Source: a virus. From it: a stretch of 64,000 nt of DNA. Made by a program: the position numbers and the translations under genes. Shown here piece after piece: positions 1-64,000 of this stretch (within the stretch, counting starts at the first letter, position 1; each line of letters begins with the position of its first letter). The DNA is taken from the IMG/VR virus record IMGVR_UViG_3300023174_000061; one strand, given 5' to 3'. The notes under the pieces are model-generated. The model saw only the letters and a list, made by a program, of their open reading frames with translations. It was not told the DNA's origin and did not search any database.

Positions 1-1080
1 GAAAATATAGAAAAGAAAAAAGATAAAATCACTTCTATTACCACTTATATCGACCAATTAACAGCAGAGAACGTGCAGAAGGTAGAGGAAGTATCAAATA
101 ATCTTCAACCCCAATTAGAGAACCTTTTAGACGCATCTAAAAAGTTAAAACAACTTTCAAACTTAAAAGGTAAAATATCTGAAAAAGTATCAAGCATTAC
201 AGAACAACATAAGTTTTTTAATAATAACTCGGTATGCCCTACTTGTACTCAAACCATTGAAGAAGAATTTAGATTAAATAAAGTAAGTGAATCTGAAACC
301 AAAGCAAAGGAACTTCAGCAAGGTTATAATGAATTAAAAGAAGCAATTCAACAAGAGGAAAAAAGAGAACGTGAATTTAATGTCGTTTCAAAAGAGATTA
401 GTTCTTTAAATAATGAAATTTCTAATAACAATGTTAAAATTTCCCAACTTAATAAACAATCAAAAGACCTGGACCAGGAAATTCAAGACATTACCAACAA
501 AATTAAAAACAGAAATACTGAAAGAAAAGTATTAAATGAATTAGAACAAACTTTAGATTTAATTCAAACTGAAAAAGCAAAGAATAAAGAAGATGTTTCT
601 TATTTTGACTTTGCCCATTCCTTAATGAAAGATGGTGGTATTAAAGGTAAAATTATTAAGAAGTATCTTCCTCTTATGAACCAGCAGATTAATAAGTATC
701 TGCAGATGATGGATTTTTATATTAATTTTACTCTTGATGAAGAGTTTAATGAAAAAATCAAATCTCCTATTCACGAAGACTTTACATATGAAAGTTTTAG
801 TGAAGGTGAAAAGATGAGAATTAATCTTGCTATTCTTTTCACTTGGAGAGAAATCGCAAGAATGAAAAATTCAGTCAATACCAATCTCCTTATTTTGGAT
901 GAGGTATTTGATAGTTCTTTGGACTTTATGGGAACGGACTACTTTACAAAAATTATTAAGTATGCGATAAAAGATACTAATATATTTGTGATTTCACATA
1001 AGACAGACGAATTGATTGATAAGTTTGATAGAGTTGTTAAGTTTGATAAGGTTAAAGGATTTAGTAAAATGGTTGACTGA
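1..1080 (+). CDS. gp46: Recombination endonuclease ATPase subunit (Rad50/SbcC-like), 5'-truncated by window
   Basis: Frame open from base 1; CPTC zinc hook, coiled coil, FSEGEK signature, LLILDEVFD Walker B, VISH. Confidence 0.95.
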   Translation, partial: ENIEKKKDKITSITTYIDQLTAENVQKVEEVSNNLQPQLENLLDASKKLKQLSNLKGKISEKVSSITEQHKFFNNNSVCPTCTQTIEEEFRLNKVSESETKAKELQQGYNELKEAIQQEEKREREFNVVSKEISSLNNEISNNNVKISQLNKQSKDLDQEIQDITNKIKNRNTERKVLNELEQTLDLIQTEKAKNKEDVSYFDFAHSLMKDGGIKGKIIKKYLPLMNQQINKYLQMMDFYINFTLDEEFNEKIKSPIHEDFTYESFSEGEKMRINLAILFTWREIARMKNSVNTNLLILDEVFDSSLDFMGTDYFTKIIKYAIKDTNIFVISHKTDELIDKFDRVVKFDKVKGFSKMVD

Positions 1081-1100
1081 CCTTTGGTTTTTTGGTATGA

Positions 1101-1526
1101 TTGGTAAAGATTACTATGACTTTCTTTACTATGTTTGGACCTGAGGACGAAAAAAATTTTAATGAGTTTACAGTAAAACTCGATGAAATAACTGGTTTAA
1201 TTGATGTTACAAAAACTCCTGTGAATATGCCCGAAAATAAAAATGCTAATGGTTTCTGGAAATACAATGAAGATAAAATCCTGAAACAACTAGAACACTA
1301 TATTGCTGGTACTTATAGTCAGCATTATGTAGATAGAACTGGTGGTGGAACAGAACAAACCCTCGATAAGATTAAACACAATCGTCGTGAAGGATTTTGT
1401 GCTGGTAACATTACCAAGTATACTGACCGATATGATACAAAAGGAACTCCTCGTGCTGACTTGTTTAAAGTTCTGCACTATACTATTCTTTTGATTAATC
1501 ATCTCAATCTTGTTGAAAATAAGTGA
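1101..1526 (+). CDS. Conserved cyanophage hypothetical protein (true start may be downstream)
   Basis: ORF between gp46 and gp45; QHY...GFCAGNITKY..RY..KG...DLFKVLHY motif. Confidence 0.7.
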   Translation: MVKITMTFFTMFGPEDEKNFNEFTVKLDEITGLIDVTKTPVNMPENKNANGFWKYNEDKILKQLEHYIAGTYSQHYVDRTGGGTEQTLDKIKHNRREGFCAGNITKYTDRYDTKGTPRADLFKVLHYTILLINHLNLVENK

Positions 1527-2209
1527 AAATTAAACCCCAAACTATGAAACTTTCTGAATCTACTATTACTATTCTAAAAAACTTTTCTTCAATCAATCAG
1601 TCTATTTTGGTTAAGGAAGGTTCTAAACTCCGCACAATTTCTGTGATGAAGAATATTCTTGCTGAAGCAGAAATTAAGGAAGAATTTCCAAAGAACTTTG
1701 CGATTTATGACCTCAACCAATTTCTGAATGGATTAGGACTACATCAAGACCCTGACCTTGATTTTGAAAATGATTCTCACGTTATTATTCGTGAAGGAAA
1801 ACGTCGTGTAAAGTATTTCTTTGCTGACCCAGAAGTTATTGTATCTCCACCAGATAAAGAAATTACACTTCCATCTAGTGATGTTTGTTTTCAACTAGAG
1901 CATTCACAACTCGATAAACTCATCAAAGCAGCAGCAGTTTATCAACTTCCCGACCTTTCTGCTGTTGGTGAAGCAGGTGTAATTCGTTTGGTTGTTCGTG
2001 ATAAGAAGAATGATACTTCTAACGAATACTCTATCGTTGTTGGAGAAACCGATAAGGAATTCACTTTCAACTTTAAGGTAGAAAACATCAAGATCATTCC
2101 TGGTTCTTATGATGTGGTCGTGTCGGAAAAACTTCTGTCTAAATTCACAAATGAACGTTATAACCTTTCTTACTGGATCGCTTTGGAACCTGACTCCAAT
2201 TTTTCTTGA
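1523..2209 (+). CDS. gp45: Sliding clamp
   Basis: MKLSESTITILKNFSSINQSI...YWIALEPDS; T4-like synteny. Confidence 0.95.
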   Translation: MKIKPQTMKLSESTITILKNFSSINQSILVKEGSKLRTISVMKNILAEAEIKEEFPKNFAIYDLNQFLNGLGLHQDPDLDFENDSHVIIREGKRRVKYFFADPEVIVSPPDKEITLPSSDVCFQLEHSQLDKLIKAAAVYQLPDLSAVGEAGVIRLVVRDKKNDTSNEYSIVVGETDKEFTFNFKVENIKIIPGSYDVVVSEKLLSKFTNERYNLSYWIALEPDSNFS

Positions 2210-2257
2210 TTTTTAATTTTATATTATGAATATTTTACATTTGTAAGTATTCTTTTT

Positions 2258-2265
2258 TATAAATA
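2258..2265 (+). promoter_or_regulatory. T4-type late promoter TATAAATA for the HNH gene
   Basis: Exact TATAAATA 24 nt before ATG 2290. Confidence 0.75.
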
Positions 2266-2289
2266 GTTATGTAGTTGGAAGACAATCAA

Positions 2290-2871
2290 ATGTATTGCTT
2301 GGAATGTAATTCTCCTCTTGGAAAAAGACAAAAAAAATTCTGTTCTTGTAAATGTATGAATGTGTATAATGCAAGAGAATTTGGTATGAAGCACCGAGAA
2401 GAAAATCCAAATAGATACAAAATTTGTGAAGAATGCAATCAATCATTAAATCTCAATAAGTTTAGTTTAATTGAAAAATGGAATCCAAATTCTGACACTA
2501 AAAATACTTGTAAAAAATGTTCCGCAAAATTAAATGAAAAAAATAGAAGAGATAGAGATTGGAAAGTTGATGCTGCCAGACTTCTTTATAGTAATATAAA
2601 ATCAAGATGTAAAAGATTAGGAAGAGAATTCTCTATTGAGATGGAAGATATTATCATTCCAGAAAAATGCCCTGTATTTGGATTTGAATTAAAAAGAGAA
2701 GATAGGCAAACTTGGATGTGTGCTCCAAGTGTTGATAGAATAGACAGTTCCAAAGGGTACATAAAGGGAAATGTTACAGTTGTCAGCAGAAGAGCAAACA
2801 TCATCAAAAGAGATGCTACATTAGAAGAGTTAGAACAATTATTTAATTATTACAAAACTTTGAGGAACTAA
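2290..2871 (+). mobile_element. Free-standing HNH-type homing endonuclease with N-terminal Cys motifs
   Basis: CxxC motifs; CPVFG...PSVDRIDSSKGYIKGNVTVVSRRANIIK nuclease motif; own late promoter. Confidence 0.8.
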
Positions 2872-2873
2872 CT

Positions 2874-3413
2874 TTGAATATATTCGTTAATGATTTGTGC
2901 CCCGTTCTTTCTGCGGTGGCACTTCCTGACAAATTAGTAACAAAAATGCCTGTTGAGACCTGTCAGATGATTTCCGTCATCTACTCTAAATGGTATTATA
3001 ACTGGGGAACTATTCCCAAAAAGGATGGAACCCCTTATAGTACTGAGAAGGGAGCATTCCGAAATCATCCTTGTACTGTGTGGGCAGCAGAGAACTATGA
3101 AAACCTTGCCTGGTTAATTCGGCACGGTTATGCTCTTTGTAATGAGTATCGGCATCGTTATGGTAAAGTTCATTCTTGCTTTGATAGTCTTTTAGCAGCA
3201 GAAGTTATCTTTCTGGATAACTCGCAAGAAAGTCTTGAGATTTATAAGAATGTAAAATCTTTTACTCGTGCTATGCCTGATGAGTTCAAACTTGATGAAA
3301 GTATTGATACTCCAACAGCATATCAAAAGTATGTTGCGTCTAAACCTTGGGTAAAGGACAATTACCTAAAAATTCCTGATAGAATGCCAAATTGGATTTA
3401 TAATTATGCGTGA
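2874..3413 (+). CDS. Pyrimidine-dimer DNA glycosylase-like protein (DenV-related), TTG start
   Basis: NIF...KMPVETCQM...NHPCTVWA...EYRHRYGKVH. Confidence 0.75.
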   Translation: MNIFVNDLCPVLSAVALPDKLVTKMPVETCQMISVIYSKWYYNWGTIPKKDGTPYSTEKGAFRNHPCTVWAAENYENLAWLIRHGYALCNEYRHRYGKVHSCFDSLLAAEVIFLDNSQESLEIYKNVKSFTRAMPDEFKLDESIDTPTAYQKYVASKPWVKDNYLKIPDRMPNWIYNYA

Positions 3414-4350
3414 AGATTTTTTGTGGGTGGAAAAATACCGTCCAAAAACTATTGAAGATTGTATTCTTCCTGATAACATCAAGAAGACTTTTAATGACTT
3501 TCTAAATAAAGGTGAAATTCCAAATTTGCTTCTTGCTGGTCCTCCTGGTGTTGGTAAGACTACAGTAGCAAAAGCACTATGTAATGAATTAGGAGTAGAT
3601 TTTTATGTCATTAACGGATCCGACGAAGGACGTTTCCTGGATACTGTACGAAACCAAGCAAAGAACTTTGCTTCGACCGTCTCACTTCAAGGAACTGGTA
3701 AACACAAAGTCATCATCATTGATGAAGCTGATAACACAGGCAACGACGTACAACTCTTACTACGGGCGAATATTGAGGCATTTTATAACAACTGCCGATT
3801 TATCTTCACCTGTAATTACAAAAACAAAATCATTGAACCCCTCCACTCCCGATGCGCTGTTGTTGAGTTCAGCATTAGAGGAAAAGAAAAAGCTCAGTTG
3901 GCGGGATCCTTCTTTAAGCGTTTACAAGATATATTGGATGCAGAAGGCGTCCGATATGATCCGAAAGTACTTGCCCAACTGATAAATTCTCATTTTCCTG
4001 ATTGGAGGAGAGTTCTTAATGAGTGCCAAAGGTACTCTGTTGCGGGAGAAATAGATAGTGGAGTTCTTGCATCTTTTTCTGATGTTGCTGTAAATGACCT
4101 TATTACTCATCTCAAAAGTAAAAACTTTTCTGAAGTCCGAAAGTGGGTGGTCGCCAACTTGGACAACGATCCTGCTGTCGTTCTTCGTAGGGTGTATGAC
4201 GCCTGCTATGATTGTCTTTCACCCCAAACTATCCCTGCTGCCGTTCTTATTGTTGCTAAGTACCAATACCAAATTGCGTTCGTGGCTGACCAGGAAATTA
4301 ACCTATTAGCAGCACTTACAGAAATTATGTGTGAGTGTAATTTCAAATGA
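3406..4350 (+). CDS. gp44: Clamp loader large subunit
   Basis: LWVEKYRP, GPPGVGKT, IIIDEAD, SRC motifs. Confidence 0.97.
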   Translation: MREDFLWVEKYRPKTIEDCILPDNIKKTFNDFLNKGEIPNLLLAGPPGVGKTTVAKALCNELGVDFYVINGSDEGRFLDTVRNQAKNFASTVSLQGTGKHKVIIIDEADNTGNDVQLLLRANIEAFYNNCRFIFTCNYKNKIIEPLHSRCAVVEFSIRGKEKAQLAGSFFKRLQDILDAEGVRYDPKVLAQLINSHFPDWRRVLNECQRYSVAGEIDSGVLASFSDVAVNDLITHLKSKNFSEVRKWVVANLDNDPAVVLRRVYDACYDCLSPQTIPAAVLIVAKYQYQIAFVADQEINLLAALTEIMCECNFK

Positions 4351-5012
4351 AAAGAAATCAAAAAGTAGTTGTATTTAAATATGTTGAAAATAATTTTTTA
4401 TACGGTAATTTGATTTTAGTTTGTAGTGCTTTTGGTGGTGAACATTGGTATCTTAAGGTAAGAAAAATTAAAGAAAATACACTTACATCTAAGATTGATA
4501 TCAATAAATCTTTAAAGTTGACAGCACAAGAAGTTGATATTAATAGTCCAAGATTAAAAAATGCTGCTTTAGAAGTTCTAGCAGAAATTAAATCACAGCA
4601 TTATAAGCAGTGTGATGAAATATTTTATGATGAAGATATGAGATTTCTCAATAGGCAAATGTCGTTGGGGAGGATATCTGAAGATAAATTTAAAAATCTA
4701 ATGATGCATAATGGATACGAAGTTTTAAAACCAGTTGAAGATATTTGGGGATATGATTTTATAGTCAAAAGGGGAACTGTTTATGAAACAGTTCAGTGCA
4801 AATGTACTGCTAGACTTCAAAAACATTTTTCTATACAAAATAAAAAAGGAATACCATATAAGAATATGGTATCTCATATGGCATTTGTTCATTTACCTTC
4901 TTCTGAGGTTTATTATGTTCCTACAAAAATTCTTCCCGATACTACTAAGGTGAGATTGGATCATAGTTATTTGAAATATAAAGTTGGACTTTCTATTGGT
5001 GATGAACAATGA
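4347..5012 (+). mobile_element. Putative PD-(D/E)XK free-standing endonuclease
   Basis: GRISE...GYEVLKP....YDFIV......VQCK pattern as in group I intron PD-(D/E)XK nucleases; lies between gp44 and gp62. Confidence 0.65.
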
Positions 5013-5167
5013 GACCTGAAACAAGAGAGGCAATGGAAATGCTTTTTACTGCTAAGTGGAATCTCCCAAAGGCAGCACAGTATTGTAATCTTACTCATAA
5101 GGAATGTAAGATCGTTTTTAATGAGTATTGTAATTTTCATCCAGCAACTTATACGAATGAAAATTGA
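5009..5167 (+). CDS. Small hypothetical protein (52 aa, MRPETREAMEMLF...)
   Basis: ATGA overlap with upstream stop; overlaps gp62 start; below ORF-track cutoff. Confidence 0.65.
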   Translation: MRPETREAMEMLFTAKWNLPKAAQYCNLTHKECKIVFNEYCNFHPATYTNEN

Positions 5168-5543
5168 ATTGAAGGATTGGTTGAACTCAATCAATCAAAA
5201 TAAAAAGAATATTATGGACGAAGACCCTTCCTCCATAAAGGAGTATGCTCCTTATATTATTAATAGATGTTTATCGGGACATATTGATTGTTTAATGTAT
5301 GCAAATGAGATGAATAAGTTCTCCTCATTGGATAAAAAACTTCAATATGATTTTTTTATAAATATAATCAGGAAAAAGAAGAGATTCTCTCCTTGGTTAA
5401 AACAAGAAAAAATTAAAGACCTTGAAATTGTTAAATCTTACTATGGTTATAGTAATGAGAAGGCAAAGCAAGCTTTGAGAATTCTAACAAAAACACAACT
5501 AGATTTTATAAAATCAAAACTTGAAACTGGAGGAACAAAATGA
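5157..5543 (+). CDS. gp62: Clamp loader small subunit
   Basis: ELKDWLNSIN...YIINRCLS...YYGYSNEKAKQAL; precedes regA. Confidence 0.92.
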   Translation: MKIELKDWLNSINQNKKNIMDEDPSSIKEYAPYIINRCLSGHIDCLMYANEMNKFSSLDKKLQYDFFINIIRKKKRFSPWLKQEKIKDLEIVKSYYGYSNEKAKQALRILTKTQLDFIKSKLETGGTK

Positions 5544-5983
5544 GTGTTGTAAATGAACCTATTGTGATTTGGTCGCAAGACCAAATGGTTGAAGTGATTT
5601 TGAATGAACCTGATGATTTTTTGAAGGTTCGTGAAACACTCACTCGTATTGGTGTCGCATCACGTAAAGAAAAAAAGATTTATCAATCTTGCCATATTCT
5701 TCATAAGCAAGGTCGATACTATCTCGTACATTTTAAAGAACTGTTTGCACTCGACGGCAAACACGCAAATCTTACTGTAAATGACGTACAACGTCGTAAT
5801 CGCATTATTCAACTTCTTGCTGATTGGGGATTGATTACAATCGTCAAACCAGAAGGTATTACTGATATTGCTCCATTAAATCAAATCAAAGTTCTTGCTT
5901 ACAAGGACAAAGCAGATTGGATTCTGGAGACCAAATACAATATTGGTGCTAAAAAGAAAAGGGTAGAAGAGGAAACCGAATAA
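5540..5983 (+). CDS. regA: Translational repressor RegA
   Basis: PDDFLKVRETLTRIG...QSCHILHKQGRYYLVHFKELF. Confidence 0.97.
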   Translation: MSVVNEPIVIWSQDQMVEVILNEPDDFLKVRETLTRIGVASRKEKKIYQSCHILHKQGRYYLVHFKELFALDGKHANLTVNDVQRRNRIIQLLADWGLITIVKPEGITDIAPLNQIKVLAYKDKADWILETKYNIGAKKKRVEEETE

Positions 5984-5985
5984 GA

Positions 5986-6015
5986 AAATGGGGAGAACAA
6001 CACTCCCCATTTTTT
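5986..6015 (+). terminator. Intrinsic terminator after regA
   Basis: AAAATGGGGAG-7nt-CTCCCCATTTTTT. Confidence 0.8.
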
Positions 6016-6089
6016 ATGTTCTTTGATATATACTAATGATGTTGCCTTCGGGGACATTATAAACTTACAGACGCTCAAGGAGGTCTATT

Positions 6090-6533
6090 ATGTTCGGAAC
6101 AAGTTCGCTTACACTCTCAGTACCAGAAACTGCAAAGTATCTGATGGAGATTCAAAGAAATAGTATTGGATTGGATGAGTGGTTTAAAAGGTTTGATACT
6201 GCGTATGAATCGCATACCAACTATCCACCATACAATCTAGTAAAAGAAAGTGGTGTTGATTTCAGATTAGAAATTGCACTTGCTGGATACAAAAAGGAGG
6301 ATATTAGAGTATCTACAGAATGGAATAAACTCTCCGTAGAATCGGGGAAAGTTCGTAATTCTGAGGACGAATATATTCATCAAGGATTAGCAAAGAGAGC
6401 ATTTATTCGCACCTGGACTCTTTCTGATGATGTGGAAGTTAAAGATGTTTCTTTTGAGGATGGATTACTTACTATTAAACTGAATAGAGTCATTCCAGAG
6501 CATCAGAAAAGGAAAGTGTATGAACTTAAATAA
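6090..6533 (+). CDS. hsp20: Small heat shock protein
   Basis: NYPPYNL...LEIALAGY...F.RTWTL...DGLL alpha-crystallin domain. Confidence 0.95.
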   Translation: MFGTSSLTLSVPETAKYLMEIQRNSIGLDEWFKRFDTAYESHTNYPPYNLVKESGVDFRLEIALAGYKKEDIRVSTEWNKLSVESGKVRNSEDEYIHQGLAKRAFIRTWTLSDDVEVKDVSFEDGLLTIKLNRVIPEHQKRKVYELK

Positions 6534-6591
6534 ATAGTAGTGGGCTACTCACAACTATTGTTGCCGCAGGGGAGCAACTGGCAAAATCCAG

Positions 6592-6620
6592 TTGACGCTC
6601 CCCTATTTTTTTGCTATAAT
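6592..6620 (+). promoter_or_regulatory. Sigma70-type early promoter overlapping a terminator hairpin
   Basis: TTGACG-17nt-TATAAT. Confidence 0.75.
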
Positions 6621-6641
6621 TAAAACAGGTATGTGAATAAA

Positions 6642-7067
6642 ATGACTGTAAAACTCGCAATATTAAAATCTGGTGAAGATGTAATCGCAGACATTAGGGA
6701 AGCAATTTCAGAAGAAACAAATAAAATTGTTTCTTATATTTTTTCTGACCCTTATGTTGTTAAACTAACTCAACCACAAGTTTTGATGGAAGATTTGGAG
6801 CAACCAGAAAACAGAGCATATAATATTTCAGTCTATCCTTGGATGCCTTTATCTGATGATACTGATATTGCGATTAACCCAGATTGGGTGGTTACAATTG
6901 TAGAACCAGCAGCAACTTTAAAAAAATCTTATGAGGATAGAATGAATGGAAGAGGAAATCGCAATGTCGATGGATCAAATGATGGGAGAACCATCGGAAG
7001 AACAGGTGATGTCGGATCCGACAATTCAAGTTCTAGTCTTAATGAATCAGTTGAATTTAATCACTGA
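6642..7067 (+). CDS. Conserved cyanophage hypothetical protein
   Basis: MTVKLAILKSGEDVIADI...PWMPLS...DWVVTIVEP; usual position between hsp20 and gp43. Confidence 0.75.
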   Translation: MTVKLAILKSGEDVIADIREAISEETNKIVSYIFSDPYVVKLTQPQVLMEDLEQPENRAYNISVYPWMPLSDDTDIAINPDWVVTIVEPAATLKKSYEDRMNGRGNRNVDGSNDGRTIGRTGDVGSDNSSSSLNESVEFNH

Positions 7068-7269
7068 GATTCGAGAAGTATTAGTTGATTTTGGAGAACC
7101 AAATTGTAAATTAACAAAACCATATTTGATTTCTGATGATGGAACCCTTTCTCCTTGGTTAAAGAGAATTACAAATGATGAAGAAATTATGATGAGTTCA
7201 GATAAGATTTTAACTCTTGTCGAACCAACTGGAAAATTACTTGATGAATACACTGAACTTACAAAATGA
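6946..7269 (+). CDS. Conserved cyanophage hypothetical protein (start uncertain)
   Basis: GEPNCKL..PY...LSPWL...SDKILTLVEP; stop overlaps gp43 start. Confidence 0.7.
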   Translation: MEEEIAMSMDQMMGEPSEEQVMSDPTIQVLVLMNQLNLITEIREVLVDFGEPNCKLTKPYLISDDGTLSPWLKRITNDEEIMMSSDKILTLVEPTGKLLDEYTELTK

Positions 7270-9761
7270 GATTTTATACCAACGTCTATGAAAAATTTAA
7301 TAAAATGTTGGTTCGTGGTTATGAAGACGGTAGGTATTTTCAGTCAGAGGAAGAGTTTCAACCAACTCTTTATGTGACTTCAAAAAAACAAAGTAAGTAT
7401 AAAACTCTTGATGGATTAAGTGTTGAACCAATTCAACCTGGAAAGATTTCTGATTGTAAGGAGTTTTTAAAGAAATATGAAAATGTAGAAGGATTTACTG
7501 TTTATGGTAATGATAATTATAAAGCACAATATATTTCCCAAACATATCCAGAAGACGAAATTAAGTTTGATATTAAGAAAATTCGTCTTGTAACAATTGA
7601 TATTGAGGTTGCATCAGAAAATGGATTTCCAAATGTATTTGATTGTGCCGAAGAACTTCTAGCAATCACATTACAAAATTATGCAACAAAGCATATTATT
7701 TGTTTTGCATCTCGTCCTTATATCAATACTCGTAAGGATGTTGTGTATGTTGAATGTAGGGATGAAATTGATTTGATTAAACACTTTCTCGCATTTTGGG
7801 AAAGGGAAACTCCTGATGTGATTACAGGTTGGAACTGTGAGTTGTATGATATTCCTTACATTGCTGGAAGAATTGATAGAATTCTCGGTGAAAAGGAAGC
7901 ACGTCGTCTTTCTCCTTGGGGAAATATTCGCAGAAAAGAACTTGTAATTAAAGGAAGAGAACAAATCTCTTATGAAGTTGCTGGGGTTTCTGTGATTGAT
8001 TATCTTGACCTTTATAAGAAATTTACTTACAAGGCACAGGAATCTTATCGTCTGGACCATATTGCGAATGTGGAATTGGGTCAAAAGAAATTGGACCACT
8101 CTGAGTTTGAGACTTTTAAAGATTTTTATACAAAAGATTGGCAGAAGTTTATTGATTATAATATTCGAGACGTAGAACTTGTAGACCAATTGGAAGACAA
8201 GATGAAACTCATCGAATTATGTTTTACAATGGCTTATGATGCAAAAATAAATTTTAATGATGTATTCTTTCAGGTAAGAACTTGGGATGCAATCATTTAT
8301 AATTACTTAAAGAAAAGGAATATTGTTATTCCCCCTAAAGATCGTTCAGAGAAGAGTGATAAATTTGCTGGTGCTTATGTAAAAGAACCAAAACCTGGAA
8401 AGTATGATTATGTAGTAAGTTTCGATTTGAACTCACTTTATCCGCATTTAATTATGCAATATAATATCTCACCAGAAACTTTGATTGATACAAGACATCC
8501 AAGTGCAACAGTAGATAAAATTCTCAATAAAGAATTGGATCTTTCTGATTATAAAGACTATGCAGTATGTCCGAATGGTGCGATGTATCGTAAAGACGTT
8601 CGTGGTTTTCTTCCAGAACTAATGGAGAAAATGTACAATGACCGTGTAATCTTCAAGAAAAAGATGTTGGAGGCAAAACAGCAATACGAAAAGACCAAGA
8701 CGAAAGAATTGGAAAGAGAAATTTCTAGATGCAACAATATCCAAATGGCAAAAAAGATTTCTCTGAATAGTGCTTATGGTGCTATCGGCAATCAGTATTT
8801 CAGGTATTATAAACTAGCAAATGCTGAAGCAATCACAATGTCTGGACAAGTTTCCATTCGTTGGATTGAATGTAAAATGAATTCATACCTAAACAAAATT
8901 CTTAAAACAAATGATGTTGATTATGTTATTGCTTCAGATACTGATTCCATTTATCTTAATATGGGTCCTTTTGTCGAAACTGTATACAAGGGAAGAGAAA
9001 AAACTACTGAGGAAATTGTTGGGTTCCTTGATAAGGTCTGTGCGATGGAATTTGAAAAATATATTGAGAGTTCTTACCAAGAACTGGCGGACTATGTAAA
9101 TGCATACGACCAGAAGATGCAGATGAAACGGGAGAATATTGCTGATCGTGGAATCTGGACTGCTAAGAAACGTTATATCTTGAATGTTTGGGATAGTGAA
9201 GGTGTTAGGTATGATGAACCTAAATTAAAAATTATGGGATTAGAAGCAGTTAAATCTTCTACTCCTGCTCCTTGTCGTCAAAAGATTAAGGATGCTCTTA
9301 AAATTGTGATGACTAAAACAGAAGATGAAATGATTTCTTTTATAGATAATTTCCGTAAAGCATTCAATCAACTTCCCCCAGAAGAAATTTCATTTCCACG
9401 TTCAATTAATGATGTGGACAAGCATAAATCGTCATCAACTCTGTATAGTAAAGGAACTCCCATTCACGCAAGAGGAGCAATTCTTTATAATCATCTAATT
9501 AAAGAAAAAAAATTAGATAAGAAGTATGCAAAAATTCAAAATGGTGAGAAGATTAAATTTTGTTATTTAAAACTTCCAAATCCAATTCGTGAAAATGTTA
9601 TTTCTTATATTCAAGAATTTCCAAAAGAATTTGGACTAGACAAATACATTGATTATGACCTACAATTCAGTAAAGCATTTTTAGAACCAATGAAAGTAAT
9701 TTTGGATGCAATTAACTGGAAAGTAGAAAAAACAGTAAACCTTGAATCATTTTTTAGCTAA
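7266..9761 (+). CDS. gp43: Family B DNA polymerase
   Basis: DIE exonuclease motif, SFDLNSLYP, K...NSAYG, SDTDS, KKRY; 831 aa, no intein. Confidence 0.98.
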   Translation: MRFYTNVYEKFNKMLVRGYEDGRYFQSEEEFQPTLYVTSKKQSKYKTLDGLSVEPIQPGKISDCKEFLKKYENVEGFTVYGNDNYKAQYISQTYPEDEIKFDIKKIRLVTIDIEVASENGFPNVFDCAEELLAITLQNYATKHIICFASRPYINTRKDVVYVECRDEIDLIKHFLAFWERETPDVITGWNCELYDIPYIAGRIDRILGEKEARRLSPWGNIRRKELVIKGREQISYEVAGVSVIDYLDLYKKFTYKAQESYRLDHIANVELGQKKLDHSEFETFKDFYTKDWQKFIDYNIRDVELVDQLEDKMKLIELCFTMAYDAKINFNDVFFQVRTWDAIIYNYLKKRNIVIPPKDRSEKSDKFAGAYVKEPKPGKYDYVVSFDLNSLYPHLIMQYNISPETLIDTRHPSATVDKILNKELDLSDYKDYAVCPNGAMYRKDVRGFLPELMEKMYNDRVIFKKKMLEAKQQYEKTKTKELEREISRCNNIQMAKKISLNSAYGAIGNQYFRYYKLANAEAITMSGQVSIRWIECKMNSYLNKILKTNDVDYVIASDTDSIYLNMGPFVETVYKGREKTTEEIVGFLDKVCAMEFEKYIESSYQELADYVNAYDQKMQMKRENIADRGIWTAKKRYILNVWDSEGVRYDEPKLKIMGLEAVKSSTPAPCRQKIKDALKIVMTKTEDEMISFIDNFRKAFNQLPPEEISFPRSINDVDKHKSSSTLYSKGTPIHARGAILYNHLIKEKKLDKKYAKIQNGEKIKFCYLKLPNPIRENVISYIQEFPKEFGLDKYIDYDLQFSKAFLEPMKVILDAINWKVEKTVNLESFFS

Positions 9762-9788
9762 TGGGTTTGCATATTAACAAAAACAGTA

Positions 9789-10340
9789 ATGGAGAAACAA
9801 ATGAAATTTTTATCATCTATTTTTAATAGATTAACTGCTTGGATGAGAAAAGATACTGATGTTATGGTTAGAAATGGTGATGGTTGGGGTGATGATGTCT
9901 TTTATCAAATTAAGATGGCATCACCTTCTCCTGAAGCAAAGACAACTGTTTATATTGATAAAAACACCAATATTATGAGTCCATACCCAGAAGTATCTGG
10001 AAGCACTACAGTTGGTGGTATTAGTATGGATATTGTTGCTGATATTGTTGATGGTATTAGCAACTGGGTAAATGATATGGACGTTTATGTTCGTATTCAG
10101 AGAGTTACCAGCAAAGGGGATAATGTAGGAAAAGCACTTCTTTTCTGTTTTACCAATCCTACCGTAGGATGCCCTTGGTTCTCTATTCAAAGGAGTGATG
10201 ATAGTTGGTATTATTTTGAAAAATCATTAGATGAAAATACTGGAGTTGGAGTTTTAGATGCTTTTGATGATGGAACTTCTCTCAGTATTACCAGGCAAGG
10301 TGATACGGATGTAAAAAATTGGAAAATTGACATTGGTTGA
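9789..10340 (+). CDS. Hypothetical protein between gp43 and uvsX
   Basis: 183-aa ORF with no motif I recognise. Confidence 0.65.
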
Positions 10341-10341
10341 T

Positions 10342-11346
10342 ATGGACTTTTTAAAAGATATTGTAAAAGAAATCGGTGGAGAATACACACAACTGGCATC
10401 AGACATTGACGAGACTGAAACTTATGTGGACACGGGTTCGTACATATTTAATGCTCTTGTATCTGGGAGTATCTTTGGTGGTGTATCTGGTAATAAAATC
10501 ACTGCAATCGCAGGTGAAAGTTCTACTGGAAAAACTTTCTTTAGTTTGGCAGTGGTCAAAAATTTTCTTGATAATAATCCTACTGGATACTGTTTGTATT
10601 TTGATACTGAAGCTGCAATCACCAGATCCTTATTGGAAAGCAGAGGCATTGACACAACTAGAGTGGTTGTCGTCAATGTGGTCACAGTTGAAGAGTTTCG
10701 TACCAAGGCACTAAAAGCAGTTGACCTTTACTTAAAGAAACCAGAAGGAGAACGCAATCCTTGTATGTTTGTTCTGGATTCTCTGGGAATGCTTTCAACC
10801 AGTAAGGAGATTAGTGATGCTCTGAATGATAAGGAAGTTAGGGATATGACCAAATCCCAACTCATTAAGGGTGCATTCCGTATGCTTACCTTGAAATTGG
10901 GTCAGGCAAACATTCCAATGATTGTGACTAATCACACTTATGATGTTATTGGTTCATATGTTCCAATGAAAGAAATGGGTGGTGGCAGTGGTTTAAAATA
11001 TGCAGCATCTTCTATCATCTATCTTTCCAAGAAGAAAGAAAAGGATGGGACTGATGTGATTGGTAATATTATCAAATGCAAAACTCAAAAATCACGTTTG
11101 AGTAAGGAGAATCAGGATGTGGAAGTTCGTCTTTATTATGATGAACGTGGTCTTGATAGGTATTATGGACTGCTTGAATTGGGAGAACTTGGTGGGATTT
11201 GGAAAAACGTCGCGGGACGTTATGAACTGGATGGAAAAAAAATCTATGCAAAACAAATCCTTGCAGAACCAGAAAAATACTTTACTCCAGAAGTAATGCA
11301 AGCACTTGACGAAATAGCAAAAAAAGAATTTAATTATGGTGTATGA
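10342..11346 (+). CDS. uvsX: RecA-like recombinase
   Basis: [29 protein letters not shown]. Confidence 0.96.
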
Positions 11347-11888
11347 AAAACATTCGCATCATAAAAACTGGTGTTAATGTATCCAAGATACTAGAACAAC
11401 TTAAACAGTACCCAGAAGATTGGGGATCACAAAAAAAAATTGAAAGAACCGAACAACTTGACCCAACAAAATATACTGTTACGGTTGATGTTCTTCAATT
11501 GATAATGGGTGGAATAGAAAAGGATGGACAGTATGTTGGTGATACTGAAATTTGTATAAAAACACCAGCATATGAAAAGCACACAGAGGTTCTTAAATTC
11601 TTAAAAACATATTTTAAGAAAATACGTCGTTGTGCTTTTCTTTCTTTGCCTGTTGGTGAAATAGTAGGTTCTCATATTGATGAAGGGACTTATTATCTTA
11701 CGAAAGATAGATACCACCTTTCCATTCAGGGAAAATACAGGTATAGTGTAGGGGATGAAACTATGATTGTTGAACCAGGAACTTTCTTTTGGTTTAACAA
11801 TAAACTTCCCCATAGTGCTGAAAATATTGGTGATGAAGTTAGAATTACTTTTGTATTCGATGCTCCTCACCACAAACGAAATCCATAG
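11343..11888 (+). CDS. 2OG-Fe(II) oxygenase, aspartyl/asparaginyl beta-hydroxylase-like
   Basis: HID...RYHL...[12 protein letters not shown]...R cupin/HxD..H triad. Confidence 0.8.
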
Positions 11889-11899
11889 TTAGAGGAGTA

Positions 11900-13276
11900 A
11901 TGGAAAAAGTCGAAACTACTATTTTGAGAAATTTACTTTTCAATAATGATTATTGTAGAAAAGTATTACCTTTTATTAAAAATGAATATTTTGAAAACCT
12001 TCACGAGAAAGTAGTTTTTGAAGAAATCTGTAAGTTTATTGTTGCCTATGAACAACTCGCAACAAAAGAAGTTCTTTTGATTGAAACAGAAAAAAGAACT
12101 GATATCACAGAGGATACTTATAAAATTATTTGTGATTATATTTCCAATCTTAATGATGACCCAGCAGATAAACAATGGTTAGTAGATACTACTGAAAAGT
12201 GGTGTAAAGACCGAGCAATCTATCTTGCTCTTATGGAAAGTATCAAAATTGCTGATGGACAAGACGAAAAGAAGTCTAGAGATTCCATTCCAACAATTTT
12301 ACAAGAAGCACTTGCTATTGGATTTGATAGCCACATTGGACACGATTACCTAAAAGATTACCAAGAACGATATGACTCTTATCACAGAAAAGAAGATAAA
12401 ATCTCATTTGATTTGGAATATTTTAACAAAATTACCAAAGGGGGTATCCCTAACAAAACTCTTAATATCGCACTTGCTGGTACGGGTGTCGGGAAATCTT
12501 TATTCATGTGCCATGTGGCTAGCTCCGTCTTGCTCCAAGGACGGAACGTATTGTATATTACGCTTGAAATGGCAGAAGAGAAAATTGCTGAACGAATTGA
12601 CGCAAACCTTTTGAATGTAAATATTAAAGATATCGAAACATTACCAAAAATGATGTTTGATACGAAAGTAAATAATATTGCGAAGAAGACACAAGGAACT
12701 TTGATTATCAAAGAGTATCCAACTGCTTCCGCACACGCAGGACACTTTAGGGCACTTCTAAATGAACTCTCTCTTAAGAAATCATTTAAACCTGATATTA
12801 TTTTCATTGACTACCTTAATATTTGTGGGTCCTCAAGGTATAAGAGTAATTTTTCAGTCAATTCTTACTCTTATGTTAAAGCAATTGCGGAAGAACTCCG
12901 TGGTCTCGCAGTTGAATCAAATGTCCCAATTGTTTCCGCTACCCAGACTACTCGTAGTGGTTTTTCTAGCTCTGATCCTGACCTTACTGATACTAGTGAA
13001 TCCTTTGGTCTTCCTGCTACTGCTGATCTTATGTTTGCCCTTATTAGCACAGAAGAGTTGGAAGGACTAGGACAGATTATGGTAAAACAATTGAAGAATA
13101 GATATAATGACCCAACTATGAATAAGAGATTTGTAGTTGGAATTGATAGAGCAAAAATGCGTCTTTATGATGTAGAACAAAGTGCTCAAAAAGATATACT
13201 TGACTCTGGACAAGAGGAAGAGTATACTTATGAAGAAGACAAAAAAACAGACAAATTCTCAGGATTTAAATTTTAA
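11900..13276 (+). CDS. gp41: Replicative DNA helicase
   Basis: AGTGVGKS, ITLEM, IFIDYL, ATQTTRSG, QLKNRY. Confidence 0.97.
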   Translation: MEKVETTILRNLLFNNDYCRKVLPFIKNEYFENLHEKVVFEEICKFIVAYEQLATKEVLLIETEKRTDITEDTYKIICDYISNLNDDPADKQWLVDTTEKWCKDRAIYLALMESIKIADGQDEKKSRDSIPTILQEALAIGFDSHIGHDYLKDYQERYDSYHRKEDKISFDLEYFNKITKGGIPNKTLNIALAGTGVGKSLFMCHVASSVLLQGRNVLYITLEMAEEKIAERIDANLLNVNIKDIETLPKMMFDTKVNNIAKKTQGTLIIKEYPTASAHAGHFRALLNELSLKKSFKPDIIFIDYLNICGSSRYKSNFSVNSYSYVKAIAEELRGLAVESNVPIVSATQTTRSGFSSSDPDLTDTSESFGLPATADLMFALISTEELEGLGQIMVKQLKNRYNDPTMNKRFVVGIDRAKMRLYDVEQSAQKDILDSGQEEEYTYEEDKKTDKFSGFKF

Positions 13277-13281
13277 CTAAT

Positions 13282-13692
13282 ATGACTCAACGAATTGATT
13301 TTGGTAAATATCAAAACTTTGTAGATGCTGTTACGAGTGACGCATCCAAAGATTTTCTTGCTCTTTCTGACCGTATGGTAGAACTTGATGAGAAAGGTGC
13401 TAATATTGAAAGACTTTTGACTGCTGGTGTCGGCATTAATGCCGAAGGTGGTGAGTTTTTGGAAATCGTAAAGAAAATGCTATTTCAGGGTAAACCTTGG
13501 AACGATGAGACTCGCACTCACTTAATCAAGGAACTTGGTGATACTCTGTGGTATGTTGCCCAGGCTTGTATTGCTCTTGAAGTTTCTTTTGATGAAGTTA
13601 TTCAGACAAATATTGATAAACTAATGAAGCGTTATCCCGAAGGATTTTTTGACGCATACTATAGTGAAAATCGTGAAGATGGAGACATCTGA
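13282..13692 (+). CDS. mazG: MazG-like nucleotide pyrophosphohydrolase
   Basis: EGGEFLEIVKK...KELGDTLWY...KL.KRYP. Confidence 0.93.
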   Translation: MTQRIDFGKYQNFVDAVTSDASKDFLALSDRMVELDEKGANIERLLTAGVGINAEGGEFLEIVKKMLFQGKPWNDETRTHLIKELGDTLWYVAQACIALEVSFDEVIQTNIDKLMKRYPEGFFDAYYSENREDGDI

Positions 13693-13847
13693 TGACTGAA
13701 ATAACCTGGCCTTATAATCACCGACACTCATCTGAACTCTGGGATATTTCTGCTGAGATTCTTACAGAACTTTCCCGAAGAGATGATGTCGTTTATAGAG
13801 TAAAAGCAACACCAGAATCGGTTAAGAAAAAGATAAAAAATTTGTAA
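13692..13847 (+). CDS. Small hypothetical protein (51 aa)
   Basis: TGATG coupling to mazG; MTEITWPYNHRHSSELW... Confidence 0.6.
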   Translation: MTEITWPYNHRHSSELWDISAEILTELSRRDDVVYRVKATPESVKKKIKNL

Positions 13848-13891
13848 AAAATATATCCCCTCTTTCTAAATACAAGAAAGAGGGATTTTTT

Positions 13892-14656
13892 ATGGCTAAT
13901 CCAGCACTAGCAGGAAAACAATATGAGATTGCCCTTAGGAATAAATTAAAATCAGTTTTTAAAAATATTCCAAAAAGTGCTGGATTTGGAAGTGGTCCAG
14001 ATTTAACTATACCTTCTGCTACTAATCCAGGGCAGGCACTTTTGGTTGAAGCAAAAACAACCACACAGTCTGACTTTGGACAGAAGGCAATAACTTTTAA
14101 TGGAACTTCTTGGGTAGCAAAATTTGATGGAACAGAACCACAATCAATAGTTAGTTTGTATAATTATCTTTATTCGCAATATGATGTAGATAGAAAAATA
14201 CAACAAGCTTGGGGATTACCAAATGATAAATTAACTGCGGTTGATTTGCAAAATGTTATCAATAATGATAGTCTTGGTAAAGTTTTATATTATGAAAAAC
14301 TTTTAACTGAAAAAACTGGAAGTTCAAATCCATTTCCTCAAACAACAATAGCATCTGGACCAGATGTTGTTTCTAAAATTATATTTTATTATAATAGTAA
14401 GGGTATTAATTATATACAGATAAAGAATGAAGGATTTTATATTCTTGGTAGTGATAAGATGGGTTTAAATTCAAAACTTCCAATTGATATACCAAGATTT
14501 GCTCCATCATCTGCTAGTTTAGTTATTAGGGGAAAAACAACTAATAGTAATGGAACATTTAGACCAACATTAACATTAAAGAGTGAAGGTGTTGCGAGAA
14601 GTAATTTTTCATTAGATGATGCTAATGATTTAAGATTACTTCATAGCAGTTTCTAG
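13892..14656 (+). CDS. Putative PD-(D/E)XK nuclease, late-expressed
   Basis: G..YE...PDLTI...LLVEAK motif; late promoter inside an upstream hairpin. Confidence 0.55.
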   Translation: MANPALAGKQYEIALRNKLKSVFKNIPKSAGFGSGPDLTIPSATNPGQALLVEAKTTTQSDFGQKAITFNGTSWVAKFDGTEPQSIVSLYNYLYSQYDVDRKIQQAWGLPNDKLTAVDLQNVINNDSLGKVLYYEKLLTEKTGSSNPFPQTTIASGPDVVSKIIFYYNSKGINYIQIKNEGFYILGSDKMGLNSKLPIDIPRFAPSSASLVIRGKTTNSNGTFRPTLTLKSEGVARSNFSLDDANDLRLLHSSF

Positions 14657-14684
14657 TGAATAAATAACTAAAAATACCATATAA

Positions 14685-15743
14685 ATGAAAAGTTTTGCTA
14701 GATTTATCAAAGAAGCAGTAGAAACACTTGCGTCTACTGAGGCAAAGACACGCGGACTTAAAGGAGACGGTCACGGTGATTGGTATGATAGTCAGGGAAA
14801 TCTTGTAGCAAAAACTGTAGGTGGAAAGTTAAAATATTTCGGTCAAGGTGGTGCTGATACTCAACAGCAACAAGGAGCAAAGAAACAAGCAGGAGCACAA
14901 CAGCAACAGGCAGCACCACAACAACAAGCAGCACAGCAACAGCAACCAGAAGCAGAGCAGGTCAATGGTGTTGCGATTGTGATTGGAAGATTTAATCCTC
15001 CATCTAAAAATCACGGAGCATTATTGAAAGCAGGATATTCGCAAGCAACTCGAAGAAAATTTGAGTTTAGAGTTTATCCAAGTCGTATTGAAGATGGAGC
15101 AACAAATCCACTTAATCCAGGATTAAAGATTTCTTATATACAATCAATGTTCCCAGAGTATGCGGAATATATTGTAGATAGTAATAAAACAAAAACTATT
15201 TTTGATGTTTTGGGTTCTGTGTATGATGATGGATATACTGATGTTGTAATTGTGACGGGACAAGATAGACTTGGAGAATTCCAAAGTTTAGTTCACAAAG
15301 GAGACGGACAACAATATCAGTTTAATAATATTGAGGTAGTCCCATCTGGTGTAAAGGACCCTGATAGTGATGTTGAAAGTCCTGGTTCTTCTGCGATGAT
15401 GAGAACAGCAGCAGCAACAGGAGATTATGAAAGATTTGCTACTGGACTTCCAACAAATATGGATACCGCAGAGAAACAGGAAATGTTTAATACCGTTTCT
15501 CGTTCAATGAAAGTAACTGAAGACACTGAGATTTGGAAGATTGCTCCAGAAATGGATTATGAGGGAATGCGATGGAATTATAAGAAGAATGGATTATTTG
15601 ATGTTGGTGCTTTGGTGGAAAATTTAAATAGTGGATTGGTTGGAAGAATTCTTCGTAGGGGAGCAAATCATTTAATTTGTGTAACAAAAGAAGGTGTGAT
15701 GTTTAAGAGTTGGTTGAAAGATGTTCGTGAACTTTACGAATAA
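14685..15743 (+). CDS. Cytidyltransferase/NMNAT-fold protein with capsid-targeting-like N-terminus
   Basis: IGRFNPP..H, NPL....K, V.GQDR, SS..MR motifs; N-terminus MKSFARFIKE; late promoter upstream. Confidence 0.75.
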   Translation: MKSFARFIKEAVETLASTEAKTRGLKGDGHGDWYDSQGNLVAKTVGGKLKYFGQGGADTQQQQGAKKQAGAQQQQAAPQQQAAQQQQPEAEQVNGVAIVIGRFNPPSKNHGALLKAGYSQATRRKFEFRVYPSRIEDGATNPLNPGLKISYIQSMFPEYAEYIVDSNKTKTIFDVLGSVYDDGYTDVVIVTGQDRLGEFQSLVHKGDGQQYQFNNIEVVPSGVKDPDSDVESPGSSAMMRTAAATGDYERFATGLPTNMDTAEKQEMFNTVSRSMKVTEDTEIWKIAPEMDYEGMRWNYKKNGLFDVGALVENLNSGLVGRILRRGANHLICVTKEGVMFKSWLKDVRELYE

Positions 15744-15778
15744 GATAAATACCAATAGGAAAAAAGTATCTAAGTAAA

Positions 15779-17248
15779 ATGAGACCTTGGAACGAAATTA
15801 TTACGGAAGCAAGAGATAGAAATAAAGAAAAGGCAGAAAGACAAAGAAGATTGGGAATTGCTAAAACCAATCTGAAAGGTTCTGCTGCTTTAAATAAAGG
15901 TAAAAAAACAAAAAAAGAAAAGTATGGACCTGGTGATCCTCATTTTGATTTAGCAAGAGATAGAGAAGATAGAAAAAAGAAACAACTTAAATTCTCTATA
16001 AAACAATCTAAAAAAAATGCGGAGGAAAAGAAAAAGAAGCAATTAGAGGATCTCAAAAATAAACCCAGACAAGCTGCAAGTGCTGCTCTTTCTGATGTTA
16101 AATCACAATCGATCTCATATAGAGATAGTGATGCGACTGCTTATACGAAGGCAGTTGGAAATGTAGCATCTCTTGCTGGTGGAATTGCGAAAGCAGGAAT
16201 TGGTTATGCTGTAGCAAGACACCAAGCAAAAAAAGCAGCAGCAGAAGCAGAAAAAAGTGATGGAGCAAGTAAAATACCAAAGAAGAAACCTAAAAAAAGT
16301 GGTCCTTTAGGTGGTAGACCTCCTGGTAGTCGTCCAACTGCTCCTGCTGGTGGTCCAACTCCTCCTGTTGGTGGTCCAACTCCTCCTGTTGGTGGTCTTG
16401 GAGTAAAACCAAGAAAGAGATTGGTCCCATCAACTAAAAGACTTCCACCTGCTGGTGGTGGTAAATCATTAGGACAACAAGCAAGAGAAAATCCAGAATT
16501 GAGAAAAAAATTAATCAATCAACGTAATGAAGAATATTCAAATTGGAAAGAAGAGTTTATTTTTGAAGTTGAAGATAAAACTGATAATAAAAAAGAAAAG
16601 AAAAAAATTATTGATGTAATGCCATCAAATAAAACAAATGGAGTTGAACTCAACCCAAATATGAAAGAGGAAAAGGACCAAGAAGGTGGAATGGCTCATA
16701 ATGAACTTGCTACAATGGAAAGAGCAGTCAAAACTCTTCGTAAAAAAATAAAATCTCCAAATCAACAACTTCCTGCTTGGGTTCAATCTAAAATCTCAAA
16801 AGCAGTAGACCATATTGATAGTGTTGCTGATTATATGTCTGGTGAAACTGAACCTGTTACAGAAGAATGTGGATGTGATGATGGTGAAAAAAAAGTTCTT
16901 GCAATGATGATTATTAAAAAAGCAGTGGATGCAAAGAAGAAAAAGAACTCTCAATTGAACTCGGGAATTATTGGTGAAGCAAAAACTGCTGCTTGGCAAC
17001 GTAAAGAAGGTAAAAATCCAGAAGGTGGATTAAATAAAGCAGGTATTGCTTCTTATCGTAGAGAAAATCCTGGTTCAAAACTTTCAATGGCGGTTACTAC
17101 AAAACCATCAAAACTTGACCCTGATAGCAAATCGGCAAAACGCAGAAAGTCTTTCTGTGCTCGTATGGGTGGAATGCCTGGTCCTATGAAAGATGAAAAA
17201 GGTCGTCCAACAAGAAAAGCATTATCTTTGAGGAAGTGGAATTGTTGA
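15779..17248 (+). CDS. Late modular basic/Glu-rich protein, probable internal head protein
   Basis: GATAAATA upstream; basic domains separated by (I/L)xE motifs; C-terminal AAWQRKEGKNP...FCARM...KWNC module. Confidence 0.6.
   Translation: MRPWNEIITEARDRNKEKAERQRRLGIAKTNLKGSAALNKGKKTKKEKYGPGDPHFDLARDREDRKKKQLKFSIKQSKKNAEEKKKKQLEDLKNKPRQAASAALSDVKSQSISYRDSDATAYTKAVGNVASLAGGIAKAGIGYAVARHQAKKAAAEAEKSDGASKIPKKKPKKSGPLGGRPPGSRPTAPAGGPTPPVGGPTPPVGGLGVKPRKRLVPSTKRLPPAGGGKSLGQQARENPELRKKLINQRNEEYSNWKEEFIFEVEDKTDNKKEKKKIIDVMPSNKTNGVELNPNMKEEKDQEGGMAHNELATMERAVKTLRKKIKSPNQQLPAWVQSKISKAVDHIDSVADYMSGETEPVTEECGCDDGEKKVLAMMIIKKAVDAKKKKNSQLNSGIIGEAKTAAWQRKEGKNPEGGLNKAGIASYRRENPGSKLSMAVTTKPSKLDPDSKSAKRRKSFCARMGGMPGPMKDEKGRPTRKALSLRKWNC
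16334..16396 (+). repeat. 3 x 21-nt in-frame tandem repeat (PTPPVGG)
   Basis: CCAACT(G/C)CTCCTG(C/T)TGGTGGT three times. Confidence 0.9.
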
Positions 17249-17281
17249 TAAATAACTAAAGACCATTATAAAGAGGTTATT

Positions 17282-17461
17282 ATGTCCGTTGTAATCGCAT
17301 GGGCACTTGCTAATCAGGCACTTATCGCAACTGTTCTCTTTGCAGTTTCGGAAGCACTTGGAGCAAACCCAAAAGTCAAATCCAATGGTATTCTTTCACT
17401 TATTCTTTTACAAGTGCAAGGACAACTAAAATCAAAAGGTGCAAAGGACTTAACACCTTAA
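17282..17461 (+). CDS. Small hydrophobic protein (59 aa), possibly holin-like
   Basis: GATAAATA promoter, GAGG RBS; MSVVIAWALANQALIATVLFAVSEALG...SNGILSLIL. Confidence 0.65.
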   Translation: MSVVIAWALANQALIATVLFAVSEALGANPKVKSNGILSLILLQVQGQLKSKGAKDLTP

Positions 17462-17549
17462 TCAACTATATAATTAATATTTTAGGGGGAGTTTGATACT
17501 CCCCTATTTTTATAAATAAATTTAGGAAAAAAAATTAACGAGAAATCAC

Positions 17550-18587
17550 ATGGCACTTTGGGGTATTTCATCAACTTCGGAAACTACGGCAAACAATTAC
17601 GCTATTCCAAAATTTCAAAGAGACACGGACCGTAACAGGAGCCCTTGGAATACTTTCGCAGATGCTCGTGGTTGGATCCAAAGAAGATACAAGACTAGAG
17701 AAAATTCAGGAATTTCTACTCGTTATTTTGACGAAGTTTTGGTTACAGTTCCTGATTTGAACTCTACTAATACTGGTATTAGTAGCCAATTTGCTGGTAT
17801 TGGAACTGCTGGTCCAGTTGCAGTTTTCTTTGAAGATCCAAATTTAGCATCACCAATTTCTATTGGTGGTGGTGCAACAACTGGTATTGCTACAAATACT
17901 ACTGGATATATTCACGTTGTGTTTAATGAACTTGTTTTTGCAAGTGCTGGTGCAACTGTTAGTATTCGTGCTTTTGATGCTAATAATGCAAATGAAACAA
18001 CAAGAATTGTTGCAACGGCAGCATCGATAAGTCCAGCTGCTATTCAATATGCTTGGGCTGGAACTGCTGCTACTCACGGTTCACCAGGGATATATACAGG
18101 GTATAACGGTCAAATTACAAACAGAGTGGCATTTGCATTTACATCTCCAAGCACTCTTTTAACTGCAAACGTTAACTTCTTAACTGGAATAACTACAGGA
18201 CCAACAGTTGCAATTGGAGCAACACAAATCTTTGTTAATTCTGTAGTAAACGTTTCTTCGGGAAGTTCACTTTCAGTTGCAGGTAAACTTACTAATGTTT
18301 CTGTTACTGGTGTTGGAGATACTTTCGTTTATATTGGAACGGGAAGCACAATTGGTACTACAATCATAGCAGGAACTGCTGCTACATTCAGCACAAGAAC
18401 TGTTGCTACTAAATTGTTTATTGATGCAAGCAGAGGGTTTATTGGTCTTGTTACCGATGGTTCTAATGGTGTTGGTGTAATTAGTTCATTCACACAACAA
18501 TTTGGAGATGTTCTTATTCGTAATATTGCTGGTGCTGGAACAACTTCTGGAGTTGGACTTGGAACTACTACATTAACGGTTAGATAA
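17550..18587 (+). CDS. Probable virion structural protein (Thr/Gly/Ala-rich)
   Basis: TATAAATA at 17511; MALWG N-terminus; beta-rich composition. Confidence 0.65.
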   Translation: MALWGISSTSETTANNYAIPKFQRDTDRNRSPWNTFADARGWIQRRYKTRENSGISTRYFDEVLVTVPDLNSTNTGISSQFAGIGTAGPVAVFFEDPNLASPISIGGGATTGIATNTTGYIHVVFNELVFASAGATVSIRAFDANNANETTRIVATAASISPAAIQYAWAGTAATHGSPGIYTGYNGQITNRVAFAFTSPSTLLTANVNFLTGITTGPTVAIGATQIFVNSVVNVSSGSSLSVAGKLTNVSVTGVGDTFVYIGTGSTIGTTIIAGTAATFSTRTVATKLFIDASRGFIGLVTDGSNGVGVISSFTQQFGDVLIRNIAGAGTTSGVGLGTTTLTVR

Positions 18588-18595
18588 AATATAAT

Positions 18596-18967
18596 ATGAG
18601 ATTTGATGAATTGAATGAAGATAATTATCTCTTATTTGCTATTAAATATTATGATAATCCACAATCTGTAACCAAAGATGATTTTTATGAGGACTTAAAA
18701 AGGTTCAAGTGGATAAAAAGATTATTGAAGAGACATAAAACAACGGGTGAGTTAAATGCTCACCTTTTGATTAATCATTTTATTATTCTTTATAATGTAT
18801 TTGGTGATGCAGCAACACCTTTATTGTTTTATAAAATAGATAGTGAGTTTTGGAGTATTATAAAAACTTTTGTAGTTTATCTTGGAAGATTGCCTGAAGT
18901 TCCAAAAACTAAAATTCATAATATTCCAATTGATATAGAATGTTTAGAACAACTTAATTTAATCTAA
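18596..18967 (+). CDS. Conserved T4-like hypothetical protein
   Basis: FDELNEDNYLLFAIKYYDNP...F.EDLKRF...NHFIILYNVFG. Confidence 0.75.
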   Translation: MRFDELNEDNYLLFAIKYYDNPQSVTKDDFYEDLKRFKWIKRLLKRHKTTGELNAHLLINHFIILYNVFGDAATPLLFYKIDSEFWSIIKTFVVYLGRLPEVPKTKIHNIPIDIECLEQLNLI

Positions 18968-19197
18968 TGAAAGAATCTACTCTAGACAGAATTATTTCAA
19001 TTGTAAGACACTATATTGTTGAAGATGGAATGTCTGTATCTGCTGCTCCTACAAATTCTACAAACCCACCAGGACAAATAAATATTGCAGGTCTTCCACC
19101 AGATAATCCTCCAGTAAAAAAGAAAAATAAAAAAAATATATTTTTAGGTAAAGGTTCTCGTAAAAACTGGATGCAAAAAAGAAAACCTCCACAATAA
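18967..19197 (+). CDS. Small hypothetical protein
   Basis: TAATG coupling; PTN..IAGLPPD.PPV motif. Confidence 0.6.
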   Translation: MKESTLDRIISIVRHYIVEDGMSVSAAPTNSTNPPGQINIAGLPPDNPPVKKKNKKNIFLGKGSRKNWMQKRKPPQ

Positions 19198-19205
19198 TCA
19201 ATCCA

Positions 19206-19598
19206 ATGTATAGTCCCTCTCAAACAATAGAAACAAAGGTTGCAATCCTTGAGGAGAAGATCCATACAAGCGAACAGTTGATGCAACGTATTGAGAGTGC
19301 GATTGAAAAGATAAGTGAAGTAAATGCAAATGTAACTAAAATGCTTGTAGTTCACGAAGAAAAAATTAATAATGGGGAAAAGATTGAAGATATACTCTTC
19401 ACAAAGATGGATCAGTTGAAAGATAAGATGGATAAGGATCATACTGCAGTATTAACAAAGTTACAGGGATTGGAAAAAAAAGTTTGGGTAGGTATTGGAG
19501 TTCTTGCAGCAGTAAGTTTCACAATCAATAATTCAGAAATTCTGTCAAGTATCTTGACACAGACACAAGACAACGGTAGAATAGAGAGACTGAAATAG
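19206..19598 (+). CDS. Coiled-coil protein with C-terminal TM segment
   Basis: Heptad-rich; VWVGIGVLAAVSF. Confidence 0.65.
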   Translation: MYSPSQTIETKVAILEEKIHTSEQLMQRIESAIEKISEVNANVTKMLVVHEEKINNGEKIEDILFTKMDQLKDKMDKDHTAVLTKLQGLEKKVWVGIGVLAAVSFTINNSEILSSILTQTQDNGRIERLK

Positions 19599-19610
19599 TA
19601 TTCTTTTGTA

Positions 19611-20612
19611 ATGAGTTTTGTTGATTCCAAATATATCGGGTTGGTTTCTTCCCGACTGGATAAGTTTGCTAAGAAAAAAGAAGGTCTTTATAACTTTCGA
19701 TGTCCTTACTGCGGTGATAGTCAAAGGACAAAGAGTAAAACGAGAGGGTATATTTACCAATTAAAGAATGATCACAATTTCAAATGTCATAATTGTGGGA
19801 CTTCTAGAACATTTACAAACTTTCTAAAAGATATGGATGCTGTTCTTTACGATCAGTATGTAATGGAAAGATATAAAGAAGGAACAACTGGAAGAGGATC
19901 ACAAACAAAGACACCTGAATTTAATTTTGAGAAACCAAACTTTTCAAAAAAAGCATTTGACCTCCCTACCATCGCAGAACTAAATAAAGAACACTCCGCA
20001 AGAAAATACCTAGAGGATAGAAAAATACCCAACAACTATCTGCGTGAATTGTATTTTTGTGAGAAGTTTAAAGAATGGACGAATACTCAAAAACATACCT
20101 TTGATAAAGTAGAAAAGGACGAACCACGAATTATTATTCCTTTAATTAACAAAGGAGAAATATTTGGATTTCAAGGTCGCAGTTTAAATAAAAACTCAAA
20201 GGTAAAATACATCACAATTATTCTTGATGATAAACATCCAAAAATTTATAATTTAGATAAACCGGATTATGACAAAATTGTTTATGTTGTTGAAGGACCA
20301 ATTGATAGTATGTTTTTAGATAATTCAATTGCTATGGTTGGTGCAGACATTGACAAAATGTTTTTTGTTTCTAATTTTGCAACAGAATTTGTGATGGTAT
20401 ATGATAATGAAAAACGAAATAAACAAATTGTTGATAGAATGGAAAAAGCAATACAAATGCGATTTCCAATCGTCATTTGGCCAAATGACTTGAAAGAAAA
20501 GGATATTAATGATATGATCCTTTCAGGAATTGATGCCTCAAAAATCATCAAGGAAAATACTTATATGGGATTAGAAGCAAAAGCAAAACTTATTGGATGG
20601 AAACGAGTATGA
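19611..20612 (+). CDS. gp61: DNA primase
   Basis: NFRCPYCGDS...CHNCG zinc finger; VEGPIDS and DxxD TOPRIM motifs. Confidence 0.96.
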   Translation: MSFVDSKYIGLVSSRLDKFAKKKEGLYNFRCPYCGDSQRTKSKTRGYIYQLKNDHNFKCHNCGTSRTFTNFLKDMDAVLYDQYVMERYKEGTTGRGSQTKTPEFNFEKPNFSKKAFDLPTIAELNKEHSARKYLEDRKIPNNYLRELYFCEKFKEWTNTQKHTFDKVEKDEPRIIIPLINKGEIFGFQGRSLNKNSKVKYITIILDDKHPKIYNLDKPDYDKIVYVVEGPIDSMFLDNSIAMVGADIDKMFFVSNFATEFVMVYDNEKRNKQIVDRMEKAIQMRFPIVIWPNDLKEKDINDMILSGIDASKIIKENTYMGLEAKAKLIGWKRV

Positions 20613-22906
20613 GCAACGGTACAAAGGTAATTAAGAGAAGTGGTGATAATGAACCTCTTGATCTAAATAAACTTCACTTGATGGTTGAGGAGGCATGTAG
20701 AGACCTCTCTGGTGTTTCTGCATCACAGGTAGAGATGCAATCTGGTATTCAATTTTATGATGGAATTACCACAGCAGAAATTCAGGAGATTTTAATTCGT
20801 TCTGCTTCTGATTTGATTGATTTGGAAAATCCAAATTATCAATTTGTTGCAGCAAGACTACTTTTGTTTTCTGTGAGAAAATCTTTGTATGGAAGAGTTC
20901 AAGATCATCCTGCTTTTATAGATCACATTAAGAATTGTGTTGATGTTGGAGTGTACGATCCAGAAATTTTAACTAATTATACGAAAGAAGAACTTGATAG
21001 ACTTGGTAGTTATATCAAGCATAGTAGAGATTATCTGTTTACCTATGCTGGTCTTCGTCAAGTAGTTGATAAGTATTTGGTTCAAGACCGCAGTAGTGGA
21101 CAAGTATATGAAACTCCTCAGTTCATGTATATGATGATTGCTGCTACTATCTTTGCTAGATATCCAAAAGAAACACGTCTTTCATATGTAAAGAGGTATT
21201 ATGACGCAATTTCAAAACACAAAATCAACATTCCAACTCCCATCATGGCAGGAGTTAGAACACCTCTCAGGCAATTTGCTAGTTGTGTTCTTGTTGATGT
21301 TGATGACACCCTCGATAGCATCTTCAGTAGTGATATGGCTATTGGGAGGTATGTTGCTCAAAGGGCAGGCATCGGTATCAACGCAGGTCGCATCCGTGGA
21401 ATCAATGCTAAAATCAGAGGTGGAGAGGTACAGCACACAGGTGTGGTCCCCTTCCTTAAAAAGTTTGAGGCAACTGTGCGATGCTGCACACAAAACGGTA
21501 TTAGAGGTGGTTCTGCTACAGTCCACTTTCCTATCTGGCATCAAGAAATAAGTGATATTTTAGTCCTAAAGAATAATAAAGGAACCGAAGATAATCGTGT
21601 TCGTAAATTGGACTATAGCATCCAAATCTCTAAACTATTCTATGAAAGATTTATTAGAAACGAAGAAATCTCCCTATTCTCTCCACATGATGTTGCTGGT
21701 CTGTATGATGCTTTTGGCACTGATAGATTTGACGACCTTTATGTGGATGCAGAACGAAATGCATCTATTCCAAGAAAAACTATTGGGGGTCAAGAACTCT
21801 TTCTGGCACTTCTAAAAGAAAGAGCAGAAACTGGTCGTATTTACATTATGAATATTGATCACTGTAACTCACACTCTTCTTTCTTGGATAAGGTTGAAAT
21901 GAGTAATCTTTGTCAAGAGATCACACTTCCCACAATTCCACTTCAGCATATTGATGACCCTAATGGAGAGATTGCACTTTGTATTCTTTCTGCTATTAAT
22001 GTTGGTAAAGTAAAAGATGATGAAGATTTTGAGGATCTTTGTAATCTTTCTGTTCGTGGTTTAGAAGAATTGATTGATTATCAAAACTATCCTGTAGTTG
22101 CTGCAGAGATTGGAACTAAAGCACGTAGATCTTTGGGTATTGGTTATATTGGTTTAGCACATTATCTTGCTAAACTTGGATTTGGGTATGATACTCAAGA
22201 TGCTTGGGATGCAGTCCATCAATTGTCTGAATCATTCCAATATTTCCTTCTTAAAGCATCAAATGAAGTTGCTAAAGAAAAGGGTGCTTGTGAATATTTC
22301 AATCGCACCAAGTATTCTCAAGGTATTCTTCCAATTGATACTTACAAGAAAGATGTAGATGAAGTATCTTCCGTTCCACTTCAGCACGATTGGGAAGCAT
22401 TAAGACAATCAATTAAAGAGTTTGGTATTAGGCATTCTACTCTTACTGCTCAAATGCCATCAGAATCAAGTTCAGTAGTTTCAAATGCAACAAATGGAAT
22501 CGAACCTCCTCGTGGATTCTTATCAATTAAGAAATCTAAAAAAGGTCCTCTTAAGCAGATTGTTCCACAGTATCAACATCTTAAAAACAATTATACGTTG
22601 CTTTGGGATATGCCTAGCAATCGTGGGTATATTAATATTGTTGCAGTTATGCAGAAGTTCTTTGATCAAGCAATTTCTGGAAACTGGTCGTATAATCCAG
22701 AGAATTATGCCAATAATGAAGTTCCTGTTAGCGTAATGGCACAAGACCTTTTAACTACATATAAGTATGGTTGGAAGACTTCTTATTATCAGAATACATA
22801 TGATAATAAGACGGATGAAGTTAAGGAGGATAAAGCAAGTATTGACGATTTAGTTAAAGAACTTTTAGAAGGAGGAGAAGAAGATTGTGAATCCTGTAAA
22901 ATTTAG
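20609..22906 (+). CDS. nrdA: Class Ia ribonucleotide reductase alpha subunit
   Basis: ATP cone, PTPIMAG, SNLCQEI, C-terminal CESC; no intron or intein. Confidence 0.98.
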   Translation: MSNGTKVIKRSGDNEPLDLNKLHLMVEEACRDLSGVSASQVEMQSGIQFYDGITTAEIQEILIRSASDLIDLENPNYQFVAARLLLFSVRKSLYGRVQDHPAFIDHIKNCVDVGVYDPEILTNYTKEELDRLGSYIKHSRDYLFTYAGLRQVVDKYLVQDRSSGQVYETPQFMYMMIAATIFARYPKETRLSYVKRYYDAISKHKINIPTPIMAGVRTPLRQFASCVLVDVDDTLDSIFSSDMAIGRYVAQRAGIGINAGRIRGINAKIRGGEVQHTGVVPFLKKFEATVRCCTQNGIRGGSATVHFPIWHQEISDILVLKNNKGTEDNRVRKLDYSIQISKLFYERFIRNEEISLFSPHDVAGLYDAFGTDRFDDLYVDAERNASIPRKTIGGQELFLALLKERAETGRIYIMNIDHCNSHSSFLDKVEMSNLCQEITLPTIPLQHIDDPNGEIALCILSAINVGKVKDDEDFEDLCNLSVRGLEELIDYQNYPVVAAEIGTKARRSLGIGYIGLAHYLAKLGFGYDTQDAWDAVHQLSESFQYFLLKASNEVAKEKGACEYFNRTKYSQGILPIDTYKKDVDEVSSVPLQHDWEALRQSIKEFGIRHSTLTAQMPSESSSVVSNATNGIEPPRGFLSIKKSKKGPLKQIVPQYQHLKNNYTLLWDMPSNRGYINIVAVMQKFFDQAISGNWSYNPENYANNEVPVSVMAQDLLTTYKYGWKTSYYQNTYDNKTDEVKEDKASIDDLVKELLEGGEEDCESCKI

Positions 22907-24071
22907 AGTTACTGCAGAGAAAGAAAAAATGATTGAAGGAATAACTGTATTTAATACTCAAGATGTAGATGCCAAAAAGCAACCTATGTTTTTTGGTGCT
23001 CCTCTTGGAGTTCAAAGATATGATTCTTATAAGTATCCTGTCTTTGATAAATTGACTCAACAACAGTTGGGATATTTCTGGAGACCAGAAGAAGTTTCTT
23101 TACAGAAAGATCGTGGAGATTACCAATCTCTTCGTCCAGAACAAAAGCACATCTTCACTTCTAATTTGAAGTATCAAATTCTTTTGGACTCAGTTCAGGG
23201 TCGTGGTCCTGGAATGGCTTTTACTCCTTATTGCTCTCTTCCAGAATTGGAAGCGTGTATGAAGGTTTGGGAATTTATGGAGATGATCCATAGTCGTTCC
23301 TATACATATATTATTAAGAATGTTTACTCTGATCCAACGGAAGTTTTTGATTCCATTTTGAGTGATGAAAGAATTCTAGAAAGAGCATCATCAGTAACTG
23401 GTGCTTATGATGACTTTATTAATTCCGCACAACATTATGGGAACTCTAATCTTTGGATTCACGCACAAGAGGGTGCTGGAAGTGCAAAAGAAGAAAGATA
23501 TGAACTCAAAAGAAAACTTTATCGTGCTATAGCAAATGTCAATATTCTCGAAGGTATCAGGTTTTACGTCTCGTTCTCTTGCAGCTTTGCATTTGGTGAA
23601 CTCAAACTTATGGAAGGATCCGCTAAAATTATCTCTCTCATCGCAAGAGACGAAAATCAGCACCTTGTTATTACTCAAAACATCCTCAATAAGTGGCGTG
23701 AAGGAGATGATCCAGAAATGCAACAAATTGCTAAAGAAGAAGAGGAATGGGTAAAGGGTGCCTTTGAGAATTGTGTAAATGAGGAAAAGAGGTGGGCAGA
23801 ATATTTGTTTAAAGATGGTTCAATGATTGGATTGAACGACAAACTTCTTTGGAGTTATGTTGAGTGGATTGCTAATCGTCGCATGAGGTCTATTGGTATT
23901 AAACCAATCTATGATGTTGCTGCGAAAAACAATCCACTTCCTTGGACGGAGCATTGGATTAGTTCCAAAGGACTTCAAGTAGCACCACAAGAAACGGAAG
24001 TTGAAAGTTATGTAGTTGGTGGTATTAAACAAGACGTAGAAAAAGATACTTTTGCTGGATTTCAACTATGA
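22887..24071 (+). CDS. nrdB: Ribonucleotide reductase beta subunit
   Basis: FWRPEEV, EMIHSRSY, LEGIRFY, DENQH, APQETEVESY. Confidence 0.97.
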   Translation: MNPVKFRVTAEKEKMIEGITVFNTQDVDAKKQPMFFGAPLGVQRYDSYKYPVFDKLTQQQLGYFWRPEEVSLQKDRGDYQSLRPEQKHIFTSNLKYQILLDSVQGRGPGMAFTPYCSLPELEACMKVWEFMEMIHSRSYTYIIKNVYSDPTEVFDSILSDERILERASSVTGAYDDFINSAQHYGNSNLWIHAQEGAGSAKEERYELKRKLYRAIANVNILEGIRFYVSFSCSFAFGELKLMEGSAKIISLIARDENQHLVITQNILNKWREGDDPEMQQIAKEEEEWVKGAFENCVNEEKRWAEYLFKDGSMIGLNDKLLWSYVEWIANRRMRSIGIKPIYDVAAKNNPLPWTEHWISSKGLQVAPQETEVESYVVGGIKQDVEKDTFAGFQL

Positions 24072-24128
24072 TGTGAGGGGTTTCGACCCCTCTTTTTTTA
24101 TAAATAAAAAAAAGTATTGTTTATTCAT

Positions 24129-25538
24129 ATGTCTGGAATTTCTAAGTTCAAACGAATTTACAGTGAAGGTGTTGCAGCAGAGCATCCAGATATTGCAGGG
24201 CAGAAAGAATTTGCGAATAAGGCAGATGAAATTTTAGCAAGAAGAAAAAAAGATAGAGCACAAAGTGGAAAAAATGCTAAACTAGATGCTATTGGAAGAA
24301 AGTTATATAATATGAATAAAATTGGAGAAGAAACTGAACTTGGTGAAGCACATTGGGACCCAGCAACCAAAACAATTAGTGATAAGAAAAGAACTGGAAC
24401 TGACCCAGAAATTCAAAAAATGGCTGCAAAAGCAGCAGCATCTGGACCAAAGAAAAGAAAACCACTTGGTTCAGTTCGTAAGAATAGTGCAGACTTTAAA
24501 CCTTCCTCACCAGAGCAAGCAAAGTCAGATATGAAGAGTTGGGATAGATATTGGGAAGGTTCTTGGAAGAATAAGAAAATGAATGAAAAGATTGATGTAG
24601 GTGCTGATGCTGGTGCGACAATCAGTGATTTCGTACATTCAAAAAGCAAAACTTTTAAGGGTGATAGTAAGAAGCAAAGAATTAAGAGAGCACTTGGTGC
24701 TTATTATGGAGCACAAAAAGAAGAAACAGAAAACATTTATGATTATGTAATTGAAGCATTAGTTGATGCTGATTTCGCACAAGATTATGAGACTGCTGAA
24801 AATATGTTTGAGTGTATGAGTGATGAATTTGTAGCAGTTATTTTTGAAGAATATATTGAAGAGAAGGCAAGAGGAACTAGACCAAAAAGAACAGTTCACG
24901 CATATGATGTGGATGAGACTTTATTCGGTCACGGCAAGAAAGGAAAACCAAACGTTCAGGTTCACGTAAAAGACGCATCTGGAAAAAGAGTTCAAAGTTT
25001 AAGCAATCAAGAGTTTAATACTCATAAACTTGATAAAGCTAAGGGACATTCTTATGATTTTAGTGAGTTTCAAAGTGCTAAAAAGTTTAAGGAAACTTCA
25101 AGTCCAAATAAAAAAGTAATCAAAGACGTTAAAAGAAAACAAGCAAGAGGACAAAACGTTCATATAATTACTGCTCGTTCAAAGTTTGATAAACCAAGTG
25201 AATTCCAAGGACATTTGAAGAAGCACGGTATTGATGTTCCTATGAATAAAATTCATTATACTGGTGGAATGAAAGGTAGTGATATTGGAAAGAAAAAAGT
25301 AGATGTTGCAAATGCAGTTGCAAAGCAGAGTGGTGCTAAAACAACTCATATGTATGATGATGCTGCAAAAGTTCATAAGGCATTTGAGAAAGAGAAAAAG
25401 AACAAACCAACTTCGGCAAAAATCAAAACTCATATGGTTGCACCAGACAAAAAGGGAGAAACTAAAGTTCGTTCTTATCAAGCAACAAAAAATGAAGAGA
25501 TGACTTCCTATGACTACTGGAAGCAATTTGTAGATTGA
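24129..25538 (+). CDS. Late modular protein with C-terminal HAD-family phosphatase domain
   Basis: TATAAATA at 24099; YDVDETLF, IITAR, K, YDD HAD motifs after an acidic helical module. Confidence 0.7.
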   Translation: MSGISKFKRIYSEGVAAEHPDIAGQKEFANKADEILARRKKDRAQSGKNAKLDAIGRKLYNMNKIGEETELGEAHWDPATKTISDKKRTGTDPEIQKMAAKAAASGPKKRKPLGSVRKNSADFKPSSPEQAKSDMKSWDRYWEGSWKNKKMNEKIDVGADAGATISDFVHSKSKTFKGDSKKQRIKRALGAYYGAQKEETENIYDYVIEALVDADFAQDYETAENMFECMSDEFVAVIFEEYIEEKARGTRPKRTVHAYDVDETLFGHGKKGKPNVQVHVKDASGKRVQSLSNQEFNTHKLDKAKGHSYDFSEFQSAKKFKETSSPNKKVIKDVKRKQARGQNVHIITARSKFDKPSEFQGHLKKHGIDVPMNKIHYTGGMKGSDIGKKKVDVANAVAKQSGAKTTHMYDDAAKVHKAFEKEKKNKPTSAKIKTHMVAPDKKGETKVRSYQATKNEEMTSYDYWKQFVD

Positions 25539-25550
25539 TGGAGTAGGAAG

Positions 25551-25664
25551 ATGAATGAGGAGTTTCAAAAACCTCATAAAAAGAAAACTTTTTCTCAACA
25601 AGAGAAACTTTTGAAACTCCAAAAACTATTGAAAAAACTAGAAGACAAGAAGAAAAAAGAATAA
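25551..25664 (+). CDS. Small basic peptide (37 aa)
   Basis: AGGA RBS; MNEEFQKPHKKKTFSQQEKLLKLQKLLKKLEDKKKKE. Confidence 0.4.
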   Translation: MNEEFQKPHKKKTFSQQEKLLKLQKLLKKLEDKKKKE

Positions 25665-25702
25665 ATAAGTATATAAAAGTACTTTTTACTGCTCCCAAGA
25701 AG

Positions 25703-27565
25703 ATGAATAAAAAAGATTTGGATGCTTTGAACGAGTTATATTCGAGTGTTTATAGTGGAGAGCAGTTAGATGAGGCTCCTGCACCTTGGGAAACAGAGGG
25801 GTTTCGGAAAAGTAATGCGGGAAAATTTGTTTCAAAAGTTTCAAATGCTGCCAGATCATTTGGAAATTATCTTGCTCCACCTGCTTCTGCATCTGCTAAT
25901 CCAAGTGTGAGAGCTGCGGCAGCAAGAGAAACTTCCGCAACAACACCTGCCAAGAAGATGGGATCTGAAGTTCCAAAAAGAATTTCACAGGCTCCAAGAC
26001 CCACAGCACTTCCACAAGCATCTACACCATCTACTGCACCAAGACCAGCAGCATCTTCAACTGTTCTTGCAAAACAAAAAGGAGTTGAAGGTAAGTTAGA
26101 TAAAGCAACTGGTAAGTTTACTGCTGGTGCGTTTAGTGGTGCAGAGAAGTCCCGTTATTCAAGTGTTGCTGTAAAAAATGCTGGAACACAATCTACAACT
26201 AATGATAAAGAAGCAAATATGGCAACGTGGGCAAAGGCAAATAAAAATATGATACAAAATGTTGGTACGTCATCCCAAAAAGCAATTCTTGCAAAATCAG
26301 AACCTTTAAAATCATTTACTACAAAACCACCTACTCCTGGTTCTGGTGCTCTTGCAAACGCAGTTACAACAGCAACAGCAAAACCACTTGATACTAATTT
26401 TAAATCTATAAATAATACAAAGCCCAAACCAACGACAATGACACAATCTTACGAATGGTCTTCTGCTAAAACTTTGAGAGATATTGCAGGTGCTTATAAT
26501 GAAATCTACGAAGCAAAGAAAAAAGTAGACCAAGATGAAGATGGTGATAATGACTTTGCGGATGTAAGAGTTGCAAGAATGATTGCTTCTGGTGTTCCCA
26601 AAGCAAAAGCAATTGCTATGGTGAAGAACAAATCTTATAATGAAGAAGTTGAACTTTGGGTAAATGAACTTTTAGAAGAAGGTTATGACCTAAGTGAATA
26701 TACTTGGGAAGATATGTTTGAGATTTATGAAGAAATTGAATATATTGAAGAAAGAGACGAAGGAAAACCAGGTTTGATGTTTAAGAAGATTGCTGCAAAA
26801 GCAGCAAAGAAATATGGTTCAAAAGAAGCAGGGAATAGAGTTGCTGGAGCAATTCGTAAGAAAGTTCTTGCGAATGAAGCAACTGCGATGACTAAGAGAG
26901 GTTATGATGAGACCGAAATTCGTAATAAGATTGCAAAATCAACAGGTGGTGGAAAATTTGCCGATAAAGCAACTGAATTAGAAAATAGACCAACTTTTGG
27001 AGATAAGTCAAAGCAAGCATCAAGAGAAAAACTTGCAAGAACGCAGAGAGGTGATTTCCGCAGAACAAATTCTTCTGATTATGGTCTTCGTTTGGGTGCT
27101 CATAAGTCCAATGATCCTGCCGTAAAAGCAAAGCAGGCAGCAAGAGGAAAGCAAAGAAGTCCTTTGACCCCTAAAGAGAAAAAGCAACTCAATAGAGAGG
27201 CATATGAAGCATACGAGTTTGTATCATCATATCTTCTTGAAAACAACTTCGCAACAACAGTTGATGACGCAAATGTAATTATCAACAATATGAGTGAGGG
27301 TTGGTTTGAAAGTATTATGGAAGAAAAGAAACCTCTTCCTATTGCTAAAATGAAAAGAAAAGAAACAAAATTTCTTGGTAGTGATGAAGAACACCTTGCA
27401 GCATTGAAGACACCTATGGGTTCTCCTGAAAGAAAAAAAGCAATGAAAAACCTTGAAAAATTTGATAATATCAATACAGCAAGAACAAGTATTTCAAAAA
27501 GAGGTGGAAAAGAACCACATCCAATGCCAGAAGTAGGTAGATATAAACCAAAATACGAAGATTGA
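25703..27565 (+). CDS. Late modular protein, probable internal head polyprotein
   Basis: AATAAATA upstream; alternating basic domains and acidic LLEEGYDLSEY / YLLENNFA...NMSEGW modules. Confidence 0.65.
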   Translation: MNKKDLDALNELYSSVYSGEQLDEAPAPWETEGFRKSNAGKFVSKVSNAARSFGNYLAPPASASANPSVRAAAARETSATTPAKKMGSEVPKRISQAPRPTALPQASTPSTAPRPAASSTVLAKQKGVEGKLDKATGKFTAGAFSGAEKSRYSSVAVKNAGTQSTTNDKEANMATWAKANKNMIQNVGTSSQKAILAKSEPLKSFTTKPPTPGSGALANAVTTATAKPLDTNFKSINNTKPKPTTMTQSYEWSSAKTLRDIAGAYNEIYEAKKKVDQDEDGDNDFADVRVARMIASGVPKAKAIAMVKNKSYNEEVELWVNELLEEGYDLSEYTWEDMFEIYEEIEYIEERDEGKPGLMFKKIAAKAAKKYGSKEAGNRVAGAIRKKVLANEATAMTKRGYDETEIRNKIAKSTGGGKFADKATELENRPTFGDKSKQASREKLARTQRGDFRRTNSSDYGLRLGAHKSNDPAVKAKQAARGKQRSPLTPKEKKQLNREAYEAYEFVSSYLLENNFATTVDDANVIINNMSEGWFESIMEEKKPLPIAKMKRKETKFLGSDEEHLAALKTPMGSPERKKAMKNLEKFDNINTARTSISKRGGKEPHPMPEVGRYKPKYED

Positions 27566-27593
27566 TATAATATTACAACCCATTAAGTACCCC

Positions 27594-27622
27594 TTGACAG
27601 GTGCTTTTTTTATGACTATAAT
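27594..27622 (+). promoter_or_regulatory. Sigma70-type early promoter
   Basis: TTGACA-17nt-TATAAT. Confidence 0.8.
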
Positions 27623-27685
27623 CACTCTGTTAGGGTTGAAGATAAGTTATACTTATAAATAACTTGAATATTATTAGGGACCCGA

Positions 27686-28132
27686 ATGAGTTATGAAAAC
27701 CCTTGGTTATATCAAGGAAAAGTTTTTGAGACAGAAGATATTCAAGAGAATTTTGGATTTGTTTATTTGATAAGTTGTGAAGAAACTCAAAGAAAATATT
27801 TGGGAAGAAAATACTTTTGGTCTTTTAGAACACCAAAAGGAAAGAAAAGAAAAGTAAAACAAGAAAGTGATTGGAAAAATTATTATGGTTCTTGTCCTGA
27901 ATTAAAAGAAGACATAAAAAAACACGGAAAGGATAAGTTTCAAAGAACTATAGTGTCTCTTCATAAGACATTAGGCAAAACAAACTATGAAGAGACAAGG
28001 CAATTATTCTTAAATAACGTCCTGACGGAAGCACTTGACAGTGGAGTTCCTACGTATTATAATTCCAACATACTTTCAAGGTATTTTAGGAAGGATTACT
28101 TTAATGCGACTTCATATCAAGAAAATCTGTAA
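27686..28132 (+). CDS. GIY-YIG-superfamily nuclease-like protein conserved in T4-like phages
   Basis: GFVYLI...KYLGRK...YYGS...E...YYN. Confidence 0.7.
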   Translation: MSYENPWLYQGKVFETEDIQENFGFVYLISCEETQRKYLGRKYFWSFRTPKGKKRKVKQESDWKNYYGSCPELKEDIKKHGKDKFQRTIVSLHKTLGKTNYEETRQLFLNNVLTEALDSGVPTYYNSNILSRYFRKDYFNATSYQENL

Positions 28133-28298
28133 TGATACGATACAACAACATATTGATCGTATGCACGATTTGTGTGAAGAGGGTAGACCAAGAGATGCGG
28201 AATGTATCTATAGTGAAATCCGTGATTGGGTAATTCAAAAAGAAAATCTTGAAGTATTATCTCTCGATTATATCAGTGGAAACTTTTTAGATTTTTAA
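28104..28298 (+). CDS. Hypothetical protein (64 aa)
   Basis: ATG at 28104 overlapping the upstream gene. Confidence 0.5.
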   Translation: MRLHIKKICNDTIQQHIDRMHDLCEEGRPRDAECIYSEIRDWVIQKENLEVLSLDYISGNFLDF

Positions 28299-28392
28299 CC
28301 ATTTCTAAATACTGTGATATAATGTAAAAATCCATTTTTGGATTCCTATTATGAGTAGGTTTTAATATTATGAGAATTTGATTGTGAAAATT

Positions 28393-28457
28393 AGAGCCCA
28401 GGAAAGTGCCTCCCGAAAGGGTTGGTGTACCCCCTTTCTATTGGGATGTAGAATTCA
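28393..28457 (+). ncRNA. Candidate structured leader RNA
   Basis: GC-rich island in AT-rich spacer; nested CCCA/TGGG and GAAAG/CTTTC stems, CCC-GAAA-GGG tetraloop. Confidence 0.45.
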
Positions 28458-28467
28458 GTAAAACTTA

Positions 28468-29106
28468 ATGCAAAATTTCTTTACAGTAACCTTGCCCCTT
28501 TTGGCAGCGGTTACGACCAATACGGCAACATTGCCTGGTTTATTTCCTCCTCCCCCTGTCGGTGGTCCTCCACCGTTTTCTGTTATTAAGGAGTTTGAGA
28601 CCAAGACAACGACCAAAGAGGTTGTTCCCGAAAAGCCAAAAGAGAAAAGGTTAATTTGTAAAGGGTGTAATGAAAATGAAAATGTTGCCCTGAATTATTT
28701 TCAGGACATTGGAATTACAGATAAAAACGCCCTTGCTACTATCATGGGCAACATTAAACAGGAATCAACATTTCAGTCTAATGTTTGCGAAGGTGGTAGT
28801 AAAACCAGTTGGAGTAACTGCGGAGGTGGTTACGGACTAATTCAATTTACTTCTGCCTCTCGTTATTATGGATTGGGTGCATTTGCTAAAAAAATAGGAG
28901 GTAATCCTTCACATCTTCATACTCAACTTCGGTATATTTCTACTGAACCGCAGTGGAAAAATATTGAAAATGGAATGAAAGTTCCTGGTAAATCCATTAA
29001 TAGGTATATGAATTATGCATACAAATGGATTGGGTGGGGACACGCAGGTTCAAGAACTAATTATGCTTATGACTATGCTAAAAGATTAGTTCTTGCTAAT
29101 GCCTAA
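28468..29106 (+). CDS. Lysozyme-like peptidoglycan hydrolase (phage tail lysozyme type) with signal-like N-terminus
   Basis: ALATIMGNIKQES...GYGLIQFT...TQLRY. Confidence 0.75.
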   Translation: MQNFFTVTLPLLAAVTTNTATLPGLFPPPPVGGPPPFSVIKEFETKTTTKEVVPEKPKEKRLICKGCNENENVALNYFQDIGITDKNALATIMGNIKQESTFQSNVCEGGSKTSWSNCGGGYGLIQFTSASRYYGLGAFAKKIGGNPSHLHTQLRYISTEPQWKNIENGMKVPGKSINRYMNYAYKWIGWGHAGSRTNYAYDYAKRLVLANA

Positions 29107-29114
29107 ATAACTTT

Positions 29115-29170
29115 ACCTGACTTGTGTGGTAACTTTTCGGGTATGATTGGAGTGTTTCGGCACTCCTTTC
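29115..29170 (+). ncRNA. Candidate antisense sRNA A
   Basis: CTAAATA promoter; TACCTGA/TCGGGTA stem; GGAGTG/CACTCC-TTT terminator; 15 nt complementary to 29186-29200. Confidence 0.6.
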
Positions 29171-29206
29171 TTGTATAAATAGTAATACCACACAAGTTAG
29201 AGTAGT

Positions 29207-29857
29207 ATGAAACACTTTTATGTCTATTATTCCTATGAGGAATATGGAAGAGGTTATATTGGAAAAAGAGAATGCAGTTGTCTTCCAGAAGAAGATGTAA
29301 GTTATTTTGGAAGTTTTCACGATAAAATTTTCAACCCAACTCAAAAAATTATTTTAGAAACTTTTGATAGTGTAGAAGAGGCACTTGAAGCAGAATGTGC
29401 TCTTCATAATTTTTATGAGGTAAATAAAAATCCACACTTTGCTAATAGAGCAAAACAAACTTCTACTGGATTTTATTGTAATAAAGGACCAAGTAAAGAA
29501 GCAAACAAAAAAAGAAGTGAGTTGATGAAAACAGAATATAATCCTATGAGTAATCCAGAACTTAAAGAGAAAGCAAAAAAAAATTTGATTAAGACTTTGA
29601 GTAATCCAGAAATTAAAAAGAAAAAAAGTATAAGTGGAAAATTAGCACACAATCAACCAGAAGTAATTGAGAAACATAGACAGGCAGCAATCAAATCCCA
29701 TCAAAATCCGGGAACAAAAAGGAAACATATTGAGGCAAAACTTGGTGAGAAAAATCCTTGTTATGGTAAAAAATGGATTACGAATGGAAATGAAAACAAA
29801 TATATAAATGCTACTGATAAGGTTCCAGATGGTTTTCGGTATGGTAGAGTTTTATAA
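29207..29857 (+). mobile_element. GIY-YIG-type homing endonuclease with basic NUMOD-like tail
   Basis: YVY...GYIGKR...YFGS...EALEAE..N; GEKNPCYGKKWITNG. Confidence 0.8.
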
Positions 29858-29879
29858 ATAACTAAAAAGTATTAGTAAA

Positions 29880-30392
29880 ATGGACGCACAAGAACTTCGC
29901 AATCTTCAAGAAGCATATATGGAAGTTGTTATGAATGAAAATACTTCAGATAAATTGGCAGCAAAAGCAAAACAAGTTGCACAATCTACTACTTCATCTC
30001 TATCAAGACAAGAAGTGTATCGACTTCTTTCTTTAAAAGCAAAAAAACGTGCTTCTGGAGGTACTCCAGTTGAACGAGGAAAACTTAGAAGAAAAGTATC
30101 TTCTGTACCTCAGGCGGATTTTGATAGTGATTTGAGTAGAAGTGGATTAACACAATCTAAGAGAGATGAAAGAAGATATACATCAGGAGCATCTATTGGT
30201 CCTGGTGGAATAACTAAAAACCGCAAGAAACTTCGTAAGCAAAAGGTTATGGGAGAATTTGGAGAACAAGCAGACATCTACGACATCATCCTCTCACACT
30301 TACTTGATGAGGGTTATGCCGAAACACCAGAAGCAGCAGAAGCAATTATGGTGAATATGAGTGAAGAGTGGAGAGATAGTATTGTTGGGTAG
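29880..30392 (+). CDS. Late protein with acidic N/C modules and basic core, probable internal head protein
   Basis: TATAAATA at 29853; MDAQELRNLQEAY...MNE; DIYDIILSHLLDEGYAET...NMSEEW. Confidence 0.65.
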   Translation: MDAQELRNLQEAYMEVVMNENTSDKLAAKAKQVAQSTTSSLSRQEVYRLLSLKAKKRASGGTPVERGKLRRKVSSVPQADFDSDLSRSGLTQSKRDERRYTSGASIGPGGITKNRKKLRKQKVMGEFGEQADIYDIILSHLLDEGYAETPEAAEAIMVNMSEEWRDSIVG

Positions 30393-30433
30393 AAGTCTGA
30401 TATATAAGGGGAGTGTTTCTGCTCCCCTTTCTT

Positions 30434-30946
30434 ATGTCAAATGTAATATTAGAACTAGGTGGAAATCCAAATCGTTTGGATAAAGCAATAGAAGTTTTTA
30501 AGGAAAATCCAAATTCAATCATTATAATTTCAACAGAAGGAAGTTTGCAACTTTGTATAGATAAACTGAAATCTGCTGGCATACCAGATAATCAATATAT
30601 TTTTGATTATAGTGCTTGGGATACTGTAACTAATTTCACAGAAACTTATAATTTAATTAAATCAAAAACTCCTCAAAAGTTATTTGTAGTCACTGATGAA
30701 TTTCATATGAAGAGGTCATTAGTAATTGCAAATAATGTTTACTTCTCTACTGAAATTGATGTTATTCCTTGTCCTTATATGGGCGGAGATTTACAAAGAA
30801 TTGAAAAAGATTTGTTAATTTGGGGGGATTTTGTCCGTTCTTTAATATGGAAATTAACTGGTTATTTGTTTTATGATCCAAGTGTTAAAAATGAAAGAAT
30901 GCCTCAAATTAAAGCAGATGAAAAGTTAGTTAAAGAACTTTTATAA
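30434..30946 (+). CDS. YdcF/SanA (DUF218)-like protein
   Basis: LGG...R...A; DTVTNF; VVTDEFHMKRS. Confidence 0.75.
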   Translation: MSNVILELGGNPNRLDKAIEVFKENPNSIIIISTEGSLQLCIDKLKSAGIPDNQYIFDYSAWDTVTNFTETYNLIKSKTPQKLFVVTDEFHMKRSLVIANNVYFSTEIDVIPCPYMGGDLQRIEKDLLIWGDFVRSLIWKLTGYLFYDPSVKNERMPQIKADEKLVKELL

Positions 30947-30947
30947 A

Positions 30948-31361
30948 ATGAACTTTAATTTTGGCAAACAAAAACCAGATATAAAGCAATATGCAATTAT
31001 AGGAATTGTATTGAGTTCTATTGTAGGATTACTTTCCCAATGTACTGGAATTAAACAGAATAATATTTGGGATTTACTTGATGAAGTTCAAAGAAGATAT
31101 TTTCCTCATAGCATTATCAACGAGTTTATACTTAAAGATCCAGAGAAACTTGACCGAAGAATACATCGTGATGTTGATGCAGCAATCGCAGAATATGAAC
31201 GGTTGACAGGGGATGATGGAAAGGTTAGAATACCTTCACCACGATACTCAGAGAAACCACCAGACGGGTCTTATGCCCAATCAGTTCTTGGTGGTGAAAT
31301 GAGATTGTGTGCTCCTTGGGTTGACGACTGCCCAAAAGATGCGAAATTAATTCAGCGGTAG
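30948..31361 (+). CDS. Membrane-anchored hypothetical protein
   Basis: N-terminal hydrophobic stretch; stop codon lies inside tRNA-Gly. Confidence 0.65.
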   Translation: MNFNFGKQKPDIKQYAIIGIVLSSIVGLLSQCTGIKQNNIWDLLDEVQRRYFPHSIINEFILKDPEKLDRRIHRDVDAAIAEYERLTGDDGKVRIPSPRYSEKPPDGSYAQSVLGGEMRLCAPWVDDCPKDAKLIQR

Positions 31362-31412
31362 AATGTCTGCCTTCCAAGCAGAACGTCAGGAGTTCGAATC
31401 TCCTATTTCGCT
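31341..31412 (+). tRNA. tRNA-Gly(UCC)
   Basis: GCGAAAT/ATTTCGC acceptor, TCTGC-CTTCCAA-GCAGA anticodon arm, AGGAG-TTCGAAT-CTCCT T arm, U73. Confidence 0.93.
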
Positions 31413-31414
31413 TT

Positions 31415-31484
31415 CTTAACCAAATCTTAGTTGACAAATCAGAAGAAGTAGTTTAAGATGCCATTGTCTTAAGATTTGATTAAG
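31415..31484 (+). promoter_or_regulatory. Sigma70 promoter flanked by Pho-box-like repeats
   Basis: TTGACA(31431)-17nt-TAAGAT; CTTAACCA-AAT-CTTAG upstream and an inverted copy downstream. Confidence 0.5.
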
Positions 31485-31555
31485 ATATCTAAATAACAAA
31501 GATTTACCTAGTTGTAAATCTTCACATTATCGTTTAGTATAAAAAAACAAACTTT

Positions 31556-33139
31556 ATGAAAATCAAACAACTGATGCTTGCACCTGTTGCTCTTGGTATG
31601 ATTGCTCCTGTTGCTGCGAATGCCGCAGACCTTAACTTGGCAGCAGTCAATCAATACTCAACTGGAGAACAGGTTTCAAGCGTCACACAATTGTCTGATG
31701 TTCGTCCTACGGATTGGGCATACCAGGCACTCAGCAATCTTGTTGAGAAATATGGTTGCGTTGCAGGTTATCCCAACGGAACTTTCCGTGGCGGTAAGTC
31801 AATGACACGTTTTGAGGCAGCAGCTCTTCTGAATGCTTGTCTTGATCGTGTAACTGAAACCACAGATGAACTTAAAAAACTTCTTGCTGAGTTTGATACA
31901 GAACTCACAATTCTGACTGCTCGTGTGGATGGTCTTGAGAACAAAGTTCGTACCCTTCAGGCACAACAATTCTCTACTACCACTAAACTGTCTGGTGAAG
32001 CAAGTATGATCCTGGGAGGTATTCCTGGATATACTGCTGCTGGTGTAAAAGGTTATGGAAACACAACCTTTAACTATGACCTTCGTATCAACCTTGATAC
32101 ATCATATACTGGTCAAGATTTGCTGCGTACTCGTCTGCGTACTGGTAACTTCTCCAAGTATCCTTTTGGTACTGCCACTAACAACATCTTCAAACTTGAT
32201 AAAGCAGAAGATTGGAATAATGCAGTCTATGTTGATCGTTTATACTACCAATTCCCTGTTGGTAAGAATCAAGCAACCAAACTGACGATTGGTGCTCTGG
32301 TTCGTAACACTGAGATGGCATGGATTCCAACTGCATATAAGTCAAACATCCTTGATGTGTTTGCTGTTGGTGGTGCTGGTGCTGTCTATAATAAGGCAAC
32401 TGGTGAAGGTGTTGGTCTGCAATGGAAGCAACCTGTTGCAAAAGGCAAACCTGGATTTGTCTTTAATGCCAACTATGTTGTGAATGGTTCTGCCGTAAAC
32501 AGTTCCAATACAACTTGTACTGCTGGTTGTAAGAATGGTGCATCAGGTTCTGATAGTTCCTATGGTGTCTTCAATTCTGAGTCTGGTATCAACATCCTGA
32601 CCCAACTTGGTTATAAGGCACCTCAATGGGGTGCAGCAGTTGGTTATCGTTATGGCACTACTCAGTCTGGTGTTCGTGATGGTAATGGTGTTGCAGGTAG
32701 TGCTCTTGGTCTCGGTCAGTATTCCAATGCTGTTGCTGTCAACGGTTATTGGCAACCCAAGAAAACTGGTGCAGTTCCCTCAGTCAGCGTAGGTTATGCT
32801 TATAACTTTGTTGAAGGTAACTCCACTTCTACTGGTGCAACTGCTCAGAAACAAGCACAATCTTCCAGGTCTTGGATGGTTGGTCTTCAGTGGGATGATG
32901 CCTTTATCAAGGGTAATGCCGCTGGTATTGCTTTCGGGCAACCTGCAAACTCTGCTGGTGCTTCTGGTAACAATCCTTGGTTGGTTGAGTGGTTCTATAA
33001 GTACCAAGTATCTGACAACATCTCAGTTACTCCTGCTCTGTTCTATGCATCTGGTTCAAGCAATTCAACCACGAATGCTGCTGCACAACCTATGTTCAAT
33101 GGTTTGGGTGGCGTAATTCAGACAACCTTCAAGTTCTGA
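31556..33139 (+). CDS. som: Cyanobacterial Som-type outer membrane porin with SLH domain
   Basis: Signal peptide; SDVRPTDWAYQAL...GYPNGTFRG...TRFEAA SLH; QFSTTTKL; C-terminal TTFKF. Confidence 0.92.
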   Translation: MKIKQLMLAPVALGMIAPVAANAADLNLAAVNQYSTGEQVSSVTQLSDVRPTDWAYQALSNLVEKYGCVAGYPNGTFRGGKSMTRFEAAALLNACLDRVTETTDELKKLLAEFDTELTILTARVDGLENKVRTLQAQQFSTTTKLSGEASMILGGIPGYTAAGVKGYGNTTFNYDLRINLDTSYTGQDLLRTRLRTGNFSKYPFGTATNNIFKLDKAEDWNNAVYVDRLYYQFPVGKNQATKLTIGALVRNTEMAWIPTAYKSNILDVFAVGGAGAVYNKATGEGVGLQWKQPVAKGKPGFVFNANYVVNGSAVNSSNTTCTAGCKNGASGSDSSYGVFNSESGINILTQLGYKAPQWGAAVGYRYGTTQSGVRDGNGVAGSALGLGQYSNAVAVNGYWQPKKTGAVPSVSVGYAYNFVEGNSTSTGATAQKQAQSSRSWMVGLQWDDAFIKGNAAGIAFGQPANSAGASGNNPWLVEWFYKYQVSDNISVTPALFYASGSSNSTTNAAAQPMFNGLGGVIQTTFKF

Positions 33140-33227
33140 TAACCTCTAAGGTATAATATCCATTTATCCCCCGCAAGGGGGATTTTTGGTATTTAGTCAT
33201 TTATAAATACTTGAAAAGTATAGTATA

Positions 33228-33662
33228 ATGGAAAAGTTGTTTAAACAATTGAGTGATGCTCAGGCATCACTTTTTGTTCTATTCCAAAAGACTTGGATTT
33301 ATCACTGGGATGTTGTGGGTCCTGATTTTCAACAACTTCATACTCTCTTCGGTGGACAGTATGAAACCATGTTTGAAGAGATTGATACTCTTACAGAACA
33401 TATGAGATATTTGGGTATGAAACCAGTCAGCACTCTTACTAGAGTTGTGGAAGTTTCAGAAATCAAAGAAGCACAAAGTTCAATTGGTGCTAATGGAATG
33501 ATTACTGATTTGCTTGATAGCAATAAGAAACTTGTTGAGATGCTTACGATAATATCGGAAGAAGCAGATAGTCAAAAGCAATATGCAACTTCAAACTTAG
33601 TTCAAAGTTTTATGGAGACACACGGTAAATTTGTTTGGATGTTGAGATCTTTTCTTGAATGA
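33228..33662 (+). CDS. dps: Dps ferritin-like DNA protection protein
   Basis: YHWDVVGPDFQQLHTLF...D.L.E; K..WMLRS; TATAAATA at 33203. Confidence 0.9.
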   Translation: MEKLFKQLSDAQASLFVLFQKTWIYHWDVVGPDFQQLHTLFGGQYETMFEEIDTLTEHMRYLGMKPVSTLTRVVEVSEIKEAQSSIGANGMITDLLDSNKKLVEMLTIISEEADSQKQYATSNLVQSFMETHGKFVWMLRSFLE

Positions 33663-33713
33663 AAATTAATGGTATAATTGAAATACTTGATTAATTAAAA
33701 CGGATGAATCAAA

Positions 33714-33968
33714 ATGTTAAAGGTCAGATGCAAAATGTGCAACAAAGAGTTGCATTCGCACCCAACGCAGACTAAGTGTTGTGGATGCGACAATTTAACC
33801 ACAGTAAAAGATGATAAAATTACTGCATTAGATTTGAGTTTGGTGGAGTTAATATCAAAACCAGATCAAAAAAATAATTCTTCTTCTCTTTTTACAAGAG
33901 AAGATCTTGCCTATCAAGAAGCAAGAAGAAACCGTAAAGTTAGAAAAATGGAGTTTGAAATTAAATGA
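33714..33968 (+). CDS. Small Cys-rich hypothetical protein
   Basis: CKMC...CCGC motifs. Confidence 0.7.
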   Translation: MLKVRCKMCNKELHSHPTQTKCCGCDNLTTVKDDKITALDLSLVELISKPDQKNNSSSLFTREDLAYQEARRNRKVRKMEFEIK

Positions 33969-34123
33969 GTTGGGAATCCCCAAAACTTTCAAAAAATGAT
34001 ATTGAATTGCTTACTGTATCATTGGATGATTATATTTTTTATGCTAAACAAGATGGTGGACCAGATACAAAAGATGTAGAACGTCTTTTGATTAGATTGG
34101 AAGATCATTTAGATAAGTTTTGA
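33965..34123 (+). CDS. Small hypothetical protein (52 aa)
   Basis: Start adjacent to upstream stop; MSWESPKLSKNDIELL... Confidence 0.5.
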   Translation: MSWESPKLSKNDIELLTVSLDDYIFYAKQDGGPDTKDVERLLIRLEDHLDKF

Positions 34124-34184
34124 TTTTCACACAGTTGTAAAACTTAATAATTATAAATTATAGTATCTCATTGATACAAAACAA

Positions 34185-34334
34185 ATGGATCAACACACCT
34201 ACGATAATTGGGTGAAGATAAAAGAAACATTTGAAATGTCTGGAAATATGAAAAATATGTTTTACTTAAGAGCATGTGAAATTGTAAAAACAAAAAGAGA
34301 CCCTCTTGCTAAATTTCTTGGGGATCAAAAATAA
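34185..34334 (+). CDS. Small hypothetical protein (49 aa)
   Basis: MDQHTYDNWVKIKETFE.SGN...FY.RA. Confidence 0.6.
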   Translation: MDQHTYDNWVKIKETFEMSGNMKNMFYLRACEIVKTKRDPLAKFLGDQK

Positions 34335-34378
34335 GTCTTGACGGACTTCCTAATACCTGATATGATAACCTTATATTA

Positions 34379-34597
34379 ATGAAACGAATGGAAAAGTTTA
34401 CAGTAGAAGAATTTCAATCGGACTTTGATAATCTACTAGAGAGAGTAGAGAATGGAGAGTCTTTTATCATAACCGATCAGGGAAAAGAAGTTGTCATAAT
34501 ACCCGCAAAAGATTATGAGTACATTGTAGATACCGTTGATGGTATTGTGGATGAAGAAGTCATACGTATCCACACTGATCACGAAGAAGGTTCGTGA
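34379..34597 (+). CDS. Phd/YefM-like orphan antitoxin
   Basis: FTVEEFQSDFDNLLERVENGESFII; upstream TTGACG-17-TATGAT promoter. Confidence 0.7.
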   Translation: MKRMEKFTVEEFQSDFDNLLERVENGESFIITDQGKEVVIIPAKDYEYIVDTVDGIVDEEVIRIHTDHEEGS

Positions 34598-34603
34598 TTT
34601 CTT

Positions 34604-34691
34604 GCGAGTGAGACTTGGTAGTCAGAGGAGTTTTATAAACTCTTTCCGCCAGATTAGCGGCTTTGACCTGGTTCGAATCCAGGCACTCGTA
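34604..34691 (+). tRNA. Atypical tRNA with UAU anticodon (Ile) and long variable arm
   Basis: GCGAGTG/CACTCGT acceptor; GGAGT-TTTATAA-ACTCT; CCGC/GCGG variable stem; CCTGG-TTCGAAT-CCAGG. Confidence 0.8.
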
Positions 34692-34693
34692 CT

Positions 34694-34815
34694 AGTCTCG
34701 GGATGACTTAAAAAGCGCACTGGTCGGGACCCCCTCGAAGTCACGGAGAGACTTTAAAAGTACTGGTGGAGTCAATTATGACCCTGTTTTTTTCTTGCTT
34801 TTTTCAAGAGCAAGT
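34694..34815 (+). ncRNA. manA-type RNA motif, 5' part
   Basis: Two AGTC-NCGG-GACT...CTGG modules, then CTTGCT/AGCAAG; follows a tRNA, as recalled for cyanophage manA RNAs. Confidence 0.7.
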
Positions 34816-34854
34816 ATCCCATATAAATAAATGTAGTTGTATGGGATATATTCT

Positions 34855-35289
34855 ATGCCTACTAGAGAACAAAAATTAGAAGCAAAAAGAAGATACTATC
34901 AAAAAAACAAAAATAAAATCAATCAAGAGTCTAGAGAAATCAACACCAGATTGAGATATGAGAAAAAGAATTTCATTATAGAAAATCTTGGTTCTAAATG
35001 TTGTGAGTGTGGGACTACCGATTGTCTAGAAATAGACCATATTAATCCTGGACTAAAAAAAGATAGAAGATGTCTTTATGTTTGTTCTTGGAATAGAATA
35101 AAAAGTGAGATGGATAATCTTCAACTTCTCTGCACTTATTGTCATCATAAAAAATCGCAATTACAGAGAGATACTGCTTGGTTTTGTTTCAAGTCTCTTC
35201 CGTTAGAAGAACAAGAAAACTTAATGAATCAGTATGAAAAAGAAGGTTCCACTTTACCTTCTTGGTCCCCACAAGATAAGGGACAATAA
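34855..35289 (+). mobile_element. HNH endonuclease inserted in the manA-type RNA
   Basis: CCECG...LEIDHINP...NLQLLCTYCHHKK; TATAAATA inside TATCCCATATA/TGTATGGGATA hairpin. Confidence 0.85.
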
Positions 35290-35299
35290 AAATTCTTGT

Positions 35300-35366
35300 T
35301 GGTGCGGATGGGACTCTCTCCCGCCTGGTTTCCAATTTCCAGTTAAAGAATTGGTGGCGTGCATGA
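35300..35366 (+). ncRNA. manA/wcaG-type RNA motif, 3' part
   Basis: GGTGCGGATGGG..CCCGCCTGGTTTCCAATTTCCAG..AATTGGTGGCGTGCATG; upstream of gmd. Confidence 0.72.
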
Positions 35367-35377
35367 AAGACCTAACG

Positions 35378-35404
35378 GGAGAGTTGCATAAACTCTCCTT
35401 TTTT
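35378..35404 (+). terminator. Intrinsic terminator
   Basis: GGAGAGTT-GCATA-AACTCTCC-TTTTTT. Confidence 0.8.
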
Positions 35405-35432
35405 GGTATGATAGTAAAAAATATTTTATTAT

Positions 35433-36434
35433 ATGAAAGTTGCTTTAATTACTGGTATTACAGGTCAAGATGGATCTTATCTTGCTGAATTGCTCCTAGA
35501 AAAAGGATATGAAGTTCATGGTATTATTCGTCGTTGTTCTCTCATTAATACCCATCGTATCGATCATATTTACAATAAATTAAAGTTGCACTATGGAGAT
35601 CTAACTGATTCAACAAATCTTGTTAGAGTTATTAAGTTGGTTCAGCCTGATGAGATTTATAATCTTGGTGCTCAAAGTCATGTAAAGGTTTCTTTTGAGA
35701 TGCCTGAATATACAGGACAAACAGATGCATTAGGAACTTTGCGTGTTCTTGAAGCAGTTCGTTTGCTTGGGATGGAAGATAATGTTCGTATCTATCAAGC
35801 ATCTACTAGTGAAATGTTTGGATTAGTTCAAGAAGTTCCACAGAAAGAGACAACACCATTTTATCCCCGTTCTCCTTATGGATGTGCTAAAGTTTATGGA
35901 TATTGGATTACAAAGAACTATCGTGAGGCATATGGAATGTATGCTTGTACTGGTATTCTCTTTAACCACGAATCTCCAAGACGAGGTGAGACATTTGTAA
36001 CTCGTAAAATTACTCAGGCATTTTCTCGTATTTCTGTTGGTATGCAAGATTGTTTATATCTTGGTAATCTCAATGCAAAACGTGACTGGGGACATGCTAA
36101 AGATTTTGTTGAAGTTATGTGGTTGATGCTTCAACAAGATGATCCTGATGATTTTGTAATTGCGACTGGAAAGCAGTATTCAGTAAAAGAATTTGTAAAT
36201 GCTGCTGGACCTTATTTTGGTCTTCATATCGAATGGGAAGGAGAAGGACTTGAAGAGGTTGGGGTCGAAAAATTCAGCAGAATACCAATCATTCGTGTCA
36301 ATCCTAAATATTTTAGACCGACTGAAGTAGAGACTTTATTAGGTGATGCCTCTAAGGCAAAAGAAAAACTAGGTTGGGAACCTAAGATTTCTTTCGAACA
36401 ATTAGTTGAGGATATGTGTATTCATGGACAGTGA
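35433..36434 (+). CDS. gmd: GDP-mannose 4,6-dehydratase
   Basis: [45 protein letters not shown]. Confidence 0.97.
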
Positions 36435-37353
36435 TAGTAAGATTTTGGTTGCTGGTGCCAATGGAATGGTTGGATCTGCAATTGTAAGAAACTTGAGAAA
36501 GAAAGGGTGCTCTAACATTATTGAAGCAACTCGTAATAGAGTTGACTTTACCGATCAAGAGGAAACCAAAGAATTTTTTGAAAGAAACAAACCTGAGTAT
36601 GTGTTTGTTGCTGCTGCCAAAGTTGGTGGTATTATGGCAAACAATAATTACAAAGGAGATTTTCTGTATCAGAACCTAATGATTCAGAACAATATTATTC
36701 ACTACTCCATGGTTAATGATGTAACTAAACTTCTATTTCTTGGTTCTTCTTGTATCTATCCTAAGTTTGCTACTCAACCAATCACAGAAGATCAGTTGAT
36801 GAATGGTTCTCTGGAACCCACGAATGATGCATATGCAATTGCAAAGATTGCTGGAATTAAACTTTGCCAATCATACAGAGAACAGTATGGGTTCAATGCC
36901 ATCTCATTAATGCCAACAAATCTTTATGGTCCTAATGATAACTTTGATTTAGAAACTTCACATGTTCTCCCTGCACTTATCTCTAAGTTTCATATTGCAA
37001 AAGAATCACATGCTCCTGTAGTAATATGTTGGGGAGATGGTTCTGCAATGAGGGAGTTTCTACATGTTGATGATTTGGCAGAAGCATGTTTTTCCTGTAT
37101 GCAAAACTATGATGATCCAGAACATATCAATATTGGAACTGGTGAAGATGTTAGAATATGGGAACTTGCAAAAATTATTTCTGATGTAGTTGGTTTTTCT
37201 GGGGAGATTTTGTGGGACTTTACTAAACCTAATGGAACTCCAAGAAAAGTTCTAAACGTGAATAAAATCAAATCTCTTGGTTGGGAACCTAAAATTAGTC
37301 TTCGTGAAGGTGTCGAAGCAACTTATGACTGGTATAAAAGACATTATGAATAA
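36424..37353 (+). CDS. fcl: GDP-L-fucose synthase
   Basis: [37 protein letters not shown]. Confidence 0.96.
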
Positions 37354-38116
37354 ATTAGATAAATTTCCAAAAATTTATTGTGCTAGTTTATTTGAATCTG
37401 AAGATAGAAGGAAAAATTTTAAAAATCAATTTTTGAAATATAATATTGAAGATATTAATTTTCTTTTATCCGAAAGACAATTAGAAAATGATTCTAGTGT
37501 TATTGGAAAATATAAATTTGTAATGGATTTGGGGACTATAGGTGCTACTGTGTCTCATTTAAAAATGATAAAAAAATGGTATGATGAAACTGATGAATCA
37601 TATGCTTTTTTTTGTGAAGATGATTTGAGTTTACAAACAGTACAGTATTGGAATTTTAATTGGAATGATTTTTTAATTGAATTATCAGATAATTGGGATT
37701 GTATTCAATTGATGTGTATTGGGAAAAATTTAAATTCAATTAAATTGAGAAGAAGATATTGGGATGATTGGTCTGTTGGTGCATATCTAATTTCTAGAAA
37801 GTATGCTAAAATATTAATAGATAGTTTTATATCTAATGAAAAATTTTTATTAGAATATCCAGAAGAACATTACTGGGCACCATTGGCAGAAAACTTAATT
37901 TATTATGCACCAAGATCTGTTATAGATCAAAACATTTTATATAATGTTTATACTTTTCCTCTTTTTGTTGAATCAATTGAATTTATTTCAACATTTCATG
38001 GAAAGTCATTGGAAGAAAAATATAAAGAGGATCATTTGGAATCTCACATTGAAGTTTTGAAGTGGTGGAAAAATATTGGTAAAGATTTAACTTTAAATGA
38101 ATTATTAAATAAATGA
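37346..38116 (+). CDS. GT25-like glycosyltransferase
   Basis: SL..S.DRR; SHL..IK; CEDD; AYLISR. Confidence 0.75.
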   Translation: MNKLDKFPKIYCASLFESEDRRKNFKNQFLKYNIEDINFLLSERQLENDSSVIGKYKFVMDLGTIGATVSHLKMIKKWYDETDESYAFFCEDDLSLQTVQYWNFNWNDFLIELSDNWDCIQLMCIGKNLNSIKLRRRYWDDWSVGAYLISRKYAKILIDSFISNEKFLLEYPEEHYWAPLAENLIYYAPRSVIDQNILYNVYTFPLFVESIEFISTFHGKSLEEKYKEDHLESHIEVLKWWKNIGKDLTLNELLNK

Positions 38117-38778
38117 AATTTCTTACGTTTTTGAATAGTGGATGTGTAGACATCTGTAAGAACATGTTGATTTCTGCTGAGAATGTTGGAATTGATATGG
38201 ATGATTTTTATATTGCTTGTTTAGATTCTAATGCATATGAAAATTTAAAAGAATATAAAAATGCTTTTCTTCATATAGATCAACCAATCACAGAATATCA
38301 AAATTGGACTTTTGATAAAGAAAGTGGTTTTAGAAATATTGTTAAAATCAAATGGTCTATTATTAAAAAAATTTATCAAGAAAATAAAAATCTTTGTTGG
38401 GTAGATACTGATATTGTATTTGTTGAAAATCCAATTGAAATCATTGAAGGAAATGAAGAAGTTTTATTTCAATCTGATAGTCCAGGTTCCACTCTTTGTT
38501 CTGGATTTATGGTTTTTAATGATACCAAAGAATGTGAATCTTTGGTAAATGAATGTGGATCCAATGAAATAGAAGACGACCAATTAATTGTAAATGAGAT
38601 TGCTTTAACAAAATATAGAGATCATATTGCAATATTGAGTCCTGATTTATTTCCCAACGGACATGTATATTATAATGAAGGAAGGAAAGAAAATGCTGTA
38701 ATAGTTCATAATAATTGGATGGTAGGTGTAGAAGAAAAGACTAAAAGATTTAAGGAGGAGAAATTATGGTTCTTATGA
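38113..38778 (+). CDS. Nucleotide-diphospho-sugar transferase (GT77-like)
   Basis: VDTDIVF..NP; CSGF; DDQ; FPNG; HNNW. Confidence 0.8.
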   Translation: MKFLTFLNSGCVDICKNMLISAENVGIDMDDFYIACLDSNAYENLKEYKNAFLHIDQPITEYQNWTFDKESGFRNIVKIKWSIIKKIYQENKNLCWVDTDIVFVENPIEIIEGNEEVLFQSDSPGSTLCSGFMVFNDTKECESLVNECGSNEIEDDQLIVNEIALTKYRDHIAILSPDLFPNGHVYYNEGRKENAVIVHNNWMVGVEEKTKRFKEEKLWFL

Positions 38779-39629
38779 ATAATGATGCATTGAGACCTGC
38801 ATCTATTTCTCCCATATACCCTCCATATCATACAGGAGAATATCTTGAAGAGTATTTCTTCAAAAGATGGAATGAAGAAAATATTCAAACTGATAGACAG
38901 TATATTGATGTTTTTTGGACTAATAATTTTTGCAATTCTATGTTTGCTGGACAACAGTATGAAAACGTTCAAGAGCAATTAGATAATACTCTTTCATCTG
39001 ATGGGAAATATTTTACAGTATCACAATTTGATGATGGTCCTTTTGAAAAATTTCCAGAAGATACTTTGATTTTTTCTGCTGGTGGAAATCGTGAGGGGGA
39101 TAATATTATTCCTATTCCTTTAATTTGTAGTTCTATTCCAAACGAATTAATTCCAAATAAAGAAAAAACTATTCTTGCTTCTTTTGTTGGTTCTAGAGAT
39201 ACTCATCCAATTCGTATGGATATGTGTAATTATTTGTCTGGAAAGGAAGGATATAAAATTTCTGCTGGAAACTGGTCCACAGAAGTCCCTATGGACAACT
39301 TCAAAAGATTTCTGGATATAACCTGCTCTAGTAAATTTGGACTTGCTCCAAGGGGTTATGGGAAGAGTAGTTTTAGAATGTATGAAATTCTTCAATTAGG
39401 AACTGTTCCAGTTTATATTTCAGATGTTCATTACCTTCCTTGGACTGATGAATTGGATTGGAATGATTTTTGTGTTCCTGTAAATGAAGATGAGATTAAA
39501 GACATTGATGCTATACTAAAATCAATAGATGATGTAGAATATACTAAATTGTTGGAAAATGGAAGAAAAGTATATGAAGAGTATTTTACTCTCGAAGGAA
39601 TATTTAAAAACATCACAAAAAGGATATAG
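38775..39629 (+). CDS. Exostosin-like glycosyltransferase (GT47)
   Basis: SFVGS...SKFGLAPRGYG.SSFR.YE....G.VPVYISD. Confidence 0.85.
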   Translation: MNNDALRPASISPIYPPYHTGEYLEEYFFKRWNEENIQTDRQYIDVFWTNNFCNSMFAGQQYENVQEQLDNTLSSDGKYFTVSQFDDGPFEKFPEDTLIFSAGGNREGDNIIPIPLICSSIPNELIPNKEKTILASFVGSRDTHPIRMDMCNYLSGKEGYKISAGNWSTEVPMDNFKRFLDITCSSKFGLAPRGYGKSSFRMYEILQLGTVPVYISDVHYLPWTDELDWNDFCVPVNEDEIKDIDAILKSIDDVEYTKLLENGRKVYEEYFTLEGIFKNITKRI

Positions 39630-39632
39630 TTT

Positions 39633-40403
39633 ATGAAAACCTATTATGATAAGTTAAAAGAATTACTTACTCCTTATGATCTTGGTTTTACCAAAATGAG
39701 AATTGGTCCTCATTGTGATGGAGGATATGTAATTTATCAAGAACCATTATTGAAAACTAATAATGTTTATTCACTTGGAATTGGACCAGTTTGTGGATCT
39801 GATTTTCAATTAGCACAAATGGGAAAAATCATACACATGTATGATGCAGAACCTTTTTACCATAATGAGCATCCAAACTATCGGTTTAAACAAATTTATG
39901 TAACATCAGAAGTTTTTGATGCCGAACTTGATACAGTGAATGATACTAATCTTTTGATGTGTATTGATATAGAAGGAGGTGAATATGAGATTTTGCCTAA
40001 TATGAAAGAAGAAAATCTTTTAAAGTTTTCTCAGATTTCTATTGAAATTCACTGGATAGGTGGTGAAAATCGTATTGTAAATGGAGTTCCACAGAATGGT
40101 GGAAGAGCACTTGGTGATAATGGTGAATGCGTTATTAAATTGCTTGAAAAATTAAATAAGCATTTTTATCTTTACCACATTCATATTAATAATGGTGCTA
40201 ATCCTTTTGAAAATTTCCCTGATGTGATTGAATGTTCCTATCTTAGAAAAGATTTATGCACACAAGTTGATAAAGAGTTTTCAATGCATTTAGTTACTAT
40301 ACATAAAGAAACTAAATCATATCCTTTGGATGGTTTAGATTATCCAAACTATACAGGACCAAGTAATTTGGCAGTAAATCCTGAATTTAATTGGTGGTTA
40401 TGA
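39633..40403 (+). CDS. FkbM-like methyltransferase
   Basis: DGGY, YSLGIG, DIEGGEY, QISIEIH, H.NN. Confidence 0.75.
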   Translation: MKTYYDKLKELLTPYDLGFTKMRIGPHCDGGYVIYQEPLLKTNNVYSLGIGPVCGSDFQLAQMGKIIHMYDAEPFYHNEHPNYRFKQIYVTSEVFDAELDTVNDTNLLMCIDIEGGEYEILPNMKEENLLKFSQISIEIHWIGGENRIVNGVPQNGGRALGDNGECVIKLLEKLNKHFYLYHIHINNGANPFENFPDVIECSYLRKDLCTQVDKEFSMHLVTIHKETKSYPLDGLDYPNYTGPSNLAVNPEFNWWL

Positions 40404-41782
40404 TACCTAAAAATATATTTCAATCTTGGATATCTAAAGATCTTCATCCAGAAATACAAAAAAAAGTTGATAATATAAAAAGTTTAAATCCTGAATATAA
40501 TTATCAACTTTATACTGATTCTGAAATTGATGAATTTGTAAATACTTTTTATCCAGGAGAAGTATCAGAATGTTTTAATAGATTAAATGTTCCTGTAGCA
40601 AAAGTTGATTTTTGGAGATATTTGGTTCTTTACAAATATGGTGGGATATATGTTGACTTAGATTCATCTATTGATATTTCTTTGAATGAACTTATAAGAG
40701 AAAATGACACTGCAATTATTACAGCAGAAACTAATCAAAATACTTTCGTTCAGTGGGCTTTAATTTTTGATAAAGAACATCCAATTCTAAACAAAGTTAT
40801 TGAATTGGTTCTTGATAATATTCAAAATAATTTATATCCAAATGATATATTGCAAATGACAGGACCTCAGGTTTATTCCAAGGCAATAATGTCATTGCAC
40901 TACGATTTGTTTGGAGAGAATTTAAATTTTAATAGTATTGATCGTGATACTGATATAACTTTTTCTAAAGATTTAATTTCTTATAGAATTTATGGAATTG
41001 ATTACAATAATAAATTTACTTTTAAGTTTCCAGAAAGTGAGTATCTTTATTATGAAAAAGAACCTTGGAGAAATGAATTAGCAAAGAAAGAACTTTTACA
41101 TCCAAAGTTAAATGTTGATAATATCTATATTTGTCATTATAAAAAGTTAGAGGAAAGAAAAAAATCTATTCTAGAACAATTTAAGGAAGAAAAAATTTAT
41201 AGATATGAATTTGTAGAAAATTTTGATAAGAACGAATGGAATGTTGAAGAGATAGAAGAAGAATATCCTAAAGTATTCAAAGAATGGAAAAAAGGATTGG
41301 ATTCTTATGACGATAATTCTCAAAATTCCGAAAGATCTTTGGCATTAAAACATGCATTTATATTAAAGGATATTTTTAAAAAACAATATGAAACAACTTT
41401 AATCTTGGAAGATGATGCCACTTTATGCGATGATTTTGTAAATTATTGCAATCTTTTTATATCTCAACTTCCAGATGATTGGGATGTTGCTTGGGTTGGA
41501 TCTTGTTTGAATTTGCACGAACCAAGTATTGATGGCAAATATGTTTATAAAACAAGTAGAGGATCTAGGTGTACTCATGCATTTTTAGTCAGTAAATCAA
41601 TGGTAAATAAAGTAATAGATTGTATATCTGATATTAATCTACCTTCAGATCACTTTTATAATTATTTGATTGAAAAATTCAATTTAAATAATTATTGGTT
41701 TGAACCATCACTGGCTATACAAAGTCTAGATTTTTGTTCTGCTATTTCTGGTAATTACTGGAATTCAAATAATATAAATTAA
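40400..41782 (+). CDS. Fused glycosyltransferase (GT32-like + GT25-like)
   Basis: IPKNIFQSW...DFWRYLVLYKYGGIYVDLD...TGP, then ERK...SL..KH...LILEDD. Confidence 0.8.
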   Translation: MIPKNIFQSWISKDLHPEIQKKVDNIKSLNPEYNYQLYTDSEIDEFVNTFYPGEVSECFNRLNVPVAKVDFWRYLVLYKYGGIYVDLDSSIDISLNELIRENDTAIITAETNQNTFVQWALIFDKEHPILNKVIELVLDNIQNNLYPNDILQMTGPQVYSKAIMSLHYDLFGENLNFNSIDRDTDITFSKDLISYRIYGIDYNNKFTFKFPESEYLYYEKEPWRNELAKKELLHPKLNVDNIYICHYKKLEERKKSILEQFKEEKIYRYEFVENFDKNEWNVEEIEEEYPKVFKEWKKGLDSYDDNSQNSERSLALKHAFILKDIFKKQYETTLILEDDATLCDDFVNYCNLFISQLPDDWDVAWVGSCLNLHEPSIDGKYVYKTSRGSRCTHAFLVSKSMVNKVIDCISDINLPSDHFYNYLIEKFNLNNYWFEPSLAIQSLDFCSAISGNYWNSNNIN

Positions 41783-41790
41783 TTTTAACT

Positions 41791-42636
41791 ATGAAAATAT
41801 GTTTCTCTGATTTTTGGTCTCCTTTTGATCCAAACAATAACTTTTTTACTCATCTTTTAAATCAATCTTTTGAGAATGTTGAAGTTGTAAATCCAGAAGA
41901 TGCTGATGTAATGTTTTTCAGTGTTTTTGGAATGGAAAATAATTTATATAAAAATTGTAAAAAAATATTTTTTACTGGTGAAAATATAAGACCAAATTTT
42001 AATAAGTGTGATTATTCACTCACATTTGATTTTGATGATTATGAAGGAAAGAATTTTCGTCTTCCTCTTTGGTATCTTTATATTGATTGGTTTAATGTAA
42101 AGACCTATGATAATCCTGAATGGTTAATTCCAGAGTCTTATCTTTATGGTGAAAATGAATTCACTCAAAAACCAAAAGACAAATTTTGTTCGATTGTTTT
42201 TGGTAAAGTGGTTGAATCTAGATTAAATGCAATTCAAAAAATTTCTGAATATAAAAAAGTAGATATTTTTGGCAAAGCAAATCCAGAATACCATCTTCCA
42301 GATGGAGAAAAACATAAATTAGATTTAATTTCAAATTATAAGTTTTCTCTTTGCTATGAAAATTCTGTTACACCAGGTTATCATACTGAAAAATTACTTC
42401 ATGGAAAAATTGCTGGAAATATTCCAATTTATTATGGTGACAAAACTGTTTGTAAAGATTTTAATTCAAAGTGTTTTGTTAATACAGTAAATATGTCTGA
42501 TGAAGAATTGATTGAAATAATTAAACAAATTGATACAAATAAAAAATTGTATGATAGAATGAATTCTGAACCTTTATTTGAAAATAAAATTTCTCTTGAA
42601 CCATTAATTAAAAATCTTTATAATATTTTAAAATGA
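41791..42636 (+). CDS. Alpha-1,3/4-fucosyltransferase (GT10)
   Basis: FFTGEN; YKFSLCYENS..PGY.TEKL......GNIPIYYG. Confidence 0.88.
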   Translation: MKICFSDFWSPFDPNNNFFTHLLNQSFENVEVVNPEDADVMFFSVFGMENNLYKNCKKIFFTGENIRPNFNKCDYSLTFDFDDYEGKNFRLPLWYLYIDWFNVKTYDNPEWLIPESYLYGENEFTQKPKDKFCSIVFGKVVESRLNAIQKISEYKKVDIFGKANPEYHLPDGEKHKLDLISNYKFSLCYENSVTPGYHTEKLLHGKIAGNIPIYYGDKTVCKDFNSKCFVNTVNMSDEELIEIIKQIDTNKKLYDRMNSEPLFENKISLEPLIKNLYNILK

Positions 42637-43361
42637 ATTTACATCTAATTTCTTTTGGTGCTCCTGAACAAAAATATGCTTATACTAGAAATAGATTTTA
42701 TAATGAAGCATTGAATCTAGGAGTTTTTAAATCTATTAAAGTTCTTTCTGACATTGAATCTTTTGATTATACCAAAGAGTTGTTGGACCATAAAGATTTT
42801 CTTTATTCTACTAGGGGATTTGGTTATTGGATATGGAAATATTTTTTAGTATCAGAGATGATGAAAGAGATAGAGTCTGATGATATTTTGATGTATTGTG
42901 ATTCTGGATGCACTTTAAACCCAAATGGTTTGAATAGATTGCAATATTATGTAAATGTTGCATATGAAAAAGGTTCTTTAGTTTTTGATGTTGGGCATCC
43001 AGAATTCAAATATACAAAAATGGATACATATAAAAGAGTATTTGAAAATGATTTTGAAAATTTAGAAACAAATCAAATTTGTGCAACAGCATTCTTTTTA
43101 AAAAATAATGATACAAATAAAAAAATAATAGAAGAAATAAAAAAAATTTCAACTGAAAACAAATATCATTATGTTTCTGATGCTATATCTAATTTAGAAA
43201 ATGATTCTAGATTTTTAGAACATCGTCACGACCAATCAATATTTTCTCTTATTTCAAAAAAAAATAATTTTTTTGTTATAAATGATGAAACATATTGGAA
43301 TCCAGACTGGAATGTCTCTGGAAAAAATTATCCAATTTGGGCAACAAGATTTAGGCCATGA
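42633..43361 (+). CDS. Putative glycosyltransferase
   Basis: RGFGYWIWK, YCDSG, EHRHDQSIFSL. Confidence 0.6.
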   Translation: MNLHLISFGAPEQKYAYTRNRFYNEALNLGVFKSIKVLSDIESFDYTKELLDHKDFLYSTRGFGYWIWKYFLVSEMMKEIESDDILMYCDSGCTLNPNGLNRLQYYVNVAYEKGSLVFDVGHPEFKYTKMDTYKRVFENDFENLETNQICATAFFLKNNDTNKKIIEEIKKISTENKYHYVSDAISNLENDSRFLEHRHDQSIFSLISKKNNFFVINDETYWNPDWNVSGKNYPIWATRFRP

Positions 43362-44470
43362 AAGTTATTAAAAGAAAAAATTGTGCAATTACCAAAAGTG
43401 AAAATTTAACAGAAGTTTTTACTTTTAAAAATTTTCCTATTTTTATGGGTTGTGTTGATTTTAATGATGATAATCTTGATCAATACTATAATATGAAATG
43501 GGGAGTATCAGATAAAGGAATAATTCAATTGATGGAATTACTTCCTCTAGATCTTCTTTATTATAATCACCATACACCAGGAACTGTAGGAAAAACTTGG
43601 GAATTGCATCATAAAAAATTTGCTGATTTTATCAAAAAAAGTAATCCAAAAAATATTTTAGAAATAGGTGGTGCTACAGGAAAACTAGTAAATCATTTCA
43701 TTTCTACTAATGAAGATTTTTCTTGGAACATTATCGAACCATCAGAACAAAAAAGTAAAGATTCTAGAGTTAAATTCTTTCGTGGTTTTTTTGAAGAGTT
43801 TGAATTTAATCAAAAATTTGATGCAGTAATTCATTCTCATCTTTGTGAACACGTTTATGAACCACATACATTTTTTAATAAAATAAATTCAATTTTAGAG
43901 ATTGGTGGTATTCAATATATTTCAATACCAAATATGAAACATTGGATTTCTATGGGATATTTAAATACACTTAATTTTGAACATACTTTTTATATCGATG
44001 AATATGTGTTGGAATATATTTTGTGGCAATACGATTTTGAAATAGAAGAAAAAGAAATTGACAATCATTCAATCTTTATAAAAGCAGTAAAAAAAGAAAA
44101 AAATAATTCTTTATATGAGTTTGATTTTTCATATATCAAACCGATGTTTGATAATTATATTAAAAAATTGAGTGATGATGTTGAATATATTAATTCAAAA
44201 CTAAGTGGAGAAAAATTTTATCTTTTTGGTGCTCATATTTTTTCTCAATATTTAATTTCTATGGGAATTAATAAAAATCAAATTATCAATATCCTTGATA
44301 ATGATTTTAATAAACAAAAGAAACGAATGTATGGAACAAACATTACTGTAAAATCTCCTCAAATATTAAAAAATATTGACAAACCAATTATAGTATTGAG
44401 AACTGGAATATATGATAATGAAATAAAAGAAAAAATACTGCAAATAAATTCATCTTCTATTTTCTATTAA
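43358..44470 (+). CDS. SAM-dependent methyltransferase, NDP-sugar C-methyltransferase-like architecture
   Basis: ILEIGG, IIEP, HLCEH, IPN, EH..Y; C-terminal LFGA...DND..KQ. Confidence 0.75.
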   Translation: MKVIKRKNCAITKSENLTEVFTFKNFPIFMGCVDFNDDNLDQYYNMKWGVSDKGIIQLMELLPLDLLYYNHHTPGTVGKTWELHHKKFADFIKKSNPKNILEIGGATGKLVNHFISTNEDFSWNIIEPSEQKSKDSRVKFFRGFFEEFEFNQKFDAVIHSHLCEHVYEPHTFFNKINSILEIGGIQYISIPNMKHWISMGYLNTLNFEHTFYIDEYVLEYILWQYDFEIEEKEIDNHSIFIKAVKKEKNNSLYEFDFSYIKPMFDNYIKKLSDDVEYINSKLSGEKFYLFGAHIFSQYLISMGINKNQIINILDNDFNKQKKRMYGTNITVKSPQILKNIDKPIIVLRTGIYDNEIKEKILQINSSSIFY

Positions 44471-44487
44471 TTAAAGGAATTTTACTT

Positions 44488-45159
44488 ATGAAACTTGCTA
44501 TTTGTTTTTATGGATATCCGAGATTTTATGAAACTGGATATCAAACTACTAAAAAATTATATGAAGGTTGTAATTTGGAATATTATGCTAATTTTTGGGG
44601 AGATGGAAAAGAATTAGATCAAATTACTAGTCTTTTTAATTTTAAAAAAATAGAAATGCAACCACAAATGGAAAAATTTAAAGAAATATCTTGTAATCCA
44701 AATCTATCAAAAACTTCCAAAGATTTATTTACTACAATTTCTCCACTATATTCAATTCAAAAATTGCATAATTTAATAAAAGAATCAGATGAAGATTACG
44801 ATTTTTGGATTTTGACAAGAACTGATATTGGTGTTGATTTTGATTTTTATTTAAATAGTATTGAGTATGATAAAACTAAAATATATTCTTCATATGTAAG
44901 GGGAAATGAATGGTTAAATACCCATATAGATACAAAATTTATAATGTGCGACAAAAAAAATATTTTAAACTTGACAAATATATACGAAAATTTGGACCAT
45001 TATATCTGTAATAAAAATATTCCATTATGCCACCATCGTTTATTTTTTAATTCTCTTTTAGAATATGGAAGTGATATGGAAATGATCATGGCCAATCCCA
45101 ATGATGATTATGCTGGCGGATGGAGATTTATAAGAAATAATGAAATGAAAATTTCATGA
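44488..45159 (+). CDS. Hypothetical glycan-island protein (KxAxxxxGxxR family)
   Basis: MKLAICFYGYPR...YDFWILTRTD; paralogous to the next two genes. Confidence 0.65.
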   Translation: MKLAICFYGYPRFYETGYQTTKKLYEGCNLEYYANFWGDGKELDQITSLFNFKKIEMQPQMEKFKEISCNPNLSKTSKDLFTTISPLYSIQKLHNLIKESDEDYDFWILTRTDIGVDFDFYLNSIEYDKTKIYSSYVRGNEWLNTHIDTKFIMCDKKNILNLTNIYENLDHYICNKNIPLCHHRLFFNSLLEYGSDMEMIMANPNDDYAGGWRFIRNNEMKIS

Positions 45160-45893
45160 AAAATTTAAAGATTTGCATTTTGATAATTGGTAGATTGGAT
45201 ACCTTTGAAACTTGTTATGAATCTTTACACAAATATATTTTAGAACCACTTAATGTGGATGTATTTTTTTCTGGATATCCAAATTTTCTTGGGTTGGAAT
45301 ATTGTGAAAATAAAATTGAAGAATTGTGGAAACCAAAAAAATATTGTTTAAGAGACTATACTGATATTATTAGAAAATAAATTCATTTGGATGATTCGAG
45401 ATTTATAAGAAAAAGGTCAGAATGTACTCCACATACTTGGTTGAGTGGAATGTATAATCTTAAAATTTCCAATAAATTAAAAAATGAATATGAGAAAGAA
45501 AATAATTTTAAATATGATATTTGTATAAAATCTAGAACAGATGCAATTTGGCATAGTTATATAACAAATGAAGAAATTGATTTGGTTCTCAAAGATTCAA
45601 AAAATATTTTGATTCCTACTGCATGGGATTTTAAAGAAGTACATAATTTAGGTTGTTCTGATGTTTCTTGTGTAACTTCTTCACATGGAATGGATATATA
45701 TTCATCTTGTATAGACTTTATAGATGAATATTATGATTCTGGAGAAGTATTTCATCCAGAAAGTCTTCTTGGTATTCATATTAATAATTTTTTAAATAGA
45801 ATATCAATAAAAACTGGAATTGATCCATATACAAACCAACCTAATCAATCTGGATGGTGTGTTGTTGATCCAAATAGAAAAAAATCTTTTTAA
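45156..45893 (+). pseudogene. Paralogue interrupted by a single in-frame TAA at 45378-45380
   Basis: ORFs 45156-45380 and 45387-45893 share a frame (IRK*IHLDD); joined product has KICILIIGRL...KYDICIKSRTD like its neighbours. Confidence 0.7.
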
Positions 45894-45900
45894 TAAAAAA

Positions 45901-46695
45901 ATGAAAATAGCATTATTAATTTGTGGTCAAATGAGAACTTTTGATCACCCAAAAGTATTAAAATATTTAAATCAATTTATTGAAAAGTTTAATTGTGATG
46001 TATTTTTGTCAACTTGGAATAATAGAGGAATATCTGTTTGGAGTGAACATGCTTTAAAAGAACAAGCAGATATTCAAAATCAAGAAAAAAATAAATCAAT
46101 CAGTTTAGACCATATTAACTTAATTCCTAATATTAAAAAATATACAATAGATGATTATGAAGAATTCATTAACAATCAATCTAATGGTGAAATAAAATCA
46201 TTTTTAAATCAAAGTTCAGATACTTTGTATCACTCAAAAGCAACTAGTATTCCTTCTTTATATAAATTGTATTCTACATACCAACTACTTGAAGAATACG
46301 AAAAAGAAAATAAAATTAAATATGATATTGTAATTAAAACCAGACCAGATTTTTTACATGTTCATACTGACATAGAAAAATATTTTGATAGAATTGATGA
46401 CACTTTATTTCATATTAATACTGGCATATCTTATTGTCCAGATAGGGTGTATGAAATGTTTTTTCTTTCGTCGTCAAGTATTATGAAAACAGTTTGTGAA
46501 TCTTGGTTAAACTTTAATCAATTGGTTGGTACTGATTATTCTTTGCATATGGCTAGATTGGATGCTTGTAGATTGGTCTATTCTCAGTGCATTCTAAATA
46601 ATATTAAGATAGACACATTTGATAAGGTTCTTGGTGATGTTCTGAGAATAGAAAATTACTCAGACTACCAATCTTTCGAAAATATGTTTATTTGA
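45901..46695 (+). CDS. Hypothetical glycan-island protein (KxAxxxxGxxR family)
   Basis: MKIALLICGQMRTF...DVFLSTW...KYDIVIKTRPD. Confidence 0.65.
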   Translation: MKIALLICGQMRTFDHPKVLKYLNQFIEKFNCDVFLSTWNNRGISVWSEHALKEQADIQNQEKNKSISLDHINLIPNIKKYTIDDYEEFINNQSNGEIKSFLNQSSDTLYHSKATSIPSLYKLYSTYQLLEEYEKENKIKYDIVIKTRPDFLHVHTDIEKYFDRIDDTLFHINTGISYCPDRVYEMFFLSSSSIMKTVCESWLNFNQLVGTDYSLHMARLDACRLVYSQCILNNIKIDTFDKVLGDVLRIENYSDYQSFENMFI

Positions 46696-46743
46696 TTGAC
46701 ATTTTTTGTTTTTTATTTTAAAATTTTTTTATAACCCTTGTAT

Positions 46744-48177
46744 ATGACTATGAACATTTTATTTCCAATCGCAGGTCTTGGAACTCGTTTTAAATCAAAT
46801 GGTTACAATGAACCAAAACCATTTGTAGATGTAAAAGGAAAACCATTAATTGAATGGGCAATTTCCTCAATCAATCTTCCTGGAAAATATTACATTATTG
46901 TTAATGGTCTTCCAGCAAAATACATTCAAGTTCTTACTGATATTAAGAACAAATATTATTTGGATATGGAAATTATTGATATTGGACATTCTACTAGAGG
47001 ACAAGCAGAAACTTGTCTTCTTGCATTAGAAACTGGAAAAATTGATCTTTCTGAACCACTGGTTATTACAAATTGTGATCAGTATACTCCTTGGAATCCT
47101 AATAAGTTTATTAAATTTATTAAAGAAACAGACTGTGATGGAGTAGTTTCTACATATGATCATTCGGATGTTGTTGTTGGTGAGGAAAGTAGATATAGTC
47201 ATATTGAACTCGATGAAAATGGTTATGCAACTAGACTTGCTGAAAAAGTTGCAATTTCTCCCTGGTCTTTGAATGGAATTTTCTACTGGAAGAATGCAAA
47301 CCTTTTTGTTGAAAGTGCAAAGAACCTTATGACTGATGATTCGGATGCAGGATGGTCATCTGGTAAAGTTTCTTGTGTTAAAGAAAAATATGTTGCTTTG
47401 ACTTATAATTATTTGATTAAGGATGGTTATAAGATTAAAAACTATCATATGGAATGTGATGATTTTGTGTCCCTTGGAAGTCCTGGAGAAATTATTTTGA
47501 ATCTTAAGCAATCGAATGTAAAACAAGCTGTTGAAGATATTCGCAATGGTAAACCAATTGTTATGGTTGATGATTATGATCGTGAATTTGAAGGAGATAT
47601 TGTATTTGCAGCAGAAAAAGCAACCGAAGAAAATCTTCTTTTTGCTATGAGACACGCAAGAGGATTGATGTGCCTTCCTTGCAATCAGGAAAAACTGGAT
47701 CAACTTGAAATTCCTATGATGAATTGCAATTCAATGGATAAGTATGGAACTCCTTTTGCAACTAGTATTGATGCAGTAGAAGGTGCTACTACTGGTATGT
47801 CCGTTGGTGATCGTCTTGCTACTATCAATACCTTCTGCTCTGATGAATCTAAACCAAGTTCTCTTGCACAACCTGGTCACTTATTCCCTCTCCGTGCCCG
47901 TCCTGGTCTTCTGTCTGAACGTAGAGGTCACACTGAGGGATGCGTTGAAATTCTCCGTTTAGCAGGTATGAAGGAGGTTGGAGTTATTATTGAAATTATG
48001 GATGAATATGGAAAAATGATTAAGGGTGATACTCTCCGTCAGTTTGCTAAGATTTATAATCTTACTTTTGTTTCAATTGAAGAACTTCATGATGAAGTTT
48101 ATAGCAAGTCTGAATCTGGAAGAGTTCCTCTTTCTTCTGTTAGCAAAGAAACCTTAGAAAATATGATGAAGATTTGA
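46744..48177 (+). CDS. ribB: Sugar nucleotidyltransferase-like domain fused to RibB (DHBP synthase)
   Basis: PIAGLGTRF...PKP, TRGQAET, NCD; then VDDYDREFEGD, TTGMS.GDR, PGHLFPL, RRGHTEG, EIM. Confidence 0.88.
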   Translation: MTMNILFPIAGLGTRFKSNGYNEPKPFVDVKGKPLIEWAISSINLPGKYYIIVNGLPAKYIQVLTDIKNKYYLDMEIIDIGHSTRGQAETCLLALETGKIDLSEPLVITNCDQYTPWNPNKFIKFIKETDCDGVVSTYDHSDVVVGEESRYSHIELDENGYATRLAEKVAISPWSLNGIFYWKNANLFVESAKNLMTDDSDAGWSSGKVSCVKEKYVALTYNYLIKDGYKIKNYHMECDDFVSLGSPGEIILNLKQSNVKQAVEDIRNGKPIVMVDDYDREFEGDIVFAAEKATEENLLFAMRHARGLMCLPCNQEKLDQLEIPMMNCNSMDKYGTPFATSIDAVEGATTGMSVGDRLATINTFCSDESKPSSLAQPGHLFPLRARPGLLSERRGHTEGCVEILRLAGMKEVGVIIEIMDEYGKMIKGDTLRQFAKIYNLTFVSIEELHDEVYSKSESGRVPLSSVSKETLENMMKI

Positions 48178-49142
48178 TGGACTTTACAACTAGAGCTTAT
48201 AATAGTTTTGAATTTAATTCAAAAACAAAAGCAAGTATTATTAAATCTAGTGAAGAAGATCGTCTTCTTGGGGAGATTGAATACTATCAAAATCTCCCTA
48301 AGGATATTCAAGTTTATTTTCCAAGAATGTTGAATTATTCAACTGATGAAAAAATTTATCAGATGGAACTTGAATATTATGCTTATGGAAATTTGGGAAA
48401 TGTTATGACAAATCAGGATTATAATCCTGATTTTTGGACTAAAGTTTTTGACTTTATTTTTTCTTACATCAATAACTATAAGGAATCTACTTCCGTTCTT
48501 GCATCTAAAGAAGACTCTTTATTGATGTTTGTGGATAAGACAGAGAAAGAATACATTAATTTGATGTATAAGTTTGATTTTTTCTCTCAATTTAGAAATA
48601 CAAAAGAATTTGTATTTAATGGTAAGATTTTAAAATCCTTTGATGTTATTTGGGAAAAAATTAAATCTTATATTGAAACATCAATATGTGATGATAAATT
48701 TCATTTTATTCATGGTGATCTTTGTTTTAGTAATATTCTTTATGGAGTAAATGATATTACCAATGATGTGATTTTAAAATTCATTGATCCTAGAGGAGTT
48801 TTTGGTAAAACAAAATTCTTCGGTGATTCATATTATGATCTTGCAAAAATATCACATTCATGTAATGGTGGTTATGAATTTTTTATCTATGATAAGTTTG
48901 ATGTTTCAAATGTAGGTAATCAATTCAAACTTTCTTTTCATAATGAGCAAAGAAAAAATGATATTAATAATAAATTTTTATCTATTTCTGATGAGTATAA
49001 ATTTGATTATAATAAGATAAAATTAATTGAAGGTCTTATCTTTGTTGGAATGTGTGCAAGACACTATGACAATTTAGATAGACAAAAAGCAATGTTGATG
49101 ACTGGACTTAATATTTTAAACAATGTCTACGAAAATTTATAA
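48177..49142 (+). CDS. APH/choline-kinase-fold sugar kinase (capsule-biosynthesis type)
   Basis: RAYN, EIEYY, IHGDLCFSNIL, IDPRG.FG, YD.AK. Confidence 0.8.
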   Translation: MDFTTRAYNSFEFNSKTKASIIKSSEEDRLLGEIEYYQNLPKDIQVYFPRMLNYSTDEKIYQMELEYYAYGNLGNVMTNQDYNPDFWTKVFDFIFSYINNYKESTSVLASKEDSLLMFVDKTEKEYINLMYKFDFFSQFRNTKEFVFNGKILKSFDVIWEKIKSYIETSICDDKFHFIHGDLCFSNILYGVNDITNDVILKFIDPRGVFGKTKFFGDSYYDLAKISHSCNGGYEFFIYDKFDVSNVGNQFKLSFHNEQRKNDINNKFLSISDEYKFDYNKIKLIEGLIFVGMCARHYDNLDRQKAMLMTGLNILNNVYENL

Positions 49143-49482
49143 ATTTTGTTTTGATCTTGATGGAACAATATGCCACATTAAGAAAGAGGGACAACACTAT
49201 CTTGACGTTGAACCTCTTCCTGGTGCAGTTGAGACACTGCAAAGATTGAAGTCTAAAGGTCACTACATTATTATTATGACAGCAAGAAACATGCTTACAT
49301 ATAATAATAATGTAGGTAAAATTATTGCCAATCAATCACCTATTGTGTTAGAATGGTTAAATAAACATCAAATTCCTTATGATGAAATTCATTTTGGAAA
49401 ACCACTTGCTGACTTTTATATTGATGATAAAGCAATTAGATTAACTAATTGGGAAAATTTTAACAAACAAATTGGAGAATAA
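49123..49482 (+). CDS. HAD phosphatase, BcbF/EcbF capsule type
   Basis: FDLDGTIC, TAR.M, WL.K..IPYDEI.FGKP..DFYIDDKA. Confidence 0.85.
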   Translation: MSTKIYKFCFDLDGTICHIKKEGQHYLDVEPLPGAVETLQRLKSKGHYIIIMTARNMLTYNNNVGKIIANQSPIVLEWLNKHQIPYDEIHFGKPLADFYIDDKAIRLTNWENFNKQIGE

Positions 49483-49483
49483 A

Positions 49484-50293
49484 ATGAGAGATTTCTTTTT
49501 TGATACAGCTAACATTCCATTTATTAAAGATACAATGGAAAAATATGGATCACAAATTGATCCAAAATGGGTGCGAGGCATAACAACAAATCCAAATGCA
49601 TTCAGTAAAGTTGATATGTATCATTTGGATGAATGGATTTCACATGCATCAGAAATGGGAAAATTGATTGCTGATATTCGTGGTGATAATGAAGGTGAGA
49701 TTCATATTCAAGCACCTTATTCATTATTAGATCCAAAGATTATTCTTGAATATGCAAAAATTATTACTGATGCAACACAAGGAAACTGTAAGGTTGGAAT
49801 GAAAATTCCTCCCTTCCAAAATGTTCTTGAGTATGTTGATGAATATAATCAGTATGTAATTACTAATGTTACTGGTCTTGCAGATTCATCTACTGCTCTT
49901 AAATGTTGCACCTATAATGTTGGATATGTGAGCATCATTCCTGGTCGTATGGAAGAAGTTGGAATCGATGCAGAGTCTGCGATTGCTTTTGTAAACCAAT
50001 GCAATTTTGGTAATACTCAAATTATTACTGGAAGTCAAAGAACAACTGAACAAATAATTTATTCATTCTACTTAGATACTGTCCCTACAATTGGTGAAAA
50101 GTGTTGGGGTGATATTTTTCAAGGTGATAATTTCCAACGTATTTTGGATATTGAATATGGTTATGAACCTGTTGGTCCTTTTAGTCCAACAATTTCTCAA
50201 GATAATATCAATCTTTCTCTTGCTTTCTTTGAACAAATGGATAGTCTTGGAGATACTGCTAGAAATGATTTGGAGAAAAAGATATCTTTATGA
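49484..50293 (+). CDS. Divergent transaldolase/fructose-6-phosphate aldolase family protein
   Basis: FFDTAN, GITTNP, KIP Schiff-base Lys, NVT, YVSIIPGR, GSQR. Confidence 0.8.
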   Translation: MRDFFFDTANIPFIKDTMEKYGSQIDPKWVRGITTNPNAFSKVDMYHLDEWISHASEMGKLIADIRGDNEGEIHIQAPYSLLDPKIILEYAKIITDATQGNCKVGMKIPPFQNVLEYVDEYNQYVITNVTGLADSSTALKCCTYNVGYVSIIPGRMEEVGIDAESAIAFVNQCNFGNTQIITGSQRTTEQIIYSFYLDTVPTIGEKCWGDIFQGDNFQRILDIEYGYEPVGPFSPTISQDNINLSLAFFEQMDSLGDTARNDLEKKISL

Positions 50294-51240
50294 GAATAGC
50301 ATTTCATGATAATTCTTTATGTTTGCGGGGAACCACAGTAGCAATTTATGATTGGGCATATTGGACTAGACATTATCTTAATATTGACCCAATCATTATG
50401 TTTAATTTAAAAAATAATTTTAATGATAAAAGTGTCATTAAAAAATTTGAAAACGAATTTCCTGTTTTTGGATATGAAGATAAATCCCAAATAGATGATA
50501 TTTTATCCAAAAATAAATGTGATGCATTTTTAATGGAAAAAGGAGGTGAACCTGATGGTGTAATTTCATCAGTTTCTAAAAATTTAGTAAATGCTATATC
50601 TGGATGGTGGAAACCAGAATGGGTTCATGGAGATGTTTATGCTATGGGTTCAAAATGGTTGTCTAAAATAACTGATTATAAAATACCTTATGTTCCATAT
50701 ATTGTACATCTTCCAGATCATAATTTAAATATGAGAGATGAGTTAGGAATTCCTAAAGATGCATTGGTTTTTGGAAGAAATGGTGGGTGGGATACTTTTG
50801 ATCTTCAATTTGTAAAGCAATCAATTGTAGAAAATTTAGAAAAAAGAAGTGATATTTGGTTTATTTTTCAATACACAGAACCTTTTTATGAACATGAAAG
50901 AATAATATATCTTGAACCAACTGCTGATTTGAATGAAAAAGTTAGATTTATTAATACTTCTGATGTGATGCTACATGCAAGAAATATTGGGGAATCTTTT
51001 GGATTATCTTGTGCAGAATTTTCAATTAGAAATAAACCTGTGATTACTTATTACAATTCTCTCGAAAGAAATCATATTGATACTTTAGATGAAAAAGGAA
51101 TATTTTATGAAAATAAAGAAGATATTGATCATATTTTATTGAACCTAGATAGAAATGAAATAACTGGATTGGAATGGAATTGTTATCAAGACTATTCTCC
51201 CGAAAATGTAGTACAAAAATTTAAAGAGGTTTATTTGTGA
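50290..51240 (+). CDS. GT-B glycosyltransferase (GT4-like)
   Basis: RGTTVAIYD, FGRNGG, GESFGLSCAEF...KPVI. Confidence 0.75.
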   Translation: MRIAFHDNSLCLRGTTVAIYDWAYWTRHYLNIDPIIMFNLKNNFNDKSVIKKFENEFPVFGYEDKSQIDDILSKNKCDAFLMEKGGEPDGVISSVSKNLVNAISGWWKPEWVHGDVYAMGSKWLSKITDYKIPYVPYIVHLPDHNLNMRDELGIPKDALVFGRNGGWDTFDLQFVKQSIVENLEKRSDIWFIFQYTEPFYEHERIIYLEPTADLNEKVRFINTSDVMLHARNIGESFGLSCAEFSIRNKPVITYYNSLERNHIDTLDEKGIFYENKEDIDHILLNLDRNEITGLEWNCYQDYSPENVVQKFKEVYL

Positions 51241-51872
51241 ATATACAAGATTACTTAAGAGAATTGAGCAAAAAATATAAACCCAATTCAATATTAGATA
51301 TTGGAGCACATCACGGAGAATTTTCTAAATTTTGTAAATCATTGTGGAAAGATGTCGATCTGTTTATGATAGAAGGAAATGATGAATGTGATTCTATTCT
51401 AGATAACGTTCCTTTTGATCACTGCATTGTTTTGTTAAGTGATACCAATAAAGAAGTTACTTTATATTTAAATCCCAACAATTTGGATTGTACTGGTACA
51501 TCTTATTATAAAGAAAGAACAAGACACTATAAAAATAGTATAGAGGTTAAGAAAAATACATATACTTTAGATGAAGTTGTAGAAGATATTGATAAGAAAT
51601 ATGATATAATTAAGATTGATACTCAAGGATCTGAATTGGATATCATAAAAGGTGGATTGAAAACAGTTCAGAATTGTTCTTATTTAATAATGGAAGTTCC
51701 TACTCTTCAATACAATGAAGGTAGTCCTTTATTTGATGAAATAATTGAATATATGAATAATATTGGATTTTCTGATCATGAAATTATTGAAGAACATAAG
51801 TGGATGGATAGAAATGAAAATACATTTGAATATGGTAGTACTTTTCAAGTAGATGTTGTCTTTAAAAAGTAA
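51237..51872 (+). CDS. FkbM family methyltransferase
   Basis: LDIGAHHG, TLD, IKIDTQGSEL. Confidence 0.88.
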   Translation: MNIQDYLRELSKKYKPNSILDIGAHHGEFSKFCKSLWKDVDLFMIEGNDECDSILDNVPFDHCIVLLSDTNKEVTLYLNPNNLDCTGTSYYKERTRHYKNSIEVKKNTYTLDEVVEDIDKKYDIIKIDTQGSELDIIKGGLKTVQNCSYLIMEVPTLQYNEGSPLFDEIIEYMNNIGFSDHEIIEEHKWMDRNENTFEYGSTFQVDVVFKK

Positions 51873-51877
51873 AAAAA

Positions 51878-52771
51878 ATGAAATCTTTAGTAACAGGCGG
51901 TGCTGGATTTATTGGTTCCAATCTAGTTGATGCACTCATAGAGTTAGGTCATGAAGTTATAGTAATTGATAATGAAAGTGCAGAATCTAATGGACAATTT
52001 TATTGGAATCCAAAAGCACAAAATTACAAGTATGATATTTGTGATTATGAAAAAACTAGACCTCTTTATGAAGGTGTTGATTATGTATTTCATCTTGCTG
52101 CTGAGGCAAGGATTCAACCAGCAATTTTAAATCCAATTGAAGCAATAACTACTAATTGTGTTGGTACAGTTACAGTTCTTCAATGTGCCAGAGAGGCAGG
52201 AGTTCAAAAAGTAATTTATTCCTCCACATCTTCTGGTTATGGATTTAATCAATCTCCAAATCACGAAAATCAACGAGATGATTGTTTGAATCCATATTCA
52301 GTATCAAAAGTTGCTGGAGAAAAACTTTGTAAAATGTATAATGACCTATTTGGTCTTAAAACAATTTTCTTTAGATATTTTAATGTTTATGGTGAAAGAC
52401 AACCATTAAAGGGACAATATGCACCAGTAATTGGTATTTTCTTACGTCAAAGAAAAGATGCCGAACCTCTTACAATTGTTGGTGATGGTGAACAACGTAG
52501 AGACTTCACACACGTATCTGATGTAGTTCAAGCAAATATTCTTGCAGCAACAAAAGATATTAATGATGAATTTTATGGAGAACTTTATAATGTAGGTAAT
52601 GGAGTTAATTATTCGATTAATGAAATTGCAAATGCTATTTCTGAAAATCAAATAAATATTCCAACAAGAATTGGAGAGTCACGAACTACTCTTGCAAACA
52701 ATGGAAAATTGAGAACCATTTTTGGATGGAGACCTCAAGTGAATTTAATGGATTGGATTAAAACTCAATGA
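51878..52771 (+). CDS. NAD-dependent nucleotide-sugar epimerase/dehydratase
   Basis: VTGGAGFIGS, HLAA, YSVSK, RYFNVYG, RDFTHV. Confidence 0.92.
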   Translation: MKSLVTGGAGFIGSNLVDALIELGHEVIVIDNESAESNGQFYWNPKAQNYKYDICDYEKTRPLYEGVDYVFHLAAEARIQPAILNPIEAITTNCVGTVTVLQCAREAGVQKVIYSSTSSGYGFNQSPNHENQRDDCLNPYSVSKVAGEKLCKMYNDLFGLKTIFFRYFNVYGERQPLKGQYAPVIGIFLRQRKDAEPLTIVGDGEQRRDFTHVSDVVQANILAATKDINDEFYGELYNVGNGVNYSINEIANAISENQINIPTRIGESRTTLANNGKLRTIFGWRPQVNLMDWIKTQ

Positions 52772-53472
52772 ATTTATTAATAGAATATTTTAGATCTGAT
52801 GATTATCAGAGACATAGTGAATATATTACTTGTATTCACGAGAATTTAGAAAATGAACATATTGAAAAAATATATGTTTTTGTTTCCGATGATTCTAAAT
52901 TAAATTTTAAATCAGATAAATTGGAAATTGTCCAAATAGATGAACGTCCTACATACAAAGATTTATTTGAGTTTTGTAATACAAATTTAAATAATCAAAT
53001 TTGTATTATTTCAAATGCAGATATTATTTTTGATGATACTATATCGAATCTAAAAGAAGTCAATCTTATAGAAGTCTTTGTTGCTCTAACTAGATGGGAA
53101 GTATTTTGTGAAAATGGTGAATGGTGTATCGCACCATTTAATAATTCATCATCTCAGGATGTATGGGCATTCCAAACCCCAATCAAAGTTACAGACGAAA
53201 TGAATTTCCATCTTGGAAAACCTAGATGTGATAATAAGATTGCAAAATTAATATCAGAACATTATGAAATTCGTAACCCAGGTCTTCAAATTATAACTTC
53301 TCATTTCCATATGTCTGGATATAGAACTTATTCTGGTAACGAAGGAATGCCTGGACCTTATCTTTGCTTAGTTCCAAATGATGATATTAATAAAAAAACA
53401 GAATATGTTGAGATTGACGGATTTGACGAACAAGGAAGGGCTTATCGAATAGAAAAATCAAATAATGGATAA
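52768..53472 (+). CDS. Putative GT-A-like protein
   Basis: RPTY, ISNADIIFD, SQDVW.F, G.PRCDN. Confidence 0.55.
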   Translation: MNLLIEYFRSDDYQRHSEYITCIHENLENEHIEKIYVFVSDDSKLNFKSDKLEIVQIDERPTYKDLFEFCNTNLNNQICIISNADIIFDDTISNLKEVNLIEVFVALTRWEVFCENGEWCIAPFNNSSSQDVWAFQTPIKVTDEMNFHLGKPRCDNKIAKLISEHYEIRNPGLQIITSHFHMSGYRTYSGNEGMPGPYLCLVPNDDINKKTEYVEIDGFDEQGRAYRIEKSNNG

Positions 53473-53485
53473 TAAACGGGGGTGC

Positions 53486-53532
53486 TTGACATCCCTTTAT
53501 AATTACTATATAATTGTGTAATGTTTCGTAAC
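53486..53532 (+). promoter_or_regulatory. Sigma70 promoter of hli with adjacent HLR1-like (RpaB) repeat
   Basis: TTGACA-17-TATAAT; minus strand GTTACGAA-AC-ATTACACA. Confidence 0.6.
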
Positions 53533-53543
53533 AAAACGGAAAA

Positions 53544-53753
53544 ATGACTGTAACAACCAATGAGCACGGGCAACAAAATATGTTTGCGCGTGAACCAAAG
53601 ATGTACATCTCTGATGAGGATGCCATCAAGTATGGCATGATGACCCACAATGAGAGAGCAGAACTTGCTAACGGACGCTGGGCTATGCTAGGATTTATTG
53701 CAGGCATCGTTTCTTACGTCGCCACTGGTAAACTATTCTTTGGTGTCTTCTGA
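53544..53753 (+). CDS. hli: High-light-inducible protein
   Basis: QQNMFAREP; AELANGRWAMLGF; TG...FG. Confidence 0.95.
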   Translation: MTVTTNEHGQQNMFAREPKMYISDEDAIKYGMMTHNERAELANGRWAMLGFIAGIVSYVATGKLFFGVF

Positions 53754-53839
53754 TGTCCGAAGTTATTTTTACAACAACGAGTGTTGCCTTCTTTGTATTA
53801 CTGGCACACTCAATTAATCAACTTTCAGAAACTTATTAA
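53753..53839 (+). CDS. 28-aa hydrophobic peptide
   Basis: TGATG coupling; MSEVIFTTTSVAFFVLLAHSINQLSETY. Confidence 0.55.
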   Translation: MSEVIFTTTSVAFFVLLAHSINQLSETY

Positions 53840-53850
53840 GGAGAACTAAA

Positions 53851-53970
53851 ATGAAATTTGGATTTACACCTGAAGGAGAGATTTTAAATGGTCGTCTCGC
53901 AATGCTTGGATTTGTAATCGCAGTTGGAACTTATCTCACCACTGGGCAACTAGTTCCAGGAGTGTTTTAA
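53851..53970 (+). CDS. hli: High-light-inducible protein (short, 39 aa)
   Basis: AGGAG RBS; MKFGFTPEGEILNGRLAMLGFVIAVGTYLTTGQLVPGVF. Confidence 0.92.
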   Translation: MKFGFTPEGEILNGRLAMLGFVIAVGTYLTTGQLVPGVF

Positions 53971-54136
53971 AATCCCAACACAAATAGGTATTCATACTTA
54001 TCCTTGCTCTAAATATAGGGCAAGGATTTTTTTATTTTAATGGTATACTATTTCTTTTTAGTGTATTTTATTTTAATGATAGTCATAATTATAACAAAGG
54101 CATCACAATCTAAATAAAGTAGTTGTTAAAGATAAA

Positions 54137-54838
54137 ATGAAAATAGATCTTCATAACTTTTTTCTACATTATGATGAAAAGAATCCAAAGCATGTTGCAG
54201 CAGTGGAGCAACTTGAAAAGGATTTGGAACAAAAGCAACCAGATTTGATTCAAGATGAATCTAACTGGGTAAGAATTTTCAGAGAGAAGGCACCAGTTCC
54301 TGCACAGACAGGAGTTTTGCCAGTCCCATATTACCCACAAACAGATAATTATAGAGATGCTAATCGTACTTGCAACAGCTCTTCTTGTGCTATGTGTCTT
54401 GAATATCTTAAACCAGGTACTCTAAAAGGAGCAAAGGGAGACGATGCCTACATTCAAAAGGTATTCGCAATTGGAGACTCAACAGATCACGCAGTTCAAA
54501 CCCGTGTTCTTGAGAGCTATGGTATTAAGTCATACTTTAGTTACAATCTTTCTTTTGCTGATCTTGATAAGAGTTTATCTGCTGGAAAGCCTGTTGTTAT
54601 TGGTATTCTGCACAGGGGTTCTCTTTCTGCACCTACTGGTGGGCATATGTTGTGTATAATAGGTAAAAGTCCTGATGGAAAATCGTATATTGTTAATGAC
54701 CCATATGGGGATTTGATGTCGGGTTATACTACACCCGTAAATAAAGGTAAAGGTGCCGTTTATCCTGTTGAAGTTCTAAAGCATAGATGGTTGGATAAGG
54801 GAAAGGATAAAACCGGATGGGGTAGAGTGTTTCGTTGA
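54137..54838 (+). CDS. Peptidase C39-like protein
   Basis: VPYYPQ.D...CNSSSCAM; GKPVV; GHM; NDPYG. Confidence 0.8.
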   Translation: MKIDLHNFFLHYDEKNPKHVAAVEQLEKDLEQKQPDLIQDESNWVRIFREKAPVPAQTGVLPVPYYPQTDNYRDANRTCNSSSCAMCLEYLKPGTLKGAKGDDAYIQKVFAIGDSTDHAVQTRVLESYGIKSYFSYNLSFADLDKSLSAGKPVVIGILHRGSLSAPTGGHMLCIIGKSPDGKSYIVNDPYGDLMSGYTTPVNKGKGAVYPVEVLKHRWLDKGKDKTGWGRVFR

Positions 54839-54849
54839 TAAATAAGAGT

Positions 54850-54906
54850 GTCTGTTTGGACGGCAATCTCTACAGATAAGATTAGGTGCTTTTAGGGCAC
54901 CTTTTC
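54850..54906 (+). ncRNA. Candidate antisense sRNA B
   Basis: GATAAATA promoter; GTCTGT/ACAGAT stem; AGGTGCT/GGCACCT-TTT terminator; 15 nt complementary to 54932-54946. Confidence 0.6.
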
Positions 54907-54954
54907 TATTATAAACTCTTATAAATAGTAATGCCGTCCAAGTAGAATAGAAAG

Positions 54955-55761
54955 ATGAAAGACCCTAAAAGGTTTTATACTTACGCATATTTGCGAGAAG
55001 ATAGAACTCCTTACTATATTGGTAAAGGAGAAGCAAGAAGAGCATACTCAAAGCATCATAGAGTTTCAGTCCCTCCTTTAGACCGAATATTATTCCTTAA
55101 GAAAAATCTTTTGGAGGAAGATGCTCTTAAGCACGAAGAATATATGATAAAAGTTTTTGGTAGAAAAGATAATGGGACTGGAATACTAGCAAATCTTACT
55201 GATGGTGGTGTTGCTACTAGTGGATATATTAGAACAGAGGAAGAAAAGGAATATTTGAGAAATCTCTGGAAAGGTGAAAAAAGTCCTCATTATGGGGTTC
55301 CAAAATCTCCGGAAGTTAGAATAAAAATGAGTGAAGCACAACTTGGTGAGAAAAATCATAGGTATGGTAAAAAACTGACGGAAGTGGAAAAGAGACAAAG
55401 AAGTGAAAAACTGAAGGGAAGACCTGCTCCTTGGAATAGTAGAAAACATACTAAAGAAGAAACCGAAAAAAGAATACAAAAAATGAAAGGAAGAAAATGG
55501 TGGAATAATGGAAAAAAAGAAAGTTTTTTATATGAACCACTTAATGAAACTTGGATTTTGGGTAGATTAAATAAAACTCTACCTCAAATGTGGGAACTTA
55601 TTTCTCCTGAAGGAGTTTTTTATATTACAAATAATCTTGCTTTATTTTGTAGGGAAAGGTTTGATAAATCATCATCAGTCCTTGCTAATGTTGCTTATGG
55701 AATAAACAAATCATATAAGGGTTATAAATGTCGCAAACTAACTAAATATGAGTATGCATAG
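54955..55761 (+). mobile_element. GIY-YIG-like homing endonuclease with NUMOD3-type repeats
   Basis: FYTYAYLREDRTPYYIGKG...E..MI..FGRKD..TGIL.NLTDGG; repeated GEK..YG. Confidence 0.82.
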
Positions 55762-55793
55762 GGACATAAATACTTAAAAAGTAATCAATACAG

Positions 55794-56174
55794 ATGAAAA
55801 CTTTTAGAGAGTTTATTTTGGAGTGTGAGTTGGTTGAAGGTAAAGTAGAGTGGGATAATCCCAAAAGACCACTTCAATCTGGATGGACCCCAAGAGAAAA
55901 GAATAGGGCAAGGAGAATAAGAACTGGTGTAGAAAATCCAGATAAACCTTCTTTCCAAACAGGTGGTCCAAGTGAAAAAGATTATGAAAGATATGGAAAA
56001 TTAAAGGCAGCACACGATACTGAAAAAGATAAAAATGTTTCTGGTAAAGAAAGACATAAGTTTAAGAAAAGTAGTTTTTCAGGAATGAGTAAAGGGCAAG
56101 AAAGAAGAACTCATAAACAAGATAAAGAAATAATATCACAAAGAAACCAACTTAAAGAACCAAAAGACAAATGA
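55794..56174 (+). CDS. Small basic protein with T4-like capsid-targeting sequence
   Basis: CATAAATA upstream; MKTFREFILE. Confidence 0.7.
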   Translation: MKTFREFILECELVEGKVEWDNPKRPLQSGWTPREKNRARRIRTGVENPDKPSFQTGGPSEKDYERYGKLKAAHDTEKDKNVSGKERHKFKKSSFSGMSKGQERRTHKQDKEIISQRNQLKEPKDK

Positions 56175-56632
56175 CTTTAAAGGCAGGAATAGATTTAATT
56201 AAAAAGTTTGAAGGATGCCACCTTAAAGCATATCCAGATCCTCTGTCGGGTGGACTTCCAATCACTATTGGTTGGGGATCTACTCGTAAAAAGAATGGGA
56301 CTCCATTTAAACTTGGTGATGTCATCACTCAAAAGGAAGCAGATGAATTGTTGATTGCTCAATGTGAGAGTCAGTTCTTACCATCACTTTCTAAAATCCC
56401 ACACTGGAATGAAATGAATGAGAATCAAAAAGGAGCACTTTTATCTTTTGCTTATAATCTTGGTGCTAATTTCTATGGGTCTTCCAATTTTAATACCATA
56501 ACCAAAGTTCTTAAAAATAAAGAATGGAGCAAAGTTCCTGATGCTCTTTATCTTTATCGCAATCCTGGTTCTAATGTTGAAGCAGGTCTTGCTCGCAGAA
56601 GAAAAGCAGAAGGAGATTTGTGGAAAAAGTAA
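56171..56632 (+). CDS. GH24 lysozyme (endolysin)
   Basis: IKKFEG..LKAYPD....TIGWG; ALLSFAYNLG; GLARRR..E. Confidence 0.92.
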   Translation: MTLKAGIDLIKKFEGCHLKAYPDPLSGGLPITIGWGSTRKKNGTPFKLGDVITQKEADELLIAQCESQFLPSLSKIPHWNEMNENQKGALLSFAYNLGANFYGSSNFNTITKVLKNKEWSKVPDALYLYRNPGSNVEAGLARRRKAEGDLWKK

Positions 56633-56743
56633 TTATTCTTTTGTCTCCAAATATGCCAATCTTAATATGTAATAGATGCACCAAGCAGTAAAAACTAAAC
56701 CTGCTCCAAGAATGGTGCATACTCCCCAAGGAAACTCATTCAT
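56633..56743 (-). CDS. 36-aa membrane peptide
   Basis: MNEFPWGVCTILGAGLVFTAWCIYYILRLAYLETKE; overlaps stop of upstream minus-strand ORF. Confidence 0.55.
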   Translation of the reverse strand: MNEFPWGVCTILGAGLVFTAWCIYYILRLAYLETKE

Positions 56744-56936
56744 CCCACCCCTCCTCTTGTTTGTGTATCCAAACTTTTAAACCTTTAACGTATTTTCTTA
56801 ATATCTGTGCCTGTTCTTCGTGCCATGGATCTCTTGTTTCCAATCCGATCCTTGTGTGATTATCTATTGCTTGTAGTATTTGGTGAATGGGTTTGTTCCA
56901 ACATTCACGCTTGGGAGTGTTCCACTCTCGTGGCAT
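56736..56936 (-). CDS. Small hypothetical protein
   Basis: MPREWNTPKRECWN.PIHQIL.AIDNH; minus-strand CATAAATA at 56953-56960. Confidence 0.65.
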   Translation of the reverse strand: MPREWNTPKRECWNKPIHQILQAIDNHTRIGLETRDPWHEEQAQILRKYVKGLKVWIHKQEEGWDE

Positions 56937-56968
56937 ATAAAAAGTTTAAAATTATTTATGAAAATACC

Positions 56969-57002
56969 TTGACAGGATTTCCTGACAGTGCTATAATAAA
57001 TA
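56969..57002 (+). promoter_or_regulatory. psbA sigma70 promoter with overlapping late promoter
   Basis: TTGACA-17-TATAAT directly followed by AAATA (AATAAATA). Confidence 0.75.
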
Positions 57003-57034
57003 GATGTTAAGGAATCAACACATTTCTTAATCTT

Positions 57035-57140
57035 CTGTAACCGAGATCATCAGAAGTAAAGCATCTCTCATACCTGTACTGGAGGGTGGTACTGGAATAT
57101 CTGTACTTGTTCAATTCCCCTTGGACTCATACTTACCCTT
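57035..57140 (+). ncRNA. PhotoRC-II-like psbA leader RNA
   Basis: ACCGAGA...TCTCTCATACC...GAGGGTGGTACTGGAA in psbA 5' UTR; motif recalled, not searched. Confidence 0.6.
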
Positions 57141-57149
57141 TTACGAAAA

Positions 57150-58441
57150 ATGACTGCTACTATTGCCTCACGCAATTCTACTAACCTCTGGAACGATTTC
57201 TGTTCCTGGGTTACTTCTACTAACAACCGTCTCTATGTGGGGTGGTTTGGTGTATTGATGATCCCAACGTTGCTTGCCGCAACGATTTGTTTCATCATCG
57301 CATTCGTTGGTGCTCCTCCTGTGGACATTGACGGCATTCGTGAACCTGTCTCTGGTTCATTAATGTACGGCAACAACATCATCTCTGGTGCCGTTGTGCC
57401 TTCTTCTAATGCTATTGGACTTCACTTCTATCCTATCTGGGAAGCTGCTTCCTTAGATGAATGGTTGTATAATGGTGGACCTTTTCAACTTGTTGTATTT
57501 CACTTCCTCATTGGCATCTACTGCTATATGGGACGTGAATGGGAACTCTCTTACCGTTTAGGTATGCGTCCTTGGATTATGGTTGCTTACTCAGCACCTG
57601 TTGCTGCTGCATCTGCTGTATTCCTGGTCTATCCTTTCGGTCAAGGTTCTTTCTCTGATGCTATGCCTCTTGGCATTTCTGGTACTTTTAACTATATGCT
57701 TGTCTTCCAGGCAGAACATAATATTCTGATGCACCCTTTTCATATGCTTGGAGTTGCTGGTGTCTTCGGTGGTTCATTGTTCTCTGCGATGCACGGTTCT
57801 CTTGTAACCTCATCGTTGGTTCGTGAAACTACTGAAACCGAAAGTCAGAACTATGGTTATAAGTTCGGACAAGAAGAAGAGACATACAACATCGTTGCTG
57901 CTCATGGTTATTTTGGTCGCCTTATTTTCCAATATGCGTCCTTTAATAACTCACGTTCACTGCACTTCTTTTTAGCAGCGTGGCCGGTAGTTGGTATCTG
58001 GTTTGCTGCTCTTGGTGTAAGTACCATGGCATTCAATTTGAACGGATTTAACTACAATGGTTCTATCATGGACAATCAAGAACGTGTAATTCCTACTTGG
58101 GCAGACATTCTTAACCGTGCTGGACTTGGATTTGAGGTCATGCACGAGCGTCAAGTTGTGCTTTGCGCTCTTTAAATCGGATGAATTGCTGGAAACCCCA
58201 AGTGGGCAATCAGCAGCCAAGTCTTAGATACATCTAAGAAAGGTTCAGAGACTACCTGAGGAATAGAGTTTCCTTAATAACAGGTTTAAGCGTCCGACAC
58301 CAGAGATGGTGATGATATAGTCCAATCCTGGTAGTAATACCAGACAGTTAAGGAAAGTTTAAGAATGCACACAACTTTCCTTTAGACCTTGCTACTGCTT
58401 CTATTACTGAAGTCGCATTACAAGCACCGTCAATCGGTTGA
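57150..58441 (+). CDS. psbA: Photosystem II D1 protein, spliced: 57150-58151 + 58364-58441 (359 aa)
   Basis: [27 protein letters not shown]; exon join restores EVMHER|[10 protein letters not shown]. Confidence 0.98.
58152..58363 (+). mobile_element. Group I intron (212 nt, no ORF) in psbA
   Basis: Exon ends in U and intron in G; GAGCGU/GCGCUC P1; AATTGCTGGAAA, AATCAGCAG, GTTCAGAGACTA, ATATAGTCC core elements. Confidence 0.95.
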
Positions 58442-58467
58442 TATAAAAACCAAATAATGGTATAATA

Positions 58468-58494
58468 AGGGAACTCTTCGGAGTTCCTTTTTTT
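58468..58494 (+). terminator. psbA terminator
   Basis: AGGGAACTC-TTCG-GAGTTCCTTTTTTT. Confidence 0.88.
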
Positions 58495-58510
58495 GTATAT
58501 AAATACTGAT

Positions 58511-58561
58511 ACCTGTGATGGTTCGCATCTATCAGGTGGAAAAGGTGCTCCGCACCTTTTC
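58511..58561 (+). ncRNA. Candidate antisense sRNA C
   Basis: TATAAATA promoter; ACCTG/CAGGT stem; AAAAGGTGC/GCACCTTTT terminator; 15 nt exactly complementary to 58577-58591. Confidence 0.62.
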
Positions 58562-58598
58562 TTGTATAAATAGTATTGCGAACCATCACAGAGTAGAA

Positions 58599-58997
58599 AT
58601 GTATTACACCTACGCATATTTGCGGGAAGACAAAACACCTTACTATATTGGTAAAGGTAAAGGAAATAGAATATTTAATAAAAATAAAGGTGATATAAGA
58701 CCACCAAAAGATAAGTCAAGAATAATCTTCCTTAAAAAGAACTTAACCGAAGCAGAAGCATTTAGACACGAAATCTATATGATTACTGTGTTTGGTAGAA
58801 AAGATTTAGAAACTGGTATATTAAGAAACAGAACCGATGGTGGTGAAGGTGCTTCTGGGCTTGTGATAAGTGAAGAAACAAGAAAAAAATTAAGTGAATT
58901 GAGAGTTGGTGAAAAAAATCCTAACTATGGGAAAGAAATGAGTGAAGAACAAAAACAAAAGAAACTTCAAGAATACATAAAGAAAAAGGAGAATTAA
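58599..58997 (+). mobile_element. GIY-YIG-like homing endonuclease with NUMOD3-type motif (short)
   Basis: YYTYAYLREDKTPYYIGKG...FGRKD..TGILRNRTDGGEG; paralogue of 54955. Confidence 0.8.
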
Positions 58998-59000
58998 AAG

Positions 59001-59663
59001 TTGGCGATTTTTTACAACCCCCGCACGATTACTGACGGACTCGTATTAGCACTTGATGCTGCGAACAGAAAGTCTTATCCTGGGTCTGGAACCACTTGGA
59101 CTGATTTGAGTGGTAGAGGTAATACAGGAACACTGACAAATGGACCGACTTATAGTAGTACAAATGGTGGGTCTATTGTTTTTGATGGGGTTGATGATTA
59201 TATTGATTTAAATACTAACAATATAATAACAGGAACAAATCCATTTACATTTGAGGCATTTTATACAATAACCAATACTTCAGTAAATGCAGAAATATTT
59301 GGTAATTATGGTCCTGGATATTCATTAAATACTATCTGGATTTCTGGTAGGTTTGGTGTATTTATTAATGGTTCAGTTCCATATTTTCAAGATCATCCAT
59401 TAGGTGCTGGCACTTATCATATGGCATTCACAAGAACTTCTACTGGAGATTGTATCTTATATAAGAATGGCATAGTAGATGGAACTGCAACAAGTACTAC
59501 TAGTATTCCAGTAGGACAGAATTTTAGAATTGGTTCTGATGTATATCAAATTGCTGAACAATTTGGAGGAAATCTTTATAATCTAAAAGTTTACAATAGA
59601 GTGCTCACCGCAGCAGAAATCTCACAAAACTTTAATGCTCTCCGTTCAAGGTTCTCAATATAA
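59001..59663 (+). CDS. LamG/concanavalin A-like lectin domain protein 1
   Basis: GLVLALDAAN.KSYPGSGTTWTDLSG...FDGVDDY...YNR.L...EI.QNFNA. Confidence 0.8.
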   Translation: MAIFYNPRTITDGLVLALDAANRKSYPGSGTTWTDLSGRGNTGTLTNGPTYSSTNGGSIVFDGVDDYIDLNTNNIITGTNPFTFEAFYTITNTSVNAEIFGNYGPGYSLNTIWISGRFGVFINGSVPYFQDHPLGAGTYHMAFTRTSTGDCILYKNGIVDGTATSTTSIPVGQNFRIGSDVYQIAEQFGGNLYNLKVYNRVLTAAEISQNFNALRSRFSI

Positions 59664-59680
59664 ATATCTAAAAAACGATT

Positions 59681-59941
59681 ATGTACTCTGATAGAAACTT
59701 TCTTATTTTTCCAGTCACCGAACTACCAAAAGTAGATTTCTCTCAGGTGTGTGAGACTTCTATTGATACTGTGCGTAAGAGTACAGATGAAACCAAGACC
59801 TTTGTGAAATGGGATGGTGAGGTTCCTGCATTTGTTGTAGATATTGTAGGTGCCGAAGGACCTTATACTTATGAGGAGATTTTGGAGATTTTGAGTGGTG
59901 AGGAATGGTCTGCTCCTATGCCTATGGAGGAAATTGTATAG
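59681..59941 (+). CDS. Small acidic hypothetical protein
   Basis: TATAAATA at 59659; VDFSQV.ETS..TVRKS.D.TKTFVKW. Confidence 0.7.
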   Translation: MYSDRNFLIFPVTELPKVDFSQVCETSIDTVRKSTDETKTFVKWDGEVPAFVVDIVGAEGPYTYEEILEILSGEEWSAPMPMEEIV

Positions 59942-60642
59942 TGGGATTAGCACACTCACCTTCAATAGTAATGAATGGACTTGTACTAGCACTGGATGCT
60001 GGGAATGTAAAAAGTTATCCTGGAAGTGGAACCACCTGGACTGATTTGAGTGGTAGAGGTAATACAGGAACACTGACAAATGGACCGACTTATAGTAGTA
60101 CAAATGGTGGGTCTATTGTTTTTGATGGGGTTGATGATTATGGAACTATAGAAGCAAATTCAAGTTTCCAACTTGGGAATGGATATACATTATGTGCTTG
60201 GGTAAAGGCTAATAATAATCCAGGAAATTATGCAGGAATATGTGGAACATTTGATGCAATTCCTTCTGCATATTTTGGGTCTAATTTTTCAATACAACCA
60301 AATACTCAAACATTTTATTTTTTAGTTGGAGGTTCATCTACTTATTATATACCAGCATTAACAACATATACAATAGGTCAATGGTATTATCTAATTGGTA
60401 CTATTTCTGGAGCAGAGTGTAAATTTTATATAAATGGAACTTTGAACACTACTTACACTCAACCATCTGCTTCAAGTGCTCCTGGACCAACAACAAAATT
60501 TAAAATGGGTAGATATTATCAAGATCTTGATGAGTTTTATTTTAATGGTAATATAGCAACTTGTAAGTTTTACAACAGAGCACTCTCCGCAGCAGAAATC
60601 TCACAAAACTTTAATGCTCTCCGTGGTCGTTATGGAATTTAA
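59941..60642 (+). CDS. LamG/concanavalin A-like lectin domain protein 2 (GTG start)
   Basis: Same conserved N/C blocks as copy 1. Confidence 0.8.
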   Translation: MGLAHSPSIVMNGLVLALDAGNVKSYPGSGTTWTDLSGRGNTGTLTNGPTYSSTNGGSIVFDGVDDYGTIEANSSFQLGNGYTLCAWVKANNNPGNYAGICGTFDAIPSAYFGSNFSIQPNTQTFYFLVGGSSTYYIPALTTYTIGQWYYLIGTISGAECKFYINGTLNTTYTQPSASSAPGPTTKFKMGRYYQDLDEFYFNGNIATCKFYNRALSAAEISQNFNALRGRYGI

Positions 60643-60656
60643 CAGAGGAAACTAAA

Positions 60657-61364
60657 ATGGGAGTATACGCAGGACCAGAAATATCAAGTGATGGATTAGT
60701 CCTTTCACTGGATGCTGGGAATGTAAAAAGTTATCCTGGAAGTGGAACCACCTGGACTGATTTGAGTGGTAGAGGTAATACAGGAACACTGACAAATGGA
60801 CCGACTTATAGTAGTACAAATGGTGGGTCTATTGTTTTTGATGGGGTTGATGATTATACATCAATATCAAACAATAGTTTATTATCTTTCGGCACAAATT
60901 CGTTTACTATTAATTTATGGATAACAAGAACAACTACAAATTCATTCAATCCAATTATAACAACATATAATAATTATAGTGGTGGATATTCTACATATTT
61001 TTATGCAGGAATATATAGTGCTTCTAATGTTTATGATACTGGATTTACTATCTTAACATCAGGTGGAAGTCATATTACAACTCTTTCAGCAATACCAATA
61101 ACAAATAATGAATGGATTAATGTTTCCGTAACAAGAAGTGGGGATAATATTACTCTCTATAGAAATGGAAGTTTTTATTCAACTGCATCTTCATCTGGTA
61201 ATGATTGGTCTGGTACTGGAAGACCAACTTTGATAGGGGGTGGAGTTGCCGGTACAACTCCATTAAATGGAAACATATCACAAGTATCAGCATACAACAG
61301 AGCACTCTCAGCAACAGAAATCCAACAAAACTTTAATGCTCTTAGGGCAAGATTTGGCATCTAA
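60657..61364 (+). CDS. LamG/concanavalin A-like lectin domain protein 3
   Basis: Same conserved N/C blocks; GAGG RBS. Confidence 0.8.
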   Translation: MGVYAGPEISSDGLVLSLDAGNVKSYPGSGTTWTDLSGRGNTGTLTNGPTYSSTNGGSIVFDGVDDYTSISNNSLLSFGTNSFTINLWITRTTTNSFNPIITTYNNYSGGYSTYFYAGIYSASNVYDTGFTILTSGGSHITTLSAIPITNNEWINVSVTRSGDNITLYRNGSFYSTASSSGNDWSGTGRPTLIGGGVAGTTPLNGNISQVSAYNRALSATEIQQNFNALRARFGI

Positions 61365-61387
61365 ATAATCATAAGTCGCAGGTACTT

Positions 61388-61759
61388 ATGGTTCCTCTAC
61401 ATTCGTTTAAGGACTATCTGTTTAATTTAGAAACGACCAGTAAAGCAGAAGCAAAACGAATGTGGAGGCAGAATATAAAAGAACAATGGGAACATAAGTG
61501 TGCCTATTGTAATTCAGAAGACAATATCACACTGGATCATATTATTCCCCAATGTAAAGGTGGACTAGATATTAAAACGAATGTAGTTGCTTGTTGTCAT
61601 TCTTGCAATCAATCCAAGGGGCATACTCCTTGGGAGATTTGGTATTACCAACAAGAATTCTTTACAGAAACAAAAAGAAATGCTATAGTAAAATGGATGA
61701 AACCAGAAGAAAATTCAAATCTATATAAGTATAGACCAAGAAGAAATAATGCATCTTAA
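61388..61759 (+). CDS. HNH endonuclease
   Basis: CAYC...TLDHIIP..KGG.....NVVACCHSCNQSKG. Confidence 0.88.
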   Translation: MVPLHSFKDYLFNLETTSKAEAKRMWRQNIKEQWEHKCAYCNSEDNITLDHIIPQCKGGLDIKTNVVACCHSCNQSKGHTPWEIWYYQQEFFTETKRNAIVKWMKPEENSNLYKYRPRRNNAS

Positions 61760-61856
61760 AATTTATGGATGATGGTAGTATCTACCCCATTGCAGCAAAT
61801 GTAATGGGGACTTTAATTTCATTTTTAATAATTTTTATACCCTTATTAATAATTTT

Positions 61857-62105
61857 ATGAATTTTACAGTTTATTCAAAAAAAGGTTGTCCTTATTGTGA
61901 CAAGATTAAAATGGTTCTGGGTGATTTGAGTGTCAAAAAAGGATACCCAGTTATTTGTTATGAACTTGGAACTGAATTCACAAGAGAACAGTTCTATGCT
62001 GAATTTGGTGAAGGTTCTACATTTCCACAAGTTGTTTTTGATAAAAAAAATATTGGTGGATGTAGTGATACCGTGAAGTACTTACAAGAGAACAATATGT
62101 TTTAA
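61857..62105 (+). CDS. nrdC: Glutaredoxin
   Basis: CPYC, TFPQV, IGGC. Confidence 0.92.
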   Translation: MNFTVYSKKGCPYCDKIKMVLGDLSVKKGYPVICYELGTEFTREQFYAEFGEGSTFPQVVFDKKNIGGCSDTVKYLQENNMF

Positions 62106-62290
62106 TGAGTACTATAAATAATTCTGGAAGAACAGACATCAATCGTGGTGTTGAGTTACTACTTCGCAAAAAAGGAGGGACAAATCAACCAGAATTGGAT
62201 TTTAGACAGTTCAGTTTTGGAAAAATGTTTTCTCTTTTTAAACGAGAGATACATTTTAAAATTGAACTAAGAGTGGAAAAGAAAACGTAA
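62105..62290 (+). CDS. Hypothetical protein
   Basis: TAATG coupling; INRGVELLLR. Confidence 0.6.
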   Translation: MSTINNSGRTDINRGVELLLRKKGGTNQPELDFRQFSFGKMFSLFKREIHFKIELRVEKKT

Positions 62291-62307
62291 TCTCTTGGAG
62301 AAAAAAA

Positions 62308-62538
62308 ATGTTAGCATCAGAACTCACCATTTTTACTATATTAACTTTTTTATTTTTACTTGTGGGTGGAGTAATAGGTTGGCTAACGAAGTCTCACTTG
62401 TATGAAAATCAAGTTAGACAATTTTACACTCATCCAGAAATGTTTGATGAGAACGGTAATCTTATACCAGATGAAATTTTAGCAGTACGATTTGAAAATT
62501 ATGACGACGACAACGACGAAGAAGAAGACAGAGACTGA
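62308..62538 (+). CDS. Small membrane protein
   Basis: TM helix; HPEMFDENGNLIPDEILAVRFEN. Confidence 0.7.
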   Translation: MLASELTIFTILTFLFLLVGGVIGWLTKSHLYENQVRQFYTHPEMFDENGNLIPDEILAVRFENYDDDNDEEEDRD

Positions 62539-63079
62539 ACTAGAAATTCTGCCTACAAATCCATTTGTATTTGAAATTCTTGCTCTTGCTTCAAAGCAAA
62601 GAACAAAGGCAAAGAAAGTAGAAGTTCTTAAAACATACGAACACGATTCATTAAAAGCAATTTTTATTTGGAATTTTGATGAGACTGTACTGTCTGTTTT
62701 GCCAGAAGGTGATATTCCTTACGCAAATCTTAAAGAAGATTTTAAAGTAACTGGAAATCTTTCTGATAGAGTAAAACAGGAAGTTGAGACTATGGAGCAT
62801 CATTCCACTACCTCAATGGGTACAACTCAAGATAGAAGTGGTAAAACAACACTTCGTAGAGAATTTACAATGCTTTATAATTTTGTACGAGGAGGTAATG
62901 ATACTTTAACTTCTATTCGTAGAGAAATGATGTTTATTAATATGCTTGAGGGACTTCATCCTTTGGAAGCAGAAATTGTTTGTCTCGTAAAAGATAAAAA
63001 ACTTGAAAGTAAATATAAAATCAATAAGGACATTGTTTCAGAAGCATATTCTGATATTGTTTGGGGAAATAGAGGTTGA
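62501..63079 (+). CDS. Conserved T4-like hypothetical protein
   Basis: LPTNPFVFEIL...LPEGDIPY...RREMMFINMLEGLHP.EA. Confidence 0.75.
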   Translation: MTTTTTKKKTETELEILPTNPFVFEILALASKQRTKAKKVEVLKTYEHDSLKAIFIWNFDETVLSVLPEGDIPYANLKEDFKVTGNLSDRVKQEVETMEHHSTTSMGTTQDRSGKTTLRREFTMLYNFVRGGNDTLTSIRREMMFINMLEGLHPLEAEIVCLVKDKKLESKYKINKDIVSEAYSDIVWGNRG

Positions 63080-63354
63080 AAACTGGAGGAAAAGTATTGA
63101 ATATTATACATAAAGACTGCGATAAATCATTATCAAAAGATAAAAGTCTTCCTGTTAATTCTTATCTTGTGACGTATCTTGTAAAAGATATAGAAAAATA
63201 TGATATAGTACAAGCAGGTGGTAAGGTAGAAATTTTTGATAATTATTATGATGAATATGGAAAAGGAGCATTAAAAGAAATTAAATGGACTGACGGAAAA
63301 GTAAGTCCAAAAGTTTATGGATATGTTCCAAAAGAAACAAAACGAAGAAAATAG
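63076..63354 (+). CDS. Conserved cyanophage hypothetical protein
   Basis: IIHKDCD...LP.NSYLV.Y...YDIV...IFD.YYD. Confidence 0.7.
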   Translation: MKTGGKVLNIIHKDCDKSLSKDKSLPVNSYLVTYLVKDIEKYDIVQAGGKVEIFDNYYDEYGKGALKEIKWTDGKVSPKVYGYVPKETKRRK

Positions 63355-63367
63355 TATCAAATGTTAC
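63354..63367 (+). promoter_or_regulatory. NtcA-binding site
   Basis: GTA-TCAAATGT-TAC (GTA-N8-TAC) just upstream of the riboswitch. Confidence 0.65.
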
Positions 63368-63390
63368 AAAATTAGTTGTATATATATTTG

Positions 63391-63446
63391 ACGTTCATTT
63401 GCTATTTGCGAATAGCAAACGGAAGTAGGAATACCGAAGGAACGCA
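63391..63446 (+). ncRNA. Glutamine riboswitch (Downstream-peptide type)
   Basis: CGTTCA-hairpin(TTTGCTATT/AATAGCAAA)-CGGAAGTAGG..CCGAAGGAACGC. Confidence 0.85.
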
Positions 63447-63476
63447 CCAATACCCACAAAGTAAAGGAGCACTCCA

Positions 63477-63575
63477 ATGAAAACAAAAAACAACTGGCAA
63501 CTTATTTTAATCAAGCAACAAAAAGAAAAAGAACAACGCAAACATCAAGCAAAACTTGCAATGGCAATGCGATAA
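63477..63575 (+). CDS. 32-aa basic peptide downstream of the riboswitch
   Basis: AAGGAG RBS; MKTKNNWQLILIKQQKEKEQRKHQAKLAMAMR; followed by a terminator. Confidence 0.75.
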   Translation: MKTKNNWQLILIKQQKEKEQRKHQAKLAMAMR

Positions 63576-63639
63576 TACCAAGGGGGGAATTGACTTCTCC
63601 CCTTTTTTTGTGTAGAATAACTGAAGATAACTTTATAAT

Positions 63640-63795
63640 ATGGATAGAGAGAAAGTTAAATTGATTATAAGGAATATGGAACTGCTTTTGGATTCTTTGA
63701 AGGCAGAGATATATACAGACGTTCAAGCACATAAAGTAAAGAGTGATCAACGAATTATTGATTACGATGAAGTATTTGAGGATAATGATGACTAG
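63640..63795 (+). CDS. Small hypothetical protein (51 aa)
   Basis: MDREKVKLIIRNMELLLDSLKAEIY...DYDEVFED. Confidence 0.7.
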   Translation: MDREKVKLIIRNMELLLDSLKAEIYTDVQAHKVKSDQRIIDYDEVFEDNDD

Positions 63796-63952
63796 CAGAT
63801 CAAAACAATTGGTTAAACTACTTAAAAAATTAATCAAACAGGAACATTTGTATTCAGATAAACAACTGAAAGAAATGAAATCACAATTAAGAGTTGTGGA
63901 AAATGAACTTGTCGAATTGGAAAAACTTACATCAAAAGGATTTGGAAAATGA
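63788..63952 (+). CDS. Small hypothetical protein
   Basis: K.LKKLIKQEHLYS...KGFG. Confidence 0.65.
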   Translation: MTSRSKQLVKLLKKLIKQEHLYSDKQLKEMKSQLRVVENELVELEKLTSKGFGK

Positions 63953-64000
63953 AACCAGAAGTTAAATTTATTTCTGCAACACCAGATGCAGAGAAGCAAA
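63949..64000 (+). CDS. thyX: Start of FAD-dependent thymidylate synthase (truncated by window)
   Basis: MKPEVKFISATPDAEKQ resembles the cyanophage ThyX N-terminus; only 17 codons visible. Confidence 0.65.
   Translation, partial: MKPEVKFISATPDAEKQ

What the first reader, a model, noticed from the sequence alone, without database searches (positions are those of the whole stretch)
29103..29209. Dual late-promoter cassette making a cognate antisense sRNA for each GIY-YIG endonuclease (copy A of three)
Seen at three loci (29103, 54837, 58498) with the same layout: TAAATA, 5 nt, a short stem starting RYCTG whose arm and loop carry a 15-nt segment X, an intrinsic terminator, then TATAAATA-GTA(A/T), the reverse complement of X, and the ATG 6-8 nt later. 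Here X = CTGACTTGTGTGGTA and the leader is TACCACACAAGTTAG (one G-U). X differs between loci but always matches its own leader, which is natural covariation. The mismatches are G-U, favouring RNA-RNA pairing. Known: T4 endonuclease genes use simple cis hairpins around one late promoter, as at 2258, 13866 and 34822 here. That does not explain the extra promoter, loop presentation and terminator. Inference: each nuclease carries its own ~55-nt trans-acting antisense repressor, like a type I antitoxin with orthogonal specificity. An RNA-guide role for the protein is a less likely alternative. I know of no description of this arrangement.
Basis: partly seen in the sequence, partly recalled or inferred. 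Interest (0 to 1): 0.88.

Follow-up and report, generated by a model that had tools for sequence, protein, structure and literature searches.

The report
Homing-nuclease control cassette with candidate sRNA
Mobile nuclease genes in this T4-like cyanophage carry a portable control region in which the sequence that masks the gene's ribosome-binding site has its own late promoter and terminator, so it is probably made as a separate ~55-60-base RNA; this extends the known in-cis hairpin control of phage homing endonucleases but still needs RNA evidence.

Summary
The layout is a late-promoter box, a 5' hairpin carrying X, an intrinsic terminator, TATAAATA, then leader X' ending 6-8 nt before the ATG.

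It is a widespread portable cassette. I collected 67 distinct copies from IMG/VR contigs and phage S-SRM01, and an unseeded pattern scan added 63 verified matches.

- The first box is always N[A/C]TAAATA, the same motif class that shows strand bias in this window.
- Hairpin 1 starts at the predicted +1.
- Cognate X/X' duplexes average -21.9 kcal/mol, against -10.9 for non-cognate pairs.
- Non-Watson-Crick positions are G.U (59), never A.C.
- The cassette precedes unrelated nuclease families (GIY-YIG-like, Endonuclease VII, HNH), not only GIY-YIG.

The inverted repeat around a late promoter is the known T4/Aeh1 cis control, already noted in metagenomic loci (Dassa 2009). The first promoter, the 5'-terminal hairpin and the terminator between the arms are not described in the papers I found.

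A discrete trans-acting late sRNA is the best explanation (about 0.55) but is unproven. A minority of homologues lack the first promoter. It is not a type I toxin-antitoxin.

This scan has noted the same cassette in other genomes.

The parts
29102..29109 (+). Cassette A, first late-promoter box P1 (CCTAAATA). It overlaps the TAA stop of the upstream tail-lysozyme gene. Predicted +1 is 29115.
   Evidence: The N[A/C]TAAATA class is strand-biased in the window and present in 67/67 cassettes.
29115..29173 (+). Cassette A, candidate 59-nt late RNA. It comprises hairpin 1 (29115-29142, carrying X at 29117-29131), the terminator stem-loop (29149-29166) and the T-tract.
   Evidence: dG -20.5, z -4.3; terminator-like site.
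29174..29181 (+). Cassette A, second late promoter P2 (TATAAATA). Predicted +1 is 29187.
29186..29200 (+). Cassette A, leader X' (TACCACACAAGTTAG). It is complementary to X with one G.U and ends 6 nt before the ATG.
29207..29857 (+). Nuclease gene A (216 aa). It is a homologue of S-PM2p181 and matches PHROG 314, homing endonuclease. Its stop codon lies inside the TATAAATA of the next late gene.
54837..54844 (+). Cassette B, P1 box (GATAAATA), directly after the TGA stop of the upstream gene. Predicted +1 is 54850.
54850..54911 (+). Cassette B, candidate ~60-nt late RNA. It comprises hairpin 1 (54850-54877, with X at about 54851-54865), the terminator (54884-54902) and the T-tract.
   Evidence: dG -21.7, z -4.5.
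54920..54927 (+). Cassette B, P2 (TATAAATA). Predicted +1 is 54933.
54932..54946 (+). Cassette B, leader X' (TGCCGTCCAAGTAGA).
54955..55761 (+). Nuclease gene B (268 aa). It has a NUMOD3 motif and a partial TIGR01453 (group I intron endonuclease) match.
58498..58505 (+). Cassette C, P1 box (TATAAATA), just after the psbA terminator. Predicted +1 is 58511.
58511..58564 (+). Cassette C, candidate 54-nt late RNA. It comprises hairpin 1 (58511-58537, with X at 58513-58527) and the terminator (58538-58564).
   Evidence: dG -24.6, z -5.2.
58565..58572 (+). Cassette C, P2 (TATAAATA). Predicted +1 is 58578.
58577..58591 (+). Cassette C, leader X' (TGCGAACCATCACAG). It is the perfect complement of X and ends 7 nt before the ATG.
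58599..58997 (+). Nuclease gene C (132 aa). It has a GIY-YIG-like N-terminus and a NUMOD3 motif. It is short compared with relatives of 140-330 aa.

Best explanation
This is a portable translational-control cassette of free-standing homing-endonuclease genes in T4-like cyanophages.

How it works:
- An 'anti-leader' X pairs with the whole ~20-nt leader X' of the nuclease mRNA, up to 3-6 nt before the AUG, and so blocks ribosome binding.
- Unlike the classic T4 design, X lies in its own small transcription unit. That unit is a gp55-type late promoter (N[A/C]TAAATA), a 5'-terminal hairpin that shows part of X in its loop, and an intrinsic terminator.
- A second late promoter (TATAAATA) then starts the nuclease mRNA exactly at X'.

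Inference: late in infection a 52-72-nt RNA is made. It pairs in trans with the cognate mRNA and damps nuclease translation. Any transcript that reads through the terminator, from upstream promoters or from P1, is silenced in cis by the same pairing.

Shown here: the anatomy, its conservation, the covariation, RNA-level pairing on the + strand, favourable thermodynamics, and portability between nuclease families.

Inferred only: that P1 fires, that the terminator works, that a discrete RNA accumulates, and that the effect is repression.
For: 1. The P1 core TAAATA is invariant in 39/39 aligned cassettes, while the flanks and X are saturated with changes.
2. In 67 distinct cassettes position -12 is A (43) or C (24), never G or T. 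The predicted +1 is a purine in 66/67 at both promoters, and -5..-1 is about 80% A+T.
3. In the window, N[A/C]TAAATA is strand-biased while other variants are not: TA 15:0, TC 9:0, AA 6:1, GA 3:0, against TT 13:7 and AT 8:7. Published late-promoter variants are NATAAATA in cyanophages (PMC2984593) and a/gC at -13/-12 in Aeh1, with the box about one helical turn upstream of the start and numbered from -13 (PMC2988020).
4. Hairpin 1 starts at +1 (61/67) or +2 (6/67) of the predicted P1 RNA. It has 32 stem variants with compensatory changes.
5. The contiguous X:X' helix ends at -1 of the P1 start in 43/67 and at -1 of the P2 start in 54/67.
6. Cognate duplexes average -21.9 +/- 2.3 kcal/mol, non-cognate -10.9 +/- 4.4, shuffled -9.1.
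7. Net hybridisation, including the cost of opening hairpin 1, is -14.4 +/- 2.1 for cognate pairs and -4.3 for non-cognate pairs.
8. The helices hold 59 G.U pairs and no A.C mismatches.
9. P1 is cassette-borne. The empty site between the lysozyme gene and the next late gene (L214, L218) has only a terminator and TATAAATA. No promoter repeat is general at the 3' end of the nuclease genes.
10. The same cassette heads unrelated nuclease families.
11. In an unseeded pattern scan, all 63 matches with a cognate duplex of -15 kcal/mol or better carry N[A/C]TAAATA. Four weak-duplex matches have AT, TG or GC there.
Against: - No RNA evidence exists. The only RNA run holding related sequence is contigs with a small share of the words. 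The cyanophages I checked as transcriptome models (S-PM2, Syn9, P-SSM2, P-HM2) lack the cassette.
- Class-2 homologues (L015, L022, L026, L033, L035) have no P1. They place X in a single terminator-like hairpin after the upstream stop codon, so cis action, or 3'-end-derived RNA, suffices there.
- The cis mechanism has experimental precedent in T4 and Aeh1. A trans mechanism has none in T4-like phages in the papers I found.
- In some cassettes the U-tract after the terminator is weak: 3-4 U in the next 9 nt, with the hairpin abutting TATAAATA.
- All cassettes descend from a common ancestor, so the counts are not independent events.
Confidence: 0.55

Rival explanations
1. Cis-only control, as in T4 I-TevI, segB, Aeh1 mobE and genes e and soc. 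The terminator insulates the nuclease gene from upstream transcription. Residual read-through RNA is silenced by the X:X' hairpin, and only P2 transcripts are translated. The first box is inactive, or active without regulatory consequence.
For: - This mechanism is shown experimentally for T-even and Aeh1 endonuclease genes (PMC2988022).
- It has been proposed for metagenomic GIY-YIG and Vsr genes with TATAAATA inside the hairpin (PMC2677866).
- Read-through RNAs fold into the X:X' helix with z -5.1 to -6.4.
- Class-2 relatives work without a first promoter.
- Simple hairpins of this kind exist in the same window at 13866 and 34822.
- Several S-SRM01 cassettes sit among runs of small ORFs that look like early genes to me, where read-through is the expected problem.
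Against: - It does not explain the invariant TAAATA with promoter-like constraints at -12 and +1.
- It does not explain the fixed 4-6-nt spacing to a hairpin that starts at the predicted +1.
- It does not explain the compensatory conservation of hairpin 1, whose 3' arm plays no part in X:X'.
- It does not explain why the first box arrives with the cassette.
Confidence: 0.3
2. A discrete anti-leader RNA exists but acts positively, or only on stability. Pairing with the extreme 5' end of the P2 mRNA would protect it from 5'-end-dependent decay (RNase E or RNase J of the cyanobacterial host) or direct RNase III processing, rather than simply repressing translation.
For: - The duplex starts at nucleotide +1 of the mRNA in 67/67 cassettes.
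- The 5' end of the P2 mRNA is otherwise unstructured, z about 0 in two of the three window cassettes (-2.6 in B, from coding-region structure).
- From memory: cyanobacterial antisense RNAs can protect the psbA 5' UTR from RNase E.
Against: - The duplex covers the whole leader to within 3-6 nt of the AUG, and in class 2 it covers the AUG itself. That should prevent 30S binding.
- The homologous cis hairpins are repressive in T4 and Aeh1 (PMC2988022).
Confidence: 0.07
3. The small RNA is made by processing, not by initiation. The AU-rich box followed by a stem-loop would be an RNase E-type cleavage site in upstream transcripts. The anti-leader RNA would then be a 3'-end-derived fragment of the upstream mRNA.
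For: - Class-2 cassettes place X in the terminator of the upstream gene.
- Processing of an Aeh1 mobE transcript at an RNase E-like site is recalled from the abstract of Gibb and Edgell 2007, a paper listed in PMC2988022 but not read here.
Against: - The box obeys exactly the sequence rules of the strand-biased late-promoter class, including a purine at +1 and an A+T-rich -5..-1.
- The second promoter shares the same initiation context.
Confidence: 0.05
4. A DNA-level element. The inverted repeat would act as a cruciform or recombination site, or as the boundary of a mobile promoter/stem-loop cassette, or X would guide the nuclease.
For: - The cassette is clearly mobile and shared between nuclease families.
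- One contig keeps the cassette after precise loss of the nuclease ORF (L293).
Against: - There are 59 G.U pairs against 0 A.C mismatches, so pairing is selected in + strand RNA, not in DNA.
- There is no flanking repeat at the 3' end in general.
- Unrelated nuclease folds share the cassette, which argues against a protein-specific guide.
- The only complement of X in the window is its own leader.
Confidence: 0.03

Closest known systems
RBS-sequestering hairpins with an embedded late promoter at T-even and Aeh1 homing endonuclease genes (I-TevI, I-TevII, I-TevIII, segB, Aeh1 mobE; also T4 genes e and soc). See PMC2988022.
   Same: - The inverted repeat flanks TATAAATA.
- The 3' arm covers the ribosome-binding region.
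- The late mRNA starts between the arms and so escapes repression.
- The regulated gene is a homing endonuclease.
   Different: - Here the two arms are about 50 nt apart, with an intrinsic terminator between them.
- The 5' arm is folded in a conserved hairpin of its own.
- The 5' arm is preceded, at fixed spacing, by a second conserved late-promoter box.
- It can therefore be made as a separate RNA, at the same time as the mRNA.
Hairpins upstream of free-standing GIY-YIG and Vsr-like endonuclease genes in 'fractured gene' loci of ocean metagenomes (Dassa et al. 2009, PMC2677866).
   Same: - These are environmental phage-like endonuclease genes.
- Hairpins were found in 15 of 16 5' UTRs, ten of them including TATAAATA.
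- Two conserved motifs complement each other.
- One locus keeps the hairpin after loss of the endonuclease gene.
- The hairpin is shared between nuclease families.
   Different: - It was interpreted purely as a cis translational hairpin.
- No upstream promoter, 5'-terminal hairpin or internal terminator appears in the passages I read.
c4 antisense RNA of the immI region of phages P1 and P7 (recalled from memory: Citron and Schuster 1990).
   Same: - A small antisense RNA is encoded upstream of its target, on the same strand.
- It pairs with the ribosome-binding region of the downstream message.
- The RNA/target pair co-varies and sets specificity.
   Different: - c4 is cut out of the same transcript by processing, and uses two short loop segments.
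- Here the RNA has its own promoter and terminator and one 15-20-nt stretch.
- The target here is a homing endonuclease, not an antirepressor operon.
Type I toxin-antitoxin pairs with separately encoded sRNAs (tisB/istR-1, zor/orz; from memory).
   Same: A short RNA with limited complementarity to the 5' leader would hold down translation of a potentially harmful protein.
   Different: - The targets here are 130-330-aa nucleases, not small membrane peptides.
- The arrangement is tandem on the same strand.
- Nothing is known about differential stability or addiction.
- It is not a member of this family.
Short terminated transcripts from phage late promoters (lambda 6S RNA; StxS from PR'-tR', PMC7547250).
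   Same: A late promoter followed almost at once by an intrinsic terminator gives a short RNA that can act as a regulator.
   Different: Those RNAs arise from an antitermination switch and act on host targets. Here there is no antiterminator, and the predicted target is the next gene.
CfrI antisense RNA of cyanophage S-PM2 (Millard et al. 2010, cited in PMC2984593).
   Same: It is a non-coding RNA of a T4-like cyanophage associated with a homing endonuclease gene next to an intron-bearing psbA.
   Different: CfrI is about 225 nt and transcribed from the opposite strand across the psbA/F-CphI junction. S-PM2 has no cassette of the present kind.

Membership tests
T-even type late-promoter/RBS hairpin control of homing endonuclease genes | Inverted repeat whose 3' arm sequesters the ribosome-binding region | tested here: met
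   The helix is 10-16 bp (median 15) and ends 2-9 nt, mostly 3-6 nt, before the AUG in 67 cassettes. See the folds.
T-even type late-promoter/RBS hairpin control of homing endonuclease genes | Late promoter lies between the arms, so the late mRNA lacks the 5' arm | tested here: met
   TATAAATA is present in 64/67. The predicted +1 falls at the first base of X'. Starts are predicted, not mapped.
T-even type late-promoter/RBS hairpin control of homing endonuclease genes | 5' arm supplied only by early or middle transcripts reading in from upstream | tested here: not met
   A terminator separates the arms, and the 5' arm has its own conserved late-promoter box. Class-2 relatives do fit this feature.
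Base-pairing small RNA gene (own promoter, intrinsic terminator, target at the translation start) | Own promoter | tested here: inconclusive
   The motif is N[A/C]TAAATA in 67/67 and in all 63 verified matches of the pattern scan. It belongs to the strand-biased class in the window and has a purine at +1. Promoter activity was not measured.
Base-pairing small RNA gene (own promoter, intrinsic terminator, target at the translation start) | Intrinsic terminator giving a discrete 3' end | tested here: inconclusive
   A G+C-rich stem-loop is present in every cassette, and the scan finds terminator-like sites in A and B. The U-tract is only 3-4 U of 9 in most copies.
Base-pairing small RNA gene (own promoter, intrinsic terminator, target at the translation start) | Specific complementarity to the target, kept by covariation | tested here: met
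Base-pairing small RNA gene (own promoter, intrinsic terminator, target at the translation start) | Discrete RNA detected and active in trans | not testable with these tools
   Only one metatranscriptome run was found. It is held as contigs and holds a small share of the words.
Type I toxin-antitoxin system | Toxin is a small (under about 60 aa) hydrophobic peptide | tested here: not met
   The targets are nucleases of 132-268 aa here, and up to about 330 aa elsewhere.
Type I toxin-antitoxin system | Unstable antisense RNA with a stable toxin mRNA (addiction) | not testable with these tools
   No expression or stability data are available.
P1/P7 c4-type same-strand antisense RNA | Antisense RNA encoded upstream of its target on the same strand | tested here: met
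P1/P7 c4-type same-strand antisense RNA | RNA released by processing from the common transcript; two short pairing segments | tested here: not met
   The unit has its own promoter box and terminator and a single 15-20-nt pairing stretch. No Rfam family matches the cassettes.
GIY-YIG nuclease family (for the three downstream genes) | Match to the GIY-YIG catalytic domain | tested here: inconclusive
   - Pfam PF01541 is not reported even at E <= 1.
- The TIGR01453 match is partial: 7.3e-12 for B and 7.7e-4 for C, both below the curated cut-off.
- Y..Y, YYIGKG, R, E and N are invariant in 36 relatives.
- The model has pLDDT 70. The best fold hits are UvrC GIY-YIG domains at probability 0.96 but E 0.12.
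- Other cassette-linked genes do pass: PF01541 at 3.9e-6 in L242.

The most novel reading that the evidence does not exclude
Each homing-endonuclease cassette encodes its own late, trans-acting anti-leader sRNA, made from a gp55-type promoter. It has a 5'-terminal display hairpin and a terminator.

These cyanophages would then carry a family of sequence-orthogonal sRNA/leader pairs that travel with nuclease genes of unrelated folds. The pairs would set a threshold on nuclease translation.

This would be the first trans-acting regulatory sRNA system in T4-like phages that I know of. It would also be a natural set of portable, orthogonal riboregulators.
Probability: 0.5. Interest if true: 0.8.

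Novelty: new variant of a known kind. Interest (0 to 1): 0.62.

Why it matters
Free-standing homing endonucleases must be expressed just enough to spread without harming the phage or disturbing neighbouring genes.

The known answer in T4 is a cis hairpin that silences early read-through RNA. This cassette adds a promoter and a terminator to the silencing arm. That would let the phage also damp the late, translatable mRNA. It would also let the whole control unit move as one piece between nuclease families and insertion sites.

If the small RNA is real, three things follow:
- It adds trans-acting riboregulation to the biology of T4-like phages.
- It explains a conserved non-coding element present in hundreds of environmental cyanophage contigs.
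- It offers naturally orthogonal sRNA/leader pairs for engineering.

S-SRM01, a cultured phage with seven copies, makes the test direct.

Tried and rejected
- **RNA evidence.** One search of public runs found a single freshwater metatranscriptome, held as contigs, with 0.06 of the sampled words. When laid on the window it mostly covers psbA. It gives no starts or ends. It shows only one contig of a related (S-SRM01 gp114-like) cassette that spans the second promoter, which could be read-through RNA or DNA. I do not use it as evidence.
- **Cyanophages checked as transcriptome models** (S-PM2, Syn9, P-SSM2, P-HM2). None has the cassette; the single hit is a tRNA.
- **Rfam.** Nothing matches the cassettes.
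- **RNAalifold on a MAFFT alignment.** It predicted no pairs because the variable hairpins were misaligned. I replaced it with per-sequence folding and duplex statistics.
- **Duplex search with long flanks.** It added weak A-U pairs and was uninformative.
- **Flanking promoter repeat as an insertion scar.** This is not general. The 9-nt repeat TAAATAACT around cassette A is explained by the conserved promoter of the downstream gene.
- **DSL-LC03 as an empty site.** The gene order differs. L214 and L218 served instead.
- **Own genome.** It is not held.
- **Supplement of Dassa et al.** It is not held.
- **PDB sequence search for gene B.** No meaningful hit.
- **S-SRM01 genome paper.** It mentions no promoters or cassettes.
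Full report
**Context**

The window is a low-G+C (33%) T4-like cyanomyovirus. It carries psbA and a tail lysozyme gene. All 15 TATAAATA sites are on the + strand. No near-identical record exists in the phage collection. The closest cultured relative is the freshwater Synechococcus phage S-SRM01. No whole genome is held for the window.

**Observation**

Each has these parts in order:
- a late-promoter-like box (CCTAAATA 29102, GATAAATA 54837, TATAAATA 58498);
- 5 nt, then a short hairpin whose 5' arm and loop carry X;
- a G+C-rich stem-loop with a T-tract;
- TATAAATA-GTA(A/T);
- the complement X';
- the ATG 6-8 nt later.

The candidate 54-62-nt RNAs fold into two hairpins with z = -4.3 to -5.2. 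RNAs that continue into the gene form a 15-17-bp X:X' helix enclosing the terminator, z = -5.1 to -6.4. RNAs started at the second promoter leave X' unpaired; overall z is about 0 for A and C and -2.6 for B, where the structure lies in the coding region.

Cognate duplexes are -25.2, -23.4 and -28.7 kcal/mol, and cross pairs are -5 to -12. Each X has no better complement in the 64 kb than its own leader. No other [A/C]TAAATA in the window is followed by a comparable fold.

**The genes**

B and C carry NUMOD3 and match PHROG homing-endonuclease families. A is a homologue of S-PM2p181, the gene next to F-CphI.

They look like diverged GIY-YIG enzymes:
- Y-Y, YYIGKG, R, E and N are invariant in 36 relatives.
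- TIGR01453 matches in part.
- The best fold matches are UvrC GIY-YIG domains.

None passes Pfam GIY-YIG, so I call them GIY-YIG-like.

**The cassette is widespread and portable**

Relatives of gene C (531 in IMG/VR, best 80 fetched) and of gene A (46 loci) nearly all carry the same layout. S-SRM01 has seven copies, all on the coding strand.

I assembled 67 distinct 'class 1' cassettes. Of the 80 distinct matches parsed from the 80 loci returned, 63 had a cognate duplex of -15 kcal/mol or better.

The genes behind these cassettes belong to unrelated nuclease families:
- several GIY-YIG subfamilies (PF01541, 3.9e-6);
- Endonuclease VII (PF02945, 6.8e-23; also S-SRM01 gp066);
- HNH-type N-termini with NUMOD3, and others.

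So the element is a control module of homing endonuclease genes in general, not of one protein. This makes an RNA-guide role very unlikely.

**Is the first box a promoter?**

Several independent properties say it behaves like one.

1. TAAATA is invariant in 39/39 aligned cassettes. The spacer, the hairpin and X are saturated with change, and the sequence upstream of the box is unrelated between insertion sites.
2. Position -12 is A (43) or C (24) and never G or T. Position -13 is free.
3. N[A/C]TAAATA is exactly the strand-biased class in this window: TA 15:0, TC 9:0, AA 6:1, GA 3:0. TT and AT variants are unbiased at 13:7 and 8:7.
4. This agrees with published variants: NATAAATA in cyanophages (PMC2984593), and A(-13) in T4 and a/gC at -13/-12 in Aeh1 (PMC2988020).
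5. Taking the 8-bp box as -13 to -6 (my placement, from the review's -13/-12 numbering and 'about one helical turn upstream of the start'), the predicted +1 is a purine in 66/67 cassettes at both promoters. Both have an A+T-rich -5..-1 of about 80%.
6. The box comes with the cassette. In contigs where the lysozyme gene directly precedes the next late gene (L214, L218), the junction has a terminator and that gene's own TATAAATA, and no box at the stop codon. A promoter repeat at the 3' end of the nuclease gene is not general.

**Geometry**

Hairpin 1 starts at +1 (61/67) or +2 (6/67) of the predicted first transcript. It spans 22-29 nt and has 32 stem variants with compensatory changes, for example C-G versus U-A at pair 3 and G-C, U-A or A-U at pair 5.

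Its 5' arm is also part of X. That arm therefore has two alternative partners that both co-vary with it: the 3' arm of hairpin 1, and the AUG-proximal part of the leader.

The contiguous X:X' helix stops at -1 of the first start in 43/67 and at -1 of the second start in 54/67. It covers the leader (median 20 nt) to within 3-6 nt of the AUG.

Non-Watson-Crick positions are 59 G.U and no A.C, so pairing is selected in + strand RNA and not in DNA.

Across all cassettes, cognate duplexes average -21.9 +/- 2.3 kcal/mol, non-cognate -10.9 +/- 4.4, and shuffled leaders -9.1. Counting the cost of opening hairpin 1, the two-RNA complex is favoured by -14.4 +/- 2.1 kcal/mol for cognate pairs and -4.3 for non-cognate pairs. 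The terminator hairpin stays intact in the complex.

**What is already known**

Hairpins that hide the ribosome-binding site in read-through RNA, with a late promoter inside so that late mRNA escapes, are established for I-TevI, I-TevII, I-TevIII, segB and Aeh1 mobE, and for T4 genes e and soc (PMC2988022).

Dassa et al. (PMC2677866) reported such hairpins, ten of them including TATAAATA, upstream of free-standing GIY-YIG and Vsr-like genes in ocean metagenomes. They described two mutually complementary conserved motifs, and one locus that kept the hairpin after losing the nuclease gene. So the inverted repeat and its cis reading are not new.

In the same window, simple hairpins of the classic type occur at 13866 and 34822; the latter heads an HNH gene. 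The one at 2258 is not significant.

I found no description of a second promoter, a 5'-terminal hairpin or a terminator between the arms. I checked these papers, the S-SRM01 genome paper, and searches for phage sRNAs linked to homing endonucleases. My literature access is limited to open-access text.

**Counter-evidence**

- A minority of relatives ('class 2': L015, L022, L026, L033, L035, and S-SRM01 gp152) have no valid first box. X lies in the apical part of a single long terminator-like hairpin placed directly after the upstream stop codon, and X' overlaps the AUG. That design can only work in cis on read-through RNA, or through the 3' end of the upstream mRNA.
- Other relatives have no cassette at all.
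- No RNA data are available.
- The U-tracts are often modest.

**Conclusion**

The cis function is very likely, because it follows from the fold and from strong precedent. The cis model leaves three things unexplained:
- a box conserved under promoter-specific constraints;
- its fixed spacing to a conserved hairpin that begins at the predicted start;
- the terminator that makes this a closed unit.

A small late RNA explains all three. If it is made, pairing with the unstructured 5' end of the cognate mRNA is thermodynamically strongly favoured.

I therefore put the dual-mode reading (trans sRNA plus cis silencing of read-through) at about 0.55 and cis-only at about 0.30. The rest goes to an RNA that stabilises or activates, to an RNA made by processing, and to DNA-level roles.

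Mechanistically the closest trans analogue is the same-strand c4 RNA of P1 and P7 (from memory). It is not a type I toxin-antitoxin.

Other readers and one follow-up agent of this scan noted the same cassette in this and other genomes. That is agreement of readings, not independent evidence.

Noticed in passing
window 58142-58344 (with psbA 57150-58175 and exon 2 to about 58442): A group I intron interrupts psbA (Rfam RF00028, 89.6 bits). The GIY-YIG-like gene C lies just downstream. This recalls the S-PM2 psbA intron with its neighbouring free-standing endonuclease. Gene C is only 132 aa, against 140-330 aa in relatives; L004, identical over residues 1-121, has 221 aa. It may be truncated.
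   Followed up: partly
window 58438-58490: A near-consensus sigma70-type promoter (TTGATA-17-TATAAT with TG, 11/12) sits between the psbA stop and the psbA terminator hairpin. It would start transcription inside or just before that hairpin. The same arrangement is present in the closest contigs L004 and L005.
   Followed up: no
window, whole (for example 13865, 54109, 61360): TCTAAATA occurs 9 times on the + strand and never on the - strand, several times 19-20 nt before an ORF start. It looks like a second late-promoter class, like the Aeh1 variant.
   Followed up: partly
L293:4406-4700 (IMGVR_UViG_3300020183_003071): This is an orphan cassette. The nuclease ORF is precisely deleted, from codon 3 to the leader of the next late gene. 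Both promoters, hairpin 1, the terminator and a perfectly matching X/X' remain and now head the host late gene. L295 may be a second case.
   Followed up: partly
window 29853-29882 and loci L147-L226: The late gene at 29880 has a very conserved promoter and leader (TATAAATAaCTAAAAAGTATTnnTAAAATGGAC). Many different genes, including several nuclease genes, end exactly inside its TATAAATA. The site looks like an insertion hot spot where the nuclease stop codon is embedded in the host promoter.
   Followed up: partly
L015, L022, L026, L033, L035; L094:1560-1670 (S-SRM01 gp152): This is a second cassette architecture without a first promoter. X sits in the apical part of one long GGGG...CCCC terminator-like hairpin right after the upstream stop codon, and X' overlaps the AUG.
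   Followed up: partly
window 35263-35368, 63390-63448, 57018-57108, 31341-31412: Rfam matches above gathering score: wcaG RNA, glutamine riboswitch, PhotoRC-II (just upstream of psbA) and one tRNA.
   Followed up: no
window 59101, 60041, 60757: The 16-mer CTGATTTGAGTGGTAG occurs three times on the + strand. The first copy lies in the concanavalin/Laminin_G_3-like gene (59001-59663). I did not identify the genes at the other two copies. It is probably a repeat within paralogous genes.
   Followed up: no
L128 (upstream of its A-family gene): The first promoter box is duplicated in tandem (TAAATAaaaccTAAATA).
   Followed up: no
window 2290-2871 and 34855-35289: Two further nuclease genes lie in the window, one Endonuclease VII-like and one HNH. 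They have only a single late promoter. 34822 has a clear classic hairpin (z -4.1); 2258 has none that is significant.
   Followed up: partly

Follow-up and report, generated by a model that had tools for sequence, protein, structure and literature searches.

A conserved cyanophage cassette combining RibB and a divergent aldolase suggests an undescribed pathway for an unusual activated sugar

To our knowledge, 3,4-dihydroxy-2-butanone-4-phosphate (DHBP), the product of RibB, has so far been known solely as the four-carbon precursor of riboflavin. The enzymes that activate sugars for transfer are described in other contexts. In the MurNAc recycling pathway of Pseudomonas, the HAD phosphatase MupP, the APH-fold kinase AmgK and the nucleotidyltransferase (NTase) MurU turn a sugar 6-phosphate into a UDP-sugar. 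Starting from ribulose-5-phosphate (Ru5P), the AfhE and AfhF proteins of phage HY126 convert Araf-5-P to UDP-Araf via Araf-1,5-P2 and Araf-1-P, with the anomeric position phosphorylated first and the terminal phosphate removed afterwards (PMC13326640). For the fructofuranose side chains of P. multocida, BcbE and BcbG are genetically required, and BcbF is a predicted participant (PMC13552107).

Here we describe a cassette of four overlapping genes in a 64,000-nucleotide stretch of viral DNA (IMG/VR record IMGVR_UViG_3300023174_000061, hereafter the window), which originates from a T4-like marine cyanophage. It is a conserved phage module with five enzyme activities, whose product is most likely an NDP-activated, unusual furanose-forming sugar made from Ru5P and destined for the transferases of the glycan island around it.

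Organization of the locus

The cassette spans positions 46744-50293 on the + strand. Its first gene encodes a fusion of an NTP-transferase with RibB; the following ones code for a kinase of the APH fold, a small HAD phosphatase of the BcbF/AfhF type and, last, a divergent enzyme of the TAL/FSA fold (Table 1). The fusion protein has 479 residues counted from a TTG codon, and its homologues begin at MNIL, which corresponds to the last of its three possible starts. Consecutive genes overlap by 4, 20, 11 and 4 nt, consistent with translational coupling, and an earlier note on this DNA had indeed described four coupled genes at this place. The promoter match in the 42-nt gap immediately upstream of the cassette is suggestive by position alone, as such matches are not enriched in the region as a whole (63 against 59.9 expected).

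The cassette lies within a 17-kb island whose other genes encode a GDP-mannose dehydratase, another SDR epimerase (a possible GDP-fucose synthase), GT10-, GT25- and GT47-type transferases and FkbM methyltransferases, a content that is typical of glycan assembly. No SIS domain was detected in the Pfam-scanned ORFs between 35433 and 53472. Homologues of the 316-residue candidate glycosyltransferase are found immediately downstream of the cassette in the nearest relatives and within 6 kb of it in 17 of the 48 viral loci. The downstream SDR protein could tailor the NDP-sugar; the SDR cluster that includes it is represented in 40 of 59 cassette loci, a count obtained by single-linkage clustering that may have merged different SDRs. 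Of 59 cassette loci, 52 contain the cluster of ~250-residue proteins encoded upstream, and none of 80 bacterial loci with related kinase, HAD and NTase genes does (see below); its members are candidate dedicated transferases.

Table 1. Features of the cassette and its immediate surroundings (window coordinates)
Feature	Coordinates	Strand	Full ORF	Basis
Three ORFs, ~250-aa family accompanying the cassette (phrog_13607; weak DUF7796)	44488..46695	+		PHROGs
Sigma-70-like promoter match, TTGACA-17-TAAAAT	46696..46724	+		11/12 positions
Sugar-1-phosphate NTase domain, N-terminal part of the fusion	46744..47490	+	46738/46744/46750-48177	PF00483, 27.1 bits (cut-off 21.2)
RibB (DHBP synthase) domain and short tail, C-terminal part of the fusion	47512..48177	+	46738/46744/46750-48177	PF00926, TIGR00506
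APH-fold small-molecule kinase	48177..49142	+	48174/48177-49142	AF2 model, motifs
Small HAD phosphatase, EcbF-BcbF/AfhF type	49123..49482	+	49123-49482	TIGR01689 best match, DLDGT
Divergent class I aldolase, short decameric TAL/FSA fold, cassette-specific family	49484..50293	+	49472/49484-50293	PF00923, AF2 model
Candidate glycosyltransferase, 316 aa	50290..51240	+		Weak Glycos_transf_1 match
SDR nucleotide-sugar epimerase/dehydratase	51878..52771	+		PF01370, 196 bits

Properties of the encoded proteins

The Pfam NTP_transferase match covers residues 13-196 of the fusion. The best PDB match of this domain is 4evw, an NDP-sugar pyrophosphorylase, followed by weaker matches to HddC, MurU and GlmU types and by weak ones to IspD/TarI-type proteins. 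Residues G13, G15, R17, K27, Q89, D114 and E169-K170 are invariant among 15 fused homologues. The RibB domain (residues 263-451) scores 220 bits with the DHBP_synthase signature (cut-off 26.4) and 185.6 bits with the NCBIfam equivalog-domain profile, above its cut-off of 177.45, and it aligns without gaps over 199 residues with the Yersinia RibB structure 3h07 (E 3e-49). The DREFEGD, TTGMSVGDR, PGH and RRGHTE motifs reported before are all present in the translation. Across 15 homologues, with identities as low as 43%, D281, R282, E283, E285, D287, H381, R395-E400 and E419 do not vary; based on the RibB structural literature, we assign catalytic roles to the acidic loop DRExEGD, the histidine of PGH, RRGHTE and a glutamate further downstream. 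With its active site intact, the domain is predicted to convert Ru5P to DHBP and formate.

The window kinase has no Pfam match, and PF01636 is found in some of its homologues. Its AF2 model (pLDDT 91.5) resembles APH(2'')/APH(3') and 5-methylthioribose kinase structures, and its invariant HGDLCFSN and IDPRG motifs correspond to the HxDxxxxN and downstream Asp motifs of APH proteins. It shares 30% identity over the catalytic core with the kinase half of an AfhE-like protein of Serratia phage 92A1 (E 4e-13) and is probably an anomeric sugar-phosphate kinase. The HAD protein matches several Pfam HAD families, and its top NCBIfam match is the EcbF-BcbF family, with 99.4 bits, under the cut-off of 162. 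Motif I (DxDxT) is present as DLDGT. The protein is 32% identical to the HAD adjoining the AfhE-like gene of phage 92A1 (E 4e-11) and 40-50% identical to HADs encoded in bacterial kinase-HAD-NTase loci, where kinase and NTase genes adjoin it as they do here. One of the latter, from Ferrimonas, scores 212 bits for the cut-off of 162 and belongs to EcbF-BcbF proper. The proposed link to BcbF-type capsule modules is supported.

The fourth protein scores 39.4 bits with the TAL_FSA signature (cut-off 27), and its AF2 model (pLDDT 93) matches the TM0295, sulfofructose and T. acidophilum transaldolases (Foldseek E 1e-9). Lys111, the lysine of KIPP, aligns with the Schiff-base Lys86 of T. acidophilum TAL and is invariant in the family. 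Asp11, TTNP, N-V-T and Ser154 are also retained, as are all three phosphate-binding positions, Arg159, Ser188 and Arg190. The earlier note had read D, TTNP and KIP as kept and the NVTGL, YVSIIPGR and GSQR motifs as altered; all of these motifs are in the translation. Two family-invariant replacements, Gln80 at the position of the TAL glutamate and Ile156 at that of Phe/Tyr, adjoin the acceptor carbonyl; as neither the glutamate of TAL nor the tyrosine of FSA is present, the proton relay, and even aldolase activity, is uncertain.

The family is small and sharply bounded, with 430 relatives among 1.84 billion representatives. We rejected its assignment as a standard TalC/FSA: it reaches only 24.3 bits with the fsa_talC_mipB equivalog profile TIGR00875 (cut-off 245.95), and the Glu/Tyr acid-base residue is absent. 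Synechococcus phage S-SKS1 encodes, in addition to the cassette aldolase, a distinct talC of canonical type that bears the Glu/Phe signature and is only ~23% identical to the cassette protein, supporting the view that the cassette aldolase is not the usual cyanophage talC.

Distribution and conservation of the gene set

Among isolates, only S-SKS1 matches the cassette, which has many uncultured relatives. In 48 IMG/VR loci retrieved via the aldolase, the kinase is present in all, the HAD in 47, RibB in 46 and the NTase in 43, a co-occurrence far above chance that answers the question of whether these genes are found together elsewhere. The linkage persists down to 33% identity (range 33-98%), with shuffled gene orders and other fusions or splits, and the neighbourhood of one of the most distant aldolase relatives contains the same gene set. 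The NTase::RibB fusion is shared across a large clade. Many other relatives encode an NTase separate from RibB, sometimes on the far side of the cassette, and metagenome contigs coding for NTase and RibB as separate proteins harbour the same gene set. One relative (P0491) has a HAD::aldolase fusion. All four genes are under purifying selection (dN/dS 0.08-0.17), with dS near saturation. Marine metagenomes contain hundreds of cassette protein clusters, single clusters being found on dozens of contigs, and the sugar may thus be made at large scale in infected picocyanobacteria.

In six cassette-bearing genomes RibB has no flavin partner genes. Lumazine synthase (PF00885) and GTP cyclohydrolase II (PF00925) signatures were found in none of them, namely the complete S-SKS1 genome and five viral records, and riboflavin synthase (PF00677) is absent from S-SKS1. 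The earlier claim that no other riboflavin gene is present holds for these six genomes. A search of the phage collection for RibB domains beyond the cassette identified only Acinetobacter phage MD-2021a and two bacterial-looking or unannotated records.

Kinase, HAD and NTase make up a module of more general occurrence. All 80 bacterial loci retrieved via the kinase lie in polysaccharide contexts, with the NTase in 74 and the HAD in 70, and in no case does RibB or the aldolase occur within 8 kb. Since this module exists without the latter two, and since the phage kinase and HAD are homologous to AfhE/AfhF, RibB and the aldolase look like a replacement entry branch that starts from Ru5P.

Proposed pathway and relation to known systems

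We put the probability that RibB-derived DHBP feeds an NDP-activated sugar at about 0.5. In the route that we envisage, the RibB domain, intact at the equivalog level, would generate DHBP and formate from Ru5P. The second step is speculative: the TAL-fold enzyme would form a Schiff base between its conserved lysine and a C3 ketol unit from F6P, S7P or dihydroxyacetone, and add this unit to the ketone of DHBP, which shares the C=O/CHOH/CH2OP layout of glyceraldehyde-3-P, a methyl replacing the aldehyde hydrogen. The product would be 4-C-methyl-hex-2-ulose 6-phosphate, an analogue of F6P. The kinase would then phosphorylate the anomeric hydroxyl, the HAD phosphatase would remove the terminal phosphate, and the fused NTase would make the NDP-sugar, as judged from the homology of kinase and HAD to AfhE/AfhF, the sugar-1-phosphate fold membership of the NTase and the bacterial BcbE/F/G-type sets. 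The earlier note had the sugar dephosphorylated and then re-phosphorylated, which is less likely than the AfhE/AfhF order, with the anomeric kinase acting before the phosphatase (PMC13326640).

The specific product, an activated 4-C-methyl-ketohexose, is offered tentatively and is itself rather doubtful. We know of no sugar with the 4-C-methyl-hex-2-ulose skeleton in any glycan. By our own stereochemical reasoning, which runs against the second step, the RibB product is the L-(S) isomer and matches L-GAP, not D-GAP. Ketones are rare electrophiles for aldolases, and according to one report a single kind of DHAP-dependent aldolase uses them (PMC6202814). Two further observations weigh against the proposal. 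The NTase domain has no significant pairwise BLAST similarity to the N-terminal half of AfhE, both being of the NTP-transferase fold, and in one full-length locus (L117), with kinase, HAD and aldolase, RibB was not found within 6 kb.

The gene set can also be read in other ways. The phosphate of DHBP might directly receive a nucleotidyl group, in the manner of CDP-ribitol or CDP-6-fructose, or DHBP might be attached as a non-sugar substituent, while kinase, HAD and aldolase would activate a common ketose, for instance fructose or sedoheptulose. Fusions of nucleotidyltransferases to enzymes producing a phospho-alcohol exist (Bcs1/TarIJ) and provide a precedent, to which the weak IspD/TarI-type matches of the NTase domain can be added, along with a C. 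jejuni enzyme reported to convert F6P to CDP-6-fructose (PMC10918830). We nevertheless consider this scenario unlikely: the best NTase matches are sugar-1-phosphate enzymes, the E-K motif is conserved, the NTase is often unfused to RibB and may sit across the cassette, and the aldolase family is found almost exclusively beside RibB, which argues that both enzymes work on one metabolite. They might do so in another order or on another substrate, the TAL-fold enzyme providing a longer ketose phosphate such as S7P or F6P and the RibB-like domain dehydrating, rearranging and deformylating it to a 1-deoxy-ketose phosphate one carbon shorter, which kinase, HAD and NTase would activate as an NDP-1-deoxy-ketofuranose. 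Such a scheme would use all five activities, S7P is a normal transaldolase product, and a furanose-forming ketose would suit modules linked to fructofuranose or arabinofuranose. It is made improbable by the distance of the aldolase from canonical TAL and by the canonical RibB domain, which gives no sign of a site for a longer substrate, as it scores above the equivalog cut-off, aligns gap-free over ~190 residues and keeps the substrate and phosphate motifs.

That RibB might simply be an auxiliary metabolic gene that raises host riboflavin/FMN, its placement in a sugar cassette being incidental, would fit its intact, canonical appearance, and the host would provide the remaining flavin enzymes. 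This is very hard to reconcile with the 46 of 48 viral loci that combine it with the aldolase, the HAD and the kinase over 33-98% identity and several gene orders, with its fusion to the NTase in a large clade, with the saturated dS, with the absence of other flavin genes from six cassette-bearing genomes and with the rarity of RibB elsewhere in the phage collection; we regard it as highly improbable. A decoration of phage DNA bases by the same pathway, comparable to the use of UDP-arabinose in RB69-like phages, is suggested by the DNA arabinosylation role of the characterised AfhE/AfhF homologues and by the frequency of remote kinase homologues in T-even-like phages. However, S-SKS1 has no ThyA-family gene for hydroxy- or hydroxymethyl-cytosine, and the cassette lies in an island typical of glycan assembly, so that a DNA target appears quite improbable.

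If true, DHBP diversion into a nucleotide sugar would mean that RibB is used outside flavin synthesis for the first time, and would add a new way of building such a sugar. Were the product the C-methyl-branched ketohexose, a branched-chain sugar would be reached without SAM or ThDP, a class I aldolase would naturally take a ketone as acceptor, and glycans made by marine viruses would contain a new monosaccharide. As S-SKS1 and its host WH7803 are cultured, direct testing is feasible.

Compared with riboflavin-pathway RibB, the phage domain has an equivalog-level score and an intact active site but is joined to a sugar nucleotidyltransferase or encoded next to one, inside a glycan cassette devoid of flavin partner genes. 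The cassette aldolase has in common with cyanophage TalC, E. coli FSA and sulfofructose transaldolase the fold, the Schiff-base lysine, the Asp, TTNP and the phosphate-binding Arg/Ser/Arg; it differs from them in having Gln where TAL has Glu and Ile where FSA has Tyr, in an additional ~50-residue helix at the C terminus and in belonging to a family tied to RibB. MupP/AmgK/MurU comprise the same three superfamilies as the activation part, with a weak MurU match of the NTase domain, but the phosphatase acts first there, on another sugar, and the likeness is at the superfamily level only. Bacterial kinase-HAD-NTase sets consist of homologous proteins grouped in polysaccharide loci; they lack RibB and aldolase, and their kinases have an N-terminal extension of ~200 residues. 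With the BcbE/BcbF/BcbG (EcbF) fructose side-chain proteins of Pasteurella multocida type B/E capsules, the cassette shares the best family of its HAD, which is under the family cut-off, and a link to a ketofuranose, fructose (PMC13552107), BcbE and BcbG being putative counterparts of the kinase and the NTase.

The closest parallel is the UDP-arabinofuranose pathway of Straboviridae (HY126, RB69, DLP3 and 92A1). Both systems are phage-encoded and start from Ru5P. Each combines an anomeric kinase of the APH fold with a small HAD phosphatase and with an enzyme of the NTP-transferase fold, the last of these being fused to a further enzyme of the pathway, and the kinases and HADs are detectably homologous, as measured on the Serratia phage 92A1 genes beside its A5P isomerase. 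The NTase is fused to the kinase there and to RibB here, the entry enzyme is a SIS isomerase forming arabinose-5-P there and RibB with the TAL-fold enzyme here, and the target is DNA there and probably a glycan here. Kinase, HAD and NTase would thus represent a reusable back end served by varying entry enzymes: a SIS isomerase for arabinose, none extra in fructose-linked bacterial loci, and RibB with the aldolase in the cassette described here.

Genomic setting and composition of the cassette

The window is DNA of a T4-like cyanophage. It encodes psbA, a phage lysozyme and a gp43 polymerase that shares 70-72% identity with its counterparts in Synechococcus and Prochlorococcus myophages. The cassette lies inside a low-GC island whose genes are all on one strand and notably include those for a GDP-mannose 4,6-dehydratase, a second SDR epimerase, GT10, GT25, GT47-like and other transferases, and FkbM and class I methyltransferases. 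The ends of the four cassette genes overlap by 4-20 nt. All sequence motifs quoted in the earlier note were found in the translations, confirming its description of the four genes.

Features of the cassette and its surroundings (positions in the window)
Feature	Position	Strand	Length	Signatures
Sugar island	35.4-53.5 kb		~17 kb	
GDP-mannose 4,6-dehydratase, second SDR epimerase, GT10 fucosyltransferase	35433-37353, 41791-42636			
Three phrog_13607 ORFs	44488-45159, 45387-45893, 45820-46695		~250-aa family	weak DUF7796
Two short neighbouring ORFs	45156-45380, 45387-45893		74, 168 aa	
Four-gene cassette	46744-50293	+		
NTase::RibB fusion (gene 1)	TTG at 46738; homologues start at 46750	+	479 aa	PF00483 (N-terminal), PF00926 (C-terminal)
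Kinase (gene 2)		+	322 aa	no Pfam match; APH/methylthioribose-kinase fold in model
HAD phosphatase (gene 3)		+	119 aa (minimal)	best family TIGR01689, EcbF-BcbF
Aldolase (gene 4)		+	273 aa	short decameric TAL/FSA fold
Three tandem genes	59001-61364		220, 245, 235 aa	Laminin_G_3/concanavalin-A-like lectin domain in each

The sugar-1-phosphate nucleotidyltransferase (NTase) domain of the fusion scores 27.1 bits with its Pfam signature (cut-off 21.2). The RibB (3,4-dihydroxy-2-butanone-4-phosphate (DHBP) synthase) domain scores 220 bits, exceeds the NCBI equivalog-domain cut-off (TIGR00506, 185.6 versus 177.45) and aligns without gaps to solved RibBs over ~190-200 residues (E 3e-49). A sequence search of the PDB with the kinase returned only marginal protein-kinase matches and the ESM Atlas nothing beyond 'APH, hypothetical'; its fold was identified by a structure search with a model of pLDDT 91.5. 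The motifs HGDLCFSN and IDPRG are invariant in the alignment of kinase homologues. The HAD phosphatase reaches 99 bits with its best family, under the cut-off of 162, and its Ferrimonas homologue, at 212 bits, is a true member, so that the link to BcbF-type capsule enzymes made in the earlier note holds.

Other genes of the window deserve mention. The second SDR epimerase may be a GDP-fucose synthase, in which case the phage itself could make and transfer fucose. No flippase, polymerase or ABC exporter was noticed among the ORFs scanned in the window, and the glycan target may thus be cytoplasmic, e.g. virion proteins. Of 59 cassette loci, 52 have members of the phrog_13607 family, which the bacterial kinase-HAD-NTase loci described below lack; these proteins are candidates for dedicated transferases of the new sugar. 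The 168-aa ORF among them matches one gene (SWZG_00044, 242 aa) of Synechococcus phage S-SKS1 over the C-terminal two-thirds of the latter, and it may form with its 74-aa neighbour a split gene, or reflect an internal start or a sequencing error. The three tandem lectin-like proteins might bind sugars as components of virions or fibres.

Distribution and linkage of the cassette genes

Among 50,697 phage records, only S-SKS1 harbours the same cassette (SWZG_00042-00039), which is syntenic and 75.7% identical at the nucleotide level. Its kinase is annotated as 'hypothetical' and its HAD as 'phosphoheptose isomerase', and PHROGs places the fusion and the kinase each in a family of unknown function. 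The 'phosphoheptose isomerase' label is common on small HAD phosphatases (SWZG_00040 of S-SKS1, CDS0042 of Serratia phage 92A1, PHROG 1238) and looks like a propagated misannotation.

More than 120 metagenome protein clusters contain the fusion, grouped at about 90, 75, 46 and 40% identity. Throughout, neither the catalytic motifs of RibB nor the NTase positions G-x-G-x-R...K, Q, D and E-K vary. We scanned IMG/VR with an aldolase profile and then used tblastn to analyse the 48 loci obtained. The kinase is encoded in all 48, the HAD in 47, RibB in 46 and the NTase in 43. A contig end truncates one of the two loci that miss RibB. In distant members the gene order varies (RibB-kinase-NTase-HAD-aldolase, or RibB...kinase...HAD-aldolase-NTase), and several contigs encode NTase and RibB separately. 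One of the most distant full-length aldolase relatives is still part of a RibB-kinase-x-HAD-aldolase row. Comparison with S-SKS1 and an IMG/VR relative yielded dN/dS values of 0.08-0.17 for all four genes, with dS near saturation. The four genes form a genuine unit that is widespread and kept by selection, and their co-occurrence in the 48 loci, variable order, fusions and dN/dS values bear out the earlier view that they belong together.

Several variants were identified. The 478-residue metagenome protein P0491 is a natural fusion of an N-terminal HAD phosphatase with a cassette-type aldolase (residues 157-393), and hence a second fusion joining pathway members. A single full-length cassette locus, IMGVR_UViG_3300010338_001360, harbours neither RibB nor NTase within 6 kb; upstream lie a further APH-like kinase of 269 aa and a 359-aa ORF of unknown function, and examination of this locus revealed no enzyme replacing RibB. 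On a 154-kb phage-like metagenome contig (L009), the cassette aldolase is directly followed by a gene (8812-10047) for a 411-aa protein of the RuBisCO large-subunit family (110 bits with PF00016) that is probably a RuBisCO-like protein. As the substrates of such proteins are enolisable ketose or diketo phosphates, this one may tailor the same intermediate. The same type of NTase domain is fused to other partners in the cyanomyophages S-CAM9 (gp067, N-terminal domain of unknown function) and Bellamy (gp206, 'phosphatase'). Both lack RibB as well as the kinase and aldolase of the cassette. Within cyanophage sugar islands, the NTase is a modular element.

A distinct aldolase family and a lone RibB

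When 1.84 billion representative proteins were searched exhaustively by HMM, just 430 relatives of the aldolase emerged, 162 of them at E<=1e-10. Judged by sequence, this family is small and sharply separate from ordinary transaldolases. It retains the Schiff-base Lys111, Asp11, TTNP and N-V-T, as well as Arg159, Ser188 and Arg190, which align with the phosphate-binding Arg/Ser/Arg of the Thermoplasma acidophilum transaldolase. Gln80 occupies the position of the transaldolase catalytic Glu, and Ile156-Pro157 are found where transaldolases have Phe and FSA its catalytic Tyr. S-SKS1 carries a separate, canonical talC, 23% identical to the aldolase, in agreement with the earlier proposal that the latter is not talC. 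No canonical talC was detected in the window by tblastn with S-SKS1 TalC; the ORF at 59001-59663, considered as a candidate, was ruled out as a Laminin_G_3 protein.

The earlier note had also remarked that RibB stands without other riboflavin genes. For the genes searched, this extends to the complete S-SKS1 genome, where lumazine synthase, GTP cyclohydrolase II and riboflavin synthase are all missing, and to five more cassette-bearing viral records (two at least 90% complete), devoid of the first two. Together with the linkage data, these missing partners argue against a flavin role, and that RibB is a mere flavin auxiliary gene is the least probable of the readings considered.

Proposed pathway and related furanose-activating systems

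With the kinase profile, a scan of prokaryotic genomes, one for each species, yielded 80 bacterial loci, including some in Lachnospiraceae, Fimbriimonadaceae, Nitrospirillum, Nocardioides and Ferrimonas. All have the kinase, 70 a HAD homologue (38-53% identical) and 74 an NTase homologue, with UDP-glucose dehydrogenase, epimerases, GT2s and Glf encoded nearby. Neither RibB nor the aldolase was found within 8 kb in any of them, showing that these two enzymes are a phage-specific front end. No SIS isomerase was found beside the gene set in a Lachnospiraceae locus.

DHBP is incapable by itself of closing a furanose ring, and an extension would thus be required. It corresponds to glyceraldehyde-3-phosphate with a methyl in place of the aldehyde hydrogen, with the same carbonyl, CHOH and CH2OP spacing. 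We propose that RibB would convert ribulose-5-phosphate (Ru5P) to DHBP, which might then accept a C3 unit on the aldolase to give 4-C-methyl-hex-2-ulose 6-phosphate, an analogue of fructose-6-phosphate. A 6-phosphogluconate dehydrogenase gene lies near the island in S-SKS1. Such a use of DHBP agrees with the conserved phosphate site and with the changes at positions flanking the acceptor carbonyl, where Ile156 might leave space for the methyl group. The product would suit a back end with relatives tied to fructofuranose and arabinofuranose. Counting against this step are the L configuration of the RibB product, the missing acid/base residues of the aldolase and the rarity of ketone acceptors among aldolases (PMC6202814).

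Other substrates and targets were weighed. It is unlikely that DHBP is used directly or as a substituent, the remaining cassette activating an ordinary ketose. Slightly less probable still is that the aldolase makes a longer ketose on which RibB then acts, since the RibB domain is canonical and ungapped. That the activated sugar is destined for DNA rather than a glycan is very improbable, given the lack of a ThyA-family gene in S-SKS1 and the wealth of glycan genes in the island.

The proposed diversion of DHBP into an activated sugar is directly testable, as S-SKS1 is in culture. The observation of the earlier note stands, and its interpretation is borne out in part, for the linkage, the lone RibB, the non-talC aldolase and the BcbF connection; the homology with AfhE/AfhF, the bacterial survey and a concrete though tentative chemical rationale are additions. 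Literature searches on cyanophages or S-SKS1 with DHBP, and on DHBP with nucleotide sugars and aldolases, returned nothing relevant, and no publication on a RibB-aldolase-kinase-HAD-NTase cassette was found.

In Pasteurella multocida type B, the fructofuranose side chain needs bcbE and bcbG, with which bcbF is predicted to act (PMC13552107); a paper on Campylobacter jejuni HS1 holds no pathway information on fructose activation. Remote kinase homologues are frequent in T-even-like phages. In Serratia phage 92A1, a 566-aa protein matches the window kinase with its C-terminal half (E 4e-13); it is encoded between an arabinose-5-phosphate isomerase and a 119-aa HAD mislabelled 'phosphoheptose isomerase' (E 4e-11 with the window HAD). 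According to PMC13326640, citing He et al. (Nat Chem Biol 2026), phage HY126 has an NTase-kinase protein, AfhE, and a HAD, AfhF, which act jointly on Araf-5-P, made from Ru5P via an isomerase, to yield Araf-1,5-P2, then Araf-1-P and finally UDP-Araf. For RB69, an earlier prediction is found in PMC6024577. The 92A1 homology, the AfhE/AfhF chemistry and the bacterial loci suggest that kinase, HAD and NTase form a known kind of back end, predicted to turn a terminally phosphorylated, furanose-forming sugar into an NDP-sugar. The final NDP activation envisaged earlier is thus retained, but not its phosphatase-first order: by homology with AfhE/AfhF, the anomeric kinase would likely act first, followed by the phosphatase and the NTase. 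Relative to the AfhE/AfhF pathway, RibB and the TAL-fold enzyme replace the isomerase, with Ru5P once more likely to be the metabolite drawn on at the start.
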